In this document: one piece after another, positions 1 through 61,071 of the stretch
How positions within the stretch are numbered: the first letter of the stretch is position 1
Layout: every line of letters begins with the position of its first letter
Notes under the pieces: model-generated
The model's database searches: none
Told to the model about the DNA's origin: nothing
What the model saw: only the letters and a program-made list of their open reading frames with translations
Translations under genes and position numbers: made by a program
From: a virus
Taxonomy: Duplodnaviria > Heunggongvirae > Uroviricota > Caudoviricetes
DNA: 61,071 nucleotides
Virus record (IMG/VR): IMGVR_UViG_2778261463_000006
Coordinates: 1 to 61,071 of that record
Reading direction: 5' to 3' (one strand)

Positions 1-600
1 TTTCAGAAAAACCAGAAGAAGCTGGCGAGACTTCAGCGACAGTTAAGCCGCAAGGTCAAATTCAGCAACAACTGGCAGATGCAGAAACGCAAAATACAGC
101 GACTGCATTTTCGTATCGCAAACATCCGCAGAGACTACCTTCATAAAATCACAACGATCATCAGCAAAAACCACGCAATGATTGTCATTGAGGATTTGAA
201 GGTTAAATACATGTCAAAGTCAGCGGCGGGTACGATAAGTCAGCCGGGGCGCAATGTCCGGGCAAAATCAGGTTTAAACCGTTCGATACTGGATCAGGGC
301 TGGTATGAAATGCGCCGCCAGCTTGAGTACAAGCAGCTCTGGCGTGGCGGTCAGGTACTGGCAGTGCCGCCAGCGTACACAAGCCAGCGTTGCGCGTGCT
401 GTGGCCATACAGCGAAAGAAAACCGCCTGTCACAAAGTAAATTCGTGTGTCGGGATTGTGGATATACAGCGAACGCCGATGTAAACGGCGCTCGTAACAT
501 TTTAGCGGCGGGGCACGCCGTGCTTGCCTGTGGAGGGATGGTGCAGTCAGACCGCCCGTTGAAGCAGGAACCCTCCGAAATGATTCAGGCGACAGCCTGA
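1..600 (+). CDS. tnpB: IS200/IS605-family TnpB (OrfB) RNA-guided nuclease, C-terminal part; 5' end lies outside the window
   Basis: Frame is open from position 1; translation has TnpB-like basic region and C-terminal zinc-finger pattern CxxC...CxxC (QRCACCGH...CRDCGY) with RuvC-like tail; stop at 600. Confidence 0.8.
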
Positions 601-650
601 ACATAGCAGGAATCCACACCCCGAAGGGCGTGGAGGATGTCACGCTGCCT
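1..650 (+). mobile_element. Right portion of an IS200/IS605-family insertion sequence (right end approximate)
   Basis: tnpB followed by imperfect subterminal hairpin at 613-634 (tccacaccc-cgaa-gggcgtgga); abuts the 3' end of the ddrA-like gene. Confidence 0.5.
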
Positions 651-1005
651 CTTTAATGTTGGCGGCTATCCATGCCGCCGTGTGCTGTTTAACCTGGTCC
701 AGGTCGATGTATGTGCCAACATATTGACTCAAATCCTGCAAGGTACCGATAAATGCATCGGTGCTCTGATCGACGAATTTATCAGCCAGGAAATCAGCAA
801 CCAGTTTTGGCACACCATCATGTACCGAAGGTTGTTTTTCCTCGCCACTACTGCCGCCGGACACACCGTACCCCATCTGTTGCATGATCTGGTCAATTTC
901 ATCGCTGATATCCAGCAACTCCATGCCACTCGCGGTAGCCGCTTTGGACATCAGAGCATCCAACTTATCGCTGAGATCCATTAACTCAATAGCTGATAGT
1001 GTCAT
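640..1005 (-). CDS. ddrA: DdrA-like protein of the P1 darA antirestriction operon (121 aa, acidic)
   Basis: ORF immediately downstream of darA, stop/start overlap with it; name from P1 synteny recalled from memory. Confidence 0.5.
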   Translation of the reverse strand: MTLSAIELMDLSDKLDALMSKAATASGMELLDISDEIDQIMQQMGYGVSGGSSGEEKQPSVHDGVPKLVADFLADKFVDQSTDAFIGTLQDLSQYVGTYIDLDQVKQHTAAWIAANIKEAA

Positions 1006-2921
1006 GCCGCTACCCCCGCTTTCTGGATTGCTACCAACAGATCAGCCAGGTGGCGAGCTGCGCCGTTAACCAGCTCTTCGTTTTCCTCAAAACGTCCGGC
1101 AGCCTGAAGGGCTGCAATCGCTTCCCGGACATTGCCCCGGGCGTTACGGATCTCCGCCATGTCAGTGCTTTGTATATCCATCACGTTATTGAGATATTCA
1201 ATGGCTTTATTAGCCTCTGCATCTGCTTCGCTAACCGTTTCATCAGGCTGTGCCGTGGCCGGTTCTGACTGAGTAATCTCACCGACTTCGGCCTGCAATG
1301 CATTGATCATGCTCTGCACCATTTTCTCGGTGCCAGCGCCCCCAGGAAACGCAATATTGGGGAAAGTTTTTTGAAACTGAGTTTTCAGCATTACGCGGAA
1401 CTCGTCTGGTGAGCTGGTGGCCAGCTCCAGAGCTTTTTGTGCATATTTGCCAAACGGACCATTAGTAAGTGTCTTCGCCAGGAAGTCGAAAGAATCCTCG
1501 CGAGGCAATAACTTCAGGTCGTACTCACTCATTTGCTGATCAGAAAGCGGGGTATCGTAAGTAGCAATGCCGTAGCGTGCATATTCATAATACGGGTCAC
1601 CTTCATCAGGGCGCGGCAGAATTGCTTTGTTACCTTCAGGTATTGCGCCAGGGGCCGCCGGACGCATTTGCAGGGCATATCGATATGCACCTACAGAGAC
1701 TTCTGGTTCAGGCGAAGAGCTACCGGTATCCTCCGCTGGTTCAGGTTCGACGTTTTCCGGTTTATGTTCTTCTGGTTGGACCAGGTATTCCGATACATTA
1801 CCCGCTTTATAGGCTTTAAACAGCTTGCCGATCGCATCTGCCATGTCCACACCCTGTATGGATTTAGCCTTGATCATGTATACGCTGCCATCCGGATCGG
1901 TTAACTGGATATACCCTTCGCCGCCCCCAATGAATTGCTTCATTGATGCACCATTACTGAGCGTCACTTCCCCGTCCATATGCATACGATTTTTGATACT
2001 GGCAAGGCGATCCGTCAGCGCGCGAGAGTGCCCACCAGTCATCCCCGCTGGAGCAATGGTATCGCGCCCACCAGTGCGATTGAGCTGTTCAATCTCCGTC
2101 TGCAAACGCTCATTCTCTTCATAAAGAGAATCCGCTTCCGATGCAACAGCGTTAATTTTCTGCTCCAGATCTGCCTTCTGCCCTTCTACCGCTGCCACCT
2201 GATCCGCGAGGTCGCTCATGGCATCCTCTTTCTGGTCACTGTCAGCCTGTAGTTGGGTTATTTCATCAACAAGGGCTTTTTTCTTCTTCTGCGCACGCTG
2301 GAATTTTGCCGAGTTTTTCTCTGCAAGGTTGGCAAGTTTCATGGTGACCTGCGCCAGCGTCATATCACGTCCACTCATCGGAGCAACGGTGTGAGTAACG
2401 TCTTTTTTATTCAGTAAGAACTGGAAAGCAACCAGCGTATCGCTATTGGTGATCCGGTTTTCCGCTGTCGGGCTATGAAACAGAATGCTGATAGTCTGAC
2501 CATCACTGAGCGGAATAATGGCTGGCAAGACCGGCAGCCCGTTAACGTTACGTGCCCGGCCAATTTCAGCGCCGCCGATCGCGCGCGCGCCGCTCTGGGC
2601 CACATCCCCCGTTTTATCACTCCCCGCAGAGATTCCGGTACCATTCAGCTTCTGGTTCAATGCCCGGACAAATGCCTGCATGGTCCGGTGTAACTGCAAA
2701 CGAGTAGAACTAATCGCCTCCAGTAAATCCGTAGCACACCAGTGGATCGGCGTGTCATAGAAGAACGTAGCCTCGATTTCCTCCAGGGTGTTGGATTCCG
2801 TCATCAGATAGCGGTCCTCACCGGCCATTAATGCGCGATATTCATCATCAGTCACTGGCGGGGGAAGCACGTCAAGCCCAGGCTTGATCGTCACCCCTTT
2901 ATTGATATTGAACTGTTCCAT
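1002..2921 (-). CDS. darA: DarA-like defence-against-restriction / capsid internal protein (639 aa)
   Basis: 639-aa ORF with coiled-coil-rich centre; shares motif NSAKFQ with upstream Hdf; position after lydA/lydB/hdf as in P1. Confidence 0.7.
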   Translation of the reverse strand: MEQFNINKGVTIKPGLDVLPPPVTDDEYRALMAGEDRYLMTESNTLEEIEATFFYDTPIHWCATDLLEAISSTRLQLHRTMQAFVRALNQKLNGTGISAGSDKTGDVAQSGARAIGGAEIGRARNVNGLPVLPAIIPLSDGQTISILFHSPTAENRITNSDTLVAFQFLLNKKDVTHTVAPMSGRDMTLAQVTMKLANLAEKNSAKFQRAQKKKKALVDEITQLQADSDQKEDAMSDLADQVAAVEGQKADLEQKINAVASEADSLYEENERLQTEIEQLNRTGGRDTIAPAGMTGGHSRALTDRLASIKNRMHMDGEVTLSNGASMKQFIGGGEGYIQLTDPDGSVYMIKAKSIQGVDMADAIGKLFKAYKAGNVSEYLVQPEEHKPENVEPEPAEDTGSSSPEPEVSVGAYRYALQMRPAAPGAIPEGNKAILPRPDEGDPYYEYARYGIATYDTPLSDQQMSEYDLKLLPREDSFDFLAKTLTNGPFGKYAQKALELATSSPDEFRVMLKTQFQKTFPNIAFPGGAGTEKMVQSMINALQAEVGEITQSEPATAQPDETVSEADAEANKAIEYLNNVMDIQSTDMAEIRNARGNVREAIAALQAAGRFEENEELVNGAARHLADLLVAIQKAGVAA

Positions 2922-2922
2922 G

Positions 2923-3534
2923 TTAATTTCCTGCTTTCAGTTGCTTAAGACGACGTTTGAGTTCGCCATTCCGTGCCTTTTCGTTATTGAGTCGGCCCGT
3001 CTCCTTATCCAGCTTCGCCCGCAAATCAGTGATCTGCTGTTGATTGAAAGACACCGAATTCTGCGCGGACTTATAAGCGGCAACCACCTGAGCATTCCGC
3101 TGTTTTGCTTCTTGCAGGCGCTGAAAGTTGGATTTAACTGCCGGTTTCTTGTCTACCGGATTGGCAACACGCTTCGCTTTGGCGATCAGTGATTTCTGGA
3201 ATTTTGCGGAGTTTTTACGGGCCGCCTGTCCCATGACGGTACCAAGCGTCTTGATATCCGGCGATTGAGCGTTAGGAATAGCTTTTCCATTCAGCCTCAC
3301 AGACGATATATCGCCAGTATCGTTTACCTGTATGGCAAGAATTTGTCCGTCGTTAAGAACCAGCTTTGCGGTTTTAACTTTAACGCCATCTTTCGTTGTT
3401 GCGCGGTTGCTTGAGTCAACCTCAATTACCGTAACACTGGTTTTATTGATCGCCGCGATAAGGGATTTCAGCCCCTTTTCATTAACCTGGTCAAAATCGA
3501 CCGTTGCATACTTATTTTTCGTCATCTGACACAT
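2923..3534 (-). CDS. hdf: Hdf (homolog of DarA fragment)
   Basis: 203 aa; segment AARKNSAKFQKS matches DarA segment AEKNSAKFQRAQ; lies directly upstream of darA. Confidence 0.65.
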   Translation of the reverse strand: MCQMTKNKYATVDFDQVNEKGLKSLIAAINKTSVTVIEVDSSNRATTKDGVKVKTAKLVLNDGQILAIQVNDTGDISSVRLNGKAIPNAQSPDIKTLGTVMGQAARKNSAKFQKSLIAKAKRVANPVDKKPAVKSNFQRLQEAKQRNAQVVAAYKSAQNSVSFNQQQITDLRAKLDKETGRLNNEKARNGELKRRLKQLKAGN

Positions 3535-3955
3535 CCTGTGCGAGATTTATTACGTAACTTCTGCGGATTTGCTGAGTAACAGGGAAAATCCGATACAACG
3601 GGTTAATGAACGAGTCGCCATGCGTAACCATGACGTTGAAATGCCACAGCCGTTCTCCTTTACCCATATATTCAGTGGGTATGTACAACCATTCACTGTT
3701 TTCGCCCTGTTCAGCCGACGTCAGACAACGTTGTTCGCCTTCAATCACTGTCGTCGGCTTCTGAACATCGCGGATCCAATATCTGACCGTTGCGCCGCGC
3801 AAAAACGGGAATTTAGACCGGTATTTGAACGGCACCCGGATGAAACCCGGTTTAATTTCCACATCACCAAGTTCTAAATGCGTGATGTCCTTGCGTTTTA
3901 GCAAATAGCGATCGGCTAAGGCTAACGCAAGAACGCATACACCCCAGCCAATCAT
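3512..3955 (-). CDS. lydB: LydB-like antiholin candidate (147 aa)
   Basis: ORF between holin-like gene and hdf; N-terminal hydrophobic segment; assignment by P1 synteny only. Confidence 0.45.
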   Translation of the reverse strand: MIGWGVCVLALALADRYLLKRKDITHLELGDVEIKPGFIRVPFKYRSKFPFLRGATVRYWIRDVQKPTTVIEGEQRCLTSAEQGENSEWLYIPTEYMGKGERLWHFNVMVTHGDSFINPLYRIFPVTQQIRRSYVINLAQDVSDDEK

Positions 3956-4281
3956 TTCCCGCCTCCCTTTTTCACCAAACTTGTAAGAACATTCAGAATG
4001 CTATCGATATTCACTCGTTTCATCCCTGAAATCACCTCATGACCGTTATTGCTGGCTATCGTTACCATTAAGTACGTAATTGATAACTCCCAGCCCTTGT
4101 GTTGCCCCAATAGGTACGCCACCGCGCCAGCTGTCACTGCAACAAAGATCTCCGTAACCAATCCCAACAAATTGCCAGACTGGCGACCGTCTCGGACATC
4201 CATCAGGAACGTGCCTATCCCACCAATTACTGAAAGCAGGAGCGCAATAGCAACTGGAGCTAATTCCTGTGTGTCAAGCAC
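3952..4281 (-). CDS. lydA: LydA-like holin (109 aa, about three transmembrane segments)
   Basis: Small protein with three hydrophobic helices and charged C-terminus; start overlaps next gene; P1 lydA position. Confidence 0.55.
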   Translation of the reverse strand: MLDTQELAPVAIALLLSVIGGIGTFLMDVRDGRQSGNLLGLVTEIFVAVTAGAVAYLLGQHKGWELSITYLMVTIASNNGHEVISGMKRVNIDSILNVLTSLVKKGGGK

Positions 4282-4355
4282 AAGTTCCCTCCTACGTTGT
4301 CAGGAGGTAATGGTATGCAAAGTAACTTCTCAACCGGTTATGTTGCATAAGAGAC

Positions 4356-4619
4356 TTACCTATTCAACCGACTTTTGGAACCTTCAATAATAAGCCTGCT
4401 ATTGGCGCTGAAAATAAGAACCATGCAGCTCTGAAGGCTTTCATTCATGTCCTTATATTCCGCGAGATACATGCCAATAAAGCCAGCAAGTACGGCGGAA
4501 ATACATTCGGCCAGCAATTTCTTGCATGAAGACTCGTAACGGTTTTCACATAGCCCACTCAAATACGAATACACCCCACCAAGAAGGGATAACATCACGA
4601 TATGTACATAAAATGTCAT
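4356..4619 (-). CDS. Small membrane protein (87 aa, two hydrophobic segments), possible holin-like
   Basis: ORF with two hydrophobic stretches; first gene of the leftward lyd/dar block. Confidence 0.45.
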   Translation of the reverse strand: MTFYVHIVMLSLLGGVYSYLSGLCENRYESSCKKLLAECISAVLAGFIGMYLAEYKDMNESLQSCMVLIFSANSRLIIEGSKSRLNR

Positions 4620-4746
4620 TTTTTACCTATACAACAGTAAGTTGAACAACATTTGAGAACGGTATGCACTTTGTGATTTCCACACACACTGGTTTTGTTA
4701 ATTAAAACCTGTAGCTTGCAATAAATAACGATAGTGGGCAGAAAAT

Positions 4747-4933
4747 ATGCTAATAGGCTATGTACGCATATAGACAAATGAACAAAACACAGCTATGCAG
4801 TGAAAAGCACTTGAAAGCGCAGGATGTGAGCTAATTTTTGCGAATAAGGCGAGCAGCAAAAAGGCTGGGCACCCTGGGTTAAAAAAGGTTCTGCGTATGC
4901 TTTCCAGAGGTGATACCCTAGTCTCGGACTAGG
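4747..4933 (+). pseudogene. Remnant of the N-terminus of a serine DNA invertase (frameshifted/stopped)
   Basis: ATG at 4747 encodes MLIGYVRI then stop; downstream frame reads AGCELIFANKASSKKAGHPGLKKVLRMLSRGDTLV, collinear with Cin residues 1-65; ends in a perfect palindrome 4916-4934. Confidence 0.6.
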
Positions 4934-5054
4934 GACAACATTTCGAGAACAGTTTTCATTAGCGGTCAGCAGGCGCTAGATACATCGAATTGATGTGCCG
5001 CGCGATAAATGTACCTATTCTATCAAGATAAATTACACCGACGCGGCATTAGAA

Positions 5055-5627
5055 TTACAGCTCAGATTGAGTTTGGCGCTTCTCTACAGGATGATAACGA
5101 TAAATCGTCGATACACCGATATCGTAAATAATTGCCAACTGTTTCCTGCTGTAGCCATTTTCGATCAACCTCGCTATTTGCTCATGTTGTTCTTTTGTCA
5201 ACTTCGGGCGACGTCCGCCAATGCGTCCTTGTGCGCGTGCTGCTGCCAGCCCGGCCAGTGTACGCTCTACAATTAATTCACGTTCCATTTCGGCTAAAGC
5301 TCCCATGACGTGAAAAAAGAAACGCCCCATGGGTGTTGATGTGTCAATGCTGTCCGTCAGACTACGGAAATTAACACCTTTTTCCCGCAATTCCTCAATA
5401 AGCGTGATCAGGTGTTTCATACTTCTGCCCAGTCTGTCCAGCTTCCAGACAACCAGCGTATCTCCTTCTGATAGCGTTCTGAGCAGTTTTTTCAATCCCG
5501 GTCTGGCTGATTTCGTTCCGCTGATTTTATCTTCAAAAATCAGTTCACATCCTGCGCACTCCAGCGCGTTACGCTGCAATTCTGTATTCTGGTCATTTGT
5601 TGATACGCGGACATAGCCAATAAGCAT
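5055..5627 (-). CDS. cin: Serine-recombinase DNA invertase (Cin/Gin/Hin/Pin family)
   Basis: 190 aa; catalytic N-terminus MLIGYVRVSTNDQ...VVWKLDRLGRS and C-terminal HTH; adjacent to invertible tail-fibre segment. Confidence 0.9.
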   Translation of the reverse strand: MLIGYVRVSTNDQNTELQRNALECAGCELIFEDKISGTKSARPGLKKLLRTLSEGDTLVVWKLDRLGRSMKHLITLIEELREKGVNFRSLTDSIDTSTPMGRFFFHVMGALAEMERELIVERTLAGLAAARAQGRIGGRRPKLTKEQHEQIARLIENGYSRKQLAIIYDIGVSTIYRYHPVEKRQTQSEL

Positions 5628-5682
5628 GATGGATCCCCTGAATAAAAACCGGGGATGATGCCAGTTAGCCGTAATCTCTGCA

Positions 5683-5708
5683 TTTTCTTAAACGTTGGTT
5701 TGGGAGAA
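5683..5708. other. cix-like 26-bp recombination site (left)
   Basis: TTTTCTTAAACG-TT-GGTTTGGGAGAA; inner half-site is the reverse complement of the inner half-site at 7568-7593; resembles hix/gix architecture. Confidence 0.6.
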
Positions 5709-6206
5709 GGCTCTGCATTACCGGTTGGTGTGCCTGTTCCGTGGCCTTCAGCCACTCCGCCAACAGGCTGGCTGAAATGCAACGGAGCAGCTTTTTCTGC
5801 TGAAGAATACCCGGAGCTGGCAAAGGCTTACCCGACAAATAAATTGCCTGATTTACGTGGTGAGTTTATTCGTGGCTGGGATGACGGACGTGGTATGGAT
5901 ACGGGGAGGGCAATATTATCCGCTCAGGGCGATGCCATACGTAATATCTATGGTGAGTTCAAGACTGTAAACACCGAAAATTATTCAATATGGGAATCAG
6001 TAGGCTCGTTTAAGGGGGCAGTAGTGCCTTTGAACCCCTCAACGAACAATAGTTATTTCTCCTTAATCAGAAGTATGGTGACAGAAAGAACAGATGGCGC
6101 TGTTTACCCAAAAGTGATTGGCCTTGATGCTTCAAGAATTGTTCCAACTGCAAACGAAAACCGTCCTCGTAACATTGCCTTTAATTATATCGTGAGGGCT
6201 GCCTGA
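5697..6206 (+). CDS. Alternative tail-fibre C-terminal segment Sv' (no own start; would fuse in frame to S constant part after inversion)
   Basis: Reading frame continues GLGE... across the crossover exactly as the S frame does at 7579; ORF-track start at 5655 is read-through of the cix site. Confidence 0.55.
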   Translation, partial: GLGEGSALPVGVPVPWPSATPPTGWLKCNGAAFSAEEYPELAKAYPTNKLPDLRGEFIRGWDDGRGMDTGRAILSAQGDAIRNIYGEFKTVNTENYSIWESVGSFKGAVVPLNPSTNNSYFSLIRSMVTERTDGAVYPKVIGLDASRIVPTANENRPRNIAFNYIVRAA

Positions 6207-6808
6207 TGAATAAAGCCGTATTAAATAACGAACTCATTGCCATAAAAGCGGGAGTCATTACCATTTATAATTATGATGGTGAAACGCGGGAATATATTTC
6301 CACATCAACTGAATATCTTGCGGTTGGCGTCGGTATCCCGGCATGTTCTTGTTTAGATGCACCAGTTACACATAAAGCTGGTTATGCAATCTGCCGTTCT
6401 GCAGATTTTAACTCATGGGAATATGTGCCAGACCATCGCGGTGAAATCATCTATAGCACCGAAACAGGAGAATCGAAAGAAATCACAGCTCCGGGTGATT
6501 ATCCTGAAAATACAACCACTATCGCCCCGTTAACGCCATACGATAAATGGGATGGTGAGAAATGGGTGACGGATACCGAGGCACAGCATAGCGCCGCAGT
6601 AGAAGCGGCAGAAGCACAGCGCCAGTCGCTGATTGATGCTGCAATGGCTTCCATCAGTCTGATTCAGCTGAAATTACAGGCCGGGCGGAAGCTGACGCAG
6701 CCAGAAAACACCCGACTTAACGCTGTGCTGGATTATATTGACGCGGTGACGGCAACAGATACCAGCACAGCGCCGGACGTCATCTGGCCTGAACTGCCGG
6801 AGGCGTAG
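6206..6808 (+). CDS. Tail fibre assembly protein U' (for Sv')
   Basis: 200 aa; C-terminus with Tfa hallmark ...DYIDAVTATDTSTAPDVIWPELPEA; start overlaps Sv' stop (TGATG). Confidence 0.75.
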   Translation: MNKAVLNNELIAIKAGVITIYNYDGETREYISTSTEYLAVGVGIPACSCLDAPVTHKAGYAICRSADFNSWEYVPDHRGEIIYSTETGESKEITAPGDYPENTTTIAPLTPYDKWDGEKWVTDTEAQHSAAVEAAEAQRQSLIDAAMASISLIQLKLQAGRKLTQPENTRLNAVLDYIDAVTATDTSTAPDVIWPELPEA

Positions 6809-7220
6809 GCCATTCAATATCTGGCGCACCGGAAGTATCGACCAGTTCCAGTGCGTCCAGATAATCCAGCCACAAATTATATTGCGCCAGTTCCTCACCT
6901 TTCAGGCGACCAATCGCCGCTTTACCAGGCCATTGCTTACTGTTTATGTATTCGTTGACCTGATTAATCAATTGCTGCTTTTCCAGTTCGGCTGCGGCAA
7001 TTTGTTCCTCATGAGTTGGCGGTGGAATATCAATCCATGCAGGCATTCCGTCGATGACACCTCTGTATTTTCCTTCTGGTGCTTCCTTCATAAATTCGGC
7101 GGCAACAGTGTCGTCAATTTCGATTCCATCACCGGGCCATTCGCCGGATTCCTGATAAGCGATTTTAAGCTCCACAGGGAAAAACGCATTTTTCTCGGCA
7201 CTGAAAATATATTTCTGCAT
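6780..7220 (-). CDS. Tail fibre assembly protein U
   Basis: 146 aa; Tfa-family C-terminus ...DYLDALELVDTSGAPDIEWPTPP; immediately downstream of S. Confidence 0.8.
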   Translation of the reverse strand: MQKYIFSAEKNAFFPVELKIAYQESGEWPGDGIEIDDTVAAEFMKEAPEGKYRGVIDGMPAWIDIPPPTHEEQIAAAELEKQQLINQVNEYINSKQWPGKAAIGRLKGEELAQYNLWLDYLDALELVDTSGAPDIEWPTPPAVQAR

Positions 7221-7222
7221 TT

Positions 7223-9019
7223 CTACCGTCCTATCGAAATATAACTGAATCTGTATTGCTGTGAGATATCACTGGTTGCCACACGCCACGCTGAATTACT
7301 GATATGTTCAAAATTTACAGACAAAACCTGCGGGGCAGGATTCGACGGGTCTGACTGAACGGCATCAGACATAACACTGACTGAAACCATCGGCTGATTA
7401 GGGAATGGTATAGGGAAGTGTCCACTGATAAAGCGGGTCGTGTTTCCTGAAAAAGTGCCAAACTGAACAATATATCCACCTGGTAGCCTGAACCATCCCG
7501 AACCAGAAGCGAATGCTCCCATATCCGGTATCTGATTATCTCCTGTGCCCACATCCCTTTTCGCCGCTTCTCCCAAACCAAGGTAATCAAGAACTCCCTG
7601 AGTGCTGGTTTTACCAAGAATGGCACGTCCAACACTTGTCAACGCGGTTAACGCGGCACGATCTGCCCCTGTAAAATATGGGAGTTTATCTGCTGATGTA
7701 GCAAGCTCCGCCAGCGCCGTCAGGGTGGCATCCTTCGGTTGCTTACCCGCAAGCGCGTTAGTCATGGTGGTCGCAAAATTCGGGTCATTGCCCAGCGCCG
7801 CAGCCAGTTCGTTCAGCGTGTTCAGTGCATCAGGTGACGAATCTACAAGTGCGGCAATCGCGGCCATAACGAAAGCCGTGCTTGCGATCTGGGTACTATT
7901 AGTCCCCTGTGGCGCTGTTGGTGTTGTTGGCGTTCCGGTCAGTGCCGGGCTGTTTAATGGTGCTTTCTTGTTCGTTTCATCCATTACCGCCTTAACAGCT
8001 TTTGGTGTCGCTGCCAGCGTTTCAGACGTGCTGTTCGTGGCGCTACTGAGCTGAGTGATGCCTTTCGCTGTCAATGAAGCTGTTGGCACACCAGTGATCT
8101 GATTCCAGGGATGTGTATGACTGGATGGTGCCTTTCCGGCTGCTAGATCGTATGCAGCTTTAACCGCTTTTGGAGTTGCAGCTAATGTTTCAGAAGTGCT
8201 GTTGGTGTCGCTACTGAGCTGAACTATCCCTTTTTGTGTCGTGGTTGCATCCTGGGCTGTATACTTCCCGTTAGCCAGGTCATATGCAGCCTTGACAGCT
8301 TTCGGTGTGGCGGCCAGCACTTCGGACGTGCTGTTAGTGGCACTACTGAGCTGAACTAATCCCTTTTGCGTTGTGCTTGCATCCTGCGCCGTATACTTGC
8401 TTTTCGCCAGATCGTAGGCTTTTTTAACTGCCAGCGAACTCGCAGCAACATCACTTCTGGTACTGGTTACAGAGTCTGAAATATCAATGCCGATCGTGCG
8501 GTTGATACGCTCGGATGTATCAATCATCTCTTGAGTAATGGTAGATACGCCAGCAGGGATATTCACCGTACAAACCAGCAGTTCCCCATCACCTAACTGA
8601 TATGAATCGGTATAGGTTCTGGCAACAAATTCAGCTGCATGAATATGTGACGCGGTATTCACCTGATAGGTATCTTCTCCAAGAAGGTATCTTCCCTTCA
8701 GCACAATTGCATATTTCTTGCCTGCGTTAAGTGCAAGAGAGATATCCTTACGATGCTGAATAGTTACCTGGTAGAATTCACCAATATCCACTGACGCCGC
8801 GCCAGCGGTTTTATCTCCATCCACTGAGGTGATTAACAGGTTCATCCCACCGCCAGGCTTAGGCAAGAAACCAGCATAAAATCCCGGGTCAACAATTCCC
8901 CTGAATTTTCGGTTTAGAGCGGCTGACAGATATGGTTCGTGGTATTGCACATCAGCCACCATAGCCAACGACTCGGGTGATGGGTAAGTAACCGATGTAA
9001 CAACTGTAACGTCATTCAT
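7223..9019 (-). CDS. Tail fibre protein S (constant part 7580-9019, variable C-terminal part Sv 7223-7579)
   Basis: Likely start MNDVTVV at 9019 (ORF track extends to 9106); internal fibre repeats KAVKAAYDLA...TQKG.VQLSS.TNSTSE.LAATP; cix site inside coding frame. Confidence 0.8.
   Translation of the reverse strand: MNDVTVVTSVTYPSPESLAMVADVQYHEPYLSAALNRKFRGIVDPGFYAGFLPKPGGGMNLLITSVDGDKTAGAASVDIGEFYQVTIQHRKDISLALNAGKKYAIVLKGRYLLGEDTYQVNTASHIHAAEFVARTYTDSYQLGDGELLVCTVNIPAGVSTITQEMIDTSERINRTIGIDISDSVTSTRSDVAASSLAVKKAYDLAKSKYTAQDASTTQKGLVQLSSATNSTSEVLAATPKAVKAAYDLANGKYTAQDATTTQKGIVQLSSDTNSTSETLAATPKAVKAAYDLAAGKAPSSHTHPWNQITGVPTASLTAKGITQLSSATNSTSETLAATPKAVKAVMDETNKKAPLNSPALTGTPTTPTAPQGTNSTQIASTAFVMAAIAALVDSSPDALNTLNELAAALGNDPNFATTMTNALAGKQPKDATLTALAELATSADKLPYFTGADRAALTALTSVGRAILGKTSTQGVLDYLGLGEAAKRDVGTGDNQIPDMGAFASGSGWFRLPGGYIVQFGTFSGNTTRFISGHFPIPFPNQPMVSVSVMSDAVQSDPSNPAPQVLSVNFEHISNSAWRVATSDISQQYRFSYISIGR
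7568..7593. other. cix-like 26-bp recombination site (right), inside S
   Basis: TTCTCCCAAACC-AA-GGTAATCAAGAA; matches hix/gix-type architecture; inner 12-bp half-site identical (reverse complement) to left site. Confidence 0.6.
8030..8420 (-). repeat. Three tandem ~120-bp repeats encoding tail-fibre repeat units (boundaries approximate)
   Basis: Near-identical DNA blocks ...gctactgagctga... at about 8040, 8205 and 8335; protein repeats of ~37 aa. Confidence 0.55.
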
Positions 9020-9030
9020 CAAGCATATCC

Positions 9031-9465
9031 TTATGCTGTAGTCGAGTTTATGGCCATAACTGCGGTATATGTTTTGCCCACATACAGCGAGTCTTCTTGG
9101 ACACAAATAATGGCGATTGGCTTATTCTCGTTATCCAGAACAACCAGAGTGTTGAATGGGTAGTTTTTCCCTTCCTGCAACTGACTTTGATCAAGGTCCA
9201 TTCGGACAGTAATTATCCCGCCTGAGTAGGTTGGGACGAGGTTGATGGTGCAAAATTGACTGGTCAGTTCTGCCAGATCGAAAGCCTTTGGCAGTTCTCC
9301 AATCTCATAAGTGCCATCTCCTTTCTTAGTAACCAGTGAACTGGTACCGAAAACGGCCTTGCTGATTAAAAATCGAGAGCCTTTGTTAATGGACGATTCA
9401 GCGCGCCGCTGATAGTAATAGTCCAACAACTGACTCTTATAGAGGTTTGTTGAGACGTCAGACAT
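9031..9465 (-). CDS. R-like tail-fibre-associated structural protein (144 aa)
   Basis: ORF directly upstream of S with tight spacing; assignment by P1 synteny. Confidence 0.45.
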   Translation of the reverse strand: MSDVSTNLYKSQLLDYYYQRRAESSINKGSRFLISKAVFGTSSLVTKKGDGTYEIGELPKAFDLAELTSQFCTINLVPTYSGGIITVRMDLDQSQLQEGKNYPFNTLVVLDNENKPIAIICVQEDSLYVGKTYTAVMAINSTTA

Positions 9466-9543
9466 GATTTTCCCTAATCAATGTTGTGAAGCCTCATTGT
9501 AAGATAAGTAACTTGTCACCCCGCCCTGCGGACGAGGTGATTG

Positions 9544-10383
9544 TCACGCATCGCTATCCAACAGCAAATCATCTGCGCGGGTGCGATCAAACGTAGGCGT
9601 TGCTTTCACAATAGTGCCGCCCGGCGTTGCAGTGATCGGGGCGTTAATCGACGTAACTTCAGTAAGCGAAGTTGTATCCGAAGTTTCAAACCAGCAGAAT
9701 GCTTTTTCGGTATCAGAAATCTCATTCAAAGTGATCATGTCGGCCTGTTCATTTACAACAACCGACAAATAGAGCGTAAGCCCATCAAACACTATATGCA
9801 GTGGCAGTAGAGGCTTTACGAACTGATTAAACTTTCTGAGAATTTCTTCTGTAATTGCGGACTGATCTATCGTTCCAGTAATACCCATTGTCCGGGCCAG
9901 GTCGTTTATGGGAATACTGATCATTCCTCTGGAAGTCAGAAACATCTCGCCGAATGTGCCGCCGGTGGTTTCCAGTGTGCTTTCTGGAATCAGGACCGTG
10001 CCATAGGGATGTCGTTCAAAGTCCACCGGAGCATATATGGGATCCCATAAAACCGATATACCGTTAAATTCGCGATAAATTGTCTGGTTTATAGGGCGTT
10101 CAGTACCCTTAAAATGGATCTCATCAAACCGCTGTTGTAACAACATCGGAACGGAAGATGAATTCGACGTTCTGATAGTAAAAAACTGGCCAAGTTCATT
10201 TGTCCTAGTCTCCAGATCCTCCTTGCTCATGGAGAAAATAGACTTCCGGTTGGTAATTCGCTCCAACCATGGGTCAACAAAGGTGTCCATCATTGACTGA
10301 ACCAAATCAGCCAATGATTTATAAAGCAATGACTTTTGCTTAGCTGATGTAAGCCGGTTATTAAACCAGGAACGTTGCATCAC
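9544..10383 (-). CDS. Baseplate/tail protein (P1 gp16-like, 279 aa)
   Basis: ORF in baseplate block, start overlaps upstream gene end; synteny only. Confidence 0.45.
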   Translation of the reverse strand: MMQRSWFNNRLTSAKQKSLLYKSLADLVQSMMDTFVDPWLERITNRKSIFSMSKEDLETRTNELGQFFTIRTSNSSSVPMLLQQRFDEIHFKGTERPINQTIYREFNGISVLWDPIYAPVDFERHPYGTVLIPESTLETTGGTFGEMFLTSRGMISIPINDLARTMGITGTIDQSAITEEILRKFNQFVKPLLPLHIVFDGLTLYLSVVVNEQADMITLNEISDTEKAFCWFETSDTTSLTEVTSINAPITATPGGTIVKATPTFDRTRADDLLLDSDA

Positions 10384-11813
10384 TCCTCCTCATACGAAAT
10401 ATTGAAGGTGGAGTTTTCTGTATCCAGATAAACGAAATCGTAAAAGCCGTTGGACTCATTCCACTCGACAAACTCCAGATAAAAGTCGCGGAAATAGCCC
10501 AGCGTTTCGATAAACGCCCAAACGTCTTTTTTCTTAATCAGGATGTACTTTCCGACGCGGTTCGGATCAAAGAAAGTTGAGTCGCGCCCAAATTTTTTTT
10601 CCAGTGCCGACTTCAGCTCATCGGTCACATTCTCAATGGTCAGGCTTGCCGATATCCGTCCGGTGATGGTTATCTTAAATGGTAGTTTTCTGACCTCTTT
10701 ATAAGAGAATTTCTTGTTCAGTTCATTCGGTACCTTCTTAAAGGCAGCCAGGATCATTTCTTCAAGCTCTGACTGACTTTTATTCGGATGCCATCCTGAA
10801 ATAAATATCTTATTGATATTCTGAACATTATAAGCACCATCTAATTTTTCTTGCTGACCCTCGCCCCATGCCTTTACCCAGGACAGTCCCGGGATGTTAC
10901 GCACCAGAAAATACGTATAGTCCCCGCCCCATACGACCTGATCATCATAGGCGAGGTAATATTGTGCACGGTTACGTGTGATCTCCGTTGTTTCGGCATC
11001 GGTACCTGTGGTTATAGGTGTCGTTGTCTTAACTGAAATCAAATTAGCTAAATTAGCCGCAGAATCGACAGGCGTCAGGTTTTGGCCAGCAACCAGGGTT
11101 ATATCGCCGTTGGTGCACCATACCTTAAGCGTAATTGTCGAGCCTTCTGGCGGTATTTGCCCAATTAGCCCATCGCCGAATCGAACCCCCAACTGCTCGG
11201 ATGGTTTATAAAACTCAACGTAGACCTGGCTTTTACTACCGGCTAACCGGAACATAGTGCTGGAAGACCACTGCGTGGTCTTACCATCGGTCGTCACGAA
11301 TACTTCCAGCTTATAGCAGACAGCAGTGAGAGCCTTTGATAACACGACTTCCAGAAATTCTTTGGCTGCCGTAACGGTATATGTCACCTCCTGGATTTCC
11401 AACTGTGCCACTTCTACCGTACCGGTGCCGTCAACCAACCTGCATACATCCATAGTCATGTAAGGGTACTGGTCGTCAGATATTAAAGGCGTGTTTTTGG
11501 GGATTACCGCTGGAGCATCTTCACTTGTGGCTGTGATCTCAACCATCCCGGATGACGGTGTTGGCTTGGTACCAACGTAACTATTCGTTTCTGCCGCTGC
11601 CAGGATAGAGGAACGCCGCGTCGCGGTCGATATAAAGCCTTCAGCCAGCGCCGCATCGGCATACTGAAAGCACCTGTAGACAATCTGGGTAATAAACAAT
11701 GTCAGCATCGAGACAAATTGAGAGCCGACAAACTTCGACCAGAATGAATCTTTCTCGACAAGCTCTTCAAACTCTGCACGAATACTGTCTTTAGTCGGTG
11801 TTGTTTTACTCAT
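10380..11813 (-). CDS. Baseplate protein (BplA-like, 477 aa)
   Basis: Large ORF between gp25-like wedge gene and gp16-like gene; synteny with P1 bplA. Confidence 0.5.
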   Translation of the reverse strand: MSKTTPTKDSIRAEFEELVEKDSFWSKFVGSQFVSMLTLFITQIVYRCFQYADAALAEGFISTATRRSSILAAAETNSYVGTKPTPSSGMVEITATSEDAPAVIPKNTPLISDDQYPYMTMDVCRLVDGTGTVEVAQLEIQEVTYTVTAAKEFLEVVLSKALTAVCYKLEVFVTTDGKTTQWSSSTMFRLAGSKSQVYVEFYKPSEQLGVRFGDGLIGQIPPEGSTITLKVWCTNGDITLVAGQNLTPVDSAANLANLISVKTTTPITTGTDAETTEITRNRAQYYLAYDDQVVWGGDYTYFLVRNIPGLSWVKAWGEGQQEKLDGAYNVQNINKIFISGWHPNKSQSELEEMILAAFKKVPNELNKKFSYKEVRKLPFKITITGRISASLTIENVTDELKSALEKKFGRDSTFFDPNRVGKYILIKKKDVWAFIETLGYFRDFYLEFVEWNESNGFYDFVYLDTENSTFNISYEEE

Positions 11814-12169
11814 AGCACCACGTCCTGTGTGATAGTTATGTCCCTGATACGAATGGATATTTTCAACTTATCAAAAGCATCTCCCTCGGCTACTGACAAG
11901 CCAGAAATCGGTATGTCAGGTAAATCTACCGTCAGTTTTTGCAACAGCATTGCCTCAACCGCAATTTGAACATGCGACAAGTTGGTCGGTTCGTGTTTAA
12001 ACTGCGGTAAAACATTGCCCCAAGACGGATCTCCGTATACCTCACCCTGATAAGTGTTTAGCCACTCATATAAACGAGCGCCCCAGGCCTCCTCCTGGGA
12101 CTCATACGTTTTTACGCCGGATAACTCCAGCGTCAGTAAAGGATCAATTTCATTATTGTTGGCCATCAA
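11810..12169 (-). CDS. gp25-like baseplate wedge protein (PmgA-like, 119 aa)
   Basis: Size and sequence character of GPW/gp25 family; sits immediately downstream of sit. Confidence 0.5.
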   Translation of the reverse strand: MMANNNEIDPLLTLELSGVKTYESQEEAWGARLYEWLNTYQGEVYGDPSWGNVLPQFKHEPTNLSHVQIAVEAMLLQKLTVDLPDIPISGLSVAEGDAFDKLKISIRIRDITITQDVVL

Positions 12170-15100
12170 TCAACTCTCGCGTAGTCATTCATCAACGGAT
12201 CATCAATTGACAGTGGTACCGTGCGCATAACGCCCGGCTGAGGCGTGCTGACCTTTACGACAGTTCCCTGGCCTTTCGCCGAGTCTTTGGTGTGCTCTTC
12301 AATCCTGGCAAGCAATGAGGTCATCTGCGCAAACAGCCGCTTCGTTTCACCATCAAGTGAAACGGTATTATCAGCCAACTGCATTGTCGGCTTGGCACCG
12401 GAACCGCCAAGGTCACTAATAACCTGCCCGTCTATCTGCATACGACCGGTTGGTTGCTGCAAATCGTTGGCGGCAGTCGTCACCTGGGACGTGGAGGCTG
12501 GTTCAGGCGCATTATTTTTCCGCATCCCCGGCGAGTTGCGGAGTTTATCGAATAGTCCATCAATCCCCATTTGTGCGCCGAGATGGTCAAAGTAACTTGA
12601 GTTGTTGGCCACCGGACGCGCCTCTTCAACTGGCATCGGGGTATCAACATACACATTGCCAGCTGCTGTTGCGGTCCCCTTCCCTCGTGCACGTTCTTCG
12701 AGCGTTCCCTGAACGACTTCCCGACGCATCCCCCGGCCATTCATGAATTTGTTGACCAGATCGTTAACGCCAACAGCATTGCCAATTTTGTCTACCAGAC
12801 CGCCTTTCTCAAACGGGCTATCACCAGGGGTAAACGCCAGGCCAGTAGACTGATCGATAACAGCGTTATCAGGCAGTGGTCCCCTCACTCCATATTGCGC
12901 CCCACCCTGTGCTCCTGCTCCAGGTGTATAGATTTCACCACCTAAATAGCGAGCACGATGAGTATTGACCTTGATCGCGTACTCACGGTTTTCTTTCGAT
13001 AAGTCACCTGTGCCTTTTTTCCACTTATTGATAGTGCCAAACCCAGCATTATATGCAGTGATGGCCTCGTTTAAGTCTCCATTGGCTTGCTTCAGATATT
13101 TGCTCATGAGAAGAGCCGCAGCTTCTGCCGATTTCACAGGATCAAACGATTCACCTTCAGCTAAGCCAGTCTCTTCACGAGCAATCCCCGTGAACTGAAA
13201 CATCCCCAGAGCACCGGTTTGGGATTTTGCATACGGATTACCACCAGATTCAGTTGCAGCAATCGCGTAAAGAGTGCCTTCTGGAAGACCGTATTTATTC
13301 TCTAGTTCGGCAAAATACGGAGCCAACTTATCGAGATTTGCCTTGCCTTCAGCGCCAAGACTTCCGACTTTTACATCCAAGTTGCCATTGTTGTAGGTAT
13401 CCGCAGCTTTCTGAATGTCATTCCTGGTGCCAGTGGTATTAAACGACGATGATGACGAGCTATTTTGACCAATAGCTTTATCAATTTTCTGCAACGCGCT
13501 ATTGCCCGTTTCTACGGCATTTGCATTGATAATCTGATTGGCAGTTTGTTTTACTGTTTTATTGCTATCTTTCGCCGTGTCAAGTGCCGCATTTATCACG
13601 CGGGTAGCAATATTACTCTGTTTGGCATCGGATTCAGTTTTAGAATTAGACGTCTCCTGGTGGCTATTAACCGGAGCTTTTAACTCTGGAGTGATTTCTT
13701 TCGCATTAGCCTCGCCGATTGGATTGGGTATTTTTGATACAATCATTGCCGCAGGGGTATTTTTAACGGCATCAACCGCTGCATCTAATGCTTTACCTGG
13801 TAAATTTTTAACCCCATCCCAAATATTACCAGCCGCCTCTTTAATGTGTTTCCCAGGGTTCTTAATGAAATCAATTGCACTATCAATTGCATCACTGAAA
13901 ACCTGTTTCAGGTTATCGACAGTAAAGAAGTCTTTGATGGCATCCAGCTTTTCAAGCAGCTTATTAGATGTATCGCTAAACCATGCTGAAACAGCATCAC
14001 CAATCTTTGCTGTGTAATCATCGAACTTGGTAGAAATGGTGTCGCCAAGGTTAGCAATATATGTTTCTAAGTTGGTAATCCCACTATCAATGGCCTGGGC
14101 AATACTTTCCGTCGAAAATGATTGCAACATATTGCCGATATCCTCAAATCCAAGTGATTTGAGAACCTCACCAATGGCGCTGCTAATACCAGATACCAGT
14201 CCCCCCATATCAAGAACATTAGCTAACGTATAAGCGGCTTTTTGCTGGAATGATGGATCTTGTCCTGATTTAAGCCCAAACGCTCGACGTTGCGCTTCTG
14301 TATCATTCCAACCGGTTACCGCATCATAAATACCTCCAGCCACTGTGCCGACTAGGGGAATTGCGCGTAACGCCCCTTTACCAACTGCCTTTAATCCAAG
14401 TTTACCTGCTGCCCGGGCAGCCAAATCTCCGCCTTCATGGGCGAGAGTCTTCTTGCCACCACCGCGTAGCATTCCTACAAGTTTCTTTGCCCCCAGAGCG
14501 CCAAAAGCGAGTGCTCCAGCTTTTTTCAGCATGCCACGCCCCATTAACAACGACGCGACGCCACCGGCCCCCTTCCCTAACAGGCTAAATAGTTTGGACA
14601 GCAAGCCGCCCTTCTTTTTCCCGGTGTTTTTGGCTATCTGATCAAGGGCGCTGAGAATCTTGTCATTGCCCTCTTTAATTTCGCTGGTCTGCTCCTGAAG
14701 TTCCTGAACCGTCCGTTTTTGGGTGTTAACCTGAACGACATCGGCACTATTTTGCGATTTACGCCTAAAAAAACCTTTTCTACGGCTGTTATCGTCATTG
14801 CCACGAATCACATCGGCAATAGACTTTCTGGCACCATTAAGCGATCCACCAACTTCTTTTGATATCCCGCCAAGCTCCTTCCCTGCTGCCCACAATGGAC
14901 CAGCAACGGCATAACCTAACGCATCGACGGCACGAGTTTCTGAAGGGTTACCTATGCCTTCAGCTACTTTTGACAGTTTTTTTAATAAACCTGATTCAGC
15001 ATTTAGACGCTCATCATCCTCTTTGCGCCTGGCCTTTTCAGCACGTTCAGCACGGGCATCTTCCGCTGCGGCCTTACTCCCTGACTTTCCAATAAAACGA

Positions 15101-15558
15101 CCACGCGCATCGCGTTGGTTTTGGCTTTTTTGCGCACCGCCTTTTTGACCGAACATTTCGCGAGCGTGTTCAGCTGCTTCGGTTCGTTGCGCCTTTACAT
15201 CTTCTGTTATAGCCTTCTTGCGTCGTTTTTTACCCTTTCGCGTAGTTGATTTGGCCTGCGGTTCCTGTAGAGCAACATCCTCCTGAACTACACGAGAAAC
15301 GTCCCCTAAATTAAGCCGTTTCATTGCCTCAACAATAGGGTCCACTGATGGCGCATTGGCCACAAAGTCTGGCCGGGAATTTTCGATTGTGCGATTTAAT
15401 GCCGACACACTGCGAGAGACAGGATCAACAGTTGCAACGCGCCCCCCTTTCAAATCTTCAACAGCTTCCCGGATACCAGCAAGCTCTTCCAGCTCTTTTG
15501 CGCTGGCGGTTTCAACTGTCCTTATAACATCGTCAATGTTGGCGTTTTTTCTTTCCAT
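12166..15558 (-). CDS. sit: Sit-like structural injection transglycosylase / tape-measure-like protein (1130 aa)
   Basis: Soluble lytic transglycosylase motif ...AIAATESGGNPYAKSQTGALGMFQF...; Gly/Lys-rich and coiled-coil regions; size matches P1 Sit. Confidence 0.8.
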   Translation of the reverse strand: MERKNANIDDVIRTVETASAKELEELAGIREAVEDLKGGRVATVDPVSRSVSALNRTIENSRPDFVANAPSVDPIVEAMKRLNLGDVSRVVQEDVALQEPQAKSTTRKGKKRRKKAITEDVKAQRTEAAEHAREMFGQKGGAQKSQNQRDARGRFIGKSGSKAAAEDARAERAEKARRKEDDERLNAESGLLKKLSKVAEGIGNPSETRAVDALGYAVAGPLWAAGKELGGISKEVGGSLNGARKSIADVIRGNDDNSRRKGFFRRKSQNSADVVQVNTQKRTVQELQEQTSEIKEGNDKILSALDQIAKNTGKKKGGLLSKLFSLLGKGAGGVASLLMGRGMLKKAGALAFGALGAKKLVGMLRGGGKKTLAHEGGDLAARAAGKLGLKAVGKGALRAIPLVGTVAGGIYDAVTGWNDTEAQRRAFGLKSGQDPSFQQKAAYTLANVLDMGGLVSGISSAIGEVLKSLGFEDIGNMLQSFSTESIAQAIDSGITNLETYIANLGDTISTKFDDYTAKIGDAVSAWFSDTSNKLLEKLDAIKDFFTVDNLKQVFSDAIDSAIDFIKNPGKHIKEAAGNIWDGVKNLPGKALDAAVDAVKNTPAAMIVSKIPNPIGEANAKEITPELKAPVNSHQETSNSKTESDAKQSNIATRVINAALDTAKDSNKTVKQTANQIINANAVETGNSALQKIDKAIGQNSSSSSSFNTTGTRNDIQKAADTYNNGNLDVKVGSLGAEGKANLDKLAPYFAELENKYGLPEGTLYAIAATESGGNPYAKSQTGALGMFQFTGIAREETGLAEGESFDPVKSAEAAALLMSKYLKQANGDLNEAITAYNAGFGTINKWKKGTGDLSKENREYAIKVNTHRARYLGGEIYTPGAGAQGGAQYGVRGPLPDNAVIDQSTGLAFTPGDSPFEKGGLVDKIGNAVGVNDLVNKFMNGRGMRREVVQGTLEERARGKGTATAAGNVYVDTPMPVEEARPVANNSSYFDHLGAQMGIDGLFDKLRNSPGMRKNNAPEPASTSQVTTAANDLQQPTGRMQIDGQVISDLGGSGAKPTMQLADNTVSLDGETKRLFAQMTSLLARIEEHTKDSAKGQGTVVKVSTPQPGVMRTVPLSIDDPLMNDYARVD

Positions 15559-15639
15559 GATCTTATCGCCTACCGCTTCGGTTTAAGTTTTTCTTCCAGT
15601 TTCTCCAACAGGAAAAACGCATAGGATTCAGTAAGCCTT

Positions 15640-16521
15640 TCAGCGTCCTGAATCGGTATACCCCCATACAAAACCAGGTTGGACACTAAGGTCTGATAGC
15701 TTTTCAATCCCCACCTGTGGAATGAAGTCGGTAGCCCGAAAGGGCACCCACAGACGGGTATATGCACCCTCTGTGGACTCCTTTTTATCCTGATTTGGGC
15801 ATTTATGCGGCGGGAGACGAAGACGCATTTCACCTTTATCGATGTAGCACGGTAAACCATGTTCGAGCTTTTCATGAGCCAGTCGGATGTGTGCCGCCAG
15901 CTTCATAAATTCAGTATCAATGGCCATCCGTTTAATCGTTTCATAACGACGCTCAGCCTGATCTTCACGAGTACCGCTAACATCGTTATAAAGCTCACAC
16001 TGATAAGCGAATTCCCAAAAACGCAAATCAACGATCGCTTCTTTGAATTCCGCGTCGTCTTCAGGTGGCAATGCAGCACGGCGCATCTCCAGCATTTCCA
16101 TTGCCCAGCCATCAAGCGGCACGATACGCCATTGATAAGGCACTCCCTCTACAGACACCTCAATATCGTCAATGAACGGTTCCACTTCCAGGACCTGGAT
16201 ATCTTCAGCCAGAGCATTCATATCGCAATCGTAATAATGCTCTTTACCGCAATGTTTACAGGTGTAGGTGAATGTCTCGACCGGTGTTTCACGGGAGCCG
16301 GTAAATATCCACCATAACGCGGTAATCCGGTCCTGCGCCGTCCATGTCAGGGGATCATGTTTCGCGGGTTCAGCCAGCAAGGCTTTTAAATACGCCGTTG
16401 TCTGTTGTTCTTGTTCCTCCGGTGTTATCGAGTTGAAACGCATCGCATCAGCAATATTTGGCTGACGGAACTGGATCAATTCAGTTGGCCGCGATGGTAG
16501 CGGGAAAAGAGGTAAAAGCAT
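15640..16521 (-). CDS. PmgB-like tail morphogenesis protein (293 aa)
   Basis: ORF upstream of sit in same orientation; synteny only. Confidence 0.45.
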   Translation of the reverse strand: MLLPLFPLPSRPTELIQFRQPNIADAMRFNSITPEEQEQQTTAYLKALLAEPAKHDPLTWTAQDRITALWWIFTGSRETPVETFTYTCKHCGKEHYYDCDMNALAEDIQVLEVEPFIDDIEVSVEGVPYQWRIVPLDGWAMEMLEMRRAALPPEDDAEFKEAIVDLRFWEFAYQCELYNDVSGTREDQAERRYETIKRMAIDTEFMKLAAHIRLAHEKLEHGLPCYIDKGEMRLRLPPHKCPNQDKKESTEGAYTRLWVPFRATDFIPQVGIEKLSDLSVQPGFVWGYTDSGR

Positions 16522-16535
16522 CCTTGCTCCTTAAT

Positions 16536-17147
16536 TCAAAGAGAAAAACTAAAGCCCAGAAGGGAAGCCAAAGAACTTGAAGATTGGTTAAACGTGCTGT
16601 GCAATGCGAAGGTCATTGGGAATGACTTAAATTCCGTAACCTGATCCCGCGCATAGGTGACATCGCCGGTAGTGACCGGAAATACAGTCATCTCATTTTC
16701 CAGTTTGGTTAAGCCGGAAGACAGCAACCGATAAATACGCACATTGAGCAAATATTTAGACGGTATATTCCCAGTACCGTCCGGATTGATCACCCGACTT
16801 TTTGCCGTCTTAAACCAGTCCAAAACGAGGCCATCAACGGTATCCCTGACCATCATTGTTATCTGCCCAGGCGAACGCTCCGTTGGTTGAAGGATATTCC
16901 CTCCGCCGATTTTAATCGTTTCATATTCGATGCTGTAATCGTGGTAGGTAATATCTTTGGCAAAGAAGTCTGCCCCCTCCAGTCCATCAACTTCGACAGA
17001 GAACTGCCATCCTTGCGCGAACAACATTTTGTTCATGATGATTGACGTCAGCTTACCAACTTCCCGCTCACCAACGCCGGAGCCAAATAATGTCGTCGTT
17101 AATGCCGAAGATACATAAGACTTTACTGAAGCAACATTAAGCCCCAT
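16536..17147 (-). CDS. Tail-associated structural protein (203 aa)
   Basis: ORF in tail block; no recognisable motif. Confidence 0.45.
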   Translation of the reverse strand: MGLNVASVKSYVSSALTTTLFGSGVGEREVGKLTSIIMNKMLFAQGWQFSVEVDGLEGADFFAKDITYHDYSIEYETIKIGGGNILQPTERSPGQITMMVRDTVDGLVLDWFKTAKSRVINPDGTGNIPSKYLLNVRIYRLLSSGLTKLENEMTVFPVTTGDVTYARDQVTEFKSFPMTFALHSTFNQSSSSLASLLGFSFSL

Positions 17148-17157
17148 ATCAGCCCCC

Positions 17158-17748
<591 letters not shown>

Positions 17749-17782
17749 TTAACCGATTCTACGAGTAGTCATTTGTGACAGG

Positions 17783-18259
17783 TTATTTTGCGCGCTTCAG
17801 GCAGCCATCTTCAGGTGCCGCGTTGAAAAGCTCTGCGGCCTTACGTAGCGTAAATGTTGCGATTTTTTTTCCGTCTACGTATGCATCGAATGTTTTAACT
17901 TCCATATCAGGGGTATCTGACCAAAAACCATACCAGTAACTATCACCCACAGAGGAACCGATAGAACTGATAGGATATTCATCATCACCAACTTTCAGCG
18001 TTATTTGTTCTTTTTTAGCATCAAATGACTCACCGCCAGGTTCTGTTTTCATGAGAGTGAGTAGTCGTGTTCCTACTTGATTGGGATCCGTATTATTAAA
18101 TCCAACATCGCACTCAAATGTAAGCGTATAATTATCTTTGCTGGAAACAGCATAAGAACGAACACCATGAGTCTCGCCGGTTGACCATTTGCTTACATTT
18201 GCCATTGATGAAAATGGAGTAAGCAAAGCAAGAATTAGAAAAAATCGTTTGATGCGCAT
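17783..18259 (-). CDS. Secreted/periplasmic protein (158 aa) with N-terminal signal peptide
   Basis: MRIKRFFLILALLTPFSSMA signal-like N-terminus. Confidence 0.55.
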   Translation of the reverse strand: MRIKRFFLILALLTPFSSMANVSKWSTGETHGVRSYAVSSKDNYTLTFECDVGFNNTDPNQVGTRLLTLMKTEPGGESFDAKKEQITLKVGDDEYPISSIGSSVGDSYWYGFWSDTPDMEVKTFDAYVDGKKIATFTLRKAAELFNAAPEDGCLKRAK

Positions 18260-18310
18260 TAATTTATCTCCTTTGGATATTAATATTTTAATTAGTTAAC
18301 CACCATATAT

Positions 18311-18958
18311 TCACCATTCATAGGGTAAATTAAGCGCTTTTAAACCTTGCTGGAAAGTATTAAGAGAGCCGTTTTTTTGTTGTTCCATTTTTTCGCGTGC
18401 AGCTTTCTCATACTGCTCCATCCGTTGGTTATACTCTTGCAATTCCTCCGGGGAGAGGTTTCCCATTGGGGAGTTTGTACCCGGCCCCCTGGCCCGTTCT
18501 TCAAGCGTACCCTGAACGTTTTGATGGCGCATTCCCGGGGCGTTTCTGATTGAATCAATGCCATTTCTTCCAACGTCTTCTTTATTAACGGCATTGCTCG
18601 CCACCAGTACGCCCCAGCTAGGGATAGCAAAATCAGGAGCGGTTTCGCATGCCTTTACCATATAATCGAAAGAGCTTCGATTGATCTCGTTTGCGTCGGG
18701 ATTTAATAGGCGAGAATATTGATATTTAGCATTTTCGTTGGTTGCGACTTTATACAGTTCTTGCTGCACCATCGCTTCAGAAAGTTTAAGGCGTTTCATA
18801 TCTGATAGTAACTTCTTGCGCATGGATTCGTCTTGACTGACAGCAAAACCGTAAACGTGCCCAAGGTATTTCGTATAATCGGTACAAATCTCCTTTACGC
18901 TTGATGCTGCATTAACAGTCCCAGCCATAAATAATAACGGTAGTAATAGTTTTCTCAT
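18311..18958 (-). CDS. Secreted protein, candidate Sim-like superinfection-exclusion protein (about 215 aa from MRKLLL start)
   Basis: Signal peptide MRKLLLPLLFMAGTVNAAS; C-terminal segment GMRHQNVQGTLEERARGPGT matches Sit segment GMRREVVQGTLEERARGKGT; located beside immI region. Confidence 0.55.
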   Translation of the reverse strand: MRKLLLPLLFMAGTVNAASSVKEICTDYTKYLGHVYGFAVSQDESMRKKLLSDMKRLKLSEAMVQQELYKVATNENAKYQYSRLLNPDANEINRSSFDYMVKACETAPDFAIPSWGVLVASNAVNKEDVGRNGIDSIRNAPGMRHQNVQGTLEERARGPGTNSPMGNLSPEELQEYNQRMEQYEKAAREKMEQQKNGSLNTFQQGLKALNLPYEW

Positions 18959-19054
18959 TATAACCTCACCTGCCTTATAACTCATTTAGGGTACATATTT
19001 TCGCCTTTAAAAAAAAGAGGTTATTAGATCCAACTGTGTATTTATTAAGCATAT

Positions 19055-19071
19055 AATGCTCTAATAAATTT
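19055..19071 (+). promoter_or_regulatory. C1 repressor operator-like site upstream of c4-icd-ant (Op51-like)
   Basis: AATGCTCTAATAAATTT, 16/17 match to recalled P1 C1 operator consensus ATTGCTCTAATAAATTT. Confidence 0.6.
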
Positions 19072-19239
19072 GTATTTTTAAGTCGCGAATGCTATCTTTT
19101 CGCATCATATTGACCTTTTAATCGTTCAGGCTTATAGTTCCGCCGTCGTAGCAAATTCTGCGACCGGGTTTAGCAGCCTGAATGATTGTGCGGACAGCCG
19201 CAGATATCCGATATTGCGGTATTTTTGTGTCCGTAAAAC

Positions 19240-19330
19240 CGCGTTACGCCCAAATTATGGTGGGGCGTGATGGGGAGGCTTCGGCCTGCTGGTTTCACAA
19301 TCGCCAGTCTGCTAACCCCGTCACGTCCTG
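19240..19330 (+). ncRNA. c4: c4-like antisense RNA of immunity region immI (boundaries approximate)
   Basis: Contains cacaatc (19296-19302) and ctgctaa (19309-19315), complementary to direct repeats gtttagcagc/tgattgtg at 19168-19190 and 19337-19374; the latter abuts the icd Shine-Dalgarno. Confidence 0.45.
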
Positions 19331-19385
19331 CCACCTGTTTAGCAGCGGGTAGCAGGTTGTTAAACCTGATTGTGAGGCCGTAACT

Positions 19386-19607
19386 ATGGTTAATGCCAAT
19401 CCTTGCGCACGCCAAGAATTCATCTGGCGTTTCTATTCCTGTAAAAAACACCACTATCACTTCGTTATCGCAGCAACAGAAGACGAAGCACGCTCTCAAT
19501 TGCCTGATGGCCCCTGCATTTTTACTGCCCGTTTTTCAACTAACTCGCGCAATTCACTTAGTTACTGGAACCTCCCCTTCTCTGCCGACGTTCAGGGGGG
19601 TTTATGA
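19386..19607 (+). CDS. icd: Icd-like small protein (73 aa) translationally coupled to ant
   Basis: 73-aa ORF whose stop overlaps ant start (ATGA); target repeats of c4 cover its RBS. Confidence 0.6.
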   Translation: MVNANPCARQEFIWRFYSCKKHHYHFVIAATEDEARSQLPDGPCIFTARFSTNSRNSLSYWNLPFSADVQGGL

Positions 19608-20647
19608 AAAAACCTCTCGTCACCCGTAATGACATAGCCGAAGCGATCGCCCTGCATACTGCCTGTATGTCGACACGGGAGATCCCCGGCGCAATTGCCA
19701 ACTATTTCATGATAACCAGACGTTTTTATACCCGAACAGATAAGGCTGTGATCAACAAGCTACTGATAGCCGAGATCAGGGATTATTTGATTGAACAAGG
19801 ACGTCTACGTTACGCAACAGTGGCAGCAGAAATGAGAAAGGAGGCACATAGAATGACCGGTAATAATTTAAATGTTGAAAAACCAGCACCTGTTGCTTCA
19901 GCTACGCCAGCACCAGCCGTGAATATCATCCCCAACACCGGAGACACAATCGACAGCCTGACACTGTTAAAGATGGTCAATGAAGCGCGTAAGTTATGTG
20001 GGGAACCAGAGGTTCGGAACAACAAATTCATCGAAAAAATACTCGACGAATTAGAAGGTGAGGACGGTTACACAAAAAGTGCAACCGTGCCGCCAGGTGG
20101 CGGTACGCCTATGGTTGTCATAACCATGACCTACAAACAAGCCCTGCGAGTCGCCGCACGCGAATCAAAAGCCGTCCGCCGTTCGCTGATCGACAAACTG
20201 GAAGAATTGCAGCAGGCAAACTCCCCTGCCCCATCGATCCCCCAAACATTACCAGAAGCTCTACGCCTGGCTGCCGAGTTGGCAGAACAGAAAATGCAGC
20301 TGGAACAACAGCTGGTGGCCGCAGCCCCTAAAGTCGATTTTGCCGACCGGGTATCAGTGGCCAATGGAATCCTGATCGGGAACTTTGCAAAGGTCGTTGG
20401 ACTTAAGCAAAACGCCCTTTTCTCATGGTTGCGCCAGAACGGCATTCTCATGGCTTTTGGTGCGCGCAAAAACGTACCGCGCCAGCAGTACATTAACGCC
20501 GGGTATTTCACGGTGAAAGAAGTGGTGCTGGATGATGAAAATGGCTACCAGATACGGCTGACGCCCCAATTAACGGGTAAAGGCCAGCAGTGGTTAACTC
20601 GCAAGCTACTTGATGCTGGTTTGTTAAAACCAGTAGCAATAGGTTAA
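19604..20647 (+). CDS. ant: Antirepressor Ant (347 aa) with KilA-C/ANT-type C-terminal domain
   Basis: C-terminal ~150 aa paralogous to KilA C-terminus (LPEALRLAAELAEQK...TGKGQQWL...LLDAG). Confidence 0.75.
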   Translation: MKKPLVTRNDIAEAIALHTACMSTREIPGAIANYFMITRRFYTRTDKAVINKLLIAEIRDYLIEQGRLRYATVAAEMRKEAHRMTGNNLNVEKPAPVASATPAPAVNIIPNTGDTIDSLTLLKMVNEARKLCGEPEVRNNKFIEKILDELEGEDGYTKSATVPPGGGTPMVVITMTYKQALRVAARESKAVRRSLIDKLEELQQANSPAPSIPQTLPEALRLAAELAEQKMQLEQQLVAAAPKVDFADRVSVANGILIGNFAKVVGLKQNALFSWLRQNGILMAFGARKNVPRQQYINAGYFTVKEVVLDDENGYQIRLTPQLTGKGQQWLTRKLLDAGLLKPVAIG

Positions 20648-20660
20648 CAAAAGAAAAAAA

Positions 20661-20686
20661 CCTGCCAGCAAACTGGCAGGTTTCTG
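20661..20686 (+). terminator. Rho-independent terminator after ant
   Basis: cctgccagca-aactggcagg hairpin followed by TTTCT; A-run before it. Confidence 0.65.
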
Positions 20687-20725
20687 AGCAGATCGACCAA
20701 CCCGATCTGGATCGAGTTAGAAAAA

Positions 20726-20742
20726 TTTGCTCTAATAAATTT
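20726..20742 (+). promoter_or_regulatory. C1 operator-like site upstream of kilA (Op53-like)
   Basis: TTTGCTCTAATAAATTT, 16/17 to consensus. Confidence 0.65.
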
Positions 20743-20811
20743 CGTTTTCTAAGTGCAAAGAATCACCATTTCGAGCTGGTGATTGAAGGTTGATGCAAAT
20801 TTGGAGAAAAA

Positions 20812-21612
20812 ATGCAACAAACATTCAATGCGGATATGAATATATCAAACCTTCATCAAAATGTCGATCCTTCAACCACTCTGCCCGTTATTTGTGGTGT
20901 TGAAATTACGACCGACCGCGCTGGCCGTTACAACCTTAATGCTCTACACAGAGCGAGCGGACTCGGTGCCCATAAAGCGCCAGCTCAATGGCTAAGAACG
21001 CTGTCAGCTAAACAGCTCATCGAAGAGCTTGAAAAAGAAACTATGCAGAATTGCATAGTTTCGTTCGAAGGCCGTGGCGGCGGCACTTTTGCCCATGAAT
21101 TGCTCGCAGTGGAGTACGCTGGTTGGATTTCTCCCGCGTTTCGGCTGAAGGTAAACCAGACATTTATCGACTATCGAGCCGGAAGATTACAACCTGCTAT
21201 TCCGCAGAGTCTCCCTGAAGCTCTCCGTTTGGCTGCCGACCTGGCAGAGCAAAAGCAACGGCTGGAACAAAAAATGCTTATGGATGCACCTAAAGTCGAA
21301 TTCGCCGAACGCGTTGCTACCGCCAGCGGGGTTCTAATCGGCAACTATGCCAAAGTGCTCGGTCTGGGCCAAAACTATCTCTTCACCTGGTTGCGTGATA
21401 ACGGAATTCTGATCGCAACCGGTGAACGCAGGAACGTCCCCAAACAAGAATACATATCCCGTGGGTATTTCACCCTTAAAGAAACCGTGATCGATACAAG
21501 CAATGGAAGCAGGATTTCTTTCACGACTCGTATAACCGGCAAAGGTCAGCAGTGGCTGATGAAGCGATTGCTTGATGCTGGTGTGCTGGTACCTGTCGCG
21601 GCAACGCGCTAA
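20812..21612 (+). CDS. kilA: KilA (KilA-N domain plus antirepressor-like C-terminal domain)
   Basis: N-terminal KilA-N-like segment RYNLNALHRASGLGAHKAPAQWLR; C-terminus paralogous to Ant. Confidence 0.75.
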   Translation: MQQTFNADMNISNLHQNVDPSTTLPVICGVEITTDRAGRYNLNALHRASGLGAHKAPAQWLRTLSAKQLIEELEKETMQNCIVSFEGRGGGTFAHELLAVEYAGWISPAFRLKVNQTFIDYRAGRLQPAIPQSLPEALRLAADLAEQKQRLEQKMLMDAPKVEFAERVATASGVLIGNYAKVLGLGQNYLFTWLRDNGILIATGERRNVPKQEYISRGYFTLKETVIDTSNGSRISFTTRITGKGQQWLMKRLLDAGVLVPVAATR

Positions 21613-21641
21613 CAGACGTAGTAAGAACCACCAGCATTGTA

Positions 21642-22487
21642 ATGCTGGCTAAAGTCACTTTCCTGAGCTGTATAACGATGAGCGATTTTACTTTTTCTGG
21701 CTATGAATTGGCCTGCTTTGTAACACACTCCGGTCTATCCCGTAGCGCCGGGCATATCCTGTCGCAATGTGCAAATCTCGCGGCAACAACCAGTGAATAC
21801 TTCATTCACAAGCCTCACCGCCTGATCGCGGCAGAAACTGGTTATAGCCAATCAACCGTCGTTCGTGCATTCCGTGAAGCTGTAAACAAAGGAATTCTGT
21901 CTGTAGAGATTGTTATCGGCGATCACCGTGAACGTCGCGCTAACCTGTACCGGTTTACACCATCCTTTTTGGCCTTCGCACAACAAGCCAAAAATGCGCT
22001 GATTGAAAGCAAATTAAAGATCTCTTCAGCGGCAACCAAGGTTAAAGCTGTTCTCGCTAAGACATTGGCTTTATTTAATTTTTTATCCACACCCCCATGT
22101 CAAAATGATACCCCCTCCCCCTGTCAGGATGACGTGGCAATAAAGAATAAGAAGTCACAAGTTAAAAAAACAAAAAGATCAGTTTCCGGCGGTGCCGGAA
22201 CGACCAGACTCAAAAAATTGACTTCATGGATCGCTGAGGCAAAAGCAAAGGCTGACAATCTGCGGTTATCCAAAAAACGCGCTCAAAAACATGAGTTCAA
22301 GCAGAAAGTAGAGGCGGCAGCGCGGAAATATGCTTACCTGAAGAACAAGCGTTCTCCTGATATTGGCGGGGTATCAAACTTCGATAATCTGCCGCATTGC
22401 ATGACGGTAAACGAAGCTCTTAATGCGGTTTTAGCCAAAAATAAAGATAACGAACAATGGGGTATACCGGCAGGATTCAGAGGGTGA
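21642..22487 (+). CDS. repL: RepL-like lytic replication initiator (281 aa)
   Basis: 281-aa ORF directly downstream of kilA, basic central region; assignment by P1 kilA-repL synteny. Confidence 0.6.
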   Translation: MLAKVTFLSCITMSDFTFSGYELACFVTHSGLSRSAGHILSQCANLAATTSEYFIHKPHRLIAAETGYSQSTVVRAFREAVNKGILSVEIVIGDHRERRANLYRFTPSFLAFAQQAKNALIESKLKISSAATKVKAVLAKTLALFNFLSTPPCQNDTPSPCQDDVAIKNKKSQVKKTKRSVSGGAGTTRLKKLTSWIAEAKAKADNLRLSKKRAQKHEFKQKVEAAARKYAYLKNKRSPDIGGVSNFDNLPHCMTVNEALNAVLAKNKDNEQWGIPAGFRG

Positions 22488-22537
22488 TAGATTGCTCTAA
22501 TCTGGAGTCACCTGGCGTTTTCAGTTTGAGGTCGGAG

Positions 22538-22783
22538 ATGCAATCTGATTTTTTACAGTTAGCGATCGCTTTTGCAGGATATGTTTGTATTGGCTTCTGT
22601 GTATACATGATCAGCCGAAAAATGCTTGTCGATATCGACCGCAAAGAACGAGCAGAGGAGATCTTAGTATGGATTTTCTTTGGCGCGGTCTGGCCATTAG
22701 GGATCATGTTTGCTGCAACATTTCTTCTGATGTGGATATTCACCCTTCCAGGTGATTTCTATAGAAAAAAAGCCAGACATTGA
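22538..22783 (+). CDS. Small membrane protein (about 81 aa from internal Met)
   Basis: Two hydrophobic segments; ORF track extends to 22457 overlapping repL. Confidence 0.4.
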   Translation: MQSDFLQLAIAFAGYVCIGFCVYMISRKMLVDIDRKERAEEILVWIFFGAVWPLGIMFAATFLLMWIFTLPGDFYRKKARH

Positions 22784-22965
22784 TACACCCGCTGCGGTGT
22801 GCTTGAGGCTATCTGCTTCAGGCATTCCCCGAAAAGCAGATAGAAGAAAGCCCCAGTAAACATTATGCGTCCCGCACAACGCTTAACATTAACCGGGGCC
22901 ATACCTATGCTTAGCATACGTAGATTAACCCTCTCCCCTTTTAAGGAGCAAGGAATTTTTTACTG

Positions 22966-23598
22966 CTATGCCGCCTTTCCAGTTATGGATTCTGCGACAA
23001 GAACAACCCCATGCTTACTTCGATCCGGATGTTCACTCCATATCTCGGATTCAGGAATACTTTTCCCGTCATAGCAAACACGTTCGCCGTCAAACGGGTA
23101 ATACTGAGCAGCATCGGTGTCGAGGATAAACACTTTTAGCTCGGAAGAGCGACGGGCGATATGTTGCCAAAGAGCTTTTCCACCTTCGTATTGCTCATTA
23201 TCACTGAGCAAAACAACACCAGCTTTTGAGGCTACGGTTTCGTAAACAAAAGTAGCTAAACCGACATCCCGGACAGTTCCATCAACCACGATACCTTCAA
23301 TCTGGCCAACATCGCTATCCTCCCAGAACTTCCTTACCAGTACGCCTTCAAGCTGCGGGCGACGTTGAAGTTCAAGAGTAGCGACAACCTTATGCCGCAT
23401 ATCACCATCGATAACAGAAGGCGCAGCCTCTATTACAGCTGCAAATGGGGTTTTGGAATCCCATATAACCTGGTAAAGCACACCCTGGATGGTAACTCCG
23501 TCCAGGATCGAAAATCGACGAGCGACAGTACCCGGGGAGTACGACATTGGAATCACAGCCATTTTAGAGTCCCCCTTTAACAGTACAGGCACAAACAT
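22966..23598 (-). CDS. Hypothetical protein (about 198-210 aa)
   Basis: Clean ORF; C1 operator-like site in its upstream region. Confidence 0.5.
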   Translation of the reverse strand: MFVPVLLKGDSKMAVIPMSYSPGTVARRFSILDGVTIQGVLYQVIWDSKTPFAAVIEAAPSVIDGDMRHKVVATLELQRRPQLEGVLVRKFWEDSDVGQIEGIVVDGTVRDVGLATFVYETVASKAGVVLLSDNEQYEGGKALWQHIARRSSELKVFILDTDAAQYYPFDGERVCYDGKSIPESEIWSEHPDRSKHGVVLVAESITGKAA

Positions 23599-23625
23599 CT
23601 ACCTCAATAATTGTAGTTTATTAGA

Positions 23626-23642
23626 ACATTAATAATCTAACA
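23626..23642 (-). promoter_or_regulatory. C1 operator-like site (minus orientation) upstream of 22966-23598 gene
   Basis: Reverse complement AATGTTCTAATAAACTA, about 14/17 to consensus. Confidence 0.4.
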
Positions 23643-23733
23643 TAAAACTCCAGACAATGTTATCGATGCATTTTTATATAAAATAGTTATAAAAAAAGCT
23701 CCCGAAGGAGCTTTAAAATACAAGGGATGGCTC

Positions 23734-24243
23734 TTAATCCCAATCAATCCAGTTGTAGACGATACGAAGTGACGGGCGCACAGCGGCAGTCACATCTTCG
23801 GTACTAAAGTCGATTGCATCACTGTAGATTTTGCAGTCCAACATTTCAATTGTTGTAGCAGCTTTAGTCACAGCGTTAACCCCGGAAGATTTGGATTCAG
23901 GGGTCGCAGCCATCGTGATATCAACATAGTCCTTCGCCGCAATGCGATCCTTAATGAACTGAAGAATATCGCCTTCGATAGTCTCCACGCACTGGACCTG
24001 GATTTCCCCAGAGTTTCGAATTGGACCGTGCTGGTTGAACTTCACACCATTCGGACCATAGTCCTCCACATCCTCGCGGGTCATTTCAGGAATTTGCGAC
24101 GTGCGAACCAGTACGCTGATATCTTCATGGCCTGCAAAAGTGAGCTGGAATTCAGAAGATACCAGTCGTTCGCCTTTGGCCGCGTTGGCAGTATAGCGGC
24201 CCTTAATAAATTTACGGTTTCCCTTAGTGTTATTGTGCCCCAT
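23734..24243 (-). CDS. Tail tube-like protein candidate (169 aa)
   Basis: Size and C-terminal character resemble myovirus tube proteins; not verified. Confidence 0.4.
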   Translation of the reverse strand: MGHNNTKGNRKFIKGRYTANAAKGERLVSSEFQLTFAGHEDISVLVRTSQIPEMTREDVEDYGPNGVKFNQHGPIRNSGEIQVQCVETIEGDILQFIKDRIAAKDYVDITMAATPESKSSGVNAVTKAATTIEMLDCKIYSDAIDFSTEDVTAAVRPSLRIVYNWIDWD

Positions 24244-24254
24244 ATAAAATCCTT

Positions 24255-24836
24255 TTACTGGAACGCCCGAACAATATCGGAGCTGTTATATATCGAAGAA
24301 CCGGTCAACTGGAGGTTGACGGTGTTTTTCAGGAAATATCCATTACTGTCCCTTGGCGCATCGAGATCAAAACTTAAGTCCTGGATAGCGACATCGGTGA
24401 TGTTGATCCGGCGACCAATGTTTAGCGTCACACGTTCCGGGATTCGACCACCAACATTGGCCGCTTTTAGTTCCGGGCTAATCATGGCTGTCAACGCGGC
24501 GATAGCGCCTGAAACTTCAATGAATGGATTGTTCAAAGCAATGAAAGTTACGGGCAGCGTGAACGTCGGCGGTGTCCCCCCTTCCCAAACCATTAAGCTG
24601 TTCCAACGGGCAACCGACGTTGTTTCAGTACCAACCTGCGCAAAACCACTGAAAGCACCAGCAACAGACCCCATGGACATACCGGTAAACGGCGCTTCCC
24701 AATTCTGGGCCATATTCATTGCTGCCCCCTGGCTGATATATCCGGTAACCTGGTACTGAGAGTTCGTTAAAGTAACTTTCAGAAATGGCGATACACCGTC
24801 AGCCTGGCTGTAAACCCCATAAGGTATAGGTGCCAT
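24255..24836 (-). CDS. Structural protein (193 aa)
   Basis: ORF tightly spaced in late structural block. Confidence 0.45.
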   Translation of the reverse strand: MAPIPYGVYSQADGVSPFLKVTLTNSQYQVTGYISQGAAMNMAQNWEAPFTGMSMGSVAGAFSGFAQVGTETTSVARWNSLMVWEGGTPPTFTLPVTFIALNNPFIEVSGAIAALTAMISPELKAANVGGRIPERVTLNIGRRINITDVAIQDLSFDLDAPRDSNGYFLKNTVNLQLTGSSIYNSSDIVRAFQ

Positions 24837-24871
24837 TCAAGTTAAAGGCCGGAGTTCTCCGGCCTCCTCCT

Positions 24872-25687
24872 TTAGCCAAGGCGCTTACGGCGCAGTTTCA
24901 TTGACTTTTTGCGGGCAAGTTTTGCCGCGCCGGTCTGGGCTTTTCGACGCGCTTTTTTCAGCGCCGATTTTTGAGCCGCAGTCAGACGTTTTTTACGCAG
25001 GCGTTTACGGATGAGTTTGATCTCACCGTTACGAACAACCTTCTTAAATGCTTCAGTCAGCATTTCATCAGAAGTGCCAGCTACAACAAACGCCGCTTCC
25101 AGTTCGTCACGGTCGTCGCTATCTAAACCAGCGATAGAGGCACCAACATCAGCTGCTGCGTCGTCGTCTTCATCGTCAGCCAGTGCTTCGATCAGGTCAT
25201 CATCTACACCGCATGCTGCGAGGAAGTCAGCAACATTTGCCCATGCTTCGTTATAGGCATCGTCCTGTTCTTCTGTAACTTCGGCGTCGTCGTCATCAGA
25301 GATACCAGCGATAGCCTGAACGAAACCATCAAGGGAGTCGAAAGTCAGATCACCGCTATCAGCCCAGGCGAAAACGGCGTCGGCCGCATCACTCAACGCA
25401 TTCTGCATAGCACTTCGATTTGCAGCTTCCAGAATCATCTGGTGCGCCTGTTCGACGGTCCATTCTTTACCGTCTTTCCCTTCCAGGATTTGCTCAGGAG
25501 CCGGGGCAGATGGAACGTTATCGTTAGTCTGTGCCGCCGGTTCCGGATTATTATTAATAACCGGATCTGTTGGCGGTTCGGCGCTTGCTCGGGCAGACTC
25601 CATCAGCTGCACAGGATCAGAGTTCAAAGCGAAACGGGACAGTCCATTCCCCAAAAATGCCCCGGATTGAAAAAAGTTTTTGCTCAT
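24872..25687 (-). CDS. Acidic protein with strongly basic C-terminal tail (271 aa), possible scaffold/internal protein
   Basis: Central D/E-rich tract and C-terminal K/R-rich 50 aa. Confidence 0.5.
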   Translation of the reverse strand: MSKNFFQSGAFLGNGLSRFALNSDPVQLMESARASAEPPTDPVINNNPEPAAQTNDNVPSAPAPEQILEGKDGKEWTVEQAHQMILEAANRSAMQNALSDAADAVFAWADSGDLTFDSLDGFVQAIAGISDDDDAEVTEEQDDAYNEAWANVADFLAACGVDDDLIEALADDEDDDAAADVGASIAGLDSDDRDELEAAFVVAGTSDEMLTEAFKKVVRNGEIKLIRKRLRKKRLTAAQKSALKKARRKAQTGAAKLARKKSMKLRRKRLG

Positions 25688-25696
25688 TGTATTCCC

Positions 25697-27286
25697 TTAC
25701 TTAATAAGCAGCGGTACGCCCTGGATACGACGGGCTACGCCAGTCGGGCAGCAGGCCCAGACTACTTCCCATTTATCGAATTCCGCCTGCGTAACTTTCA
25801 GCACATACGGTTCTGTACCGTCAGCATCAGGATCACGAGGAGCCACCAGAGCGCCGGAGGCGACAAAGCGATCTAAAAGTTTGGTCATCCCTTTAGTCAG
25901 GCCAGCCGCAGTAATACCGTCCGGGCTATGCTTCATCTGTCGGGCTAACTGGACAAAGAAACGGCTGATTGCATTCATCAGGGATGGGACGTGCTGGAAG
26001 TGCAGATAGTTATCCTGCGTGCAGCAAGTTAAAGCATCGTCGATGATCATCTGGCCAGAGGTGCCAACAGATACTTTATTGAGACGGCCCTTGACCATTG
26101 CTTCTTCGTCCGGGGTATCTTCCGGATACAGCGGTTGAATTGACGCACGAGCAATGACGGCACGTTCTTCACCAGCCGGTGAGTAATGCCAACCGCCGAC
26201 ATCAGAGTTTTTCTTGACGCCGCGAGCTTTCGCCGCATACGCCGCGCCAGACAGACCGAAGACCACACGGGATTGGGTCCATTTGTCTTTGCAGGAGAAC
26301 GGGAAGTGATAGACAGCACAGCTTACATAATCGGTACCAAGTAAACCGGTATCTTCAACAGCAGAGATCGCTTCCGTGTACGTCAATGTCGGTTTGACAT
26401 CAAAGAAGCCATCAATCAGGCGATCTGCACAGATTTTACCTAATGCGGTGATAGCCGCATTGTCATAGCAGCCCAGGCCAAGAACAGCGGTGTACATGTA
26501 CGGCGCATTATTCAGCACTTTAACCGCACGTAGGTACGCAGCGGTTGAGATTTTCGACTGATCACCGTTGGTACCACCAGTGAACGCCAGCGATTTTTTA
26601 TTTGTTACTTTCGCCGTCGAAATCAGCTCTTCATTAACAACCGCGCGCAGATATTTAGAACGGGCTTCCAGAGCCGTAGGCAGATAACACAAGCGGCCCA
26701 TGTCATCTTTCGCTTCTTCCGCCAAAGATACAGTGTGTGTCTCCAGGGTCGTTACCACGCCGAGCGAAGTCGTCTGGGTCAGTTTTAAGAGGAAGCGTTC
26801 ATTACCCGCGCTATCCGCTGTTGCCGTTTCGATGGTTAACTCACGGGTAGGTGAAATACACGGATCACCATCATCAACGTAGATAGCAAAGGCTTCGCCA
26901 CTATCAAGTTCAATTTCAGAACCGTATGGCAACGCACTGTAAGCCGGTTCGCCTGATTCATCGAACATAATAATCGGGAACTTCGCATCATCCGGAACAG
27001 CACGAACAACATAACCAGACGTTTGCTGAATAGCTTCGTACACATGACGAATTGGTTCGAACTGTGAGCCGGAAGACGGCTTCAGCGGTTCGCCGAGAAC
27101 ATCTTCGTAATTGGACTCAGTAACCGCCAGAACAGTAAACGGCTTGCCACGCGCAAATACGCCAATACCAGCCCACAAGCTGCTATTTAATGCAACACCG
27201 GTAGATAACGTCGCATCGGCATTGATCGGGCTAACCGCGACGCCGGATGCATTACCTAATGACTGTTGAATTGAATATTGAGACAT
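25697..27286 (-). CDS. Tail sheath protein candidate (P1 gp22-like, 529 aa)
   Basis: Large ORF directly downstream of capsid gene; assignment by size and P1 order 22-23-parS. Confidence 0.5.
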   Translation of the reverse strand: MSQYSIQQSLGNASGVAVSPINADATLSTGVALNSSLWAGIGVFARGKPFTVLAVTESNYEDVLGEPLKPSSGSQFEPIRHVYEAIQQTSGYVVRAVPDDAKFPIIMFDESGEPAYSALPYGSEIELDSGEAFAIYVDDGDPCISPTRELTIETATADSAGNERFLLKLTQTTSLGVVTTLETHTVSLAEEAKDDMGRLCYLPTALEARSKYLRAVVNEELISTAKVTNKKSLAFTGGTNGDQSKISTAAYLRAVKVLNNAPYMYTAVLGLGCYDNAAITALGKICADRLIDGFFDVKPTLTYTEAISAVEDTGLLGTDYVSCAVYHFPFSCKDKWTQSRVVFGLSGAAYAAKARGVKKNSDVGGWHYSPAGEERAVIARASIQPLYPEDTPDEEAMVKGRLNKVSVGTSGQMIIDDALTCCTQDNYLHFQHVPSLMNAISRFFVQLARQMKHSPDGITAAGLTKGMTKLLDRFVASGALVAPRDPDADGTEPYVLKVTQAEFDKWEVVWACCPTGVARRIQGVPLLIK

Positions 27287-27346
27287 AACTTTCCCTGTTA
27301 TGCGCCCCGCACGGGGGCGCTATGTTAAACGGAGAACTTCCCCTGA

Positions 27347-29074
27347 TTACTCAGAGTCACCGGCATCAATCGTGTCGCCGCTTATGAAGTTAAGCCCGCC
27401 TTTTTTGGCCATTGTCAGCGTTACACGAGTGAAGTAATCAGCGCCGTTGCGTGGGTGCATATCGTTGATAGCCGAACCCCACAGCGTGGTACGGTTGACC
27501 AGCGCCGGAGTGGTCGGATGCTGGAACGGGATGGCCGGGACAGCATCACCAGTCACGAAGCCTGCTTTACCCGGATTTTCATCACGGACGTAGCACAGCA
27601 CATCCATCGAGCTGAACTGAATGTTCTCTGTCGTTAAGTTCTTACAAATACCAGCAGGTACTTCGTACACTTTCACGTTACCGAACAGGGTACCGATGTA
27701 GTGAACATACGGAGTCTGGATATAGTCTTCGGCTGGCTGGAAGAAATCCTTCGGCAACTGTTTGAAGAAAGATGCTGCATCAGCACCAGCAAACATCCCC
27801 ATCGCACCAGAAGATTTAACGCGCTCAATAATGTCGCGATATACAGTCTGGAATTTGCCACGAATGATGGTTGCCCATACATCAAAGGACTGGTTAACCG
27901 GCAGAGCGATGTCAAAGGTGTCGGTCGCAAGAGTGCGCCAGATCATGATGCGAAGACGCAGCATATCCTGTTCATGAGACAGGTATTCCTTCAGGGTGCG
28001 GAACTGTAGGGACCCCAGGTCCAGACCAAATTCACGCTGTGCTTCATACGCCGCCTGTACCGTGTGCTCAGCCGCGATAACGAACTGACTTGGGAACAGG
28101 GTGTATTTCTTCATTTCGTGGTTGATCAGCGGGATCAGCTCAGGAGCGGCTTCAATATTGATTTCCGTCTCAATTGCGATCTCAGTGCCTTTATCCGGCG
28201 CTTTGGAGAACGACAGGGCAATCTGACCAATGTTGTAGTTCAGAGAGCAGGTAACAGTGATTTGCTCACCAGCAGCATTAGTAAACGAGTGAAGTAGGCT
28301 GCCGGAACCGTTATCAACAACAGACTTAATACGGTTAACGTAGATGTTAGTGCGACCTTTTCGGATTGGTACATTCTGGCCTTCGAAGTCTTCCATCTTG
28401 AAGGTTGCGGTTTTGCTGGTGCCATCGGAGCTTGCCACCAGCACATAGCGGCGACGTAACTGGCTGTACACACCGACGGATTGCATGTCCAGAACATCAC
28501 CAGCAGCATAAGAACCAAAAGAGGAACCTGCCACGTTAAAGACTTCATAGATGTCGGACTGGTCACGCGTAACCGGAATGAAGGTACACGCATCAGCGGT
28601 AGCTGCCCCCAACTGAACAGGCAGGATCATCGCGAGGAATAAAGGCAGACGCATAACACCGTCAGAAACGCTCATCATCTCTGCTGCGACGGATTCCAGC
28701 ATCGCTTTATTAGTGGCATCCATGCTATTGCGGGTGGACTCAATCAGGCAGTTTTCCAGCGTCTGGTGGCAGGAGGCCAGAATTTCCGGACGCGGCATAG
28801 ATTTATGTGCTGCGGCGTAGTCAGCCAGTGCACTTGCCCACGCTGTAGCGATTTGAGCGGTGGCATTATCAGAGATACCCGCAAAAACCGGGTCTTTACG
28901 TGCAGCTTCAAGGATAGATGCGGCACGCGCGGCATCATCTTTAATGAATTGGTTATCAGTACCGAACTGCGCAGTGCTTGCCCAGCCAAGCACAGCTTTA
29001 GAGCGTTTTGCGATATCTGCAATACGATTCTGGTATTCGCGTAAGTTACTCAATTTACTCTTCCTTAAACACAA
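27347..29074 (-). CDS. Major capsid protein candidate (P1 gp23-like, 575 aa; likely TTG start near 29053)
   Basis: Large ORF adjacent to parS as gene 23 is in P1; RBS GGAAGAG precedes TTG at 29053. Confidence 0.5.
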   Translation of the reverse strand: MCLRKSKLSNLREYQNRIADIAKRSKAVLGWASTAQFGTDNQFIKDDAARAASILEAARKDPVFAGISDNATAQIATAWASALADYAAAHKSMPRPEILASCHQTLENCLIESTRNSMDATNKAMLESVAAEMMSVSDGVMRLPLFLAMILPVQLGAATADACTFIPVTRDQSDIYEVFNVAGSSFGSYAAGDVLDMQSVGVYSQLRRRYVLVASSDGTSKTATFKMEDFEGQNVPIRKGRTNIYVNRIKSVVDNGSGSLLHSFTNAAGEQITVTCSLNYNIGQIALSFSKAPDKGTEIAIETEINIEAAPELIPLINHEMKKYTLFPSQFVIAAEHTVQAAYEAQREFGLDLGSLQFRTLKEYLSHEQDMLRLRIMIWRTLATDTFDIALPVNQSFDVWATIIRGKFQTVYRDIIERVKSSGAMGMFAGADAASFFKQLPKDFFQPAEDYIQTPYVHYIGTLFGNVKVYEVPAGICKNLTTENIQFSSMDVLCYVRDENPGKAGFVTGDAVPAIPFQHPTTPALVNRTTLWGSAINDMHPRNGADYFTRVTLTMAKKGGLNFISGDTIDAGDSE

Positions 29075-29190
29075 GGCACTTGTGTGAATCCCTTTTCGGA
29101 AGAGATTTTATTGAAAGTCACTTGTTGACTTTCTCGTGACAAGCAATTTTTTTATTTTTTCGGGAGGAGGGGAGGAAGGTAAAATCCAAG

Positions 29191-29274
29191 GTGAAATCGT
29201 GGCGATTTCACCTTGAAATTTTAGAGTAATTTACTTTAAAAACAGTCAGTTAATAGTGAAATTTGAATGGCGAA
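29191..29274. other. parS: parS partition (centromere) site
   Basis: Heptamer boxes GTGAAAT/ATTTCAC and hexamer TGGCGA on both arms flanking an AT-rich IHF-like core; downstream of parB. Confidence 0.65.
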
Positions 29275-29277
29275 AGT

Positions 29278-30279
29278 TTAAGGCTTCGGCTTTTTATCGA
29301 GGCTCTTTCTAAGGATATGCCCAATCATCCTGTCGAGTTCTTCCTGTAACTCTTTTGAGAGTCGATTAAACTCATAAGAAAATGCACGGCCTTTCACGCG
29401 CTTCCTTGCAAAGCGATCCTTGTCCTCAAATTTCCATAATTCAGTAACTACGGACTTATCTTTAGAACCTTTATCCGTGAGTAGTGAGGCTTCCTTTGTT
29501 ATCAAGCGCAGGATTTTATTTTTAACTTCATCTTCGGCCATTTCTTCAATGGATAAGATGTCGTTTATTTCCGGGGATATGTTTTGAATAAGCTGATCAA
29601 ACTCTAAATTCTTGTTCCCCATTTCGTCGCCAACAGCACAAAGCGTTTTGTAGTCCGAAAAGGTTAATTCCGACTGCACAGGGAAAAGGGCGACTAATTC
29701 TTCCGGAGCACTCGCTGCCTGGAGAGCACGCGTGACCTTCGCCTGAGACAGCCCTTCTTTGGCTGCAATATCCTTTTGACTCATCCCATCATTTTTCATT
29801 CGCATCAAACGCAGACCTATTTCTCGAATGCTGTGCTGCAATGCTGTCTGAACGTCTTTCGCTAAATTTTGCGCTTCCTGAACGCTGATCTCCTGGTCCG
29901 TGACTAAAACCCGCAACCCTACGTTCTCTAAGATGGCAGAAGCTCGACGCCGGGAACCATCCAAAATTTCAATTTTCCCTGTAGCCCGTCTGACACCTAT
30001 TGCAGGGTAAAATTGCTGATGCTTAATAGTGCTTAGGATACTTTTTAATGATTTTGGCGTAAGAGATGCCTGGTCACGCCCGTTGTTATGCTGATCAACA
30101 AAGGTATCGCTTTCTACCTGGTTCGGAGGTATTACCTCTTCAATAAATGTGGCCTGGCGACCAGTTGATAACTTGAATACCTGCTCGACTCGATCGCCAG
30201 AGGCTGAAGAACTATCAAATCCGCTTAATATTGAAGGATTAAGGGTTCGCCCAATTGTTGGTCTGTTTTTCTTTGACAT
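29278..30279 (-). CDS. parB: Partition protein ParB
   Basis: 333 aa, ParB/SopB-like, immediately downstream of parA and upstream of parS. Confidence 0.9.
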   Translation of the reverse strand: MSKKNRPTIGRTLNPSILSGFDSSSASGDRVEQVFKLSTGRQATFIEEVIPPNQVESDTFVDQHNNGRDQASLTPKSLKSILSTIKHQQFYPAIGVRRATGKIEILDGSRRRASAILENVGLRVLVTDQEISVQEAQNLAKDVQTALQHSIREIGLRLMRMKNDGMSQKDIAAKEGLSQAKVTRALQAASAPEELVALFPVQSELTFSDYKTLCAVGDEMGNKNLEFDQLIQNISPEINDILSIEEMAEDEVKNKILRLITKEASLLTDKGSKDKSVVTELWKFEDKDRFARKRVKGRAFSYEFNRLSKELQEELDRMIGHILRKSLDKKPKP

Positions 30280-30295
30280 GGGGGTTTCTTACTCC

Positions 30296-31492
30296 TCAGT
30301 TAGATCTGATAAATTCAATACGGTCAAAAACTGCTTTAGCAAAATCTTCCGCGGCAATTCGCGCGTTCTTCAATGCATCAGCACTACCAACATACGTTGC
30401 CGGGTTAGCTGAAATAACAGTGTCAAAAGACTCGCCGCAACGTTCAAAACCGTCAAGGCGAGGGAGGACGACATCGAGCATATCCCCACCGAACACTTCT
30501 TTAGCCAGGCTATGGCAATACTTATGATCTGCCTTGTTACTCAACTTGGACATAAAACCAATGTTAGTCGCAAGCTGGCACTCGCAGCCTTCATCCGAAA
30601 TGAGTTTCACCAACTCAGGAAGGCGGGCAACGTATTTAAGCGATGAGTGGAAATCGACAGTTGCTGGCGGCAGAGGTGTAAACAGTATATTGGCCGAGGC
30701 CAAAGCATTTTTCAGGAAGGCGTCAAGGTGAGGACCACTATCAACGAGGATAAAGTCATAATCGCTCTTCAGCTTATCAATCACATTCTCTTTCAGGACA
30801 GCATGGATGTTCTGACCCGGTAGATGCTCATTGCACAGCTCTCTCCAATCGGATGCAATAAAGGCATCGTCAATCGACGCAGGCATAACGTCAACCCCAG
30901 GTACAACAGAAGGAACAATAAACTCCTCTAACAGCTCTTCACGGCTTACATTCTGCAACATAGCCTGTGCAGATGTTGCGTTTACGATACCAATAGAGTG
31001 TTTATGGCTTAAAAACATCGTTGCTGAAGATTGCGGATCAAGGTCAATAACCAGAATCCTTAAATCTTCCATCAGAAGATGAGGGTGGGCACGCATTGCA
31101 TGCGCCAGAGAAACCGTCGATACAGTTTTTGACACACCGCCTTTAAGATTGGAGATGAAAATCACATACGCTTCGCTGTAGCGATCCCGGTATTTTGGCA
31201 CTCCGCGATGTTCATATATGTCAATGATGTTCTGAATTGACATCGCATATTTCATTGAAGAGCCAGCAGGGCGTTTATCGAAAACATAACCCTTTTCTTC
31301 CATTTCACTTACGGCATAGTCAACGTTCGCACGAGTCAGTAGAGGCAATTTTGCCAGTGCCGCTTTCGCATAGACCTGGTAAAACTCGTTCGCGTGTAGC
31401 TCATCCTTTTGCAACTGTACTTGTTCAGTCAGAACATTGAGCATTCTATTTGCTCTTTGAGCAACCTTGTGAAGCTGGCTGGAATCACTCAT
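30296..31492 (-). CDS. parA: Partition ATPase ParA (Type Ia, with N-terminal DNA-binding extension)
   Basis: 398 aa; deviant Walker A KGGVSKT; SopA/ParA-like. Confidence 0.9.
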   Translation of the reverse strand: MSDSSQLHKVAQRANRMLNVLTEQVQLQKDELHANEFYQVYAKAALAKLPLLTRANVDYAVSEMEEKGYVFDKRPAGSSMKYAMSIQNIIDIYEHRGVPKYRDRYSEAYVIFISNLKGGVSKTVSTVSLAHAMRAHPHLLMEDLRILVIDLDPQSSATMFLSHKHSIGIVNATSAQAMLQNVSREELLEEFIVPSVVPGVDVMPASIDDAFIASDWRELCNEHLPGQNIHAVLKENVIDKLKSDYDFILVDSGPHLDAFLKNALASANILFTPLPPATVDFHSSLKYVARLPELVKLISDEGCECQLATNIGFMSKLSNKADHKYCHSLAKEVFGGDMLDVVLPRLDGFERCGESFDTVISANPATYVGSADALKNARIAAEDFAKAVFDRIEFIRSN

Positions 31493-31630
31493 CGAAAGTC
31501 ATCCTTTATGCTGTATTTTTGAGTTTAATTAAAAATGCTGCATAAAATAATAATGTATGCGTAGATGCTTGTACATAGCATTCTCTGCATGTTTGGTTCA
31601 TTTTGCACGATTGAGAGTTACAAGGAGGGC

Positions 31631-31653
31631 ACAAAAAAGCCCCGTTCAGGGGC
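31631..31653 (-). terminator. Rho-independent terminator after the T5orf172-like gene (minus strand)
   Basis: gcccc-gttca-ggggc hairpin with A-run on plus strand (T-run on minus). Confidence 0.55.
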
Positions 31654-31660
31654 ATCAGTG

Positions 31661-32470
31661 TTATTTGCTAAGAGCAGCGAATAATCGTTCGAAATCGATA
31701 GTATCTATAGCACGCGTAAGCGCCGGAAGTTCAGCCTCAAAGTACCCGTGTCGATCGTAAAAGAAGGGACCGAAGAGCGAGGCATGTTGGATTCTACTTC
31801 GCCCCAGCCCGGACACACAGTTAAGCCCATTACCGGCTAAAAGGCTAAAAAACTTCTCTGGATTATCGTGGTAAAGCTGGGAATCAATGGTGGCGGTTAA
31901 CTCTTCCATAGGGAAGCACACCCGCCCTGTATCCCAGGGATATTTAGTCCGAAGCATAAACATTGCTTTCAGCAATTCACATTGAGCGCGGATCGCGTCC
32001 GGTTCATAGCCAGATATGGAGACATAAGCCACGTCCCTCATTCCTGCGTCATCTTTGAAAGTCACGATAGAAGTAACATCCAGCTCTTTTTCGAAAGAGC
32101 AAGCAGCATCTACTGGACGCTGAAGTAAATCATTCGACTTAATGCGCTCGAGAATCCCTCCCCACATATCATTTAGATATTCGATATGAGCCAAAACCTT
32201 ATCAAGACACTCTCGTGTAAACCATTCAGTATGCCCGCCACCGACGCTTTTCTCCCACGGCGCATTCCAGGGGAAAAAGGTTGCGTGTAAAGCCCGCTCA
32301 AGATTAACCATTGCCAAACGCGTACCACGATAGACCCGTGAAAGCGCAAAATCGGGACTCACTTGTAGCCCTTTAAACCGTGCCAATGGACCACATGAAA
32401 TGCCGATTTTAAAAGTATCTCCGTTCTCTGGCACCAGAACGTAGAGGTAGTGTTGTTTCTCTTCTTGCAT
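31661..32470 (-). CDS. T5orf172 / GIY-YIG-like domain protein (269 aa), accessory insertion between parA and incA
   Basis: N-terminus YLYVLVPENGDTFKIGIS...RFKGL...GGGHTEWF fits T5orf172-type motif; C-terminal domain unassigned. Confidence 0.6.
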   Translation of the reverse strand: MQEEKQHYLYVLVPENGDTFKIGISCGPLARFKGLQVSPDFALSRVYRGTRLAMVNLERALHATFFPWNAPWEKSVGGGHTEWFTRECLDKVLAHIEYLNDMWGGILERIKSNDLLQRPVDAACSFEKELDVTSIVTFKDDAGMRDVAYVSISGYEPDAIRAQCELLKAMFMLRTKYPWDTGRVCFPMEELTATIDSQLYHDNPEKFFSLLAGNGLNCVSGLGRSRIQHASLFGPFFYDRHGYFEAELPALTRAIDTIDFERLFAALSK

Positions 32471-32504
32471 ATCAATACCACTGCTTGATGAGAACCGCGC
32501 AAAT

Positions 32505-32761
32505 GTTGACTATGCGCGAAGGTTAATGTGAATAGTTGACTATGCGCGATGTGACTACAGTCAAAAGTTGACTGTAGTCGATTTAACTCCACCAAAGATC
32601 GACTATGTAAGATATTGTCGGGAGAAACGTTGACTATACGCGATGAAATGCCCCTAAAAGCCATCTCAATAGCGACTTGCAGAATATTGACGCCAGCAAA
32701 AATCCACCAGCGTCAACGAATGTCGCCTATAGTCAACTTCTCGCTATCGCATATAGTCAAT
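32505..32761. repeat. incA: incA iteron array (about 8-9 RepA-binding repeats in both orientations)
   Basis: Repeats of GTTGACTATGCGCGA and inverse TCGCCTATAGTCAAC / TCGCATATAGTCAAT immediately downstream of repA. Confidence 0.7.
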
Positions 32762-32762
32762 A

Positions 32763-33683
32763 TTATGGATTGCGCTTATGGATCTGGAAGCCGATTTTCC
32801 TGCCGTTTTTTATCTCTGAAAATTTAAGATATTCAATAGCTTCCAAATCTTTCATGGCTTTTCTGATAACGCTATTTTGCACGCTAACGGATGATTTGAG
32901 ATTAAGCCTCGCTCTAAGGCGCTCAATGCTGACAGGTGCCGGGTTGGCGGGTAGAGCCTCAAAGAATGTATACAGTACCTTGGCCGTCTCTTTGCGCCCT
33001 AGTTTATCCAGCATCTTCAGCTTCAGGATTCGCTTATAGTCAACATAGTAAAGTTCAGATAGCTGTTTCTGCGGCTGGATCTCGATAACATCAAGCTCGG
33101 TATTCAGGCTGCTATATGCCAACAAGTTGACGTTAATGTTATTGAGATGACCTTTTGCCGCCGGGAAGCGGAATTTGACAACTGTCTGCTGAATGCGTGT
33201 CAGAGAGTCATCAATACTTTTACGGAACGCCTTTGAAAGGCGCTTACGTGGATAGCCGCATCGATCGGCAAACTCGGAGAATGGCAGGGTGATTATGCCG
33301 TCATCATCAGGTGCGTAGTCAAACAACGCGGAAGTTATGCCCACCCACACCTTAAAATCAGTATCCATATCCAGGCGTGGACCATGAATTTCAATTCCCT
33401 CATAGCCTTCCTGCTCAACAATTTTGAGGCTTGATAGTTCTTCAGTTGCGTTCGTTGTGTTTGTTGTAACTGACGATCCGCGACGTAGCGCCACATTGGT
33501 AGATTTTAAGGTTGGCACAAACACACCTAAGCGCAACAAAGCGATGGGTTGTATAGTGCTGTTGTTATTGGGCTTCAGGCTGTGGATTTCTCCTGTATTT
33601 CCTGCAACTTCTTCAACGCTAAGGAAGCCTTTACTTTCTTCCGGCATCACGGTTTCTCCATGTGTGGCGCGGCCTGACGTCAA
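32763..33683 (-). CDS. repA: Plasmid replication initiator RepA (start probably at 33647)
   Basis: Rep protein flanked by iterons on both sides; RepFIB/P1 RepA-like. Confidence 0.85.
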   Translation of the reverse strand: MTSGRATHGETVMPEESKGFLSVEEVAGNTGEIHSLKPNNNSTIQPIALLRLGVFVPTLKSTNVALRRGSSVTTNTTNATEELSSLKIVEQEGYEGIEIHGPRLDMDTDFKVWVGITSALFDYAPDDDGIITLPFSEFADRCGYPRKRLSKAFRKSIDDSLTRIQQTVVKFRFPAAKGHLNNINVNLLAYSSLNTELDVIEIQPQKQLSELYYVDYKRILKLKMLDKLGRKETAKVLYTFFEALPANPAPVSIERLRARLNLKSSVSVQNSVIRKAMKDLEAIEYLKFSEIKNGRKIGFQIHKRNP

Positions 33684-33724
33684 TTTGGATGGCTGTTATC
33701 AACAGCTGTGAATATTCAGACTCT

Positions 33725-33935
33725 AAAATCGCGTACAGTCAATGTTTCTGTCGCGTATAGTCAACAATAAATCGCGTGCAGTCAACAATAAATCGTGCAC
33801 AGTCAACATAAAATCGCGTATAGTCAATGTTGATCCCATTTCAGGCCAGTAATGACGCGGCTTACAGCGATCCGGGATCTTCTTTGGATCTTCCTAGGTT
33901 CTCTTTAGGATCTGTTTATTGGATCTATGCTGTGG
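33725..33935. other. oriR: incC iterons (5), GATC-rich AT-rich region and DnaA box
   Basis: Five ~21-bp spaced iterons TCGCGTATAGTCAA-like at 33726-33832; six GATC sites 33836-33915; DnaA box TGTGGATAA at 33921-33929. Confidence 0.7.
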
Positions 33936-33982
33936 ATAAGTTGAATAAACCGGCCAACAAAGCCGGTTGGAAGGAAGTCATA

Positions 33983-34375
33983 TTATTCTACGCTTTCGAT
34001 AAGAAGACCATGTTCATAACATTTAAGCTCATCGCCTTCATACAGGAATTGGTATCCAACACCACCATCTTCATGGACATTAGGGAATAACTCATAACTC
34101 ACTGAAGAGCAAATCACACCAATGCAGCGATCAACTCCTTCTCGTTCTTCAGTGCTGAAAAAATCCTCTTCGGTAAGAACATGAGTACATTGCTCATCAG
34201 CATAGGTCGGAAATACATGCTCAATGCAATCCGGGTGTTTTAAACCAAGCTGATCGGCAAGCTCGAAAGCACGACGGTATTGTTCAGATCCTGGCTTGCC
34301 AACAGTGATTTGCTCAATTTTGTAGATTGAAGTCGCTTTGTTGATAGTTTGCTTTACTGTTACTTTATCAGACAT
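33983..34375 (-). CDS. UpfA-like hypothetical protein (130 aa)
   Basis: ORF upstream of oriR; P1 synteny. Confidence 0.5.
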   Translation of the reverse strand: MSDKVTVKQTINKATSIYKIEQITVGKPGSEQYRRAFELADQLGLKHPDCIEHVFPTYADEQCTHVLTEEDFFSTEEREGVDRCIGVICSSVSYELFPNVHEDGGVGYQFLYEGDELKCYEHGLLIESVE

Positions 34376-34386
34376 AAAAATCCCTT

Positions 34387-34638
34387 TTAGTTACCGCTAA
34401 TAGCTCGGTTGTAATCATTAACGTTGCGATTCTTCCTGTTAATCCCCATCAGCATCGTTTCTGTATCGAGGATATACGCTGGCAGATCATCAAAATATTC
34501 ACTGCTAAACTCTGGCATCCTGCACATAAATGCACTTTTGGGGGCAGGGTGGTTAACCTTTGTCGGCGTCGGCGTTAAATTCGCTGATCGACTCCCGGAG
34601 CAACCGCTGAGTGTCAGCAGGAATACGCTGGCGAACAT
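34387..34638 (-). CDS. mlp: Lipoprotein Mlp-like; Rz1-like o-spanin candidate (start at internal Met)
   Basis: Lipobox LTLSGC, Pro-rich mature N-terminus LTPTPTKVNHPAPKS; start embedded out of frame in the 3' end of ppfA. Confidence 0.5.
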   Translation of the reverse strand: MFASVFLLTLSGCSGSRSANLTPTPTKVNHPAPKSAFMCRMPEFSSEYFDDLPAYILDTETMLMGINRKNRNVNDYNRAISGN

Positions 34639-35002
34639 TACCCGCCGCAACCAGTTGTTTCTGAACTTCAGCTTTTCGTTCCATTTGCCTGTCAGCATAC
34701 TTGGCTTGTTCTGATTCATTTTTCACTTCCTGGCTGTGAAAATGTTGATCTGCTTTGTTCATCGTCTCAATGGTCTGGTTAAGATCCATTATTGACTTAT
34801 CACGTTCCTTAACAGCCTGATCAAGACTGCCAATTTTCTCCATGGCTTGCTTTAGCTGATGACGTTCCCACGCAAACCCAGCACCAACAAGTGCGCAAAT
34901 CAGAACAAGAACACCAGTAGCAGCAAGTTTCTCCTTCAAAGACAAAGCTGTTTTTAACGTAGAAAAGAATGACATGTCTTCCTCCTGAAGAAAAATTATC
35001 AA
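34553..35002 (-). CDS. ppfA: PpfA-like; Rz-like i-spanin candidate (N-terminal TM plus coiled coil)
   Basis: TM segment LAATGVLVLICALVGAGFAW followed by E/K/Q-rich helical region; overlaps lipoprotein gene. Confidence 0.5.
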   Translation of the reverse strand: MIIFLQEEDMSFFSTLKTALSLKEKLAATGVLVLICALVGAGFAWERHQLKQAMEKIGSLDQAVKERDKSIMDLNQTIETMNKADQHFHSQEVKNESEQAKYADRQMERKAEVQKQLVAAGNVRQRIPADTQRLLRESISEFNADADKG

Positions 35003-35014
35003 TGAAGTCCTTTG

Positions 35015-35860
35015 TTACTGTGCCGCTTTGTTTAATTCATCAAGAACAGAATCAGGAACCAAAGCGGCAACTGCGCTGGCTGTGCTGGCCTTATTTGCTG
35101 ATGCTTCCGCAAGCGCGGTACCGATAGCATGGTTATAAGCAGTTATGGCTACGTTGGCGCTTTCATTCGCTCGTTCATACTGCTGTTGTAACGCAGTTGT
35201 GGGCGCTGTTGTCTGGTTGAAAACAACCCCAAACTGTTCAGTTGCTACTTTCAGAGATTCAATTTGCTCTTCTGTTAGTGCTGGTGGGGGAGTGGCAGTG
35301 CCGCCGCCTGAACCAGAGCCTGACGAGCTTCCTGAGCCAGTGTTAAGGGTCTGGTTAATCTCCCCCATAGCAGCGACTAAACTTGATGTATTAAGCGCGT
35401 TAACAGCGTCCTCAAGCGATTTAGTAATATTCACATCACCAATGGCAATAGAGATCGGCAGTTCTGAAACTTCTCGCTCATTAGCACGGCAGTAAACATC
35501 CCAACCAATATCGAGTTGAAGCAGCATTGACAGATCTGCATAACCAGCCAACAGGTCCGCGTGCTTAGTTGCCAGTTCTCCAATGTTCGTTAAGCCGGTT
35601 GTGGTTGTTCTGATCGTTGAAACATAGCTGGTAATAGTGTCGGGATAGACAATTGTATCCAGAATTAATCCGGTCAATTCTTCTGCAAGCAGTTTTGCTG
35701 TGTTAGCACTGTTTCGTGCCGATGTTATGGCACCAGGTGTTTTCATCCCACCGGCGGCGGCCAATTTTTTATATGCGGATAACTGGTAGTCTTTTTCCAG
35801 CATGATATCTCCTAACTTACCTGAACCAGGCCGTCTCCGGACGCTACGGTAGATCCGCAT
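35015..35860 (-). CDS. UpfB-like protein with Gly/Ser-rich linker (about 262-281 aa)
   Basis: Contains GSGSSSGSGSGGG linker; synteny. Confidence 0.5.
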   Translation of the reverse strand: MRIYRSVRRRPGSGKLGDIMLEKDYQLSAYKKLAAAGGMKTPGAITSARNSANTAKLLAEELTGLILDTIVYPDTITSYVSTIRTTTTGLTNIGELATKHADLLAGYADLSMLLQLDIGWDVYCRANEREVSELPISIAIGDVNITKSLEDAVNALNTSSLVAAMGEINQTLNTGSGSSSGSGSGGGTATPPPALTEEQIESLKVATEQFGVVFNQTTAPTTALQQQYERANESANVAITAYNHAIGTALAEASANKASTASAVAALVPDSVLDELNKAAQ

Positions 35861-36096
35861 GAAACAGGGTCACCAACGCATACGATCCCTTTACCATTGA
35901 CGGTAAACCATGCCCTGGTTGATATAGCTTGCCCACCGTGCGTACTGTTTCCATCGGTATGCTGTGCATATTGCTTACCATCAACTAACACTTCGACTCC
36001 GTTGACTTTAAGTAGTGGTTCACTCTCTACAGGAGGCCTGGATGGGAATCCTCCGTGCCCCGAACAAATGCTGTCTTTTGTTGCAATACTTGCCAC
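35812..36096 (-). CDS. PAAR-like small protein (UpfC-like, 94 aa)
   Basis: Motifs CSGHGG, HGGQ and VNGKGIVCVGDPVSCG resemble the PAAR / PAAR-like fold. Confidence 0.45.
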   Translation of the reverse strand: MASIATKDSICSGHGGFPSRPPVESEPLLKVNGVEVLVDGKQYAQHTDGNSTHGGQAISTRAWFTVNGKGIVCVGDPVSCGSTVASGDGLVQVS

Positions 36097-36177
36097 GCCA
36101 TCACCAATTATTTGCTCTGATTTTCGTTATTTTAACTTAGGTTATTTGTGGGCTGTATGGCGTTTACTTATTACAAA

Positions 36178-36194
36178 ATTGCTCTAATAAATAT
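36178..36194 (+). promoter_or_regulatory. C1 operator-like site upstream of uhr-hrdC-dmt
   Basis: ATTGCTCTAATAAATAT, 16/17. Confidence 0.65.
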
Positions 36195-36265
36195 TGTTTT
36201 TTATGTCGTATTTTCGGTACCATTCAGCCATCGCCCTTCAATGGGCATTTGTTTGGAGTCGTCAG

Positions 36266-36550
36266 ATGCAGATGGAGCTAATAAGCCGCAAAGAGTTCGA
36301 TAGCCGTGTAACCAGCGGTGAACTCGACAACTTGCAGGCTATCAAGGTGAAAGAAGGCTTTTGCCTCATTGGGAATCAGAGCGGAACAAATCGCGTTTTT
36401 ATGCTTCGCCGTACGGATTTGAAGCCATTTGTCTGGAAGAACGAAATTGGTCCCAGCTCATACGCTCAAACGAGGGGGTGCCACAACCTGGCCTTTTTCT
36501 ACAAAGACGAGCTTTCTGTGGTTGATATTCAAGGGTTACAACATGTTTAA
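36266..36550 (+). CDS. Uhr-like small protein (about 94 aa)
   Basis: ORF with GGAG RBS before ATG at 36266; stop overlaps hrdC start. Confidence 0.45.
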
Positions 36551-37448
36551 GCACTGGAAAAACATTACTATTTATAAACTTTCTCGTGAGGCGGATCTGA
36601 CCGACTTAGAAGATAAAAAGAAAATGATCCTTTTCACGCCATGCGGTAGTCAGGATATGGCCAAGTTCGGTTTTGTATCTCCATTTGGTGATAATTCCGA
36701 AGTTATCGCTATGCATGGAAATGGTTTTATCCTTGTTGAAGCAAAGCGCGAAACAAAAATTCTTCCCCCGCCGGTTATCCAGCGAGCTATTCAAGAAAAA
36801 ATTGAAAAACTTGAGCAAGAACAAGCGCGTAAACTGAAGAAAACAGAGAAGGACTCCCTGAAAGACGAAGTTCTGCATTCTCTTCTGCCACGGGCTTTTT
36901 CAAAGTTTTCTGTTATCCAGGCGATCTACGACGGTTCAACTAAACGTATCTATATCAATGCCAGCGCGCGGCAGGCAGAGGATATGCTCGCGCTTATGCG
37001 TAAGTCTCTGGGTTCTCTTCCTGTTGTTCCCCTGAGTGTTGAAAATCCCATTGAATTAACGCTGACCGACTGGGTACGTGATGGTAGTGCTCCACAGGGA
37101 TTTCAAATGGGGGATGCGGCAGAACTTAAGGCAGTGCTTGAGGATGGCGGTATTGCCCGAGTGAAAAAGCAGGATTTGGGAAGCGATGAAATTTCCACAC
37201 ACCTGGAAGCTGGCAAGCTCGTCACTAAGTTGGCACTCGACTGGCAGAACCGCATTAAATTTACACTGGACCATAACTTCAGCCTTACCAGCGTCAAATT
37301 TGCGGATGAATTGCTTGAGCAGAACTCTGATATTGATAGTGAAGATGTTGCGCAGCGACTGGACGCAGATTTCTTCCTGTTGACCAGTGAAATTTCGTGC
37401 CTGGTTGATGCTCTGGTAAATGCCCTTGGTGGAGAGGCTAAGCAGTGA
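36543..37448 (+). CDS. hrdC: RdgC homolog (recombination-associated protein; P1 hrdC)
   Basis: Collinear similarity to E. coli RdgC as recalled (...[11 protein letters not shown]..., ...[21 protein letters not shown]..., ...LGGEA...). Confidence 0.85.
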
Positions 37449-50375: not shown

Positions 50376-50954
50376 ATGTTGCGCTTTACTGAGGAAGAGT
50401 TTCAGGCTTTTAGTGAGCGTCGAAATAAGGGGCGGTCCAGGCCAAAAACCAAAAAGGATCCATTCTTATCGCTTGCGCCGGTAAAAGAAGTTTCTCCACA
50501 TGCGAAGGCACTTGCAGCACTGGCAAAGAACCCAGACCTGCGCGACGGAAATTGCGAGCACTTCGAGCAGGTTTTCATTTTTGATTACTTCGAACGCAAG
50601 CACCCTGACATCTATGAGCTGTTGCATGCAACGCCTAACGGAGGGAAGCGTTCAAAAGCAACCGCCGGGAAAATGAAGGCTTAAGGGCAGAAAAAAGGTT
50701 ATCCGGACATGAGTCTCGATAAAGCATGCGGTATTTATCACGGCATGCGAATTGAGCTTAAAGAACCAAATGGTAAAGCCCCGACGAAAGAGCAGATCGC
50801 CTGGATGCGCAGGCTTAGAGAGGAAGGCTACTACGTTGTTCTTGCGTATGGTGCAGAACAAGCGATTACCGCCATCCTGGAATACATAAGTCTTAAAAAG
50901 GGTGAGGCTATCGAGCATGTATTGAACGGCGATAAGTGGTTGCATATTGCTTAA
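50376..50954 (+). pseudogene. VRR-NUC-type nuclease gene interrupted by a single in-frame TAA stop (50682-50684)
   Basis: Same frame reads ...HATPNGGKRSKATAGKMKA*GQKKGYPDMSLDKACGIYHGMRIELKEPNGKAPTKEQIAWMRRL...; both halves match VRR-NUC motif. Confidence 0.5.
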
Positions 50955-51150
50955 AATAATAAATTAATTAGTGCATATACGCTCTTTGTGATAGTGCACT
51001 TTAACATCGGGAGAATAATCGTGTCATCCAAGGTTAATTATGAGTCGCTGGCATCGGTCATGCCGCGTAATGAACAGGAAACAGATGCTGTAGTGGACCC
51101 TGTAATCGCTGAAATGAATGCTCGCCTGGAGGCTGAATTTGCAGCTGAGA

Positions 51151-51780
51151 ATGAACATACCACCCAGGGCGACTAGGACTGTTTTTTGTGTCGGTAGCGG
51201 TCCGTCACTCACTCGTGAGGACTGTGCTGCTATAGAAAAAACTGGCTGTTCAATCATCGCGGTTAACAATTCCTGGCAGATGTTCGATGACATTTATGCC
51301 TTATACGCCGGTGATTTGTCATGGTGGAAGCAATACGGATCCACCATACCGGGAGGGAGATTCCGCAAAGTGACAGCCAACCTGGCGGCGGCGAAATCAT
51401 TTTCGTTGGAGTACAGGCGATATTGTGGACCGGCGGAAGGGGTAAATAGCGGCGCGCAGGCTATCAGTCTGGCTGCTGAATCAGGGGCTGAAGTAGTGGT
51501 ATTAGTCGGCTATGACTGTTCTCTGCAAAACGGCCTTCATTGGCATGGCGCGCACCCTCAAGCACTACGGAATCCAACGCAGGTGTCTATTTCAAAATGG
51601 CAACAGCAGTTCCTGGATACCCGCAAAAAACACGCAGATTTACATATTTTGAATGCAAGTAGGAGCAGTGCAATTCAATGTTTCCCAAGAATAAATTTAG
51701 AGGCAGTGATCGCGTTATTATCGTCGGCAGTGGCCCAAGCGCCGCAAACTTTGTTGCGCCGCGCGGAGTGCCGATTATAG
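51151..51780 (+). CDS. MptE/DUF115-like protein (GSGPS motif), paralog 1
   Basis: Motif FCVGSGPSLT...SIIAVNNS; start uncertain (51118 or 51151). Confidence 0.45.
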   Translation: MNIPPRATRTVFCVGSGPSLTREDCAAIEKTGCSIIAVNNSWQMFDDIYALYAGDLSWWKQYGSTIPGGRFRKVTANLAAAKSFSLEYRRYCGPAEGVNSGAQAISLAAESGAEVVVLVGYDCSLQNGLHWHGAHPQALRNPTQVSISKWQQQFLDTRKKHADLHILNASRSSAIQCFPRINLEAVIALLSSAVAQAPQTLLRRAECRL

Positions 51781-52304
51781 CGGTCAATGGGGCCATCGAC
51801 TGGCTTAACCGCGCTTCTTATTTTTTCACCCTTGATCCATCCCCAGACAATATGCGGCGCGTTGGTCGTGGCCGCCGTCGCCGTGGTGTTTGTTATTGCA
51901 TGGCACTACCCGATGTTAAAGAACGTGAAGTCAGAGATGGCGTTCTGTGCTTCCGTCGTGTGGCTGAACGCGGCATGGAGCCAAAAAATACGAATTCTCC
52001 CGAGTGGTGGGCGTGGCGCTGGTCCGCACATTTCGGCCTTTGCGAAGATGAGAATGAAATTGCCAGCGGCAATAGTGCATATGGTGCTCTGAACCTGGCT
52101 TTCCATATCGGATTCAAACATGTAGCTCTGGTGGGCGTTGACGCTACGCAAGAACTACGCGTTCACTCCGGCGGCACGCCAAAAAATCTAAGTCACCTGC
52201 CTTTGTTATTCCAGTCTGCGCGTGAACAGATTGACGTTGTTTCATGCGGGAAAATGGGAGGTATTCCGCAGATGACTCTTAAAGAATGGCTGAAGAATAC
52301 ATGA
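51678..52304 (+). CDS. MptE/DUF115-like protein (GSGPS motif), paralog 2
   Basis: Motif [12 protein letters not shown]...PIIAVNGA; paralogous to upstream gene. Confidence 0.5.
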
Positions 52305-52978
52305 TGGCACCCACAATTTATCACCGTATCGACGGTACCAAATACAGGAATGTCTGGGTTGTTGGTGATCTGCATGGTTGCTACACCAGACTGATGTCCG
52401 AACTCCATCGTGTGGATTTTGACCCGGCGCAGGATTTACTGATATCGGTCGGCGACCTTATCGATCGCGGTACTGAAAATGTCGAATGTCTGGAACTATT
52501 GCAGATGCCCTGGTTCAGGGCAGTGATGGGGAACCATGAGCGGCTGATGATTGATGCGTTAAGTCCAGATGGCAACGTGAATAACTGGCTAATGAATGGC
52601 GGACAATGGTTCTTCATGCTGGACACTGATCAGGAAATATTAGCCTGGGCGCTGGTGGAGCTGGTAAAGCATCTGCCCTATATCATTGAGTTGAACACCG
52701 GGCAAGAAACTATCGTTATAGCCCATGCCGACTATCCGGATAATGAATACCAATTCGGTAAGGAGGTGCCGCTTTTCAACGTTGTCTGGGCGCGCGAGCG
52801 TATCAGTGATTCGATGGATGATATTGGTGGCGAAATTTCGGGCGCAGATCGTTTTATCTTTGGTCACACTCCGGTGAAAAGCCCGAAGACATTCTGGAAT
52901 CAGCAGTATATCGACACTGGTGCCGTATTTTGCGGAAACCTGACATTGATGAAAGTGAAAGGTGATGGTGCAGCATGA
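52286..52978 (+). CDS. ppp: Ser/Thr protein phosphatase (PPP/calcineurin-like metallophosphatase; P1 ppp)
   Basis: Motifs GDLHG, GDLIDRG, GNHE. Confidence 0.8.
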
Positions 52979-53676
52979 AGATTGCTTTAGTTTTTCGCTC
53001 TGGTGGTGACTATAACGCTTCCGATGTGCAGTGGCTGGTTAATCAACTGCCAAAAGGCTATGAAATTATTTGCCTGACAGACCTGAAGCGTTTACATGTA
53101 CCTGGCGTCAAAGTTGTCCCATTGATCAACCAGTGGCAAAAGTGCCGTGGCTGGTGGGCGAAAATAGAGTTGTTCCGACCGGATATAACCGATGATCTGT
53201 TCTATCTGGATTTGGACACGGTTATTGCCGGTGATATACGCCCAATCCTAGAGCATCCACCAACCAGCTTCACCATGCTTAGGGATTTTTACCATCCACA
53301 ATATCGTGGCAGCGGTGCCCTGTGGATACCAAATAGTGTAAAAGCGCATATCTGGAGTGCATTCTGGCAAGATCCGGAAGGTTGGATTGCTCGTTGTGTT
53401 ACTACTGAATGCTGGGGTGATCAGGGGTTTTTGCGGAAGGTTATGGGTGATGATACACCAGCATTTCAGGATCTGTATCCGGGATGGTTTGTAAGTTACA
53501 AGGCCGATGTTGTGGAACCTGGTTCGAAATATGCGAGCGCGCGTTACTCCAGGGGGAATGGGGCATTACCAAAAGACTGCCGAATAATCTTTTTCCACGG
53601 CAAACCGCGACCTCGCGAAGTGTCAGAGGATTGGCTTCCCCTTATCAGCTCATTTTTTGAGCGAGAATCAGAATAA
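52975..53676 (+). CDS. Glycosyltransferase-like protein with DxD motif (233 aa)
   Basis: FYLDLDTVI DxD-type motif after Rossmann-like N-terminus MKIALVF. Confidence 0.45.
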
Positions 53677-53677
53677 T

Positions 53678-53694
53678 ATTGCTCTAATAATTCC
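53678..53694 (+). promoter_or_regulatory. Degenerate C1 operator-like site
   Basis: ATTGCTCTAATAATTCC, 14/17. Confidence 0.4.
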
Positions 53695-53703
53695 ATATTT
53701 TTA

Positions 53704-53732
53704 AAACGTGATGTACACTCATCACGTTTTTT
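53704..53732 (+). terminator. Rho-independent terminator
   Basis: acgtgatg-tacactc-catcacgt followed by TTTTTT. Confidence 0.65.
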
Positions 53733-53743
53733 ATTAGAGCAAT
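53727..53743 (-). promoter_or_regulatory. C1 operator-like site (minus orientation)
   Basis: Reverse complement ATTGCTCTAATAAAAAA, first 14 of 17 match. Confidence 0.5.
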
Positions 53744-53977
53744 CTACAAGGTGCACTATGTGGCCATTCCGACGGAAATATCACTACTGGCTGATCGCCT
53801 TTGTTACGCCGACCGGCGGTATCAGGCATGTCATCACCAGGTATCGCAACAAGAGACTCACCTTAGCCAGAATTTTACAGGCTGCCATAGGTGAGGGACT
53901 GGATACAAATTGCGTAGTCCTTCCACCTTCATACTTAGGAAAAATGACCGAAGCACAAGCTAATACGGAACTTTGAA

Positions 53978-55240
53978 ATGAGCACTTCAGCACAAAACCA
54001 ATCAATCGAAAATGTATCTATCCCTGATGTCCTGAATGCCGGTATCCCGGCCATTATCCAGAACATCCGGGCCGCGCAACGCCGCGTTAGTTGTGATGAC
54101 CTCACAGCACGTTTTTTTGATAATGCGGTTCAGTCAGCGGAGATGCTTCACGCACAGCTTATTGATGTTTATAACGCAGAAGCTGATAGCCATAACTCCC
54201 TGGTCGATGCAGCTGAAAATATGCAGTTGGATCTCGGTCTGAAGGGTAAAGAAATTGAAGAGCTTCAGCTGCAAATTGAACATTTGAAACGCCAGCAACA
54301 GGACGCGATCGACGATGCGACGCATGACGCCAACCAGCGTGCTGATAATGCCGAACGTATAAGCATTGAGCTGGAAACAAAACTCAATGAAATGACCGCG
54401 ATGGTTGAACTGCGGAACTCACAGATTTCAACGCTAAAATCTCAATATAAAGAGATCATGAAACTTGATCCTTTTAACCTTGAGAAACGCTATAACAAAG
54501 CTAAAAGCGAGCGACAGGAACTGCGTAAGCAGGTCGCCGACCTTAACCAACAGCTCAAAAAAACTATTAAAGATGCAAGCGAAGCGCGCGTGGCATTTGC
54601 TAATAAAAAAGCAGAGGTTACCGCGCTGGTTAATGAGAATGCCAAATTTGCGACGCTCAAGAAGGAAATGTATGGCATTACTGAGCGCCGTTTCCCTGCA
54701 AGCAAACTTCACCCGACGTTAGGGCAAATCTCCTTCTTCCCGCGCCTCCTGGCTTATGGGATCTCATCGCCTAAAGAGTTCAATAACGAGCGTCCTTATA
54801 TCGTTTCTAAGCTGGACTTTGCTTATCAGTTCTGCTGCGACATGGGCTATGCCATTGATATCCGGATCAACGAATGGTTGATGCCAAACTTCCAGCCGTT
54901 GGCCATTTTCCGCGAGTTCCAGCCGGAAGGTTGGGTAGAGTTCTTCCATGAATTGATCTGTAAAGAGATGGAAAGCCGCCGCCCGGAACTGGTCCGTCGA
55001 GTTGAGTGGGCGCAAGAGGTTATGTTGGCAGATGCAGAGCTGCCGTTCAAACCGGAATTCATTGATGATCTGGCAACTAAAGGGCTGCATACCCTGTTTG
55101 ATGTGGTTACCCGCCGTCATGAGCAGTTGGTTGTCGAATTGAGTTTAGAGGAAACTGCGGCAAGAAGACTTCTCGATGTTTGCTATGCACGTAGCGATGC
55201 ATGGGAAAAAGAGAACGGCGGCACTATTTACGTTCGCTGA
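53978..55240 (+). CDS. Large coiled-coil protein (420 aa)
   Basis: N-terminal half coiled-coil (E/K/Q-rich), C-terminal globular domain. Confidence 0.5.
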   Translation: MSTSAQNQSIENVSIPDVLNAGIPAIIQNIRAAQRRVSCDDLTARFFDNAVQSAEMLHAQLIDVYNAEADSHNSLVDAAENMQLDLGLKGKEIEELQLQIEHLKRQQQDAIDDATHDANQRADNAERISIELETKLNEMTAMVELRNSQISTLKSQYKEIMKLDPFNLEKRYNKAKSERQELRKQVADLNQQLKKTIKDASEARVAFANKKAEVTALVNENAKFATLKKEMYGITERRFPASKLHPTLGQISFFPRLLAYGISSPKEFNNERPYIVSKLDFAYQFCCDMGYAIDIRINEWLMPNFQPLAIFREFQPEGWVEFFHELICKEMESRRPELVRRVEWAQEVMLADAELPFKPEFIDDLATKGLHTLFDVVTRRHEQLVVELSLEETAARRLLDVCYARSDAWEKENGGTIYVR

Positions 55241-55313
55241 TAGTTACAGTGTCACTTTTAATGCTGGTGGAGTGCGTCCCACCAGCATTTTTTTCGTCCA
55301 ATGAGGAGGGCAT

Positions 55314-55820
55314 TTGAGTATTTTCAATAAACACGCACACCAGGAACGTCCGTATATCGTCATAGTCGATATTGATGGAACAATATCGGAGGCAACGGAA
55401 GACAGACTGCATTTGCTTCCGCCACCAGGTAAAGGTGCATTAACAAAGGACTGGAACGAGTTTAATCTCGCCTGTGACACTGATACTCCCATAACTCCAG
55501 TTATTGATATTGTGCGCCAGTTATTTAACGTTTACACGGTCTGGTTTGTAACCGGGCGCTGTGAGATCGCAAGGGATAAAACACGAGCTTGGCTGCGGAA
55601 GTACGTAACAAACGGGGCTGAGCCTTTGCTATCTATGCGCCCTGCCACCGATGACAGAAATGACGGCCCAGCAAAGATTGATCTCCTTAAGAAAATTGGT
55701 CTAAGTAAAATTGCGTTCGCGCTGGAAGATAAGATTGAAGTGGCGCGTGTTTTCAGGAGACACGGCGTGCTTACGTTAATGGTCAGGGAGTATGAAAATG
55801 CGCTTCTTCATCAGCAGTAA
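55314..55820 (+). CDS. pap: HAD-superfamily phosphatase (P1 pap-like)
   Basis: HAD motif I VIVDIDGT near N-terminus; downstream motifs consistent with HAD fold. Confidence 0.6.
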   Translation: MSIFNKHAHQERPYIVIVDIDGTISEATEDRLHLLPPPGKGALTKDWNEFNLACDTDTPITPVIDIVRQLFNVYTVWFVTGRCEIARDKTRAWLRKYVTNGAEPLLSMRPATDDRNDGPAKIDLLKKIGLSKIAFALEDKIEVARVFRRHGVLTLMVREYENALLHQQ

Positions 55821-55836
55821 TTGCTCTAATAAATCT
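55820..55836 (+). promoter_or_regulatory. C1 operator-like site
   Basis: ATTGCTCTAATAAATCT, 16/17. Confidence 0.6.
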
Positions 55837-55918
55837 TGATTTTTAAAGCAGGGAAAGTGAAAATAAAAACATGCCGCAAGGCGCGGCATGTATCTAATCA
55901 ATCACAGGAGCTGAAAAT

Positions 55919-56005
55919 ATGAACACGGCATTCAAAATCATTATGGCCGCGATCTATTTCTGGCTGTTCTCTATCACTTTTGGCGGCATCGTCGCGCATG
56001 GGTAA
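55919..56005 (+). CDS. Small hydrophobic peptide (28 aa), possible small membrane protein/toxin
   Basis: MNTAFKIIMAAIYFWLFSITFGGIVAHG; AGGAG RBS; preceded by hairpin 55870-55891 and C1 operator. Confidence 0.4.
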   Translation: MNTAFKIIMAAIYFWLFSITFGGIVAHG

Positions 56006-56014
56006 GGGGGATGC

Positions 56015-56419
56015 ATGAAAGGCGAAGTGAAAGAGCGCGGCATGATTTTCAACGATGAGATGGTCCGGGCCATCCTCGAAGGAAGGAAAACGCAGACGCG
56101 GCGGATAATGAAAAATCAGCCTGCGGAAGTTGGTCCAGAAGCACCAGTGATGGTTAGAAAAATTGGTGCAGGTTTTCAGTGGTACGGGGCTGATGGTGTA
56201 AGCAGTGTTTTCAATTGCCCCTTTGGTATCGTCGGCGATCGAATTTGGGTTCGTGAAACATGGGCGATATTAGGCAATGAGGATGGTTGCAGTGTGGACT
56301 GGAACGACAACCTTTGTCGTGGCGATGAGAAGAGCGCAGCAAGGATTTATCGGGCCAGTTGTGAGCAAAAGCCTGGTGATTACGGCTTATGGTCGATATG
56401 TGGCCTACAAAAAAGGTAG
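56015..56419 (+). CDS. ASCH/PUA-like domain protein (134 aa)
   Basis: N-terminal motif FNDEMVRAILEGRKTQTRR typical of ASCH-like phage proteins. Confidence 0.55.
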   Translation: MKGEVKERGMIFNDEMVRAILEGRKTQTRRIMKNQPAEVGPEAPVMVRKIGAGFQWYGADGVSSVFNCPFGIVGDRIWVRETWAILGNEDGCSVDWNDNLCRGDEKSAARIYRASCEQKPGDYGLWSICGLQKR

Positions 56420-56780
56420 CTGGAACGGCAACGATGTTTACTGGCTTCAACACGGTGGATTGCCAACCGATGACTTCAGTAAAGCGACCATCTTTTGCGT
56501 CGCCAACAAAAACGAACCAGGAATAGTTTGGTTGCCATTTTCCATTGCTGATGCAGTAAAGCGCCGGACGTTCAATATCAATAACTTTAACCGCAGAACA
56601 ATGGTTCAGGGCGCAGGTTTGGTCATGCCTGACTGGTTGAAAGAGCAGAACAGAAGAAAGAAGTCGCGAAGCGGGAAGGTGCGTTGGAATTGTCCGCATT
56701 GCGGAAAAATCACCTGGCAGTACAGCCCATATGATTTTGAAGGCTGTCGTGATTACAACTGTGAAGGATGGCGAGAATGA
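56277..56780 (+). CDS. ORF overlapping the ASCH gene in another frame; Cys-rich C-terminus (CPHCG...CRDYNCEG); possible frameshift partner
   Basis: 167-aa ORF; real start uncertain. Confidence 0.35.
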   Translation: MRMVAVWTGTTTFVVAMRRAQQGFIGPVVSKSLVITAYGRYVAYKKGSWNGNDVYWLQHGGLPTDDFSKATIFCVANKNEPGIVWLPFSIADAVKRRTFNINNFNRRTMVQGAGLVMPDWLKEQNRRKKSRSGKVRWNCPHCGKITWQYSPYDFEGCRDYNCEGWRE

Positions 56781-56955
56781 CAATTGACTATCAAGAACTG
56801 CGCGAGGCAGCGGAACAGGCAACGCAAGATGAATGGGTAGCATATATTTTGCCGGGTCATAACGGCATTTATCCTGCGCGCACGTCTGAGGGTAGGCATT
56901 GTGCGGATACTTTATTGACTGGCCTGGCGTCTGTCAGGGGCGGGAGAGCATCAAC

Positions 56956-57456
56956 ATGAGCATCAGAACCTACGCAGTGAATTGCAATGACGCATGGCTA
57001 AACACCGAAGGTGATGACATCTCCGGCTCATACGTTAAGTACAAAGACCATCAGGAAGTGGTTGCCGCTCTTGAGGCCAAGTGCGCGGCGCTGGCAGTGG
57101 AGAATGAGCTGGCTCGTAAGGCAGTTCAGGCATTCTGCGATGTTGTTGGCGACAACACCGAGGTTATCGCTGAGGTGGTTGGGCGAGATGGCGTTCTGGT
57201 TATTTTGGAGGCCATGAAGGCAACAGGAAATATGCCAGCCACCGATGCTTTCCTGGCTGAAGTGCGGGCGCAGGGCGTGGATGCTGCTATAGAAGCTGCA
57301 AAAAATCTGGTGGCCCAAGAATATGAGTATAAGGATTTCAAAGCGGCGCAGAGTGATTGCTGTATGCACCCTGGTTCAGATCTGGTAGGGAAGGTTGAAA
57401 TGACTGAGTGGTTAGTTGACTTTGCTGCCCAGCTTCGCAAAGGAGGCAACCAGTGA
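56956..57456 (+). CDS. Hypothetical protein (about 167 aa)
   Basis: ORF in early block; preceded by 63-aa Ea22-like N-terminal fragment ORF 56768-56959. Confidence 0.45.
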   Translation: MSIRTYAVNCNDAWLNTEGDDISGSYVKYKDHQEVVAALEAKCAALAVENELARKAVQAFCDVVGDNTEVIAEVVGRDGVLVILEAMKATGNMPATDAFLAEVRAQGVDAAIEAAKNLVAQEYEYKDFKAAQSDCCMHPGSDLVGKVEMTEWLVDFAAQLRKGGNQ

Positions 57457-58142
57457 GCGAAATTAATTACCAGGCACTGCGTGAGGCGGCGGAACGTGCA
57501 ATTCCAGCAATGGAACGCCTGTTAATGTTGCCAGCTGATGATGATTTGTTAAGTGAACAGGAACTTAAAGATTACGGTGTGGATATTGATGCGCTCAACG
57601 CCTTCAAATTTCTGGCCGGACCAGAAACCGTGCTGGCACTACTGGATGAACGGGAAAGGAACCAGCAATACATCAAATCACGCGACCAGGAGAACGAGGA
57701 TATTGCGCTAACGGTAGGGAAGCTGCGTGTTGAGCTGGAAGGCAAAGACAGCAAAATAGCCAATCTTACCGCCGAACGCGATGCTCTTCGTGAAGGTGAG
57801 ATGGGCGACGCTAGGCATAGCAACACACGGGCCGCAGCTGATATCTACTTCCAACTGGTCGAGGAGTGCGAAATTCCTGCTGGCGGATCTCTGGTCGAGT
57901 ACGTTGACGATATGCGCGAGAAGCTGGAAGCCGCAGAGAAGCGCATTGCAGAGTTAGAAAGTGGTTCTCAGGCACAAAAGTTAGTTGAAGCAATCATTGT
58001 TGCGATAGAAAACGAACAGGAAAGGCTTTTTGATGAAGATTACCTAATGGATTCGAAAGAATGCATTGACGTAATTCGTGAAGAAGTAAAGCGATGGAAT
58101 GATTCCCGTGCCGCTGGCATTCGCATCAACGGAGGTGAGTAG
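57453..58142 (+). CDS. Ea22/Ead-like coiled-coil protein (229 aa)
   Basis: N-terminus MSEINYQALREAAERA... typical of Ea22-like family; central coiled coil. Confidence 0.5.
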   Translation: MSEINYQALREAAERAIPAMERLLMLPADDDLLSEQELKDYGVDIDALNAFKFLAGPETVLALLDERERNQQYIKSRDQENEDIALTVGKLRVELEGKDSKIANLTAERDALREGEMGDARHSNTRAAADIYFQLVEECEIPAGGSLVEYVDDMREKLEAAEKRIAELESGSQAQKLVEAIIVAIENEQERLFDEDYLMDSKECIDVIREEVKRWNDSRAAGIRINGGE

Positions 58143-58314
58143 TGCGTGTGGCATGTATCGGCTTGTTACCGTACCCGACTCGTTTTTGGGCTTCTGCGCT
58201 AATTGCAAAGCCACATGTCCTGATGGCTGACAACATCATCCCGGCACCAAAGCGCCGCCATACCGGTATTGCAGCGGCACGACGAGCAGCAAAGAGACGC
58301 AGGAGAGCAAAGCG

Positions 58315-58491
58315 ATGAAAAACCGTAAGGCAAAACGACTTTTTTTACAGCGACCTGTGCGTGTGGTGGAGCTGGTTATTAGCAACCATAAGATAGCGGT
58401 ACTCCATCCATTTGGTCAGGTGGCTTTTGCCGCAAAGCGTAAGCCTACTGCGTCACAGAACAGGCGGAAGAAAGGGTACGCTGTAAGATGA
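58315..58491 (+). CDS. Small basic protein (58 aa), paralog A
   Basis: MKNRKAKRLF...; ATGA overlap with next gene. Confidence 0.4.
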   Translation: MKNRKAKRLFLQRPVRVVELVISNHKIAVLHPFGQVAFAAKRKPTASQNRRKKGYAVR

Positions 58492-58676
58492 AAAACCGTA
58501 AAGCAAAGATTCTGTTAGTTCGTAGAAACGCTCCTGGCGTCTGGCAGTGGGTGAGACTCAGCAACCGACGGATGGGGTTAATGAAACATTACGGGATGAT
58601 GGATTGTGGTTTTTGCAAAAAGCCCAGCGCGGCGCAAAACCGCTGGAAAAACCACTTGCGTACTAAAGGAGAGTGA
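58488..58676 (+). CDS. Small basic Cys-containing protein (62 aa), paralog B
   Basis: MKNRKAKILL...; shares N-terminus and KKP.A.QNR segment with paralog A. Confidence 0.45.
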   Translation: MKNRKAKILLVRRNAPGVWQWVRLSNRRMGLMKHYGMMDCGFCKKPSAAQNRWKNHLRTKGE

Positions 58677-58677
58677 T

Positions 58678-58893
58678 ATGGCTATCGCTGCAAGTTACAC
58701 CATGCATCTCTATTGTGACTGCCGTCAGTGCACGGAAGGTGTATATCCAGTGCCAGACTTCGGTGAGTATATAGGTACGTCATGGGCTGGCTGTGCAAAA
58801 GAGGCCCGTAAAGACGGGTGGCGAATAAGCAAAGACAAAACGCGTGCTTTTGCGCCAGGGCATAAAATTTTGAGGAGCAACAAAGGAGAGTGA
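58678..58893 (+). CDS. Small Cys-rich protein (71 aa)
   Basis: CDCRQC motif; ends KGE like the upstream gene; ORF track places start at 58606. Confidence 0.4.
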   Translation: MAIAASYTMHLYCDCRQCTEGVYPVPDFGEYIGTSWAGCAKEARKDGWRISKDKTRAFAPGHKILRSNKGE

Positions 58894-58894
58894 T

Positions 58895-59113
58895 GTGCCT
58901 ACATTATTCAGAAAAGAATATCCGCGAAAAAGTAGAGCGACAGAATTTTTGTTTCTCATTCTGTTTATCGTGTTGATGATACCGATATCCCCGTTAATTC
59001 TGGTATGGGGAATCGGAAAAATAATTGAGCCAGTTATTGAATTGTATAACGACGTGGTATGGGCTCCGTTCAACACACTGCACAATAAAATTAATCCGTA
59101 TAAGGAAAACTGA
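58895..59113 (+). CDS. Small membrane protein (72 aa)
   Basis: Central hydrophobic helix FLFLILFIVLMIPISPLILVWGIG. Confidence 0.45.
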   Translation: MPTLFRKEYPRKSRATEFLFLILFIVLMIPISPLILVWGIGKIIEPVIELYNDVVWAPFNTLHNKINPYKEN

Positions 59114-59114
59114 T

Positions 59115-59378
59115 ATGGCAACTTTGACAAAAAAAGAACAGGCATGGTTGAACGAATTACAGGACGTTCTTGATCGCTGTCCATCACCGAAAAAAATTGG
59201 TTTTTACACCATTGGCGATAAAAGCATTTACCTGTATGACCTGCGCCGCATGGATGAAATCATGGAGGCTCTTGATAATCGTTCGTCAATGGATTGGTGT
59301 GTTGCTGTCCATGATATGAATGCCGGATTTGATGAAAAGATTTTATTCCCCTCATCAGTTGAAAGCACAGCAGGATAA
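59115..59378 (+). CDS. Hypothetical protein (87 aa)
   Basis: ATG with upstream AAGGA; ORF track extends to 59025. Confidence 0.4.
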   Translation: MATLTKKEQAWLNELQDVLDRCPSPKKIGFYTIGDKSIYLYDLRRMDEIMEALDNRSSMDWCVAVHDMNAGFDEKILFPSSVESTAG

Positions 59379-59388
59379 GGACTAACAC

Positions 59389-60090
59389 ATGACAACGTTC
59401 ACCGACAAAGAACTGATTAAAGAAATCAAAGAGCGTATAGGCAGCCTGGACGTCCGAGACAATATTGAGCGTCGGGCTTATGAAATCGCACTGGCATCGC
59501 TGGAAGCAGAGCCGGTGGCGTGGATGCGTGATGACGCAGATGGTCGTGAGTATAACGCTCGCAATGAATTTTCTGGTGGAGGGGGAGGAGTTCCACTCTA
59601 CGCCACCCCTCCAGCGCCAGTAGTACCGGAAGAAAAACCAATGCCTAACCCTCTAAGCATGCTTGAAAGAGAGATCACACAACTGATTGGTGATGCGCAG
59701 GAAGCCACTGTCACTGGCTATGAGTTAATCGCTGAAGCTTGGCGTTTGATGGATGGACAAGACCCTAAAACCAGCGATTGGCATAGCAACGCTTCGAAGT
59801 ATTTAAATTCCAATATTGTAGAAAAAGTTGATGATGACCGTATTGAAGCTGTTAAGGCTGTTTTGCGTAGACTGGCTGGCAACTATCCGGTAACTCCGGA
59901 TGGTTGGATAAGCTGTAGTGAGCGAATGCCCGCTCAAGATGATTGGATTTTAATTTATTCAAAGCACGGCGAGTATATGGCAGGACAGGTACAAGAGGAA
60001 TACGTGGAGTTGAGCGACGGCACTTTATCGTGGTTAGGGAACGCCTTGTTCTGGATGCCTCTACCGGAACCGCCTCAGGAGGCAAAATGA
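59389..60090 (+). CDS. DUF551-domain protein (233 aa)
   Basis: C-terminal DGWISCSERMPAQDDWILIY...FWMPLPEPP matches DUF551 signature. Confidence 0.55.
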   Translation: MTTFTDKELIKEIKERIGSLDVRDNIERRAYEIALASLEAEPVAWMRDDADGREYNARNEFSGGGGGVPLYATPPAPVVPEEKPMPNPLSMLEREITQLIGDAQEATVTGYELIAEAWRLMDGQDPKTSDWHSNASKYLNSNIVEKVDDDRIEAVKAVLRRLAGNYPVTPDGWISCSERMPAQDDWILIYSKHGEYMAGQVQEEYVELSDGTLSWLGNALFWMPLPEPPQEAK

Positions 60091-60347
60091 TGGATGTCAA
60101 AGAGAAGATTTTGCAGGTGATGCGTTCCCGGGCTGCCCTGCAAGATAAAGCTCTCGGCGGGGAATATCCATTCAGGATGGCAACCTGGAATCTGCGGTTG
60201 GCAATGGAGAAGGAATTTCCTGATGAAGAATGGCGTTCGGCAGATTTGCGCAAAATTCTTATGGAGATGGCTAAAGACGGAACAGTATCCAAAGATACCC
60301 ATGCCAGCCGGATTGGTCAGGCGGTATGGAGACTGGAGGTGAGGTAA
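60087..60347 (+). CDS. Hypothetical protein (86 aa)
   Basis: ATGA overlap with upstream stop. Confidence 0.4.
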   Translation: MMDVKEKILQVMRSRAALQDKALGGEYPFRMATWNLRLAMEKEFPDEEWRSADLRKILMEMAKDGTVSKDTHASRIGQAVWRLEVR

Positions 60348-60628
60348 TGGCTAACCTGCAACTTGCCGTCAAAGGTGAATACTTCGATGCCATGATTCGC
60401 GGGGAGAAAACGGAAGAGTATCGCTTGTGTAATGACTACTGGAATAAGCGCCTCGTTAACCGTAAGTATGACCGTCTGATTATCACAAAGGGATATCCGA
60501 AGCGCGACGATTCCAGTCGCAGAATAGACGTCCCGTATAACGGATATGAAATCAAGACAATCACACATCCGCACTTCGGTGATAAACCGGTAAAGGTGTT
60601 CGCGATAAAAGTGAAGATTAATAGCTAA
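60347..60628 (+). CDS. ASCH-like domain protein (93 aa)
   Basis: LAVKGEYFDAMIRGEKTEEYR motif; GGAGG RBS before ATG at 60347. Confidence 0.5.
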   Translation: MANLQLAVKGEYFDAMIRGEKTEEYRLCNDYWNKRLVNRKYDRLIITKGYPKRDDSSRRIDVPYNGYEIKTITHPHFGDKPVKVFAIKVKINS

Positions 60629-60651
60629 ATTTCAATTAACACGGAGTAATT

Positions 60652-60948
60652 ATGTGGCGCGGTAATAATCATGGCGGAAGCCAGATGATACTTACCGAAT
60701 ATACGGTCGACCCCAAAACCTATAAATCACGTTCAGTATATTTGCTTCGGCACAATAGCCGCGTAAGGAATACCGTGCTGGAGCAAAATCTGACCGTTGA
60801 AATGGATAATTTTGGGAACTTCAAGCCAACAATTGCGCTTGATGATTTTCCGCGTGGTTTAAGCGAAAGAGAAGCAATGCTGAAATTAGCAGAATGGCTA
60901 CAAAGATTAAGCACTGAGAGATCCCCTCATAATTTCCCCAAAGCGTAA
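60652..60948 (+). CDS. Hypothetical protein (98 aa)
   Basis: Clean ORF with RBS. Confidence 0.4.
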   Translation: MWRGNNHGGSQMILTEYTVDPKTYKSRSVYLLRHNSRVRNTVLEQNLTVEMDNFGNFKPTIALDDFPRGLSEREAMLKLAEWLQRLSTERSPHNFPKA

Positions 60949-61071
60949 CCATGTGTGAATAAATTTTGAGCTAGTAGGGTTGCAGCCACGAGTAAGTCTT
61001 CCCTTGTTATTGTGTAGCCAGAATGCCGCAAAACTTCCATGCCTAAGCGAACTGTTGAGAGTACGTTTCGA

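What the first reader, a model, noticed from the sequence alone, without database searches (positions are those of the whole stretch)
31661..32470. T5orf172/GIY-YIG-like gene inserted between parA and the incA iterons
A 269-aa ORF with its own terminator sits between the partition operon and incA, where I recall P1 having only non-coding DNA. Its N-terminus (YLYVLVPENGDTFKIGIS...GGGHTEWF) fits the T5orf172 GIY-YIG-like fold found in nucleases and in phage/plasmid conflict proteins; the C-terminal ~170 aa has no motif I recognise. Its promoter region overlaps the first incA iteron, so it may be RepA-regulated. Candidate accessory defence, anti-defence or exclusion factor.
Basis: partly seen in the sequence, partly recalled or inferred. 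Interest (0 to 1): 0.6.

Follow-up and report, generated by a model that had tools for sequence, protein, structure and literature searches.

The report
Nuclease gene riding P1-like plasmid replicon
A real but dispensable T5orf172 (GIY-YIG-type) nuclease gene sits at the edge of the swappable replication cassette of about half of P1-like phage-plasmids, and looks most like a selfish homing-endonuclease-type passenger whose function nobody has tested.

Summary

It is not an insertion into P1's incA-parA spacer. The window is an SJ46/RCS47/JL22-type P1-like phage-plasmid in which the whole specificity cassette (origin iterons, repA, control iterons, this gene, terminator; 31595-33844) replaces P1's IncY cassette with the "p0111" type.

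Full-length homologues are found only in P1-like phage-plasmids, in four cassette lineages with three iteron/Rep specificities, one of them IncY-like. Each starts 16-30 bp after the last control iteron and ends 63-84 bp from the cassette boundary. P1 itself lacks the gene.

It is dispensable and decaying. There are at least five independent inactivating mutations among about 70 copies, and pN/pS is 0.33 against 0.02-0.03 for parA and repA.

The C-terminal domain has no sequence family. Its best non-nuclease structural matches are Rep-initiator WH1 domains, but they are not significant.

Best reading: a homing-endonuclease-like, possibly RepA-gated, site-specific nuclease. Main rival: an Odn-like weapon against competing replicons. 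RefSeq already annotates it as "GIY-YIG nuclease family protein"; its function is untested.

The parts
31661..32470 (-). ORF269, a two-domain T5orf172 nuclease-like gene. N-terminal nuclease domain is aa 1-105 (32156-32470). C-terminal domain of unknown family is aa ~106-269 (31661-32155).
31631..31653 (-). Intrinsic terminator directly after ORF269: hairpin GCCCCTGAACGGGGC followed by a T-run.
   Evidence: A similar hairpin plus T-run and following bases occur after the homologue in L078.
31595..33844 (-). Replicon specificity cassette that replaces P1's incC-repA-incA. ORF269 is its last element on the parA side.
   Evidence: blastn breakpoints against P1. The same kind of cassette swap is seen between L003 and L076, whose flanks are 94-98% identical.
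32500..32645 (.). Five control iterons (GTTGACTATGCGCGA type), ~31 bp apart, inverted relative to the origin iterons. The last one ends 30 bp before the ORF269 ATG.
32721..32761 (.). Two iterons in origin orientation immediately after the repA stop codon.
32763..33683 (-). repA (p0111 type, Rep_3 WH1+WH2). The likely true start is the ATG at 33647 (294 aa).
   Evidence: Pfam Rep3_C / Rep3_N. 42% identity to P1 RepA, 84% to L003 RepA, ~45% to classical RepFIB RepA. The start is inferred from the L003 homologue.
33728..33830 (.). Five origin iterons at 21-bp spacing.
33845..33982 (.). Left part of oriR shared with P1 (~92% identity). It holds a DnaA box (TTATCCACA) and a GATC cluster, and lies outside the swapped cassette.
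31547..31575 (-). Ppar promoter (P1-identical), ~20 bp inside the parA-side cassette boundary.

Best explanation
ORF269 is a free-standing, modular, site-specific DNA endonuclease of the T5orf172 branch of the GIY-YIG superfamily. It has an N-terminal catalytic domain and a fast-evolving C-terminal domain that is inferred to recognise the target. It behaves as an optional selfish passenger of the homing-endonuclease type at the parA-side edge of the exchangeable replicon cassette of P1-like phage-plasmids. What is shown: the domain identity, the fold and the retained catalytic-type residues; the restriction of the full-length family to P1-like replicon cassettes; its position at the cassette boundary; its dispensability and frequent decay. 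What is inferred: that it cuts a specific site in rival P1-like genomes lacking it, or carrying another cassette, so that repair from the nuclease-bearing genome co-converts the adjacent replicon cassette or at least keeps the gene linked to it. Also inferred: that its expression passes through the RepA-bound control iterons. It would then be made mainly when RepA is scarce, for example just after entry into a cell.
Against: No cleavage site, target or homing event is known. Within the p0111 lineage the gene is essentially fixed, so there is no clean empty-site allele to compare. Any gene at the end of a cassette is at the boundary by construction. Cassette swaps can be explained by ordinary homologous recombination in the conserved flanks plus selection for compatibility. 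The gene has stayed linked to Rep/iteron cassettes across deep divergence (RepA 42-48% identity), which is long for a purely parasitic gene. pN/pS of 0.33 still indicates some purifying selection. The C-terminal domain is not a recognised DNA-binding family.
Confidence: 0.42

Rival explanations
1. Competitor-directed exclusion nuclease, Odn-like. The C-terminal domain is a Rep-WH1-like module that binds iteron-type origins, or RepA itself, of rival plasmids or phage-plasmids. The T5orf172 domain cuts them. This gives the carrier replicon an advantage on entry or protects the host from incoming elements. It would be a defence or exclusion function rather than homing.
Against: None of the WH1 matches is statistically significant. 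No sequence or profile similarity to any of the five RepAs was found (hhalign probability 0.2%). There is no PADLOC match. Frequent pseudogenisation, including in successful AMR-carrying elements such as SJ46, argues against strong benefit. Self-immunity of the carrier's own iterons is unexplained.
Confidence: 0.25
2. Domesticated, non-cutting DNA-binding accessory of the replicon, CapR-like. It would modulate copy control (handcuffing at the control iterons) or par/rep transcription.
For: T5orf172 proteins can be domesticated as repressors, as with PLE CapR (PMC10448857). The gene abuts the control iterons and Ppar in every lineage and co-diverges roughly with the cassette.
Against: All catalytic-type residues are invariant, which is not expected for a pure binder. 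P1 and 374 PLSDB plasmids with P1-type (IncY) RepA have no detectable homologue. Truncated or interrupted copies persist in maintained plasmids. pN/pS is ten-fold higher than for repA and parA.
Confidence: 0.12
3. A relic with no present function, a former homing endonuclease or cargo gene drifting to loss.
For: There are multiple independent nonsense, frameshift and IS events. Missense changes occur at conserved positions (P14L, T81A, E73G). pN/pS in the N-domain is not lower than in the C-domain.
Against: About 80% of copies are intact and pN/pS is 0.33, below 1. The full-length ORF has been kept open in four lineages down to 25-27% identity with all motif residues invariant.
Confidence: 0.15

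Closest known systems
T5orf172-family putative homing endonucleases of vibriophage ICP1 and other phages (Barth, Dunham & Seed 2023, PMC10448857)
   Same: Same Pfam nuclease domain and fold. Free-standing gene next to essential genes. Variable presence, frameshifts and premature stops. Position at a boundary of genetic exchange.
   Different: The ICP1-type genes carry N-terminal Zn-finger (CapR/DUF723/DUF4397) DNA-binding repeats with the nuclease at the C-terminus. ORF269 has the nuclease at the N-terminus, no CxxC motifs and an unrelated C-terminal domain. It lives in a plasmid replicon cassette of a temperate phage-plasmid, not in a lytic phage.
ICP1 Odn (gp88), the origin-directed nuclease (Barth et al. 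2021, PMC8263062)
   Same: A T5orf172 nuclease with a separate targeting domain. ORF269 E58 aligns with the catalytic Glu (E180). Both are associated with iteron replicons. The ORF269 C-domain's best structural matches are Rep WH domains.
   Different: Odn's DNA-binding domain is 42% identical to PLE RepA_N at sequence level. The ORF269 C-domain has no detectable sequence similarity to any RepA. The domain order is reversed. Odn is encoded by the attacker of the replicon, whereas ORF269 is encoded inside a replicon.
Free-standing GIY-YIG homing endonucleases of T-even phages (I-TevI, SegA-G)
   Same: An N-terminal ~100-aa GIY-YIG-type catalytic domain followed by a C-terminal targeting domain, ~220-270 aa in total. 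Intergenic, optional, and linked to co-conversion of flanking markers. This comparison rests on established knowledge.
   Different: ORF269 belongs to the T5orf172 subfamily (K-I-G instead of Y-I-G; [T]EWF motif). It has no detectable sequence similarity to the I-TevI/Seg DNA-binding modules. Homing has not been shown.
P1 IncY and RepFIB iteron replicons (ori iterons - repA - control iterons)
   Same: The surrounding cassette has the same layout: five 21-bp-spaced origin iterons, a Rep_3 initiator, then direct and inverted control iterons. The DnaA-box/GATC half of oriR is shared with P1.
   Different: Neither P1's replicon nor the RepFIB-type plasmids in PLSDB (at least 4,600 records with a RepA below 60% identical; no ORF269 homologue by tblastn) carry a gene after the control iterons.

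Membership tests
Pfam T5orf172 (PF10544), GIY-YIG clan | Profile HMM score above the curated gathering threshold | tested here: met
   26.9 bits against a cut-off of 20, E=6.9e-6, residues 8-85. phrog_681 'endonuclease' E=7e-9.
Pfam T5orf172 (PF10544), GIY-YIG clan | Conserved motif residues: the Y-x-Y strand, K-I-G, Arg, E...LH, [T]EWF | tested here: met
   Y10, K21, G23, R31, E58 and E82 are invariant, and S44, L61, H62, G79, T81, W83 and F84 are >=90% conserved, in 58 sequences. E58 aligns with Odn E180.
Pfam T5orf172 (PF10544), GIY-YIG clan | GIY-YIG alpha/beta nuclease fold | tested here: met
Pfam T5orf172 (PF10544), GIY-YIG clan | Metal-dependent DNA cleavage | not testable with these tools
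   Needs purified protein and E58A/E82A controls.
Free-standing homing endonuclease gene | Presence/absence polymorphism at one locus among otherwise syntenic relatives | tested here: met
   Absent in P1 and not detected by tblastn in any PLSDB plasmid outside the p0111 group, which includes 374 with P1-type RepA. Present in the IncY-like L076 cassette and in p0111-type cassettes.
Free-standing homing endonuclease gene | Decay signatures: frameshifts, premature stops, disruptions | tested here: met
   Three distinct nonsense alleles, one frameshift and one IS200/IS605 insertion in ~70 loci. pN/pS 0.33 against 0.02-0.03 in neighbouring genes.
Free-standing homing endonuclease gene | A separate sequence-specific DNA-binding domain | tested here: inconclusive
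   The C-domain folds confidently in part (pLDDT 85-93 for residues 155-215) with winged-helix-like topology and weak Rep-WH1 matches. There is no Pfam family and no significant structural hit.
Free-standing homing endonuclease gene | Cleavage of the gene-less allele and copying of the gene into it | not testable with these tools
   Needs crosses or co-residence experiments.
Odn-like origin-directed nuclease | Targeting domain homologous to a replication initiator's DNA-binding domain | tested here: inconclusive
Odn-like origin-directed nuclease | Iteron-dependent cleavage of an origin | not testable with these tools
   Needs in vitro nuclease assays on iteron fragments.
Catalogued anti-phage defence systems (PADLOC-DB 2.0) | Match to any defence-protein model | tested here: not met
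   0 families at E<=1. No NCBIfam model either.

The most novel reading that the evidence does not exclude
ORF269 and its three sister lineages are a replicon-borne, RepA-gated nuclease whose C-terminal domain is a diverged Rep WH1 module. The nuclease would be switched on when the control iterons are unoccupied, as on entry into a new cell. It would then be guided to iteron-type origins, or to RepA bound there, of rival P1-like or F-like replicons. That would make it a plasmid-encoded counterpart of phage Odn. It would either destroy competitors or drive homing of the whole replicon-specificity cassette, and so explain the IncY/p0111 cassette swaps.
Probability: 0.15. Interest if true: 0.8.

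Novelty: new variant of a known kind. Interest (0 to 1): 0.45.

Why it matters
P1-like phage-plasmids are common carriers of ESBL, mcr and other resistance genes in E. coli and Salmonella. In PLSDB about half use the p0111 replicon (395 plasmids, against 374 with P1-type IncY RepA). Each p0111 cassette examined carries this uncharacterised nuclease gene. If the protein cuts rival replicons or drives cassette conversion, it would help explain several things: how replicon specificity cassettes move between phage-plasmid backbones, why the IncY and p0111 types coexist, and how incoming elements displace residents. It would also extend the T5orf172 homing / origin-directed nuclease idea from lytic vibriophages to plasmid replicons. 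If it is only a decaying selfish gene, it is still a clean natural example of the late stage of the homing cycle and a useful marker of cassette ancestry.

Tried and rejected
(1) 'Simple insertion into P1's incA-parA spacer' is rejected. P1 homology ends at 31594 and resumes at 33845, so the whole cassette is replaced.

(2) 'Part of RepFIB replicons in general' is rejected. At least 4,600 PLSDB plasmids carry RepA relatives below 60% identity, but ORF269 homologues occur only in the ~400 p0111-type records.

(3) A remnant of the gene in P1's 210-bp spacer: tblastn found nothing.

(4) C-domain derived from the cognate or a rival RepA, as in Odn: no BLASTP or hhalign signal.

(5) A Pfam domain in the C-terminal halves of all four lineages: none.

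(6) Sequence search of the PDB with the family profile gave only a marginal UPF0213 GIY-YIG hit.

(7) A known defence system: none in PADLOC.

(8) A structured RNA or antisense RNA in 31000-34500: no Rfam hit at E<=1.

(9) Compositional foreignness: GC is 0.474 against 0.478 for the window.

(10) An ORF269-specific sigma-70 promoter between or within the iterons: none by consensus scan. A terminator after the gene was not detected in L003 or L076, but one is present in L078.

(11) The first AF2 run with two sequences was unusable (pLDDT 53). The afdb50 fold library was unavailable.

(12) Scans of GTDB genomes, IMG/VR and JGI metagenomes for distant relatives returned only the ORF269 type. The distant lineages came from the exhaustive HMMER search and the contig look-ups.

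Full report
WHAT IS THERE

The minus-strand ORF 31661..32470 (269 aa, ATG start) exists exactly as described. It is flanked by P1-type parA (30296..31492) and parB (29278..30279) on one side. On the other side are an iteron array and a Rep_3-family repA (32763..33683). A GC-rich hairpin plus T-run follows its stop codon (31653-31639). Pfam T5orf172 matches residues 8-85 above the gathering threshold (26.9 against 20 bits). MUG113 and Tox-URI2, other GIY-YIG-clan models, score below threshold. The protein is PHROG 2876 ('unknown function') end to end and matches an 'endonuclease' PHROG with its N-terminus. It has no PADLOC or NCBIfam model.

CONTEXT: A REPLACED REPLICON CASSETTE, NOT AN INSERTION

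The 1.3 kb around the gene is 99-100% identical to Salmonella phage SJ46, Escherichia phages JL22, RCS47, phi456 and others. Identity to P1 itself covers only the first ~92 bases of the query (31500-31592), which is Ppar. blastn of the oriented regions shows P1 homology ending at window 31594 and resuming at 33845.

Everything between is different from P1: five 21-bp-spaced origin iterons (33728-33830), repA, two direct iterons (32721-32761), five inverted iterons ~31 bp apart (32500-32645), ORF269 and its terminator. The DnaA-box/GATC half of oriR (33845-33982) and upfA are shared with P1 at ~92%.

This RepA is 42% identical to P1 RepA and ~45% to classical RepFIB RepA. It is the 'p0111' replicon of PlasmidFinder. 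The swap is already in the literature. [quoted passage not shown] PMC6906374 lists '2 orfs inserted between repA and parA' in pSvP1. In PLSDB, 395 plasmids have this RepA at >=95% identity, 374 have P1-type RepA at >=95%, and 401 carry ORF269, all at >=90% identity. RefSeq calls it 'GIY-YIG nuclease family protein'. One phage record mislabels it 'terminase small subunit'.

DISTRIBUTION OF THE FAMILY

A word-indexed search of 5.8 billion protein clusters found one diverged homologue, P0004 at 44% identity. An exhaustive HMMER search of 1.84 billion representatives found two more full-length ones: P0009 (27%, Salmonella enterica) and P0011/P0154 (25%, faeces metagenome / Cronobacter sakazakii). 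About 150 further proteins match only the N-terminal ~100 residues.

All three diverged full-length homologues lie on contigs with P1-like gene order (two of ~93-96 kb, one of 14 kb). They occupy the same slot: upfC-upfB-ppfA-(upfA)-ori iterons-repA-control iterons-T5orf172-parA-parB-gene 23.

The cassettes differ:
- L003 has a p0111-like RepA (84% to the window's).
- L076 has a P1-type IncY RepA (83% to P1) with P1-type TGTGCTGGAGGG iterons.
- L078 has a third RepA (43-48% to the others) with GGCTACTG-type iterons.

L003 and L076 share flanks at 94-98% nucleotide identity but carry different cassettes. Cassette exchange has therefore happened in a second backbone as well, and there too the T5orf172 gene lies inside the exchanged block, 63-84 bp from its parA-side end. 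T5orf172 identities (44% window/L003; 40% L076/L078; 27-29% across) are far lower than RepA or ParA identities and only partly track the RepA tree.

In all four lineages the start codon lies 16-30 bp after the last inverted control iteron. No sigma-70 consensus promoter was found there, and no terminator is predicted between repA and ORF269 in the window. Transcription must therefore start inside the RepA-binding array or read through it.

THE PROTEIN

Across 58 aligned sequences Y10, K21, G23, R31, E58 and E82 are invariant, and S44, L61, H62, G79, T81, W83 and F84 are nearly so. Aligned to ICP1 ORF88 (Odn), ORF269 E58 matches Odn E180, whose E180A mutant is catalytically dead (PMC8263062).

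The C-terminal ~165 aa has no Pfam match in any of the four lineages and no sequence or profile similarity to the five RepAs. Its predicted topology contains a winged-helix-like unit: H157-175, E183-187, H188-194, H198-202, H204-212, E215-220, E227-231.

POPULATION BEHAVIOUR

There are 73 blast matches in ~70 loci from IMG/VR, GTDB and metagenomes. Of these, 58 copies are intact and 8 have premature stops from three different mutations: TCG>TAG at codon 112 (5 loci), CAA>TAA at 228 (2 loci, including SJ46, whose annotated CDS is 227 aa) and TGG>TAG at 68 (1 locus). One copy has a frameshift. One is interrupted by an IS200/IS605 element (TnpA+TnpB) with loss of codons ~99-174. The rest are cut by contig ends. 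The vB_EcoM-673R5 record also splits the gene.

Counting unique segregating sites, pN/pS is 0.33 for ORF269 against 0.03 for repA and 0.02 for parA in the same loci. It is no lower in the nuclease domain, and some changes hit conserved positions (P14L, E73G, T81A). The gene is therefore not needed for replication or maintenance. It is under weak constraint and is lost repeatedly. Its base composition is ordinary.

INTERPRETATION

Four features match published descriptions: a T5orf172 nuclease domain with intact catalytic residues, a second fast-evolving domain, optional presence with recurrent decay, and a position next to essential genes at a boundary of genetic exchange. This is the set of signatures used to call T5orf172 homing endonucleases in ICP1-like phages (PMC10448857). 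The architecture matches I-TevI/Seg-type GIY-YIG homing enzymes.

I therefore rank 'homing-endonuclease-like selfish site-specific nuclease riding the replicon cassette' first, at about 0.42.

The main rival, at about 0.25, is an Odn-like nuclease aimed at competitors' origins. It is favoured by the tight association with iterons and by the weak WH1-like fold signal. It is weakened by the lack of any sequence link to Rep proteins and by frequent pseudogenisation.

A domesticated regulatory role (about 0.12) is unlikely because the catalytic residues are invariant and because P1-type IncY replicons and truncated alleles do without the protein. A functionless relic (about 0.15) is hard to square with open reading frames kept down to 25% identity.

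The first two models share the mechanism, sequence-directed cleavage by the T5orf172 domain. They differ in the target and in who benefits. Only experiments can separate them.

NOVELTY

The gene and the cassette swap are already annotated or noted, but the function is untested. No paper in the searchable library links GIY-YIG or T5orf172 to P1-like elements.

What this analysis adds:
- The full-length family is confined to P1-like replicon cassettes of three specificities, including an IncY-like one.
- Its start always abuts the last control iteron.
- It sits at the cassette boundary in two backbones.
- It is decaying under relaxed selection.
- Its domain order and C-terminal domain differ from described T5orf172 homing endonucleases and from Odn.

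That makes it a new variant of a known kind, of moderate interest.

Noticed in passing
window 33845-33982 versus 33728-33844: The cassette breakpoint on the origin side falls exactly between the DnaA-box/GATC half of oriR (TTATCCACA plus five GATC, shared with P1 at ~92%) and the first origin iteron. Only the Rep-specific half of the origin is exchanged.
   Followed up: partly
L003 and L076 (whole loci): Two P1-like contigs share flanks at 94-98% nucleotide identity (ParA 100%, ParB 98% at protein level). One carries a p0111-like and the other an IncY-like replicon cassette, each with its own T5orf172 homologue. This is a second, independent backbone showing cassette exchange.
   Followed up: yes
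window 33028-33044 (inside repA); L003 7610-7630: An iteron-like copy (TTCGCTTATAGTCAAC) lies inside the repA coding sequence. It is conserved at the equivalent place in the 84%-identical L003 repA. Its function is unknown; it could be an internal RepA-binding site.
   Followed up: no
window 33647-33683: The mechanical ORF call starts repA at a TTG (306 aa). The homologue in L003 and an in-frame ATG at 33647 (MPEESKGF...) suggest a 294-aa protein.
   Followed up: partly
L044 6295-8057 (IMG/VR UViG_2645727563_000002): An IS200/IS605-family element (TnpA-like 144 aa plus TnpB-like 392 aa) has inserted into ORF269 and removed about codons 99-174.
   Followed up: partly
L084 (SJ46, KU760857.1 4324-5007) and L021, L061: The type phage-plasmid SJ46 carries a CAA>TAA nonsense codon at position 228 of this gene, so its annotated CDS is 227 aa. 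The last 42 residues are therefore dispensable for plasmid maintenance.
   Followed up: yes
window 31631-31653 and L078 ~6000-6030: The terminator hairpin, T-run and following bases after the gene are similar between the window and the L078 lineage (…GCCCC TGAAC GGGGC TTTTTTGTGCCCTCC… against …GCCC TTTAATTA GGGC TTTTTTATGCCTTCC…). The proteins are only ~29% identical. The L003 and L076 lineages show no such terminator.
   Followed up: partly
phage records OR339795.1 (phi456) and ON470615.2 (vB_EcoM-673R5): phi456 annotates this gene as 'terminase small subunit', a likely misannotation. In vB_EcoM-673R5 both this gene and parB are split into two CDSs, which suggests frameshifts or sequencing errors in that record.
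   Followed up: no
window 31506-31655 (minus strand): A 49-aa Cys-rich ORF spans the terminator and Ppar region between ORF269 and parA. It overlaps the P1-identical par promoter/operator and is probably spurious.
   Followed up: no
L080 6001-6879; L081 1024-1662: The closest N-domain-only relatives sit in other mobile elements. One is next to relaxase/MobC/TrbM and umuDC-like genes on a 50-kb contig. Another is in a phage region with two HNH_3 endonuclease genes.
   Followed up: partly

What the first reader, a model, noticed from the sequence alone, without database searches (positions are those of the whole stretch)
34387..35002. ppfA/mlp pair has spanin (Rz/Rz1-like) architecture, far from the holin genes
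The upstream gene encodes an N-terminal TM helix plus a long coiled coil (i-spanin-like). The downstream gene starts out of frame inside its 3' end and encodes a lipobox lipoprotein with a Pro-rich mature region and a single Cys (o-spanin-like). If these are the spanins, the lysis functions are split between the darA operon (lydA/lydB) and the plasmid-maintenance region.
Basis: inference. Interest (0 to 1): 0.45.

Follow-up and report, generated by a model that had tools for sequence, protein, structure and literature searches.

The report
Phage P1 spanin gene pair ppfA/mlp

Summary
The window is a P1-like phage-plasmid, 96-99% identical to P1 and P7. The described pair is real and lies on the minus strand.

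- **ppfA** (34553..34975, 140 aa) has one N-terminal transmembrane helix and a long helical periplasmic domain.
- **mlp** (34387..34719, 110 aa) starts in the +1 frame, 167 nt inside ppfA. It encodes a lipoprotein with signal ...LTLSG|C, Ser at +2, a TPTP/HPAP stretch and one further Cys.

The spanin reading is supported by several lines:
- PHROG profiles put PpfA in the family of P2 LysB and Mlp next to P2 LysC. Mlp aligns to LysC at 37% identity (E=1e-7).
- The layout matches the overlapped P2 lysB/lysC pair.
- A 60%-identical Cronobacter phage keeps every feature.
- Published RNA-seq shows late-gene kinetics.

The assignment is not new. Summer et al. 2007 made it. SpaninDB (Kongari 2018) lists P1 gp064/gp063 as an overlapped i-/o-spanin pair. 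RefSeq and GenBank records already say "Rz-like spanin" or "Rz/Rz1".

Function is still untested, and CRISPRi knock-downs scored both genes non-essential for plaques.

One small addition from this work: a conserved, unannotated site resembling an Lpa-dependent late promoter sits just upstream of ppfA.

The parts
34553..34975 (-). ppfA, predicted i-spanin (140 aa, ATG start; stop included)
   Evidence: ORF. Start and SD. phrog_89 'Rz-like spanin' E=2.5e-25, the same PHROG as P2 LysB. SpaninDB P1 gp064 'OIS'. 98.6% identical to P1 PpfA.
34868..34927 (-). codons for the single N-terminal transmembrane helix of PpfA (about aa 17-36)
   Evidence: KD hydropathy maximum 2.35 at aa 17-35, with Lys residues on the N-terminal side. 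Helical in the AF2 model. SpaninDB counts 36 N-terminal residues as cytoplasmic plus TMD.
34387..34719 (-). mlp, predicted o-spanin lipoprotein precursor (110 aa; stop included)
   Evidence: ORF. phrog_30284 'Rz-like spanin' E=6.5e-79 and phrog_456 (P2 LysC family) E=2.7e-5. BLASTP to P2 LysC 37% over 68 aa, E=1e-7. 100% identical to P1 Mlp. SpaninDB P1 gp063 'OOS'.
34600..34611 (-). lipobox codons L37-S38-G39-C40 of Mlp; cleavage before Cys40, Ser at +2
   Evidence: Regex and hydropathy scan. SpaninDB note: LipoP cleavage at position 39, 'too long signal sequence'. Conserved as LSA|C in JK004.
34553..34719 (-). 167-nt dual-coding overlap; mlp is in the +1 frame relative to ppfA
   Evidence: Coordinates and frame arithmetic. 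P2 lysB/lysC have the same +1 overlapped layout with 146 nt. JK004 overlap is 164 nt.
34981..34986 (-). Shine-Dalgarno AGGAGG of ppfA
   Evidence: Sequence read. Conserved in JK004. Same motif marked in SpaninDB.
34726..34731 (-). Shine-Dalgarno AGGAAG of mlp, inside ppfA
   Evidence: Sequence read. It is AGGAGG in JK004. Marked in SpaninDB.
34991..35017 (-). candidate Lpa-type late promoter just upstream of ppfA (box AAAGGACTT, 4-nt spacer, -10 GATAAT); inferred, not annotated in P1
   Evidence: A PWM built from 10 annotated P1 late promoters ranks it 7th of about 122,000 window positions. Its score is 11.8 against 22-30 for canonical sites. The best hit of the whole JK004 locus (16.5) sits at the homologous position.
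36125..36151 (-). second weak late-promoter-like site about 50 nt upstream of upfC (box AAATAACCT, -10 TAAAAT); inferred
   Evidence: PWM rank 13 in the window, score 9.5. A weaker site at the same distance from the upfC-like gene in JK004, score 7.3.
35812..36096 (-). upfC, PAAR-like protein, first gene of the cluster
   Evidence: phrog_281 E=2e-30. PF05488 at 26.4 bits, just under the 27-bit cut-off. P1 note cites similarity to T4 ORF 5.4.
35015..35860 (-). upfB, unknown function, second gene of the cluster
   Evidence: phrog_1559, unknown function. 90% identical to P1 UpfB.
33983..34375 (-). upfA, unknown function, last gene of the cluster, followed by a weak terminator-like hairpin and then oriR
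   Evidence: phrog_1453. Terminator-like site 33970..33954 on the minus strand. P1 map.
3515..4281 (-). lydB (about 3515-3955) and lydA (about 3955-4281): antiholin and holin of the darA operon, about 30 kb from the spanin pair
   Evidence: tblastn with the P1 proteins, 98.6-99.1% identity. P1 annotation.

Best explanation
ppfA and mlp encode the two-component spanin of this P1-like phage. It is a distant relative of the overlapped P2 LysB/LysC pair.

Inferred mechanism, by analogy with lambda Rz/Rz1:
1. Late in infection PpfA inserts into the inner membrane through its N-terminal helix. Its roughly 100-residue helical domain extends into the periplasm.
2. Mlp is exported, lipidated at Cys40, cleaved by signal peptidase II, and sorted to the outer membrane by Lol because +2 is Ser.
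3. The C-terminal parts of the two proteins bind across the periplasm. Mlp probably dimerises through its single free Cys.
4. The SAR-endolysin Lyz, timed by LydA/LydB, removes the peptidoglycan. The complexes then collapse and fuse the inner and outer membranes, which releases the virions.

Shown here: the gene layout, the localisation signals, profile and pairwise homology to P2 LysB/LysC, and conservation in a diverged phage.

Taken from the literature: the prior assignment as spanins and the late transcript kinetics.

Inferred only: complex formation, the disulfide, membrane fusion, and the candidate late promoter upstream of ppfA.
For: - **Layout and signals:** single N-terminal TMD plus a helical periplasmic domain in PpfA. 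Lipobox LSG|C, Ser at +2, a 71-aa mature Mlp with one Cys and a TPTP/HPAP stretch. +1-frame overlap of 167 nt.
- **Homology, i-spanin:** PpfA hits phrog_89 at E=2.5e-25. P2 LysB hits the same PHROG at 5.8e-61.
- **Homology, o-spanin:** Mlp hits phrog_456, the P2 LysC family, at E=2.7e-5. LysC reciprocally hits Mlp's phrog_30284 at 5.4e-4. Mlp against LysC by BLASTP gives 37% over 68 aa, E=1e-7, covering the lipobox, the Pro stretch and the Cys.
- **Conservation:** all features are kept in Cronobacter phage JK004 at 59-63% protein identity.
- **No rival:** no other ORF in a plausible gene of the window, or of P1 nt 1-32000 (including lyz-lydD-lydE), carries a lipoprotein signal.
- **Late expression:** P1vir RNA-seq Table S1 of PMC8201110 gives WT log fold change at 10 then 30 min as ppfA 5.6 to 11.2, mlp 4.1 to 10.5, upfA/B/C 4.1-5.2 to 10.6-11.2. 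These match lyz (6.1 to 11.3), lydA (5.2 to 11.8) and prt (4.7 to 11.2). They differ from the neighbours repA (7.4 to 10.2), parA (9.5 to 11.5) and uhr (8.6 to 11.1).
- **Candidate promoter:** a late-promoter-like site immediately upstream of ppfA is conserved in JK004.
- **Prior literature and annotation:**
Against: - No experiment has tested the function. Bednarek et al. 2022 say so explicitly.
- CRISPRi knock-downs in P1vir scored both genes non-essential for plaque formation: EOP ppfA 1.3/1.2 and mlp 0.24/0.19. In the same study lambda Rz scored as essential. Those authors attribute false 'essential' calls to CRISPRi polarity. Bednarek et al. also note that spanins are not essential for lysis in shaken laboratory cultures.
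- No Pfam spanin family is hit.
- The NCBIfam LysB equivalog scores 18 bits against a cut-off of 92.75.
- PpfA gives no BLAST alignment with LysB and only E=0.26 with lambda Rz.
- The Mlp signal peptide is unusually long at 39 aa. SpaninDB flags it as 'too long'.
- No canonical Lpa late promoter precedes the cluster. The candidate site scores far below the known ones.
- The genes are not next to any holin or endolysin gene.
Confidence: 0.85

Rival explanations
1. The pair is a prophage-expressed envelope module rather than a lysis function. It would be a membrane protein plus a lipoprotein made from sigma-70 promoters in the plasmid state, for example for superinfection exclusion or surface modification. 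It would be placed next to the replicon because it belongs to the lysogenic programme.
For: - It lies directly beside oriR/repA/par.
- The P1 record predicts only sigma-70 promoters (P1ppfA, P2ppfA) and no late promoter there.
- Both genes are dispensable for plaque formation in CRISPRi.
- Phage lipoproteins with exclusion roles are known (general knowledge, e.g. T5 Llp).
Against: - Transcripts are low at 10 min and rise about 60-fold by 30 min, like structural and lysis genes and unlike repA/parA.
- Both proteins show profile or pairwise homology to the P2 LysB/LysC spanin pair.
- The +1 overlapped TMD-protein/lipoprotein layout is the spanin signature.
- The first gene of the cluster is a PAAR-like virion-type protein (Pfam hit just below cut-off).
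- A late-promoter-like site is conserved upstream of ppfA.
Confidence: 0.05
2. The genes descend from spanins but are now redundant or vestigial in P1. Outer-membrane disruption at lysis would be achieved by something else, such as another P1 protein or shear in culture. Losing them would then have no phenotype.
For: - CRISPRi scored both non-essential.
- P1 has an unusually complex, redundant lysis gene set with three or four holin-like proteins.
- About 13% of phages of Gram-negative hosts lack recognisable spanins: 91 of 677.
Against: - Mlp is 96-100% identical across P1-like phages.
- Both frames, both SD sequences, the lipobox and the Cys are maintained at about 60% identity in JK004. That argues for purifying selection on both proteins.
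- No alternative spanin candidate was found.
- A plaque assay is a poor read-out for spanin function (on shaking cultures).
Confidence: 0.08
3. mlp is not a real gene. It would be a chance open frame inside and beyond ppfA, and only ppfA (or neither) is expressed.
For: - Some records annotate only a 44-46-aa fragment, or nothing, at mlp.
- The predicted signal peptide is atypically long.
Against: - The full 110-aa frame, its start codon context, the lipobox and the C-terminal half (SEYFDDLPAYILDT.TML.GINRKNRN) are conserved in JK004 despite about 30% nucleotide divergence.
- Significant similarity to P2 LysC.
- Its own PHROG family, hit at E=6.5e-79.
- Missing or truncated o-spanin calls are a documented annotation artefact: 196 of 528 not identified.
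Confidence: 0.02

Closest known systems
Phage P1 PpfA (gp064) / Mlp (gp063), as listed in SpaninDB (Kongari et al. 2018) and first proposed by Summer et al. 2007
   Same: It is the same gene pair. Mlp is 100% identical and PpfA 98.6% identical (2 substitutions). The start codons, overlap class ('ovl'), lipobox TLSG|C and Cys counts (0 periplasmic in the i-spanin, 1 in the o-spanin) all match.
   Different: Only strain-level differences. The window as a whole is closer to vB_EcoM-Ro157c2YLVW and other P1-like phage-plasmids (98-99%) than to reference P1 (95.8%) over the 2-kb query.
Phage P2 LysB / LysC (overlapped two-component spanin)
   Same: - Same PHROG for the i-spanin (phrog_89) and cross-hits between the o-spanin PHROGs.
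- Mlp and LysC are 37% identical over 68 aa, including the lipobox region, the PTP stretch and a Cys followed by MP.
- Same +1-frame overlapped layout with very similar geometry: 146-nt overlap with a 145-nt extension in P2, against 167 and 166 here.
- Similar sizes: 141/96 aa against 140/110 aa.
   Different: - PpfA and LysB give no pairwise BLAST alignment.
- The NCBIfam LysB equivalog is far below its cut-off.
- LysC has 4 extra Cys and LysB has 2 periplasmic Cys (sequence). Mlp has 1 and PpfA none.
- P2 lysB/lysC sit in the lysis cassette right after Y-K-lysA. The P1 pair is about 30 kb from the holins and, in P1 coordinates, about 42 kb from lyz.
- By SpaninDB's 40%/40% rule, P1 forms its own family.
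Phage lambda Rz / Rz1 (embedded two-component spanin, the experimental paradigm)
   Same: Same protein types: a type II inner-membrane protein with a helical periplasmic domain, and a small Pro-containing outer-membrane lipoprotein with one free Cys. The o-spanin gene is in the +1 frame. There is a weak local resemblance around ...VAAG..R..I....
   Different: - No significant sequence similarity: E=0.26 and 0.005 in pairwise comparisons. The PHROGs differ (phrog_13 / phrog_3198) and there is no Pfam hit.
- Rz1 is fully embedded in Rz, whereas mlp runs past the end of ppfA.
- Rz has two periplasmic Cys and PpfA none.
- Rz1 is 24% Pro and 41 aa long. Mlp is 8.5% Pro and 71 aa long, with a conserved, probably structured C-terminal half.
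Phage T4 PseT.3 / PseT.2 (separated spanin genes unlinked to holin and endolysin)
   Same: It is a precedent for spanin genes lying far from the holin and endolysin genes (Fig. 8 legend of Kongari et al. 2018). The i-spanin has no periplasmic Cys and the Cys is only in the o-spanin.
   Different: The T4 genes do not overlap. PseT.2 has two essential Cys. No sequence comparison with T4 was run here.

Membership tests
Two-component spanin (i-spanin + o-spanin; criteria of Summer 2007 / Kongari 2018) | i-spanin: a single N-terminal transmembrane domain (type II) with the rest of the protein periplasmic and largely alpha-helical | tested here: met
   Hydropathy peak at aa 17-36 with Lys on the N-terminal side. 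AF2 helices 4-116 and 120-138, pLDDT 80.8. Heptad signal at aa 37-75 above 500 of 500 shuffles.
Two-component spanin (i-spanin + o-spanin; criteria of Summer 2007 / Kongari 2018) | o-spanin: signal peptidase II signal with a lipobox and no inner-membrane retention residue (Asp) at +2 | tested here: met
   ...FLLTLSG|CSG, hydrophobic h-region, Arg/Lys n-region, Ser at +2. LipoP result quoted in SpaninDB. Caveat: the signal is 39 aa long.
Two-component spanin (i-spanin + o-spanin; criteria of Summer 2007 / Kongari 2018) | Gene architecture: the o-spanin gene is embedded in, overlapping, or immediately following the i-spanin gene | tested here: met
   Overlapped class: +1 frame, 167-nt overlap.
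Two-component spanin (i-spanin + o-spanin; criteria of Summer 2007 / Kongari 2018) | At least one periplasmic Cys available for a homotypic intermolecular disulfide (507 of 528 systems) | tested here: met
   One free Cys in mature Mlp and none in periplasmic PpfA. It is conserved in JK004 and aligned with a Cys of LysC. Disulfide formation itself was not tested.
Two-component spanin (i-spanin + o-spanin; criteria of Summer 2007 / Kongari 2018) | Expressed late, together with the other lysis genes | tested here: met
   Published RNA-seq values read show a late-class profile. The promoter is only inferred.
Two-component spanin (i-spanin + o-spanin; criteria of Summer 2007 / Kongari 2018) | The two proteins form a periplasm-spanning complex through their C-terminal regions | not testable with these tools
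   No complex predictor or experiment was available.
Two-component spanin (i-spanin + o-spanin; criteria of Summer 2007 / Kongari 2018) | Needed for outer-membrane disruption (Mg2+-stabilised spherical cells in mutants; complements lambda Rz-am Rz1-am) | not testable with these tools
   The literature says it is unverified for P1. The CRISPRi plaque assay scored both non-essential, which is not a test of this phenotype.
P2 LysB/LysC spanin family | Sequence-profile membership of the i-spanin with LysB | tested here: inconclusive
   Same PHROG (phrog_89: PpfA 2.5e-25, LysB 5.8e-61). But NCBIfam TIGR03495 scores 18.4 bits against a cut-off of 92.75, and there is no pairwise BLAST alignment. PpfA is a distant relative, not an equivalog.
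P2 LysB/LysC spanin family | Sequence similarity of the o-spanin to LysC | tested here: met
   BLASTP 37% over 68 aa, E=1e-7. Reciprocal PHROG cross-hits.
Lambda Rz/Rz1 family (Pfam spanin families) | Significant match to the Pfam/PHROG profiles that contain lambda Rz and Rz1 | tested here: not met
   No Pfam hit above noise. Lambda Rz/Rz1 fall in phrog_13/phrog_3198, which PpfA and Mlp do not hit. Pairwise E=0.26 and 0.005.
Unimolecular spanin (T1 gp11 type) | [quoted passage not shown] | tested here: not met
   Mlp has no second hydrophobic segment. No other lipobox ORF in a plausible gene was found.

The most novel reading that the evidence does not exclude
The spanin pair may be its own late transcription unit. 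It would be driven by a so-far unannotated, weak Lpa-dependent late promoter ('LPppfA', window 35017..34991, minus strand) lying between upfB and ppfA. A second weak site lies upstream of upfC.

If so, P1 would time outer-membrane disruption through Lpa independently of the holin and endolysin operons, and not through the sigma-70 promoters predicted in the reference annotation.

The evidence does not exclude this. It is mildly favoured by the positional conservation in Cronobacter phage JK004 and by the late RNA-seq kinetics.
Probability: 0.45. Interest if true: 0.2.

Novelty: already known. Interest (0 to 1): 0.1.

Why it matters
The finding has little discovery value, because the assignment has been in the literature since 2007 and in SpaninDB, PHROGs and RefSeq since.

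What remains of value:
- **An open experimental gap.** P1 is a workhorse phage whose spanins have never been tested. Its lysis genes are scattered over four loci, so a clean ppfA/mlp knockout with lambda complementation would close the gap.
- **Annotation hygiene.** Several P1-like records still call these genes hypothetical, or truncate mlp to a 44-46-aa fragment. One paper swaps the i-/o- labels.
- **Timing of expression.** The candidate late promoter would explain how an unlinked spanin pair is co-timed with the rest of lysis.

Tried and rejected
- **Pfam scan of both proteins.** Only noise-level coiled-coil hits came back, so Pfam gave no help.
- **Strict search for the P1 late-promoter -22 box (at most 1 mismatch).** Nothing was found upstream of ppfA, upfB or upfC. 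Only a relaxed search and a PWM revealed the weak site.
- **Generic sigma-70 and terminator scan of 33700-36500.** Counts were no higher than in shuffles, so it was not informative.
- **Rival spanin candidates.**
  - The lipobox scan found only two other ORFs in the window (21923-22090 and 51024-51269, both minus strand).
  - I rejected both. They are short, and by rough extrapolation from the P1 map, not a computed alignment, they fall opposite plus-strand genes (about repL and pmgN/pmgO). One leaves only a 20-aa mature part.
  - upl/plp was considered as a 'separated' pair and rejected. Upl has no TMD. The annotated Plp has no signal peptide and overlaps tRNA-Thr (69426-69501) on the opposite strand.
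  - lydD/lydE downstream of lyz have no lipobox.
- **Reading Lobocka et al. 2004 by PMC id.** The paper is not held.
- **Large protein and contig database searches, and fold searches.** I did not run them. The identity of the genes was settled without them.
Full report
**Identity of the window.** A 2-kb query around the finding matches P1-like phages and phage-plasmids at 95.8-98.8% identity: P1, P7, SJ46, RCS47 and vB_EcoM-Ro157c2YLVW. Mapping against the reference P1 record puts window 644-4923 on P1 27546-31836, and the finding on P1 63354-63942. The holin/antiholin genes lydA/lydB and a diverged lydC are therefore in the window at about 3515-4601. The endolysin operon lyz-lydD-lydE (P1 20013-20882) lies outside it.

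**The observation.** Both ORFs are on the minus strand.
- ppfA most likely starts at ATG 34975, 5 nt after AGGAGG.
- PpfA (140 aa) has one hydrophobic helix at about aa 17-36, with Lys residues before it. The 104-aa remainder is charged and free of Cys.
- AlphaFold2 without an alignment predicts helices 4-116 and 120-138, mean pLDDT 80.8.
- A simple heptad score is above all 500 shuffles for about aa 37-75.
- mlp starts at ATG 34719 behind AGGAAG, in the +1 frame. It overlaps ppfA by 167 nt and extends 166 nt beyond it.
- Mlp carries ...FLLTLSG|CSG, with Ser at +2. The mature part is 71 aa, with 6 Pro (5 in the first 35) and one further Cys.

The description is accurate. 'Pro-rich' is modest compared with lambda Rz1, which has 10 Pro in 41 residues.

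**What it is.**
- PHROG profiles call both proteins Rz-like spanins: PpfA hits phrog_89 at E=2.5e-25, and Mlp hits phrog_30284 at 6.5e-79 and phrog_456 at 2.7e-5.
- Scanning the experimentally studied pairs shows that phrog_89 is the family of P2 LysB (5.8e-61) and phrog_456 that of P2 LysC. LysC reciprocally touches Mlp's own PHROG.
- Mlp aligns with LysC at 37% identity over 68 residues (E=1e-7). The alignment runs through the lipobox, a PTP stretch and a Cys followed by MP.
- P2 lysB/lysC have the same +1 overlapped layout, with a 146-nt overlap.
- The relationship is distant. PpfA gives no BLAST alignment with LysB. The NCBIfam LysB equivalog is far below its cut-off. Pfam is silent. Lambda Rz/Rz1 are only marginally similar.

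**Related sequences.** tblastn finds the pair in about 20 phage records. All but one are P1-like at 96% identity or more. The exception is Cronobacter phage JK004. Its PpfA-like protein is 59% identical and its Mlp-like protein 63%. It keeps both frames, a 164-nt overlap, the TMD, the lipobox LSA|C, TPTP, the Cys in FMCRMPEF, both Shine-Dalgarno sequences and a strongly conserved Mlp C-terminal half. That argues for selection on both proteins and against a chance ORF.

**Rivals inside the phage.** A lipoprotein-signal scan of all six frames finds mlp and two short ORFs in the window. By rough extrapolation from the P1 map, not a computed alignment, those two fall opposite plus-strand genes. 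The scan finds nothing in P1 nt 1-32000, which includes the genes downstream of the endolysin. LydD, LydE, Upl and Plp do not have spanin features.

**Expression.**
- The P1 record annotates only predicted sigma-70 promoters inside upfB and no late promoter for the upfC-upfB-ppfA-mlp-upfA cluster. A strict search for the late -22 box finds none.
- Published P1vir RNA-seq (PMC8201110, Table S1) nevertheless gives all five genes a late profile. WT log fold change is 4.1-5.6 at 10 min and 10.5-11.2 at 30 min.
- That is the range of lyz, lydA, lydB, prt and gene 23. It lies below every early gene, including the adjacent repA, parA, uhr, hrdC and dmt.
- A PWM from the ten annotated 19-bp late promoters of P1 ranks a site immediately upstream of ppfA 7th of about 122,000 window positions. 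The site is 35017..34991, minus strand: AAAGGACTT, 4 nt, GATAAT. It comes directly after six canonical-scoring sites, but scores only 11.8 against their 22-30.
- In the JK004 locus the single best PWM hit (16.5; AAATGACCT, 4 nt, GAAAAT) is at the homologous position, 37 nt before the ppfA-like ATG.
- An ungapped comparison conserves the box, the -10 and the Shine-Dalgarno sequence, but not the spacers. A weaker pair of sites sits about 50 nt upstream of upfC in both phages.
- I treat this as a plausible, unannotated, weak Lpa-type promoter. It is an inference only.

**Comparison with what is known.**
- Bednarek et al. [quoted passage not shown] 2007 and were not verified experimentally.
- That sentence labels ppfA the o-spanin and mlp the i-spanin. 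This is the reverse of what the sequences and SpaninDB show.
- SpaninDB (Kongari et al. 2018, Table S1) lists P1 NC_005856 as 'ovl'. Its i-spanin is gp064 (140 aa, 0 periplasmic Cys, 'one in TMD'). Its o-spanin is gp063 (110 aa, signal 39 aa, 'Too long signal sequence', lipobox TLSG, 1 Cys, LipoP site at 39). Each is in a family named P1.
- RefSeq names mlp 'Rz-like spanin', and several GenBank records say Rz/Rz1.
- Spanin genes unlinked to the holin and endolysin have a precedent in T4.
- My recollection of the Summer 2007 abstract is that P1 is named among classic phages that lacked annotated Rz/Rz1 equivalents before that study. This rests on memory, not on a tool result.

**Evidence that cuts the other way.** CRISPRi knock-downs in P1vir scored ppfA (EOP 1.3/1.2) and mlp (0.24/0.19) as non-essential for plaque formation. 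This does not test the spanin phenotype. Spanins are not needed for lysis in shaken cultures, and the CRISPRi authors warn about polarity artefacts in 'essential' calls. Even so, no positive functional evidence exists.

**Verdict.** The corrections are:
- The genes are on the minus strand.
- ppfA starts at 34975.
- P1 lysis genes occupy four loci rather than two.
- The pair belongs to a late-expressed cluster that abuts the plasmid replicon but is not part of it.

The only mildly new item is the conserved late-promoter-like site upstream of ppfA.

Noticed in passing
window 48328..48302 (minus strand); P1 NC_005856 76802..76776: A strong match to the P1 late-promoter PWM (CAACAAGTGACTGGTGATAACCTC, score 22.1, in the range of canonical late promoters). 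It is not among the late promoters annotated in the RefSeq P1 record. It lies at the 3' end of gene 7 (P1 76119-76847), 45 nt downstream of that gene's start on the minus strand. It may be an internal late promoter within the gene 26-25-7-24-6-5 operon.
   Followed up: partly
window 35812-36096 (upfC) and 35015-35860 (upfB), minus strand: The genes upstream of the spanin pair look virion-related rather than plasmid-related. UpfC is PAAR-like (phrog_281 E=2e-30; PF05488 26.4 bits, just under cut-off). UpfB (phrog_1559, unknown) has a Ser/Gly-rich linker and is only 90% identical to P1 UpfB, while its neighbours are 97-100%.
   Followed up: partly
window about 4383-4601, minus strand (lydC): The LydC homologue is only 67% identical to P1 LydC, whereas LydA and LydB are about 99% identical. 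This fits the published remark that LydC is the one lysis protein that differs between P1 and P7.
   Followed up: no
window 40359-40733, minus strand (plp); P1 69472-69849: The gene annotated 'plp, putative lipoprotein' has a TTG start and no recognisable signal peptide or lipobox. It encodes a Cys-rich sequence and overlaps tRNA-Thr (P1 69426-69501) on the opposite strand. It looks like a doubtful gene call.
   Followed up: partly
L002 (MH422554) 1988-2128; L008 (JK004) 4458-4592: In these records the o-spanin gene is annotated only as a 44-46-aa fragment starting at the internal Met65. That loses the signal peptide and lipobox, a typical o-spanin mis-call. In vB_EcoM-Ro157c2YLVW and JK004 the pair is labelled 'hypothetical protein'.
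   Followed up: yes
literature: PMC9025707, Introduction: [quoted passage not shown] The labels are swapped relative to the sequences (PpfA has the TMD, Mlp has the lipobox) and relative to SpaninDB.
   Followed up: yes
window 34600-34719, minus strand (Mlp signal peptide): The Mlp signal peptide is 39 aa with a long, basic n-region. The length and the first Met are conserved in JK004, with a one-codon shift. Because this stretch is also the conserved C-terminus of PpfA in another frame, it is unclear which protein constrains it. Alternative starts exist at Met8 and at a TTG at codon 24.
   Followed up: partly

What the first reader, a model, noticed from the sequence alone, without database searches (positions are those of the whole stretch)
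50376..50954. VRR-NUC nuclease gene split by one in-frame TAA
The two adjacent ORFs are in the same frame and together recreate a VRR-NUC domain (PNGGKR ... G.PD ... IELK ... GK ... W) interrupted only at 50682-50684. This is either a recent nonsense mutation (pseudogene), a sequencing error, or a site of programmed readthrough.
Basis: seen in the sequence. Interest (0 to 1): 0.45.

Follow-up and report, generated by a model that had tools for sequence, protein, structure and literature searches.

The report
Nonsense-mutated pmgM nuclease gene, P1-like plasmid
A single G-to-T change has put a stop codon in the middle of pmgM, a dispensable DNA-junction nuclease gene of a P1-like phage-plasmid; it is an ordinary, strain-private broken gene, not a recoding signal.

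Summary
ORFs 50376-50684 and 50709-50954 share one frame, separated by one TAA (50682-50684). Joined, they give the 192-aa PmgM protein of phage P1 (98.4% identical), a VRR-NUC (PD-(D/E)xK) nuclease.

The window is contig NNVD01000031.1 of NCBI assembly GCA_002485525.1, a P1-like phage-plasmid. Its pmgM differs from the intact gene of phage Ro157c2YLVW by one base: G->T at 50682, turning Glu103 (GAA) into TAA.

The T allele is private:
- absent from 5,426 complete E. coli genomes, 72,556 plasmids and 50,697 phage records;
- absent from three contig collections;
- 107 relatives read directly carry GAA (106) or GAG (1).

A second assembly (Logan, SRR3657340) reproduces the T, so an assembler artefact is unlikely.

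The stop falls before the catalytic GYPD and IELK motifs. The next in-frame start (ATG 50709) lies just after the catalytic Asp and has only a weak ribosome-binding site. The window encodes no suppressor tRNA, and TAA is also the gene's normal stop.

pmgM is non-essential in P1 in published knockout and CRISPRi screens. It is the only one of about 59 P1-homologous genes in the window with an internal stop.

Verdict: a recent loss-of-function allele. Programmed readthrough and a natural two-gene arrangement are rejected. Low interest.

The parts
50021..50039 (+). Late promoter LPpmgL of the pmgL-pmgM operon, mapped from the P1 annotation
   Evidence: Annotated in P1 at 78495-78513. The window sequence is identical, 0 mismatches.
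50054..50070 (-). C1 repressor operator O26, overlapping the sigma-70 promoters of pmgL
   Evidence: Annotated in P1 at 78528-78544. Identical in the window.
50128..50373 (+). pmgL, 81 aa, intact. First gene of the operon; a DksA/TraR-like zinc-finger protein.
   Evidence: 98.8% identical to P1 PmgL. Matches PHROG 54, 'DksA-like zinc-finger protein', E=1.6e-12.
50376..50954 (+). The whole pmgM reading frame (192 codons), a VRR-NUC nuclease gene, here interrupted and so a pseudogene
   Evidence: Orthologue of P1 pmgM at 78850-79428.
50376..50684 (+). Truncated product, 102 aa. It holds the PmgM-specific N-terminal extension and the first part of the nuclease core up to PNGGKR...KMKA. It lacks the Asp, Glu and Lys of the active site.
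   Evidence: No Pfam hit on its own.
50682..50684 (+). Premature ochre codon TAA. The mutated base is T at 50682 (G in all relatives), so Glu103 GAA became TAA.
   Evidence: the single difference from Ro157c2YLVW. (106 GAA, 1 GAG, 0 TAA). (T allele absent elsewhere).
50697..50708 (+). Codons for GYPD (aa 108-111), the 'PD' of the PD-(D/E)xK active site. They lie downstream of the stop and upstream of the next possible start.
   Evidence: Sequence. Aligned to GYPD of psNUC 4QBL.
50709..50954 (+). Residual 81-aa ORF starting at Met112. It is the 3' part of pmgM, not a separate gene.
   Evidence: The SD-like pairing is weak, -3.4 kcal/mol, and 32% of all + strand ATGs in the window do as well. 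No in-frame ATG, GTG or TTG lies between the TAA and 50709.
50748..50759 (+). Codons for IELK (aa 125-128), the 'ExK' of the active site
   Evidence: Sequence. Aligned to IEIK of psNUC.
50961..50977 (-). C1 operator Oppp downstream of pmgM. With the predicted promoter PpmgN (50922-50948) it gives the downstream genes their own control.
   Evidence: P1 annotation. 1 mismatch in the window for the operator, 3 for the predicted promoter.
51021..51176 (+). pmgN, the next gene, intact
   Evidence: 100% identical to P1 PmgN.

Best explanation
The locus is pmgM of a P1-like phage-plasmid. It is the second gene of the late, C1-repressed pmgL-pmgM operon and encodes a VRR-NUC (PD-(D/E)xK) nuclease, most likely a dimeric enzyme that cuts Holliday junctions and other branched DNA during lytic growth. 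In this isolate one G->T transversion at 50682 changed Glu103 (GAA) to the ochre codon TAA. Translation ends after 102 residues, before the catalytic Asp111, Glu126 and Lys128. Any re-initiation can begin only at Met112, after the catalytic Asp. Neither fragment can therefore be an active nuclease, and the gene is a recent, strain-private loss-of-function allele. It is tolerated because pmgM is dispensable for P1 plaque formation, because host resolvases can presumably substitute, and because the operon is repressed in the plasmid-prophage state. Shown here: the base change, its privacy, the position of the motifs, and the integrity of all other genes. Taken from the literature: dispensability in P1 and the junction-resolving activity of prokaryotic VRR-NUC proteins. 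Inferred: that PmgM itself resolves junctions, that host enzymes substitute, and that the mutation is real rather than an error.
For: Identity and change: window pmgM equals Ro157c2YLVW pmgM except for G->T at 50682. It is 98.4% identical to P1 PmgM, with one stop in the alignment. P1, P7 and other relatives annotate one 579-nt CDS here.

Privacy of the allele: an 81-nt probe found 565 E. coli RefSeq records, 567 PLSDB plasmids and 19 phages, none identical. A 35-nt probe that can only seed across the T gave no match in either large collection. The exact 38-mer is absent from genome, viral and metagenome contig collections. The same 38-mer with NNN at the codon gave 106 GAA and 1 GAG.

Reality of the base: the window is GCA_002485525.1 contig NNVD01000031.1, and Logan contig SRR3657340_160 is identical over 6,283 bp including the TAA. 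pmgM is the only one of about 59 P1-homologous genes in the window with an in-frame stop.

Family: psNUC 4QBL at E=3.5e-17 over aa 77-180, with GYPD and IE(L/I)K aligned. psNUC is a dimeric Holliday-junction resolvase (PMC4103454). PmgM names a VRR-NUC subfamily (PMC9635880).

Dispensability: CRISPRi EOP 0.38, scored non-essential, and non-essential by single-gene knockout (PMC10695390; PMC9024508). A deletion was made in P1vir (PMC10583621).

Independent disruptions of pmgM elsewhere: IS1 in phi456, and a 1-nt deletion in GCA_949812085.1.
Against: The reads were not available, so a consensus error cannot be formally excluded. If SRR3657340 is the run behind the NCBI assembly, the two assemblies are not independent samples. 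Natural pmgM alleles show purifying selection (pN/pS 0.18 over 55 alleles), so the gene is useful in nature and its loss is presumably mildly costly. The biochemical activity of PmgM itself has never been shown. The Pfam VRR_NUC score is below the gathering threshold.
Confidence: 0.85

Rival explanations
1. Sequencing or consensus error: the isolate really carries GAA and the T is an artefact of the draft assembly.
For: The allele is seen only in records that may all derive from one isolate. It is absent from every other collection searched. The reads could not be inspected.
Against: Two different assemblies, NCBI and Logan, give the same base, and the Logan contig runs straight through the site without a branch. 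The change is a substitution outside a homopolymer. None of the other ~58 P1-homologous genes in 61 kb shows a stop or frameshift, so the error rate of this contig is low. By contrast, real differences from the nearest relatives run at about 1-2%, so a true variant is far more likely a priori than an error.
Confidence: 0.09
2. Functional recoding: the TAA is read through or suppressed to give a useful amount of full-length nuclease, either as programmed readthrough or through a suppressor tRNA.
For: Background near-cognate readthrough of any stop is not zero. The element carries a tRNA-Tyr(GTA) that P1 lacks, and tRNA-Tyr is near-cognate to UAA. The host genome was not examined for ochre suppressors.
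Against: A programmed site must be conserved, and here 0 of more than 1,100 relatives have a stop. The surrounding sequence is identical to that of intact genes, so no signal can have evolved for it. No tRNA with anticodon TTA is present in the window. The same gene ends in TAA. From general knowledge, UAA followed by G is among the strongest E. coli terminators.
Confidence: 0.03
3. Two genuine genes, or a split enzyme: the 102-aa and 81-aa products are made separately and work apart or together.
For: Gene callers report both ORFs. The ATG at 50709 lies 24 nt after the stop, close enough for some re-initiation. PHROG 5702 ('Holliday junction resolvase', a 70-position profile) begins at PmgM residue 103, so short C-terminal ORFs have been annotated in some phages.
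Against: All close orthologues are single ORFs. Distant homologues, found in 565 phage records of which 60 were listed, align across residue 103 in one piece. Residues 103-111, including the catalytic Asp of GYPD, belong to neither product. The SD of the second ORF is no better than that of a third of random ATGs. The sequence is one mutation away from the intact gene.
Confidence: 0.03

Closest known systems
PmgM of bacteriophage P1 (YP_006552.1; NC_005856 78850-79428), and Upf81.2 of P7
   Same: Same gene in the same place: gp26 divergent upstream, then pmgL, pmgM, pmgN. Identical late promoter and C1 operator. 98.4% protein identity.
   Different: The window copy has TAA instead of GAA at codon 103.
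psNUC (PDB 4QBL), stNUC and saNUC: stand-alone prokaryotic and phage VRR-NUC proteins
   Same: Homologous nuclease core, E=3.5e-17, with aligned GYPD, IE(L/I)K and the conserved Gln after the Lys. These proteins are dimers that cleave four-way junctions symmetrically (PMC4103454).
   Different: PmgM has an extra N-terminal region of about 75 residues. Its activity has not been tested. The window copy is truncated.
Other disrupted pmgM alleles: phi456 pmgM::IS1, and the frameshift in GCA_949812085.1
   Same: Independent inactivation of the same dispensable gene, within a few bases of the same place.
   Different: Different mutational routes: an IS1 insertion with the 9-bp duplication GGCTGAAGG, and loss of one A from an A6 run. 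The window has a base substitution.
Programmed stop-codon readthrough, for example in the Q-beta coat/A1 protein
   Same: An in-frame stop with coding sequence continuing in the same frame.
   Different: Here the stop is not conserved in any relative. It is UAA-G rather than a leaky context, and it cuts a catalytic domain in two rather than adding an extension.

Membership tests
Orthologue of P1 pmgM | High identity over the full length of the protein | tested here: met
   98.4% over 192 aa. One nucleotide from Ro157c2YLVW pmgM.
Orthologue of P1 pmgM | Conserved position: downstream of pmgL, upstream of pmgN, divergent from gene 26, with LPpmgL and operator O26 | tested here: met
VRR-NUC (PF08774), PD-(D/E)xK superfamily | Significant match to the family profile at the curated threshold | tested here: not met
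   Pfam 20.9 bits against a gathering score of 23.8, E=3.9e-4, covering only model positions 56-115.
VRR-NUC (PF08774), PD-(D/E)xK superfamily | Sequence homology to a structurally solved family member | tested here: met
   4QBL (psNUC) at E=3.5e-17 over aa 77-180. PmgM is the name-giving member of a VRR-NUC subfamily (PMC9635880).
VRR-NUC (PF08774), PD-(D/E)xK superfamily | Catalytic D...ExK motif plus the conserved Gln | tested here: met
   D111 in GYPD, E126 and K128 in IELK, and Q139 are encoded in frame. The first acidic residue, expected in helix 1, was not mapped.
VRR-NUC (PF08774), PD-(D/E)xK superfamily | [quoted passage not shown] | not tested
VRR-NUC (PF08774), PD-(D/E)xK superfamily | Nuclease or junction-resolving activity | not testable with these tools
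   No biochemical data for PmgM were found in the papers read.
Functional gene (not a pseudogene) | Uninterrupted reading frame through the catalytic residues | tested here: not met
   TAA at codon 103, before D111, E126 and K128.
Programmed translational readthrough | The stop codon is conserved among relatives | tested here: not met
   No T allele in 5,426 E. coli genomes, 72,556 plasmids, 50,697 phages or three contig collections. 107 of 107 relatives read directly have Glu.
Programmed translational readthrough | A cognate suppressor tRNA or a recoded stop in the element | tested here: not met
   The tRNAs in the window are Asn, Tyr(GTA), Thr and Met/Ile(CAT). pmgM itself terminates with TAA.
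Two separate genes | The second ORF has its own start and ribosome-binding site, and orthologues are also split | tested here: not met
   Weak SD, -3.4 kcal/mol, at the 32nd percentile of random ATGs. Orthologues are single ORFs.

The most novel reading that the evidence does not exclude
The ochre allele might not be a simple null. Low-level misreading of UAA, perhaps helped by the element's extra tRNA-Tyr(GTA) or by a host ochre suppressor, could give a reduced dose of nuclease. Alternatively, the 102-aa N-terminal fragment, which holds the PmgM-specific extension, could keep a function of its own, such as DNA or partner binding.
Probability: 0.03. Interest if true: 0.3.

Novelty: already known. 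Interest (0 to 1): 0.07.

Why it matters
It matters little beyond correct annotation. The two ORFs should be annotated as one pseudogene, pmgM with a premature stop, not as two hypothetical proteins. The case adds one natural example to the experimental evidence that pmgM is dispensable for keeping a P1-like plasmid prophage. Nonsense, frameshift and IS1 alleles all occur against a background of purifying selection (pN/pS 0.18). This fits a gene that is useful only during lytic growth and is occasionally lost in lysogens.

Tried and rejected
1. A mutational hot spot at codon 103. The exact-protein look-up returned at least seven wild-type contigs that end at codon 102/103, and phi456 has IS1 inserted in the same 9 bp. 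However, the protein cluster holds partial fragments of many lengths, 74-116 aa, so the look-up simply selects contigs that happen to end there. In addition, the phi456 IS1 junction is in none of 5,426 complete E. coli genomes. I rejected the idea as unsupported.

2. A generally decaying or poor-quality element. tblastn of 80 P1 proteins found no other internal stop or frameshift. The genes with no hit or a partial hit lie in stretches where the window does not align to P1.

3. Rho-dependent polarity on downstream genes. The 270-nt untranslated tail has more G than C (75 G, 50 C), and the downstream genes have their own predicted promoter and operator. This was not pursued further.

5. The first literature search for 'pmgM' alone returned mostly unrelated papers, and one search failed on a term that was too short.

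Full report
**What is in the sequence.** Translating 50376-50954 on the + strand gives 192 codons with one internal stop, TAA at 50682-50684. The ORF list shows a 102-aa ORF (50376-50684) and an 81-aa ORF (50709-50954) in the same frame.

**What the locus is.** The window is collinear with bacteriophage P1 from about 27.5 kb to 84.9 kb of the P1 map, at 96-99% identity with mosaic gaps. The exact-protein look-up identified it as contig NNVD01000031.1 (61,071 bp) of NCBI assembly GCA_002485525.1.

The two ORFs together are pmgM. This is one 579-nt CDS in P1, P7 (where it is called upf81.2), Ro157c2YLVW, SJ46, RCS47 and others, annotated 'VRR-NUC domain-containing protein' or 'Holliday junction resolvase'. 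Upstream lies pmgL, which matches a DksA/TraR-like zinc-finger family. The late promoter LPpmgL and the C1 operator O26 are both identical to P1. Downstream lie operator Oppp and pmgN.

**The change.** Over the 579 nt of pmgM, the window differs from phage Ro157c2YLVW at one position only: G->T at 50682, turning GAA (Glu103) into TAA.

**How common the allele is.** Four tests agree that it is private.
- An 81-nt probe centred on the site found 565 records in complete E. coli genomes, 567 PLSDB plasmids and 19 phage records. None was identical to the window.
- A 35-nt probe in which every possible 28-nt seed must include the T gave no match in either large collection.
- The exact 38-mer is absent from the genome, viral and metagenome contig collections.
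- The same 38-mer with NNN at the codon retrieved 104 viral contigs. With three annotated loci, these carry GAA 106 times and GAG once.

Distant homologues were found in 565 phage records. The 60 listed align across residue 103 in a single piece.

**Real mutation or error.** A Logan assembly of run SRR3657340 contains an 11.6-kb contig identical to the window over 6,283 bp, TAA included. About four contig records in all carry the 102-aa plus 81-aa pair.

The change is a substitution, not a homopolymer indel. tblastn of 80 P1 proteins showed that pmgM is the only P1-homologous gene in the window with an in-frame stop. True differences from the nearest relatives run at about 1-2%, far above any plausible consensus error rate. 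I therefore rate a real mutation at about 0.85 and an error at about 0.09. Only the reads can settle this.

**Consequence for the protein.** The repaired protein matches psNUC (PDB 4QBL) at E=3.5e-17 over aa 77-180, with GYPD, IE(L/I)K and the conserved Gln aligned. It also matches PHROG 2363 over its full length, and PHROG 5702 'Holliday junction resolvase' over aa 103-173. The Pfam VRR_NUC score is just below the gathering threshold.

Pennell et al. showed that stand-alone prokaryotic and phage VRR-NUC proteins are dimers that cut four-way junctions symmetrically (PMC4103454). PmgM names one subfamily of VRR-NUC (PMC9635880).

The stop precedes Asp111, Glu126 and Lys128. Between the stop and ATG 50709 there is no in-frame start codon, so the catalytic Asp is lost from any re-initiation product. 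The SD-like pairing before ATG 50709 is -3.4 kcal/mol, against -5 to -7 for most of the real genes tested here, and a third of all + strand ATGs in the window do as well. Neither fragment can be an active nuclease. That PmgM resolves branched DNA before packaging is my inference, from its family and its late promoter.

**Why the loss is tolerated.** In P1, CRISPRi knock-down of pmgM gave an efficiency of plating of 0.38 and was scored non-essential. The same table cites the single-gene knockout study as also finding it non-essential (PMC10695390). In that study only pmgA, B, C, G and R of the 29 genes tested were essential (PMC9024508). A pmgM deletion has been made in P1vir (PMC10583621).

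Natural alleles nevertheless show purifying selection: pN/pS is 0.18 over 55 distinct alleles. Other independent disruptions exist:
- IS1 in phi456, with target duplication GGCTGAAGG, equal to window 50678-50686;
- a 1-nt deletion in the A6 run in GCA_949812085.1, and probably in phage 673R5, whose match is one base shorter than the probe;
- replacement or loss of the 5' part of the gene.

**Readthrough.** A programmed site would be conserved, and this one is not. The flanking sequence is identical to that of intact genes. The window's tRNAs are Asn, Tyr(GTA), Thr and Met/Ile(CAT), with no suppressor among them. pmgM itself ends in TAA. From general knowledge, not tested here, UAA followed by G is a strong E. 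coli terminator.

**Verdict.** This is a known gene carrying an ordinary, strain-private nonsense mutation. It should be annotated as one pseudogene. Interest is low.

Noticed in passing
window 40219-40305 (+): A tRNA-Tyr (anticodon GTA) sits between tRNA-Asn and tRNA-Thr. P1, P7, D6, SJ46 and RCS47 lack it. Ro157c2YLVW and CMS-2020a have it.
   Followed up: partly
window 50128-50373 (+): pmgL, annotated in P1 as 'putative morphogenetic function', matches the DksA/TraR-like zinc-finger family PHROG 54 at E=1.6e-12. It forms an operon with the VRR-NUC nuclease gene.
   Followed up: partly
window 50678-50686; L120 (phage phi456) 1238-2023: In phage phi456 an IS1 is inserted in pmgM with the 9-bp target duplication GGCTGAAGG, which spans the very codon mutated in the window. 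The same junction is in none of 5,426 complete E. coli genomes.
   Followed up: yes
L112-L118 (contig ends); window 50681-50683: At least seven wild-type (G allele) contigs from NCBI, ENA and Logan end at pmgM codon 102/103, including a 91,934-bp Logan contig. This is probably selection by the exact-protein look-up, since partial fragments of many other lengths exist. What lies beyond those contig ends was not seen.
   Followed up: partly
L122 (GCA_949812085.1) 1169-1746; window 50691-50696: A relative whose pmgM matches the window's base for base, apart from having G at the mutated site, has lost one A from the A6 run 9 nt downstream of it, which shifts the frame. Phage 673R5 matches the 81-nt probe over only 80 record bases and also has a separately annotated 81-aa product, so it probably carries a similar deletion. 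This could be a real slip or a homopolymer sequencing error.
   Followed up: partly
L123 (ERR180839) 794-870; L124: In two other assemblies, homology to pmgM begins only at about nt 322-325 of the gene. In L123 it follows tciA-tciB-tciC directly, which implies a deletion of about 8 kb removing ban and the tail and baseplate genes.
   Followed up: no
window 32766-33578 (-): The RepA homologue is only 42% identical to P1 RepA, while the adjacent ParA and ParB are 99.7% identical. The plasmid replicon therefore differs from that of P1.
   Followed up: no
window 56015-61071: Homology to P1 ends at 56398, inside pmgT, whose ORF here is 134 aa against 309 aa in P1. The rest of the window carries an Ead/Ea22-like gene (57453-58142), a DUF551 gene (59389-60090) and unassigned ORFs.
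   Followed up: partly
window 5000-9000, 17800-18800, 22500-23700, 41100-42200: These stretches do not align to P1. The window has no homologue of U/U', simB/simC, rlfA/rlfB or tciABC. Its tail-fibre S protein matches P1 over only the first 467 residues, at 72% identity, and its Cin is 76% identical.
   Followed up: no
PmgM residues 103-173 (window 50682-50894): PHROG 5702 'Holliday junction resolvase' is a 70-position profile that starts exactly at PmgM residue 103. This suggests that short C-terminal-only ORFs of this family have been annotated in other phage genomes. The members could not be inspected.
   Followed up: no

Follow-up and report, generated by a model that had tools for sequence, protein, structure and literature searches.

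A conserved cassette of phage P1, pmgO-pmgP-pmgQ, as a putative glycosylation system

Phage P1 has been much used in genetics, and yet roughly one in five of its genes still goes by a placeholder name of the kind "putative morphogenetic function." What might a few of these genes do? In this paper, we consider pmgO, pmgP, and pmgQ, together with the phosphatase gene ppp that lies among them, in a P1-like phage genome of 61,071 nucleotides (the whole stretch of DNA analyzed, which we call the window). A first-pass annotation had described here two overlapping paralogs with an MptE/DUF115 signature, a PPP-family phosphatase, and a gene with a DxD glycosyltransferase motif and had proposed that these four, along with a GT-B-like gene elsewhere in the genome, could make up a small modification module for virion proteins, DNA, or a host target. 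In other words, which of these genes belong together, what chemistry could they carry out, and on what?

The operon and its control

Over pmgO-pmgP-ppp-pmgQ, the identity to phage P1 is 98.6%, and on that basis, this is the P1 operon pmgN-pmgO-pmgP-ppp-pmgQ (Table 1). The reading frames are those described at first pass, with one difference: we start pmgO at 51118 rather than at 51151, the second in-frame ATG, and both starts are possible. Overlaps of 103 nt (pmgO/pmgP), 19 nt (pmgP/ppp), and a single ATGA (ppp/pmgQ) join the four genes, and the small pmgN ahead of them is without any family match.

From pmgN to pmgQ, the genes form a single unit controlled by a C1 operator and closed by a hairpin, and its regulatory signals are kept between the window and P1, Oppp differing by one base at the operator edge. 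The hairpin (RNA fold −13.4 kcal/mol, z −5.97), which is the same in P1 and which a simple terminator scan overlooked, is likely the terminator that ends the unit. Farther upstream, the late promoter LPpmgL is a possible source of read-through into the cassette; between that promoter (50021-50039) and 51730, the simple scan saw nothing resembling a terminator on the + strand.

A heptamer, A_AAT_TTA (51693-51699), sits within the pmgO/pmgP overlap, with the frames right for a programmed −1 frameshift giving an O-P fusion. We judge it to be chance, because the slippery site is not conserved in other loci and because the shift would remove the conserved last helix of PmgO.

Table 1. Genes and control elements of the cassette region and of dbn, in window coordinates
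Feature	Description	Coordinates	Strand	Basis
dbn	GT-B (GT4-like) glycosyltransferase candidate in ban operon	44209..45183	+	Glycos_transf_1 match
LPpmgL	Lpa-dependent late promoter 5' of pmgL	50021..50039	+	P1 annotation, via 100% identical alignment
PpmgN	Predicted sigma-70 promoter, just 5' of Oppp			P1 annotation
Oppp (Op83)	C1 repressor operator; start of pmgN-pmgQ unit	50961..50977	-	P1 annotation
pmgN	Small ORF, 51 aa, GTG start, GGGAGA ribosome-binding site	51021..51176	+	
pmgO	Predicted minimal Maf/DUF115 (MptE-like) domain protein, 220 aa	51118..51780	+	PHROG 4603, PF01973, family alignments
pmgP	Predicted second Maf/DUF115-fold protein, distant paralog, 208 aa	51678..52304	+	
ppp	Lambda-type PPP-family Ser/Thr protein phosphatase, 230 aa	52286..52978	+	Metallophos, 1G5B match
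pmgQ	Predicted GT8-like retaining GT-A glycosyltransferase, 233 aa	52975..53676	+	Alignment, AF2 model, Foldseek, profile
OpmgRa	C1 operator	53678-53694		
Hairpin	11-bp stem, A-run and T-run flanks, between OpmgRa and OpmgRb	53703..53730	+	
OpmgRb	C1 operator	53727-53743		

Families and folds of the encoded proteins

Are PmgO and PmgP truly paralogs, and of what family? The motif GSGPS...IAVN occurs in both (as CVGSGPSLTREDCAAIEKTGCSIIAVNNS in PmgO, with a corresponding stretch of 25 residues in PmgP), and across both families, its G, P, S, and N vary little or not at all; this is the N-terminal G-x-G-P-S loop, with a strand after it whose last residue is Asn, that typifies PF01973 (DUF115). 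Pairwise BLASTP aligns the N-terminal stretch only (14 of 36 residues identical, E 0.003). Comparison of the two family profiles by hhalign extends over 162 columns (probability 98.3%, E 2.4e-14), and the HMM of each family matches the other's ORFs in many loci, which together argue for paralogy far beyond chance. PmgO belongs to PHROG 4603 (E 4e-74). Against PF01973, both proteins score below the gathering threshold of 34.6 bits (PmgO 23.4 bits, E 5.7e-5; PmgP 20.9 bits, E 3.4e-4), and homologs pass it: a natural O-P fusion protein, P0051, found in one phage, at 44.6 bits and, in precomputed matches, 17 of 51 PmgO relatives. Besides P0051, there are further double-domain proteins. In almost every locus, pmgO and pmgP lie side by side or overlap, and in one phage, they encode a single protein; as judged by this genomic pattern, PmgO and PmgP almost certainly act together.

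The predicted structure of PmgP has the Maf/MptE/sialyltransferase fold, the fold of PF01973, and PmgO is linked to it through profile comparison with PmgP only. In MAFFT combined alignments on P0051, the PmgO homologs fell onto the PmgP-like domain of the fusion, and for that reason, the combined O+P alignment served as the input for the PmgP model. Single-sequence searches of the PDB with PmgO and PmgP gave only noise, and a search of viral folds in BFVD gave only uncharacterized MptE-like phage proteins.

Which residues could do the chemistry? The PmgO family keeps G28 P29 S30, N50, D66, S111 G112, G131 Y132 D133 C134 S135, H141, H143, N179, and R182 invariant; the invariant residues of the PmgP family, whose members also carry a basic/aromatic insertion at about residues 55-125, include N37 G38, D53, N132 S133, G153 D155, and H173. 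Common to both are an invariant Asp, an Asn-Ser, and a Gly-x-Asp. From Ser to Asp, the spacing is 22 in PmgO (S111/D133) and in PmgP (S133/D155), as it is in the sialyltransferase CstII (S132-D154). In Maf enzymes, mutagenesis has shown E324 and D415 of MmMaf and D272, S334, and D357 of CbMaf to be essential, with a spacing of 23 from S334 to D357 (10.1101/2020.06.03.131540); the comparison of these residues with the invariant D66/S111/D133 of PmgO and D53/S133/D155 of PmgP is one of spacing and not a residue-level structural alignment.

The third protein is of another kind. By model and by profile, PmgQ is a predicted GT8-like, DxD/His, retaining GT-A hexosyltransferase. Its DLDT (residues 79-82) is invariant in 29 homologs, and the invariant set includes W60 W61 K63, D79 L80 D81 T82, G148 D149, K176, and H208 G209 P211 P213, a set that contains the DxD (D79-x-D81) and C-terminal metal-binding His (H208) that go with the GT-A fold in GT8. 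No Pfam family, PF01501 (Glyco_transf_8) included, matches PmgQ at E <= 1. Its AF2 model (pLDDT 94.5) finds Gat1, glycogenin, GlyE, and LgtC in the PDB by Foldseek at E 1e-8 to 1e-7, with Gat1 the best (probability 1.00, E 2.6e-8), and the family profile matches the Gat1 sequence at E 1.9e-6 with the DxD, GD, and C-terminal P-x-P motifs aligned.

Ppp contains GDLHG, GDLIDRG, and GNHE, the motifs of the PPP family (GDxHG, GDxxDRG, GNHE), and is the ortholog of the lambda phosphatase (1G5B, E 1.6e-94 over residues 11-229), scoring 59.4 bits against PF00149 (Metallophos; cut-off 21.5) and 272 bits against the NCBIfam PphA equivalog, under its 326-bit cut-off. Dbn, the product of the GT-B-like gene, reaches 25.1 bits (E 1.5e-5; cut-off 26.4) against Glycos_transf_1 in its C-terminal half only, and a search against PDB sequences gave nothing significant. 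PADLOC, run over all proteins, found no defense-system match. Thus, the HMM searches and structure prediction that the first-pass annotation had called for uphold its assignments: the MptE/DUF115 signature in both paralogs, the PPP phosphatase, and the DxD glycosyltransferase.

A cassette shared by unrelated phages

In diderm bacteria, unrelated phages and prophages share pmgO, pmgP, and pmgQ, without ppp, as a conserved cassette, which we report here as new. An earlier seed had matched P1 clones only, and the scan of viral contigs was therefore run with a more distant first sequence. Among 34 loci with a strong match to O, P, or Q, 19 have all three and 10 have P and Q; these counts are lower bounds, because our rough ORF calling passed over some O genes and added false ORFs on the minus strand. 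Every named organism in the genome scan is a diderm.

Where does the cassette sit? In HK97-like phages, it is often directly 3' of the major capsid gene: a PF05065 gene was directly upstream in 7 of 10 cases where the upstream gene was tested and in one more locus (L005). In P1, in lambdoid phages, and in some others, it does not adjoin the capsid gene, and in two loci (L003, L007), it lies 3' of lysis genes. Between P and Q is a variable slot, in which we find class-I and FkbM methyltransferases, a Sulfotransfer_2 protein, and PF03407-like and GT2-like glycosyltransferases. O-like domains occur fused with TylF-type O-methyltransferase or Big_1 Ig-like domains, and chromosomal copies of the cassette are interleaved with inverse-autotransporter/Big_1 adhesins. 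The P1 genes, that is, belong to a mobile cassette whose phages infect several bacterial phyla and which often lies by the capsid gene.

What the cassette may do, and known systems

Our preferred reading, to which we give a probability of roughly 0.55, is that PmgO, PmgP, and PmgQ constitute a portable three-enzyme glycosylation cassette, acting late and in the cytoplasm, probably on a virion protein and possibly with CMP-Kdo. Since the cassette occurs in many phages and often comes right after the capsid gene, its probable role is the addition of sugars to a phage protein. It would be expressed in lytic growth, perhaps with help from the late promoter, and be held off by C1 in lysogens; a short glycan would be built in the cytoplasm on a protein acceptor, most likely a head or other virion protein, with PmgQ contributing a hexose from a UDP-sugar and PmgO with PmgP using a CMP-sugar to attach one or two ulosonic-acid residues. 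The only CMP-ulosonic acid that E. coli K-12 is known to make is CMP-Kdo, which would therefore have to be the donor there. Both the Kdo donor and the protein acceptor are purely what we infer. Maf enzymes in E. coli BL21 are able to O-glycosylate Ser/Thr with Kdo; we know of protein O-Kdo glycosylation only as this promiscuous side reaction of recombinant Maf and of no natural example. The function would be an accessory one, dispensable for laboratory plaque formation, and P1 knockouts of pmgO, pmgP, ppp, and pmgQ do form plaques and have no antirestriction defect, the four proteins being absent from the virion proteome (PMC9024508; PMC10695390). Literature searches on pmgO/pmgP/pmgQ, on DUF115 with phage, and on virion glycosylation found neither a functional study of the three genes nor a glycosylated P1 virion protein.

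One may push this further and imagine that virion glycosylation is widespread in phages of Gram-negative bacteria, P1 among them, with the Maf-like pair placing Kdo from host CMP-Kdo on a capsid or head protein, the GT8-like enzyme adding a hexose, and lineage-specific methyl groups, sulfate, or extra sugars following. We think this improbable as a whole, and yet if it were true, it would be both a new natural protein modification and the first coliphage virion glycosylation system.

Does the phosphatase take part in the chemistry? The first-pass annotation read the four genes and dbn as one modification module, and it is true that the four are cotranscribed and translationally coupled in P1, that ppp occupies exactly the slot used elsewhere by tailoring enzymes, and that one locus (L022) has a dbn homolog three genes away from a Q-P pair. 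That larger module does not hold up across phages, where the constant unit is O-P-Q without ppp: by BLASTP of the fetched flanks, a Ppp homolog is present in 1 of 37 non-P1 loci, itself a P1-like relative (L132), and a Dbn homolog is present in 2 of 37. More distant P1-like elements lack ppp and have the order pmgM-O-P-Q-pmgR-pmgS; Ppp is 60-65% identical over its full length to the lambda protein phosphatase, which is found in phages without the cassette; and dbn in P1 is in a separate operon, ban, 6 kb away. We consider the one-module reading very unlikely; by its distribution, ppp is an occupant of the variable slot in close P1 relatives only, not a conserved member of the cassette, and looks like an unrelated insert. 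As for the target, virion proteins remain the best guess of those first proposed, with comparative-genomic support that DNA lacks. Glycosylation of DNA is a common role of phage glycosyltransferases (the alpha- and beta-glucosyltransferases of T4), and C1 controls this operon as it does P1 early functions. That the cassette glycosylates phage DNA bases to evade restriction is, all the same, extremely unlikely: no locus examined has a hydroxymethylase or other base-modifying gene with the cassette, the fold matches are to enzymes acting on proteins or glycans, a position in the head module and sulfo- and methyl-tailoring enzymes suit a glycan rather than DNA, and antirestriction is unchanged in the knockouts (PMC9024508).

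Could the acceptor instead be the host surface? P1 adsorbs to the LPS core, and one can imagine PmgO and PmgP as WaaZ-like enzymes placing an extra Kdo on the inner core, with PmgQ like the GT8 core enzymes WaaO, WaaJ, and LgtC, so that the receptor is altered in lytic growth, for example against adsorption to debris or superinfection. WaaZ is of the same superfamily (its full length matches PF01973 at E 6.9e-7), P0051 and PmgP give a faint WaaZ_KDO_III signal (PF27901/TIGR04437), LgtC and WbbM, whose substrates are LOS and O-antigen, are among the structural neighbors of PmgQ, the basic/aromatic insertion of PmgP could bind membrane, and the named hosts are all diderms. Yet the WaaZ match, at 11.9 bits, is far below its 200-bit cut-off (hhalign probability 11-19%); C1 represses the cassette in lysogens, and lysogenic conversion is therefore not its role; LPS synthesized in the final minutes of an infection should replace little of the surface pool; and the post-capsid position, Big_1 fusions, and adhesin neighbors favor proteins over lipid A-core. 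We regard LPS remodeling as unlikely. Quite unlikely, too, is that PmgO and PmgP resemble MptE and thiamine pyrophosphokinases in function, transferring diphosphate from ATP to a small molecule that PmgQ uses or modifies. At the sequence level, the combined profile matches sialyltransferases best, rather than kinases; the partners are a constant GT8-like protein and sugar-tailoring methyltransferases, a sulfotransferase, or extra glycosyltransferases; and no pterin or thiamine pathway genes lie nearby in the loci examined.

With virion protein glycosylation as the preferred reading, three P1 placeholder genes receive a concrete and testable biochemical assignment. If virions are indeed glycosylated, there could be effects on phage stability, on immune recognition and clearance in therapy, and on host-range and receptor interactions, and the cassette might be a source of small enzymes, about 200 residues long, with which to attach ulosonic acids to proteins; should LPS be remodeled instead, P1 would have a lytic-phase receptor-editing function.

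How does all this compare with what is known? In mycobacteriophages, capsid and tail proteins are modified by glycosyltransferases encoded in structural operons, work cited, for example, by PMC11256854. There, too, glycosyltransferases of the phage are encoded among head genes; the hosts are Actinobacteria, and the likeness drawn here is one of gene position. Literature searches found no comparable virion glycosylation in Gram-negative phages or P1. PmgQ resembles, in model and profile, the GT8 enzymes glycogenin, Gat1 (the Skp1 alpha-galactosyltransferase, 6MW5), GlyE, and LgtC, a group in which cytoplasmic protein glycosylation is the role of several, and it shares with Gat1 the DxD, the GD motif, and, toward the C terminus, the His that opens an H-x-x-P-x-P stretch; at 233 residues, it is shorter than these enzymes and 11-18% identical to them.

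For the pair, the archaeal 6-hydroxymethyl-7,8-dihydropterin pyrophosphokinase MptE (8SD5) and the thiamine pyrophosphokinases are alike in fold; they transfer diphosphoryl groups from ATP, have another genomic context, and have no known glycosyltransferase partner. The enzyme WaaZ, which serves as Kdo III transferase for the LPS core in E. coli K-12/R2, would use CMP-Kdo, the sole CMP-ulosonic-acid donor present in every P1 host; its gene is in the waa LPS locus and not among phage head genes, and of the two phage proteins, PmgP scores far below the cut-off of the TIGR04437 equivalog (E 0.1) and PmgO has no match to it. The GT42 sialyltransferases Cst-I and Cst-II of Campylobacter jejuni are about 11-12% identical. 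The alignment of the combined profile with CstII spans residues 128-181 only, short of the catalytic His188, and neither this His nor the phosphate-binding Tyr156/Tyr162 is obviously conserved: at the Tyr offsets from the Asp, PmgO has Ser135/His141, and PmgP has T157/H163. To our knowledge, E. coli K-12 makes no CMP-Neu5Ac. A close known system is that of the Maf (motility-associated factor, PseE) enzymes, the flagellin nonulosonic-acid glycosyltransferases of PF01973/DUF115 (5MU5). Maf proteins are far larger, 5MU5 having 632 residues, and carry flanking domains that are believed to bind flagellin. In the window, there are no flagellar genes near the cassette, and PmgO and PmgP, at 220 and 208 residues, are by comparison bare catalytic domains of about 200 residues without such flanks, working, it would seem, as a coupled pair with no flagellin involved.

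Genes and transcription of the P1-like element

Positions 50000-56000 of the window are 98.6% identical to P1 (AF234172) and 98.0% identical to P7, hundreds of enterobacterial plasmids carry the same region, and the sequence marks the window as a P1-like phage genome or plasmid prophage. Its gene names are the P1 annotation carried over. Successive overlaps of 103, 19 and 4 nt suggest that pmgO, pmgP, ppp and pmgQ are translationally coupled.

Features of the window, with P7 gene names
Feature	Position	Basis	P7 name	Remark
pmgM	50376-50954			VRR-NUC nuclease-domain gene
pmgN	51021-51176
pmgO	51118-51780	P1 annotation	hdmB	51151, the first-pass start, is the second in-frame ATG
pmgP	51678-52304	P1 annotation	hdmC
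ppp	52286-52978	P1 annotation	ppp
pmgQ	52975-53676	P1 annotation	hdmD
hairpin	53703-53730			3' of pmgQ
pap	55314-55820			'acid phosphatase' in P1
dbn	44209-45183	P1 annotation		first-pass 'GT-B-like gene'

A C1 operator, Oppp, with a predicted sigma-70 promoter lies 5' of the unit, the late promoter LPpmgL lies farther 5', and both are conserved in the window. At the other end, an 11-bp hairpin (-13.4 kcal/mol, z -5.97), also conserved, with an A-run on one side and a T-run on the other, sits between the C1 operators OpmgRa and OpmgRb and looks like a bidirectional terminator; a simple terminator scan gave no call for it. So arranged, pmgN-pmgO-pmgP-ppp-pmgQ would form one transcription unit, repressed in the lysogen and accessible to late read-through. 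The first gene, pmgN, scored as essential by CRISPRi and non-essential by knockout (PMC10695390); polarity or a blocked promoter at the operon head may lie behind this, although the genes 3' of pmgN are themselves non-essential.

Two nearby genes deserve separate mention. In pmgM, the GAA of P1 and P7 is TAA at 50682-50684 (E103*), and since this cuts the gene into ORFs of 102 and 81 aa, pmgM is probably a pseudogene in this element. The pap product matches PF25109, the HAD phosphatase domain of polynucleotide kinase-phosphatase (E 6e-12), and has the PHROG label 'polynucleotide kinase'; Pap may be a DNA/RNA 3'-phosphatase instead of an acid phosphatase.

Family assignments

The first-pass annotation had seen here two overlapping MptE/DUF115-like paralogs, a PPP phosphatase and a DxD glycosyltransferase-like gene, and these calls stand on Pfam and profile searches, a structural model of PmgQ and a match to 1G5B. 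Both PmgO and PmgP contain GSGPS...IAVN, the stretch to which their BLASTP alignment is limited (E 0.003). When the alignments of the two families (32 relatives for PmgO, 31 for PmgP) are compared, 162 columns match with 98.3% probability (E 2.4e-14), and the Asn of IAVN, an Asp ~16 residues on, the Ser of an Asn-Ser pair and a Gly-x-Asp are invariant in both. Each protein is ~25% identical to the opposite family; by these alignments the paralogy is real but old. Their MptE-like/DUF115 Pfam scores (23.4 bits for PmgO, 20.9 for PmgP) are below the cut-off of 34.6, which many of their homologs exceed. Against the PDB, a combined profile places the CstII sialyltransferases on top (E 0.021), with two shared motifs colinear.

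A slippery heptamer of canonical form, A_AAT_TTA, lies at 51693-51699, where pmgO and pmgP overlap and pmgP is read in the -1 frame, and frameshifting there would yield an O-P fusion resembling a natural one, P0051, a single 376-aa phage-contig protein with a PmgO-like N-terminal and a PmgP-like C-terminal half, whose gene is followed directly by a PmgQ homolog and another GT-A-like gene. The heptamer is probably there by chance, because the other loci share no conserved slippery site and the shift would cost PmgO its conserved last helix.

PmgQ has no Pfam match. Its model (pLDDT 94.5) resembles the retaining GT8 enzymes Gat1, glycogenin, GlyE, LgtC and WbbM (E 1e-8 to 1e-7), and its family profile aligns with Gat1 (E 1.9e-6) at the DxD, a GD motif and a C-terminal P-x-P motif; D79, D81 and H208 are invariant in the family alignment. 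Ppp is orthologous to lambda protein phosphatase over its whole length (1G5B, E 1.6e-94), and Dbn scores slightly below the Glycos_transf_1 cut-off.

The cassette in other phages and genomes

Which of these genes belong together? The first-pass annotation had tentatively joined all of them, dbn included, in one modification module. Among 37 non-P1 loci from viral contigs, metagenomes and genomes, 34 have a strong match to at least one of the PmgO, PmgP and PmgQ families (O, P and Q), with O+P+Q in at least 19 and P+Q in at least 10 (lower bounds, owing to a crude gene caller), and O and P are nearly always adjacent or overlapping. The hosts named in the genome scan (Gamma-, Beta- and Alphaproteobacteria, Bacteroidota, Gemmatimonadota) are all diderms. 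A Ppp homolog turned up at a single locus of the 37, which belongs to a P1-like relative, and farther P1-like elements read pmgM-O-P-Q-pmgR-pmgS, without the phosphatase; a Dbn homolog is near the cassette in two. That is, the O-P-Q part of the module holds, as the conserved functional unit in these comparisons, whereas ppp appears as a lineage-specific insert, linkage of dbn is not demonstrable, and the larger module is very unlikely.

In HK97-like siphophage contigs, the cassette often lies between the major capsid gene, directly 5' of it (PF05065 in 7 of 10 tested upstream genes, and in one further locus, L005), and the head-tail connector genes on its 3' side. Lambdoid and other phages instead have it after the lysis genes. 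The slot between P and Q, filled by ppp in P1, is variable, and elsewhere holds class-I SAM methyltransferases, FkbM methyltransferases, one Sulfotransfer_2 enzyme, or PF03407-like and GT2-like glycosyltransferases, enzymes that tailor glycans. Searched against 1.8 billion representatives, the PmgO profile retrieves 7,582 relatives, some of which join the O-like domain with Big_1/Big_13 Ig-like domains (P0230), a TylF-type O-methyltransferase (P0311) or another MptE-like domain (P0223, P0243, P0303). In several Enterobacteriaceae chromosomes (L013 1357-12419; also L012, L014-L016), O/P/Q-like genes are interleaved with genes for a 1,178-aa inverse-autotransporter adhesin (IAT_beta and seven Big_1 repeats) and for two more Big_1 proteins, one with RCC1 repeats.

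In two viral contigs (L130 4721-6004; L131 1631-2899), a gene between O and P encodes a PF05521 head completion protein that is extended at its C terminus by ~320 aa rich in Ser, Thr and Gly; this protein is a candidate acceptor.

A proposed protein-glycan system and its rivals

Taken jointly, the capsid position, the slot enzymes, the domain fusions and the chromosomal copies near an adhesin suggest that the cassette assembles a decorated glycan with a protein as acceptor, in many cases a protein linked to the phage head. PmgQ would be a retaining hexosyltransferase that uses a UDP-sugar, like its GT8 neighbours; PmgO and PmgP, produced at linked levels and probably working as a pair, would add an ulosonic acid from a CMP-sugar, like Maf, Cst and WaaZ. 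We know of no nonulosonic-acid biosynthesis genes in P1 and of no such donor in E. coli K-12 except CMP-Kdo, and because P1 grows there, CMP-Kdo, the sole donor at hand, would be the one used. Recombinant Maf O-links Kdo to flagellin Ser/Thr in E. coli BL21, and its essential residues (an acidic one, a Ser and, 23 residues past the Ser, an Asp or Asn) (10.1101/2020.06.03.131540) have putative counterparts at closely similar spacing (Ser to Asp, 22 residues) in PmgO (D66, S111, D133) and PmgP (D53, S133, D155). An HWHGxH motif is invariant in PmgO, whose H141, by spacing alone, falls at the offset of the phosphate-binding Tyr162 of CstII.

The Maf/MptE-type fold by itself would fit a CMP-sugar transferase and an ATP pyrophosphokinase alike; we find pyrophosphokinase chemistry for PmgO and PmgP improbable, with CstII heading their profile matches. 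Remodelling of the LPS core seems to us unlikely; kinship to WaaZ is, by sequence, at superfamily level only. It counts against the proposed system that plaquing and antirestriction stay unaltered when pmgO, pmgP, ppp, pmgQ or dbn is knocked out singly or knocked down by CRISPRi; virion proteomics did not detect the proteins, which is what one expects of enzymes (PMC9024508; PMC10695390). Our literature search also found no P1 glycoprotein. To glycosylation of DNA, we give next to no credence. A more exciting possibility is that phage virions naturally carry Kdo.

None of the genes is new in itself: they have been known for a long time, and PHROGs already labels them, loosely, 'sialyltransferase' and 'glycosyltransferase'. 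What would be new, to our knowledge, is O-P-Q as a conserved, mobile, three-enzyme cassette, O and P as coupled paralogs with a predicted minimal Maf-like fold, and the recurrent placement of the cassette beside a capsid gene with glycan-tailoring enzymes. The chromosomal copies may be adhesin-glycosylation islands, and they recall a known arrangement, that of adhesin-linked glycosyltransferases such as Aah/AIDA-I.

Follow-up and report, generated by a model that had tools for sequence, protein, structure and literature searches.

Organization of the locus

The analyzed window, i.e., the whole DNA stretch of 61,071 nt, belongs to a P1-like phage-plasmid of the genus Punavirus. The phage P1 is a classical model phage and a workhorse of cloning and transduction, and P1-like phage-plasmids are common carriers of resistance genes. 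Positions 55300–56500 of the window showed 96–97% identity with the phage P1. The P1 counterpart of this region contains the pap gene, then the C1 operator OpmgT (former Op88) with two predicted promoters, and then the start of the pmgT gene. The following features were located in this part of the window:

55820–55836, plus strand: C1 repressor operator OpmgT/Op88, ATTGCTCTAATAAATCT, with one mismatch to the 17-bp C1 consensus ATTGCTCTAATAAATTT
55836–55864, plus strand: sigma-70 promoter TTGATT-17 nt-GAAAAT (P1pmgT of the P1 annotation), the top-scoring promoter-like site
55869–55891, plus strand: G+C stem-loop ACAUGCCGC-AAGGC-GCGGCAUGU, 9 bp with a 5-nt loop
55896–55910, plus strand: conserved unstructured spacer AATCAATCA, then the Shine-Dalgarno sequence AGGAG (55906–55910), assigned on the basis of invariance and the centroid fold
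55919–56005, plus strand: 28-codon gene of a predicted single-pass membrane peptide, MNTAFKIIMAAIYFWLFSITFGGIVAHG, assigned on the basis of conservation, coding signature and a helix model
56003–56017, plus strand: TAA stop, Shine-Dalgarno sequence of the next gene (GGGGGA) and the next ATG (56015), a putative translational-coupling junction at which the downstream modules diverge

The original prediction had placed a C1 operator just upstream of a small hydrophobic ORF, and this was borne out: the sequence at 55820–55836 matches the C1 consensus at 16 of 17 positions. It is homologous to OpmgT in the genome of P1 (AF234172) and to Op(hea) in that of P7. Nine C1-operator-like sites with no more than three mismatches were found in the window, while 0.26 were expected by chance. 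The −35 hexamer TTGATT begins at 55836 and so overlaps the last base of the operator. The unit of the 28-codon gene can be assigned to the C1 immunity regulon on these grounds, namely a 17-bp asymmetric operator overlapping a sigma-70 promoter.

The promoter score was 9.8, which is the best value on either strand between 55780 and 56120; scores of 9 or higher occur approximately 0.6 times per kb per strand. The P1 annotation predicts a promoter at the same place. Judging by the promoter geometry, transcription would start at A55871.

The ORF itself begins with the ATG at 55919, has 28 codons and is closed by the TAA at 56003–56005, in line with the hydrophobic 28-codon frame proposed originally. 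The strong ribosome-binding site that had been ascribed to it is also present, namely AGGAG with an 8-nt spacer to the ATG. The pattern AGGAG-N5-9-ATG occurs 19 times in the window vs. 7.8 expected. In centroid folds of the predicted 5′ region, both the Shine-Dalgarno sequence and the start codon were predicted to be unpaired. Note that 28-codon ORFs are commonplace by chance and dozens of them are listed nearby. It is because of the comparative evidence given below, and not of the mere presence of a 28-codon frame, that this ORF was taken as non-random.

The operator and the promoter were known already, and the small ORF is what is new with respect to the P1 and P7 references. In both reference records, the leader of approximately 180 nt between the operator and pmgT carries no annotation at all, and elsewhere the ORF is annotated sporadically, as a hypothetical or ‘membrane’ protein, and then mostly from what is probably the wrong start. 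No discussion of it was found in the literature accessible to the search.

Conservation and coding signature

The related loci numbered 84, namely five phage records (L001–L005) and IMG/VR loci found through Pap. The ORF was intact (ATG, 28 codons and stop) in 82 of these 84 P1-like loci; in the two exceptions, L059 and L065, foreign sequence starts after approximately codon 20. Six synonymous and nine non-synonymous segregating changes were found in the ORF within the P1 clade, giving a pN/pS ratio of 0.42, compared with 1.06 and 1.14 in the other two frames and 0.21 in pap. All the non-synonymous variants were rare, and the sole common polymorphism was synonymous (Ala26, GCG/GCA). Several indels were found in the leader and none in the ORF. 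With six vs. nine changes, these data are suggestive, being too few to exclude neutrality. The synonymous diversity in the first 63 nt of the ORF was oddly low (pi 0.0027 vs. 0.045 in pap), which could be due either to an extra constraint at the nucleotide level or to recent common ancestry.

Following a weak tblastn match (58% identity, E = 0.6), we reached pCFSAN058588 (L089), a Salmonella plasmid. It is a divergent P1-like element without pap, and its PmgS protein is 69% identical to that of the window. Two sister clades of P1-like plasmids were found altogether, with PmgS proteins 68–75% identical and the same layout retained. Their loci (Salmonella plasmids such as L089, and the contig L100) lack pap, and the layout starts right after pmgS. 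In L089, the operator ATTGCTCTAATAAATAT stands at the corresponding place and is followed by TTGATT, AAGAAT, the hairpin AGGCCAC-N9-GTGGCCT, the spacer TCAATCAATCA, GGAGC and ATG. The ORF that begins there contains 46 codons and encodes MHTVFKLAMAAFYIWIFTIVFTGIAKATPVNASEVGVRTIYCDLGE (its beginning is MHTVFKLAMAAFYIWIFTIVFTGIAKA). A third form, P0025, was obtained in an exhaustive profile search over 1.84 billion protein representatives; it comprises 48 residues, MNTAFKLAMAAFYFWIFCIAFNGLVKAAPT... (MNTAFKLAMAAFYFWIFCIAFNGLVKA...), and is encoded on the contig L100 in the same layout. The sister clades share the operator form ATTGCTCTAATAAATAT and an identical −35 hexamer, TTGATT, and have AAGAAT as the −10 hexamer. 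No variation in AATCAATCA and GGAGC was found across the three clades. Beyond the shared hydrophobic core, the sister peptides add a polar tail of about 18–22 residues, and the P1 form does without it.

Over the 26 alignable codons, the three clade pairs share 14, 17 and 18 residues. Many of the residues that are identical between clades are encoded by different codons, and the core DNA has diverged by 37–39%. The between-clade pN/pS ratios in the ORF frame (Nei–Gojobori, 26 codons) were 0.33, 0.26 and 0.26, with binomial P values for the synonymous excess of 0.004, 0.0015 and 0.003. In the control frames, the ratios were 0.77–1.59, i.e., the coding signature was confined to the ORF frame. The same comparison for pmgS gave a pN of 0.20 and a pS of 0.79. 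Within the Salmonella clade, one non-synonymous vs. approximately four synonymous changes were found in the hydrophobic core, and the polar tail varied freely. Because the differences between clades fall preferentially on synonymous sites, and in the ORF frame only, we conclude from these alignments that the ORF truly codes for a protein and is subject to purifying selection, with the hydrophobic helix as the selected part.

The stop codon is lost, or a junction lies inside the ORF, in L059, L065, P0020, P0026 and P0027, which indicates that the gene is dispensable at least sometimes.

Relics of the ORF, 84 bp in length, were also observed in approximately 280 IncF plasmids, where IS1 has cut within codons 3–4 and the remainder adjoins a convergent type I hsdR gene. 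These IS1-cut copies have neither a start codon nor a promoter and were rejected as independent functional evidence.

Choice of the start codon

A longer version of the gene product, 44 residues in length, is annotated in several records, for example in SJ46 (‘membrane protein’), in phi456 (Orf75) and as WP_029399105, and its start is the ATG at 55871, inside the hairpin. Several observations led us to reject this version. The extension is closed by a TAA in the window (55895–55897) and by a TAA at codon 3 in the haplotypes L080–L088, and a GG insertion or a 4-nt deletion shifts its frame in others. In addition, the sister clades have no in-frame counterpart of it. The GenBank/RefSeq annotations of 44 residues therefore probably use the wrong start codon, and the frame that is conserved in the alignments is the 28-codon one led by the Shine-Dalgarno sequence.

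Stem-loop at the predicted 5′ end

The original prediction had also reported a GC hairpin. The hairpin is present, although its start was placed at 55870, one base off the actual position of 55869. Its folding energy was −15.3 kcal/mol (z = −3.8 vs. shuffles). When folding was started from 55871, a 7-bp stem persisted that begins at nucleotide 1. The hairpin of the sister clades has a different sequence (AGGCCAC...GUGGCCU), is located at the same distance from the −10 hexamer and likewise begins at the seventh base after it. In all three clades, this seventh base is a purine and is the first paired base of the stem. Thus, as in the case of the ompA-type leaders, it is the structure and the position of the hairpin, rather than its sequence, that are conserved across clades.

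Substitutions in the P1-clade stem were found at 55870, 55877 and 55884. All three are C-to-T changes, which keep G-U pairs in the plus-strand RNA and would produce A-C mismatches in the minus-strand RNA. One further stem change, C-to-A, disrupts a pair in the RNA of both strands. The interpretation that fits the hairpin best is a putative stem-loop at the 5′ end of the mRNA and not a separate regulatory element. It is known that 5′-terminal stem-loops protect mRNAs from 5′-end-dependent decay; the hairpin in the 5′ UTR of ompA, for example, blocks the 5′-end-dependent access of RNase E and RppH.

Hairpins soon after C1 operators recur within the window, and the motif GCCGC-N1-4-AGGCGCGGC occurs in it twice, with no occurrences expected by chance.

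Predicted properties of the peptide

The product is a peptide of 28 residues that is predicted to form one transmembrane helix. Its GRAVY value is 1.30, and the summed Hessa insertion energy of residues 7–25 is −0.9 kcal/mol (−1.1 kcal/mol for the homolog). The AlphaFold2 model of the 46-residue homolog P0022 contains a helix at residues 2–27, with a pLDDT of 84–91 over the first 20 residues and low confidence in the tail. These values agree with the single hydrophobic helix that was proposed from the sequence originally. With a ribosome-binding site, selection at the protein level and a predicted helix of membrane-spanning length, the product falls within the class of small single-pass membrane proteins of no more than 50 residues. 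The lone lysine at position 6, near the N-terminus, suggests an N-in, C-out topology.

Searches of Pfam, NCBIfam, PADLOC and PDB gave no match for the 28-, 44- or 46-residue forms, and the sole PHROG match was not significant (E = 0.16). As for distant homologs, the profile search of 1.84 billion representatives returned only the family itself, and word-based searches with the 44- and 46-residue forms found family members only. A PmgS-anchored scan of species-representative genomes revealed only two loci, both of close relatives. All the family members found are located in P1-like elements of Escherichia, Salmonella, Klebsiella, Shigella and Citrobacter. The peptide thus appears from these searches to found a small and taxonomically narrow family without detectable relatives.

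The conserved aromatic and small residues are Y13, W15, F17, F21, A10, A11 and G23. A conserved helical face, which would have hinted at the binding of a partner, was not significant in the permutation analysis (P = 0.19). A pattern of conservation at every second residue (P = 0.014) was set aside, as there are too few independent sequences to interpret it.

The full module was found in 564 of 5,426 complete E. coli genomes and in approximately 590 PLSDB plasmids.

Junction with the accessory region

The stop codon of the ORF is separated from the next start codon by 9 nt in the window and in P1 and by 4 nt in the plasmids of the Salmonella clade; the two codons overlap by 1 nt (TGATG) in L100. 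The Shine-Dalgarno sequence of the next gene is located at or inside the 3′ end of the ORF in all three clades. This placement, together with the tight stop/start junction, makes translational coupling plausible.

The content downstream of the junction varies. A PmgT-type gene follows in most of the P1-clade loci, and a convergent type I hsdR gene was found in approximately 21 of the 84; in the sister clades, a gene of a Ren-like winged-helix protein is located there. P1-like plasmids were described as having a hypervariable region that extends between pmgT and humD, or between pap and lxr, under the names of region 8 (PMC9603915) and RD-5 (PMC6906374). The small ORF is the last conserved element to the left of it. 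In the approximately 21 of 84 loci where only the convergent hsdR follows, the ORF is nevertheless intact. The retention of the ORF with no co-oriented gene downstream indicates that the peptide matters by itself and not only as a coupling device.

At least six different right-hand sequences join the conserved block at exactly one place, namely the TA dinucleotide of the stop codon, after ...CATGGGTA. Three of these junctions delete the stop and lengthen the peptide. Selection preserving the ORF is not enough to explain a junction fixed at a single base.

Proposed function and alternative explanations

All these characteristics allow us to assume that the ORF is, quite probably, a genuine gene lacking in the P1 and P7 reference annotations and that, as the first cistron, it heads the OpmgT/Op88 early operon, which C1 represses in P1-like phage-plasmids. 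In a lysogen, C1 bound to the operator overlapping the −35 hexamer would keep the unit silent. Upon induction or infection, the promoter TTGATT-17-GAAAAT would fire, and the transcript would begin at approximately 55871, so that its first bases would form the G+C stem-loop with no free 5′ tail. This stem-loop should shield the mRNA from 5′-end-dependent decay. Ribosomes could then load on the open AGGAG and synthesize the 28-residue peptide, essentially one transmembrane helix in the N-in/C-out orientation. They would stop within the ribosome-binding site of the next gene, which may favor coupled translation of the accessory gene that follows. Since the unit is expected to be silent in the lysogen and expressed once C1 is inactivated, the peptide would be an early lytic function. 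It would act within the inner membrane during lytic growth, because it is the helix that is conserved and a soluble domain is lacking.

The genes pmgT–pmgV were non-essential in CRISPRi and other screens and are dispensable for plaque formation (PMC10695390; these data cover pmgT–pmgV). For this reason, the function of the peptide is probably an accessory one.

As to the mode of action, our preference, a tentative one, is that the peptide binds and modulates a membrane protein of the host or the phage. AcrZ, MgtS, MgrB, KdpF, CydX and YohP of enterobacteria are small proteins that cross the inner membrane once and exert their action by binding to larger membrane proteins.

We favor such modulation slightly over non-specific damage to the membrane, which is somewhat unlikely; the sequence features are compatible with both. 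According to this second explanation, the peptide would be a toxin, like type I toxins or holins, that depolarizes or permeabilizes the inner membrane without a specific partner and serves lytic host shut-off or timing. A very hydrophobic single helix of 28 residues without a soluble domain could well behave in this way, and tight repression by C1 in the lysogen is what would be expected of a harmful product. Moreover, the size and composition of the peptide are within the range of the small toxins TisB, Ibs, ShoB and DinQ. However, the peptide shows no sequence relation to any toxin family and has no charged or polar residues to line a pore. In addition, the conserved residues Y13, W15, F17, F21, A10, A11 and G23 fit specific packing equally well.

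It has little probability that the ORF is only a cis-acting leader, in which translation alone would matter (for coupling, for preventing Rho termination or for keeping the leader unfolded) and the peptide would have no function. The geometry of the junction speaks for such a role, as the stop precedes the next start by 9 or 4 nt or overlaps it by 1 nt, and the next Shine-Dalgarno sequence is placed at or inside the 3′ end of the ORF. Nevertheless, purifying selection at the amino acid level was found on the hydrophobic core in all three clade pairs. In the Salmonella clade, the core has one non-synonymous vs. approximately four synonymous changes next to a freely varying tail, and in the hsd-type loci the ORF is intact without a co-oriented gene. 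Coupling may therefore be an additional role besides the function of the peptide.

The 46- and 48-residue forms contain an N-terminal lysine, a hydrophobic stretch and then AKA or VKA, an AXA-like motif, before the tail; the P1 form ends just past AHG, and the tails differ between close relatives. Such an arrangement could be that of a cleavable signal peptide, in which case a short variable peptide of about 19–22 residues would be exported in the sister clades and the P1 form would be a remnant without cargo. Signal peptides, however, are usually shorter, rich in Leu and Ala and less conserved than their cargo. The hydrophobic stretch in question has approximately 19 residues, is rich in aromatic residues and is by far the most conserved part, and the tail-less form is kept by the P1 clade in hundreds of genomes. 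We consider export of this kind very unlikely.

The original prediction had likened the peptide to small membrane toxins or membrane-targeting regulators and had proposed a search for an antisense RNA. In the sense of a type I toxin–antitoxin system, the toxin would be encoded by the ORF, and the antitoxin would be an antisense RNA with its end at the hairpin. Several features of the minus strand speak for this: TTTTATTTT comes after the hairpin, which is scored there as an intrinsic terminator, the region 55855–56030 folds better than shuffles (z = −3.0), and a weak GcvB-like Rfam match was obtained (20.7 bits vs. a gathering score of 42). Against this, the best promoter candidate on the minus strand, inside or beyond the ORF, scored only 5.7–6.1, while scores of 6 or higher occur by chance about 4 times per kb per strand, and it is not conserved in the sister clades. 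The minus-strand T-run corresponds to a plus-strand A-run, the 5–6 bases between the −10 hexamer and the stem (the discriminator). The sister clades have GTTTTC or GATTAA at this position and hence no minus-strand T-run after the hairpin. After the three C-to-T stem substitutions, pairing is retained in the plus-strand RNA alone, the ribosome-binding site is predicted to be accessible and not sequestered, and the promoter of the supposed toxin is controlled by a repressor and not constitutive. Thus, the search at the sequence level revealed no credible minus-strand promoter between 55780 and 56120 and no Rfam family at threshold, and the role of the hairpin as an antisense-RNA terminator was rejected on the basis of the promoter scan, the Rfam search and, above all, the lack of the T-run in the sister clades. 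A toxin–antitoxin pair is extremely unlikely here, and silencing of the gene would be due to the prophage repressor and not to an RNA antitoxin.

Finally, a chance ORF or decaying relic in a conserved non-coding leader, with conservation due to an RNA or DNA function only, could account for the very low nucleotide diversity in the first 63 nt, synonymous sites included, and for the lack of annotation in the P1 and P7 reference records, but it can hardly be true given that the clades, at 37–39% core DNA divergence, differ preferentially at synonymous sites of the ORF frame only and that all three have retained the start codon, the Shine-Dalgarno sequence and the open frame.

Relation to the accessory genes and significance

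Besides the preferred explanation, namely a C1-controlled peptide that modulates a membrane protein, a wider reading of the locus was considered and found clearly unlikely. In this reading, the operator, the 5′ hairpin and the small ORF would form a fixed ‘expression head’ for the main accessory region, the TA of the stop codon would be a hot spot of recombination or deletion and the peptide would be a companion of the accessory genes. If this were true, any new cargo joined at the stop TA would come under C1 control and translational coupling. The peptide could then be, for example, a factor that acts on membrane-based effectors of exclusion or abortive infection. Among the cargo observed are pmgT-type genes, a type I restriction system, genes for Ren-like exclusion, and Ead/Ea22, DUF551 and humD–phd–doc modules.

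The small ORF would add one more early function to P1, namely a repressor-controlled membrane peptide that is missing from the reference annotation. It also shows precisely where the most variable accessory region begins on its left side, and such a marker would be useful for the comparison of P1-like plasmids and for engineering cargo under C1 control.

Comparison with known systems

Like the other C1-controlled early units of P1, such as Op86 (pmgR–pmgS), Op72 (ban) and Op53 (kilA–repL), the OpmgT unit has a 17-bp asymmetric operator overlapping a sigma-70 promoter, and in several of these units there is also a hairpin shortly downstream of the operator. The OpmgT unit differs from them in that it heads the hypervariable pap–lxr region and its first cistron was missed in the reference annotation.

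The 5′ hairpin is similar to stabilizers of the ompA type, as a stable stem-loop starts at or within 1–2 nt of the +1 position predicted from promoter geometry and its structure and position are conserved over its sequence across clades. In contrast to ompA, the stem is shorter and is followed by a short leader of approximately 27 nt.

The type I toxins (Hok/Gef, TisB, Ibs, Ldr, ShoB, DinQ and ZorO) resemble the P1 peptide in being short hydrophobic single-helix peptides of 19–50 residues, encoded by mobile elements or chromosomes. Unlike their genes, the P1-like locus has no detectable antisense RNA gene, and conservation does not extend to its terminator-like feature. Its ribosome-binding site is predicted to be accessible, its promoter is under the control of a protein repressor, and the ORF, which has no match to a toxin family, opens a polycistronic operon.

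A resemblance in form only was noted between the 46- and 48-residue sister peptides and the AimP pre-peptides of the arbitrium system, which are likewise short, phage-encoded and composed of an N-terminal hydrophobic segment and a variable C-terminal tail. However, no AimR-type receptor gene is present and the hosts are Gram-negative. In addition, it is the hydrophobic segment and not the tail that is conserved, and the P1 form has no tail.

With AcrZ, MgtS, MgrB, KdpF, CydX and YohP, the P1 peptide shares a length of no more than 50 residues, a structure of essentially one transmembrane helix, conservation mainly within this helix and a gene with a canonical ribosome-binding site that standard annotation missed. 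These proteins have no sequence relationship to the P1 peptide, which, unlike them, is encoded by a phage-plasmid, controlled by a prophage repressor and predicted to be expressed only in the lytic cycle.

Conserved block and its right-hand junctions

At least six different right-hand sequences were found to join the conserved block (C1 operator OpmgT/Op88, promoter, hairpin and small ORF) at one exact point, directly after ...CATGGGTA.

Features of the small-ORF region in the window
55260–55289: strong terminator-like hairpin, 11 bp, with a T-run, located after the pmgS stop codon and ahead of the pap start
55871–55918: extension of the 44-residue version, upstream of the 28-codon ORF
55919–56005, plus strand: small ORF, 28 codons, predicted single-pass membrane peptide
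56003–56004: shared junction, TA of the small-ORF stop codon (phage record L005; related loci L048, L101, L102 and L103)
56277–56780: overlapping ORF, 167 codons, in a frame other than that of the 134-codon gene

Right-hand sequences at the junction
pmgT type
hsdR type
deletion reaching the pmgT 3' end
module of L101, in which an Ead/Ea22 gene comes after a gene of unknown function
humD-phd-doc module
fusion with a DUF551 gene

In three of the at least six junction types the stop codon is lost, and the small-ORF peptide becomes longer by 9–37 residues. Rather than the product of selection alone, the TA of the stop codon appears to be a hot spot for recombination or deletion.

An 84 bp relic of the small ORF, extending from codon 3 to just beyond the stop (window 55926–56009), was found on IncF plasmids (L006–L008; about 280 PLSDB records). 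Since it abuts an IS1 end and lies alongside a convergent type I hsdR gene, this indicates IS1-mediated capture by F-type plasmids, which took up both the hsd module and the P1 sequence flanking it.

Diversity and start of the small ORF

Among close P1 relatives, the nucleotide diversity of the first 63 nt of the small ORF (55919–55981) was 0.0027 versus 0.045 in pap, i.e., approximately 16-fold lower, synonymous sites included. Either a further constraint at the nucleotide level or recent sharing of this segment could be the reason.

Public records contain a 44-residue version (SJ46 J46_0098, phi456 Orf75 and WP_029399105) starting at an ATG within the hairpin. This start is probably mis-called, because in many haplotypes, that of the window among them, stops or frameshifts break the extension, and the sister clades lack it.

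Hairpins after C1 operators

In the window, each of four C1 operators is followed within approximately 10–70 nt by a stable hairpin.

C1 operators with hairpins
20726–20790
39454–39541
53678–53743
55820–55891

The motif GCCGC-N1-4-AGGCGCGGC occurs in the window at 39525 and 55873, with no occurrence expected by chance; the copy at 39525 adjoins the bivalent operator next to dmt/dam.

Neighbouring genes

The pap gene is wholly missing from the diverged P1-like plasmids of the sister clades (L089, L091, L092 and L095–L100), so that the operator and small-ORF block directly follows pmgS. Given the terminator-like hairpin after pmgS in the window, pap there is probably a separate insert lying between the pmgS terminator and Op88. 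In the sister clades the small ORF is followed by a gene for a Ren-like winged-helix protein (105 residues, phrog_142) and then by nin/ea-type accessory genes, namely Dam methylase, Ead/Ea22 and DUF968. In the window, the gene that follows (56015–56780 region) has 134 codons versus 309 for P1 PmgT, and homology to P1 stops near 56398; together with the overlapping ORF, these features point to a pmgT-type gene that is mosaic or frameshifted.
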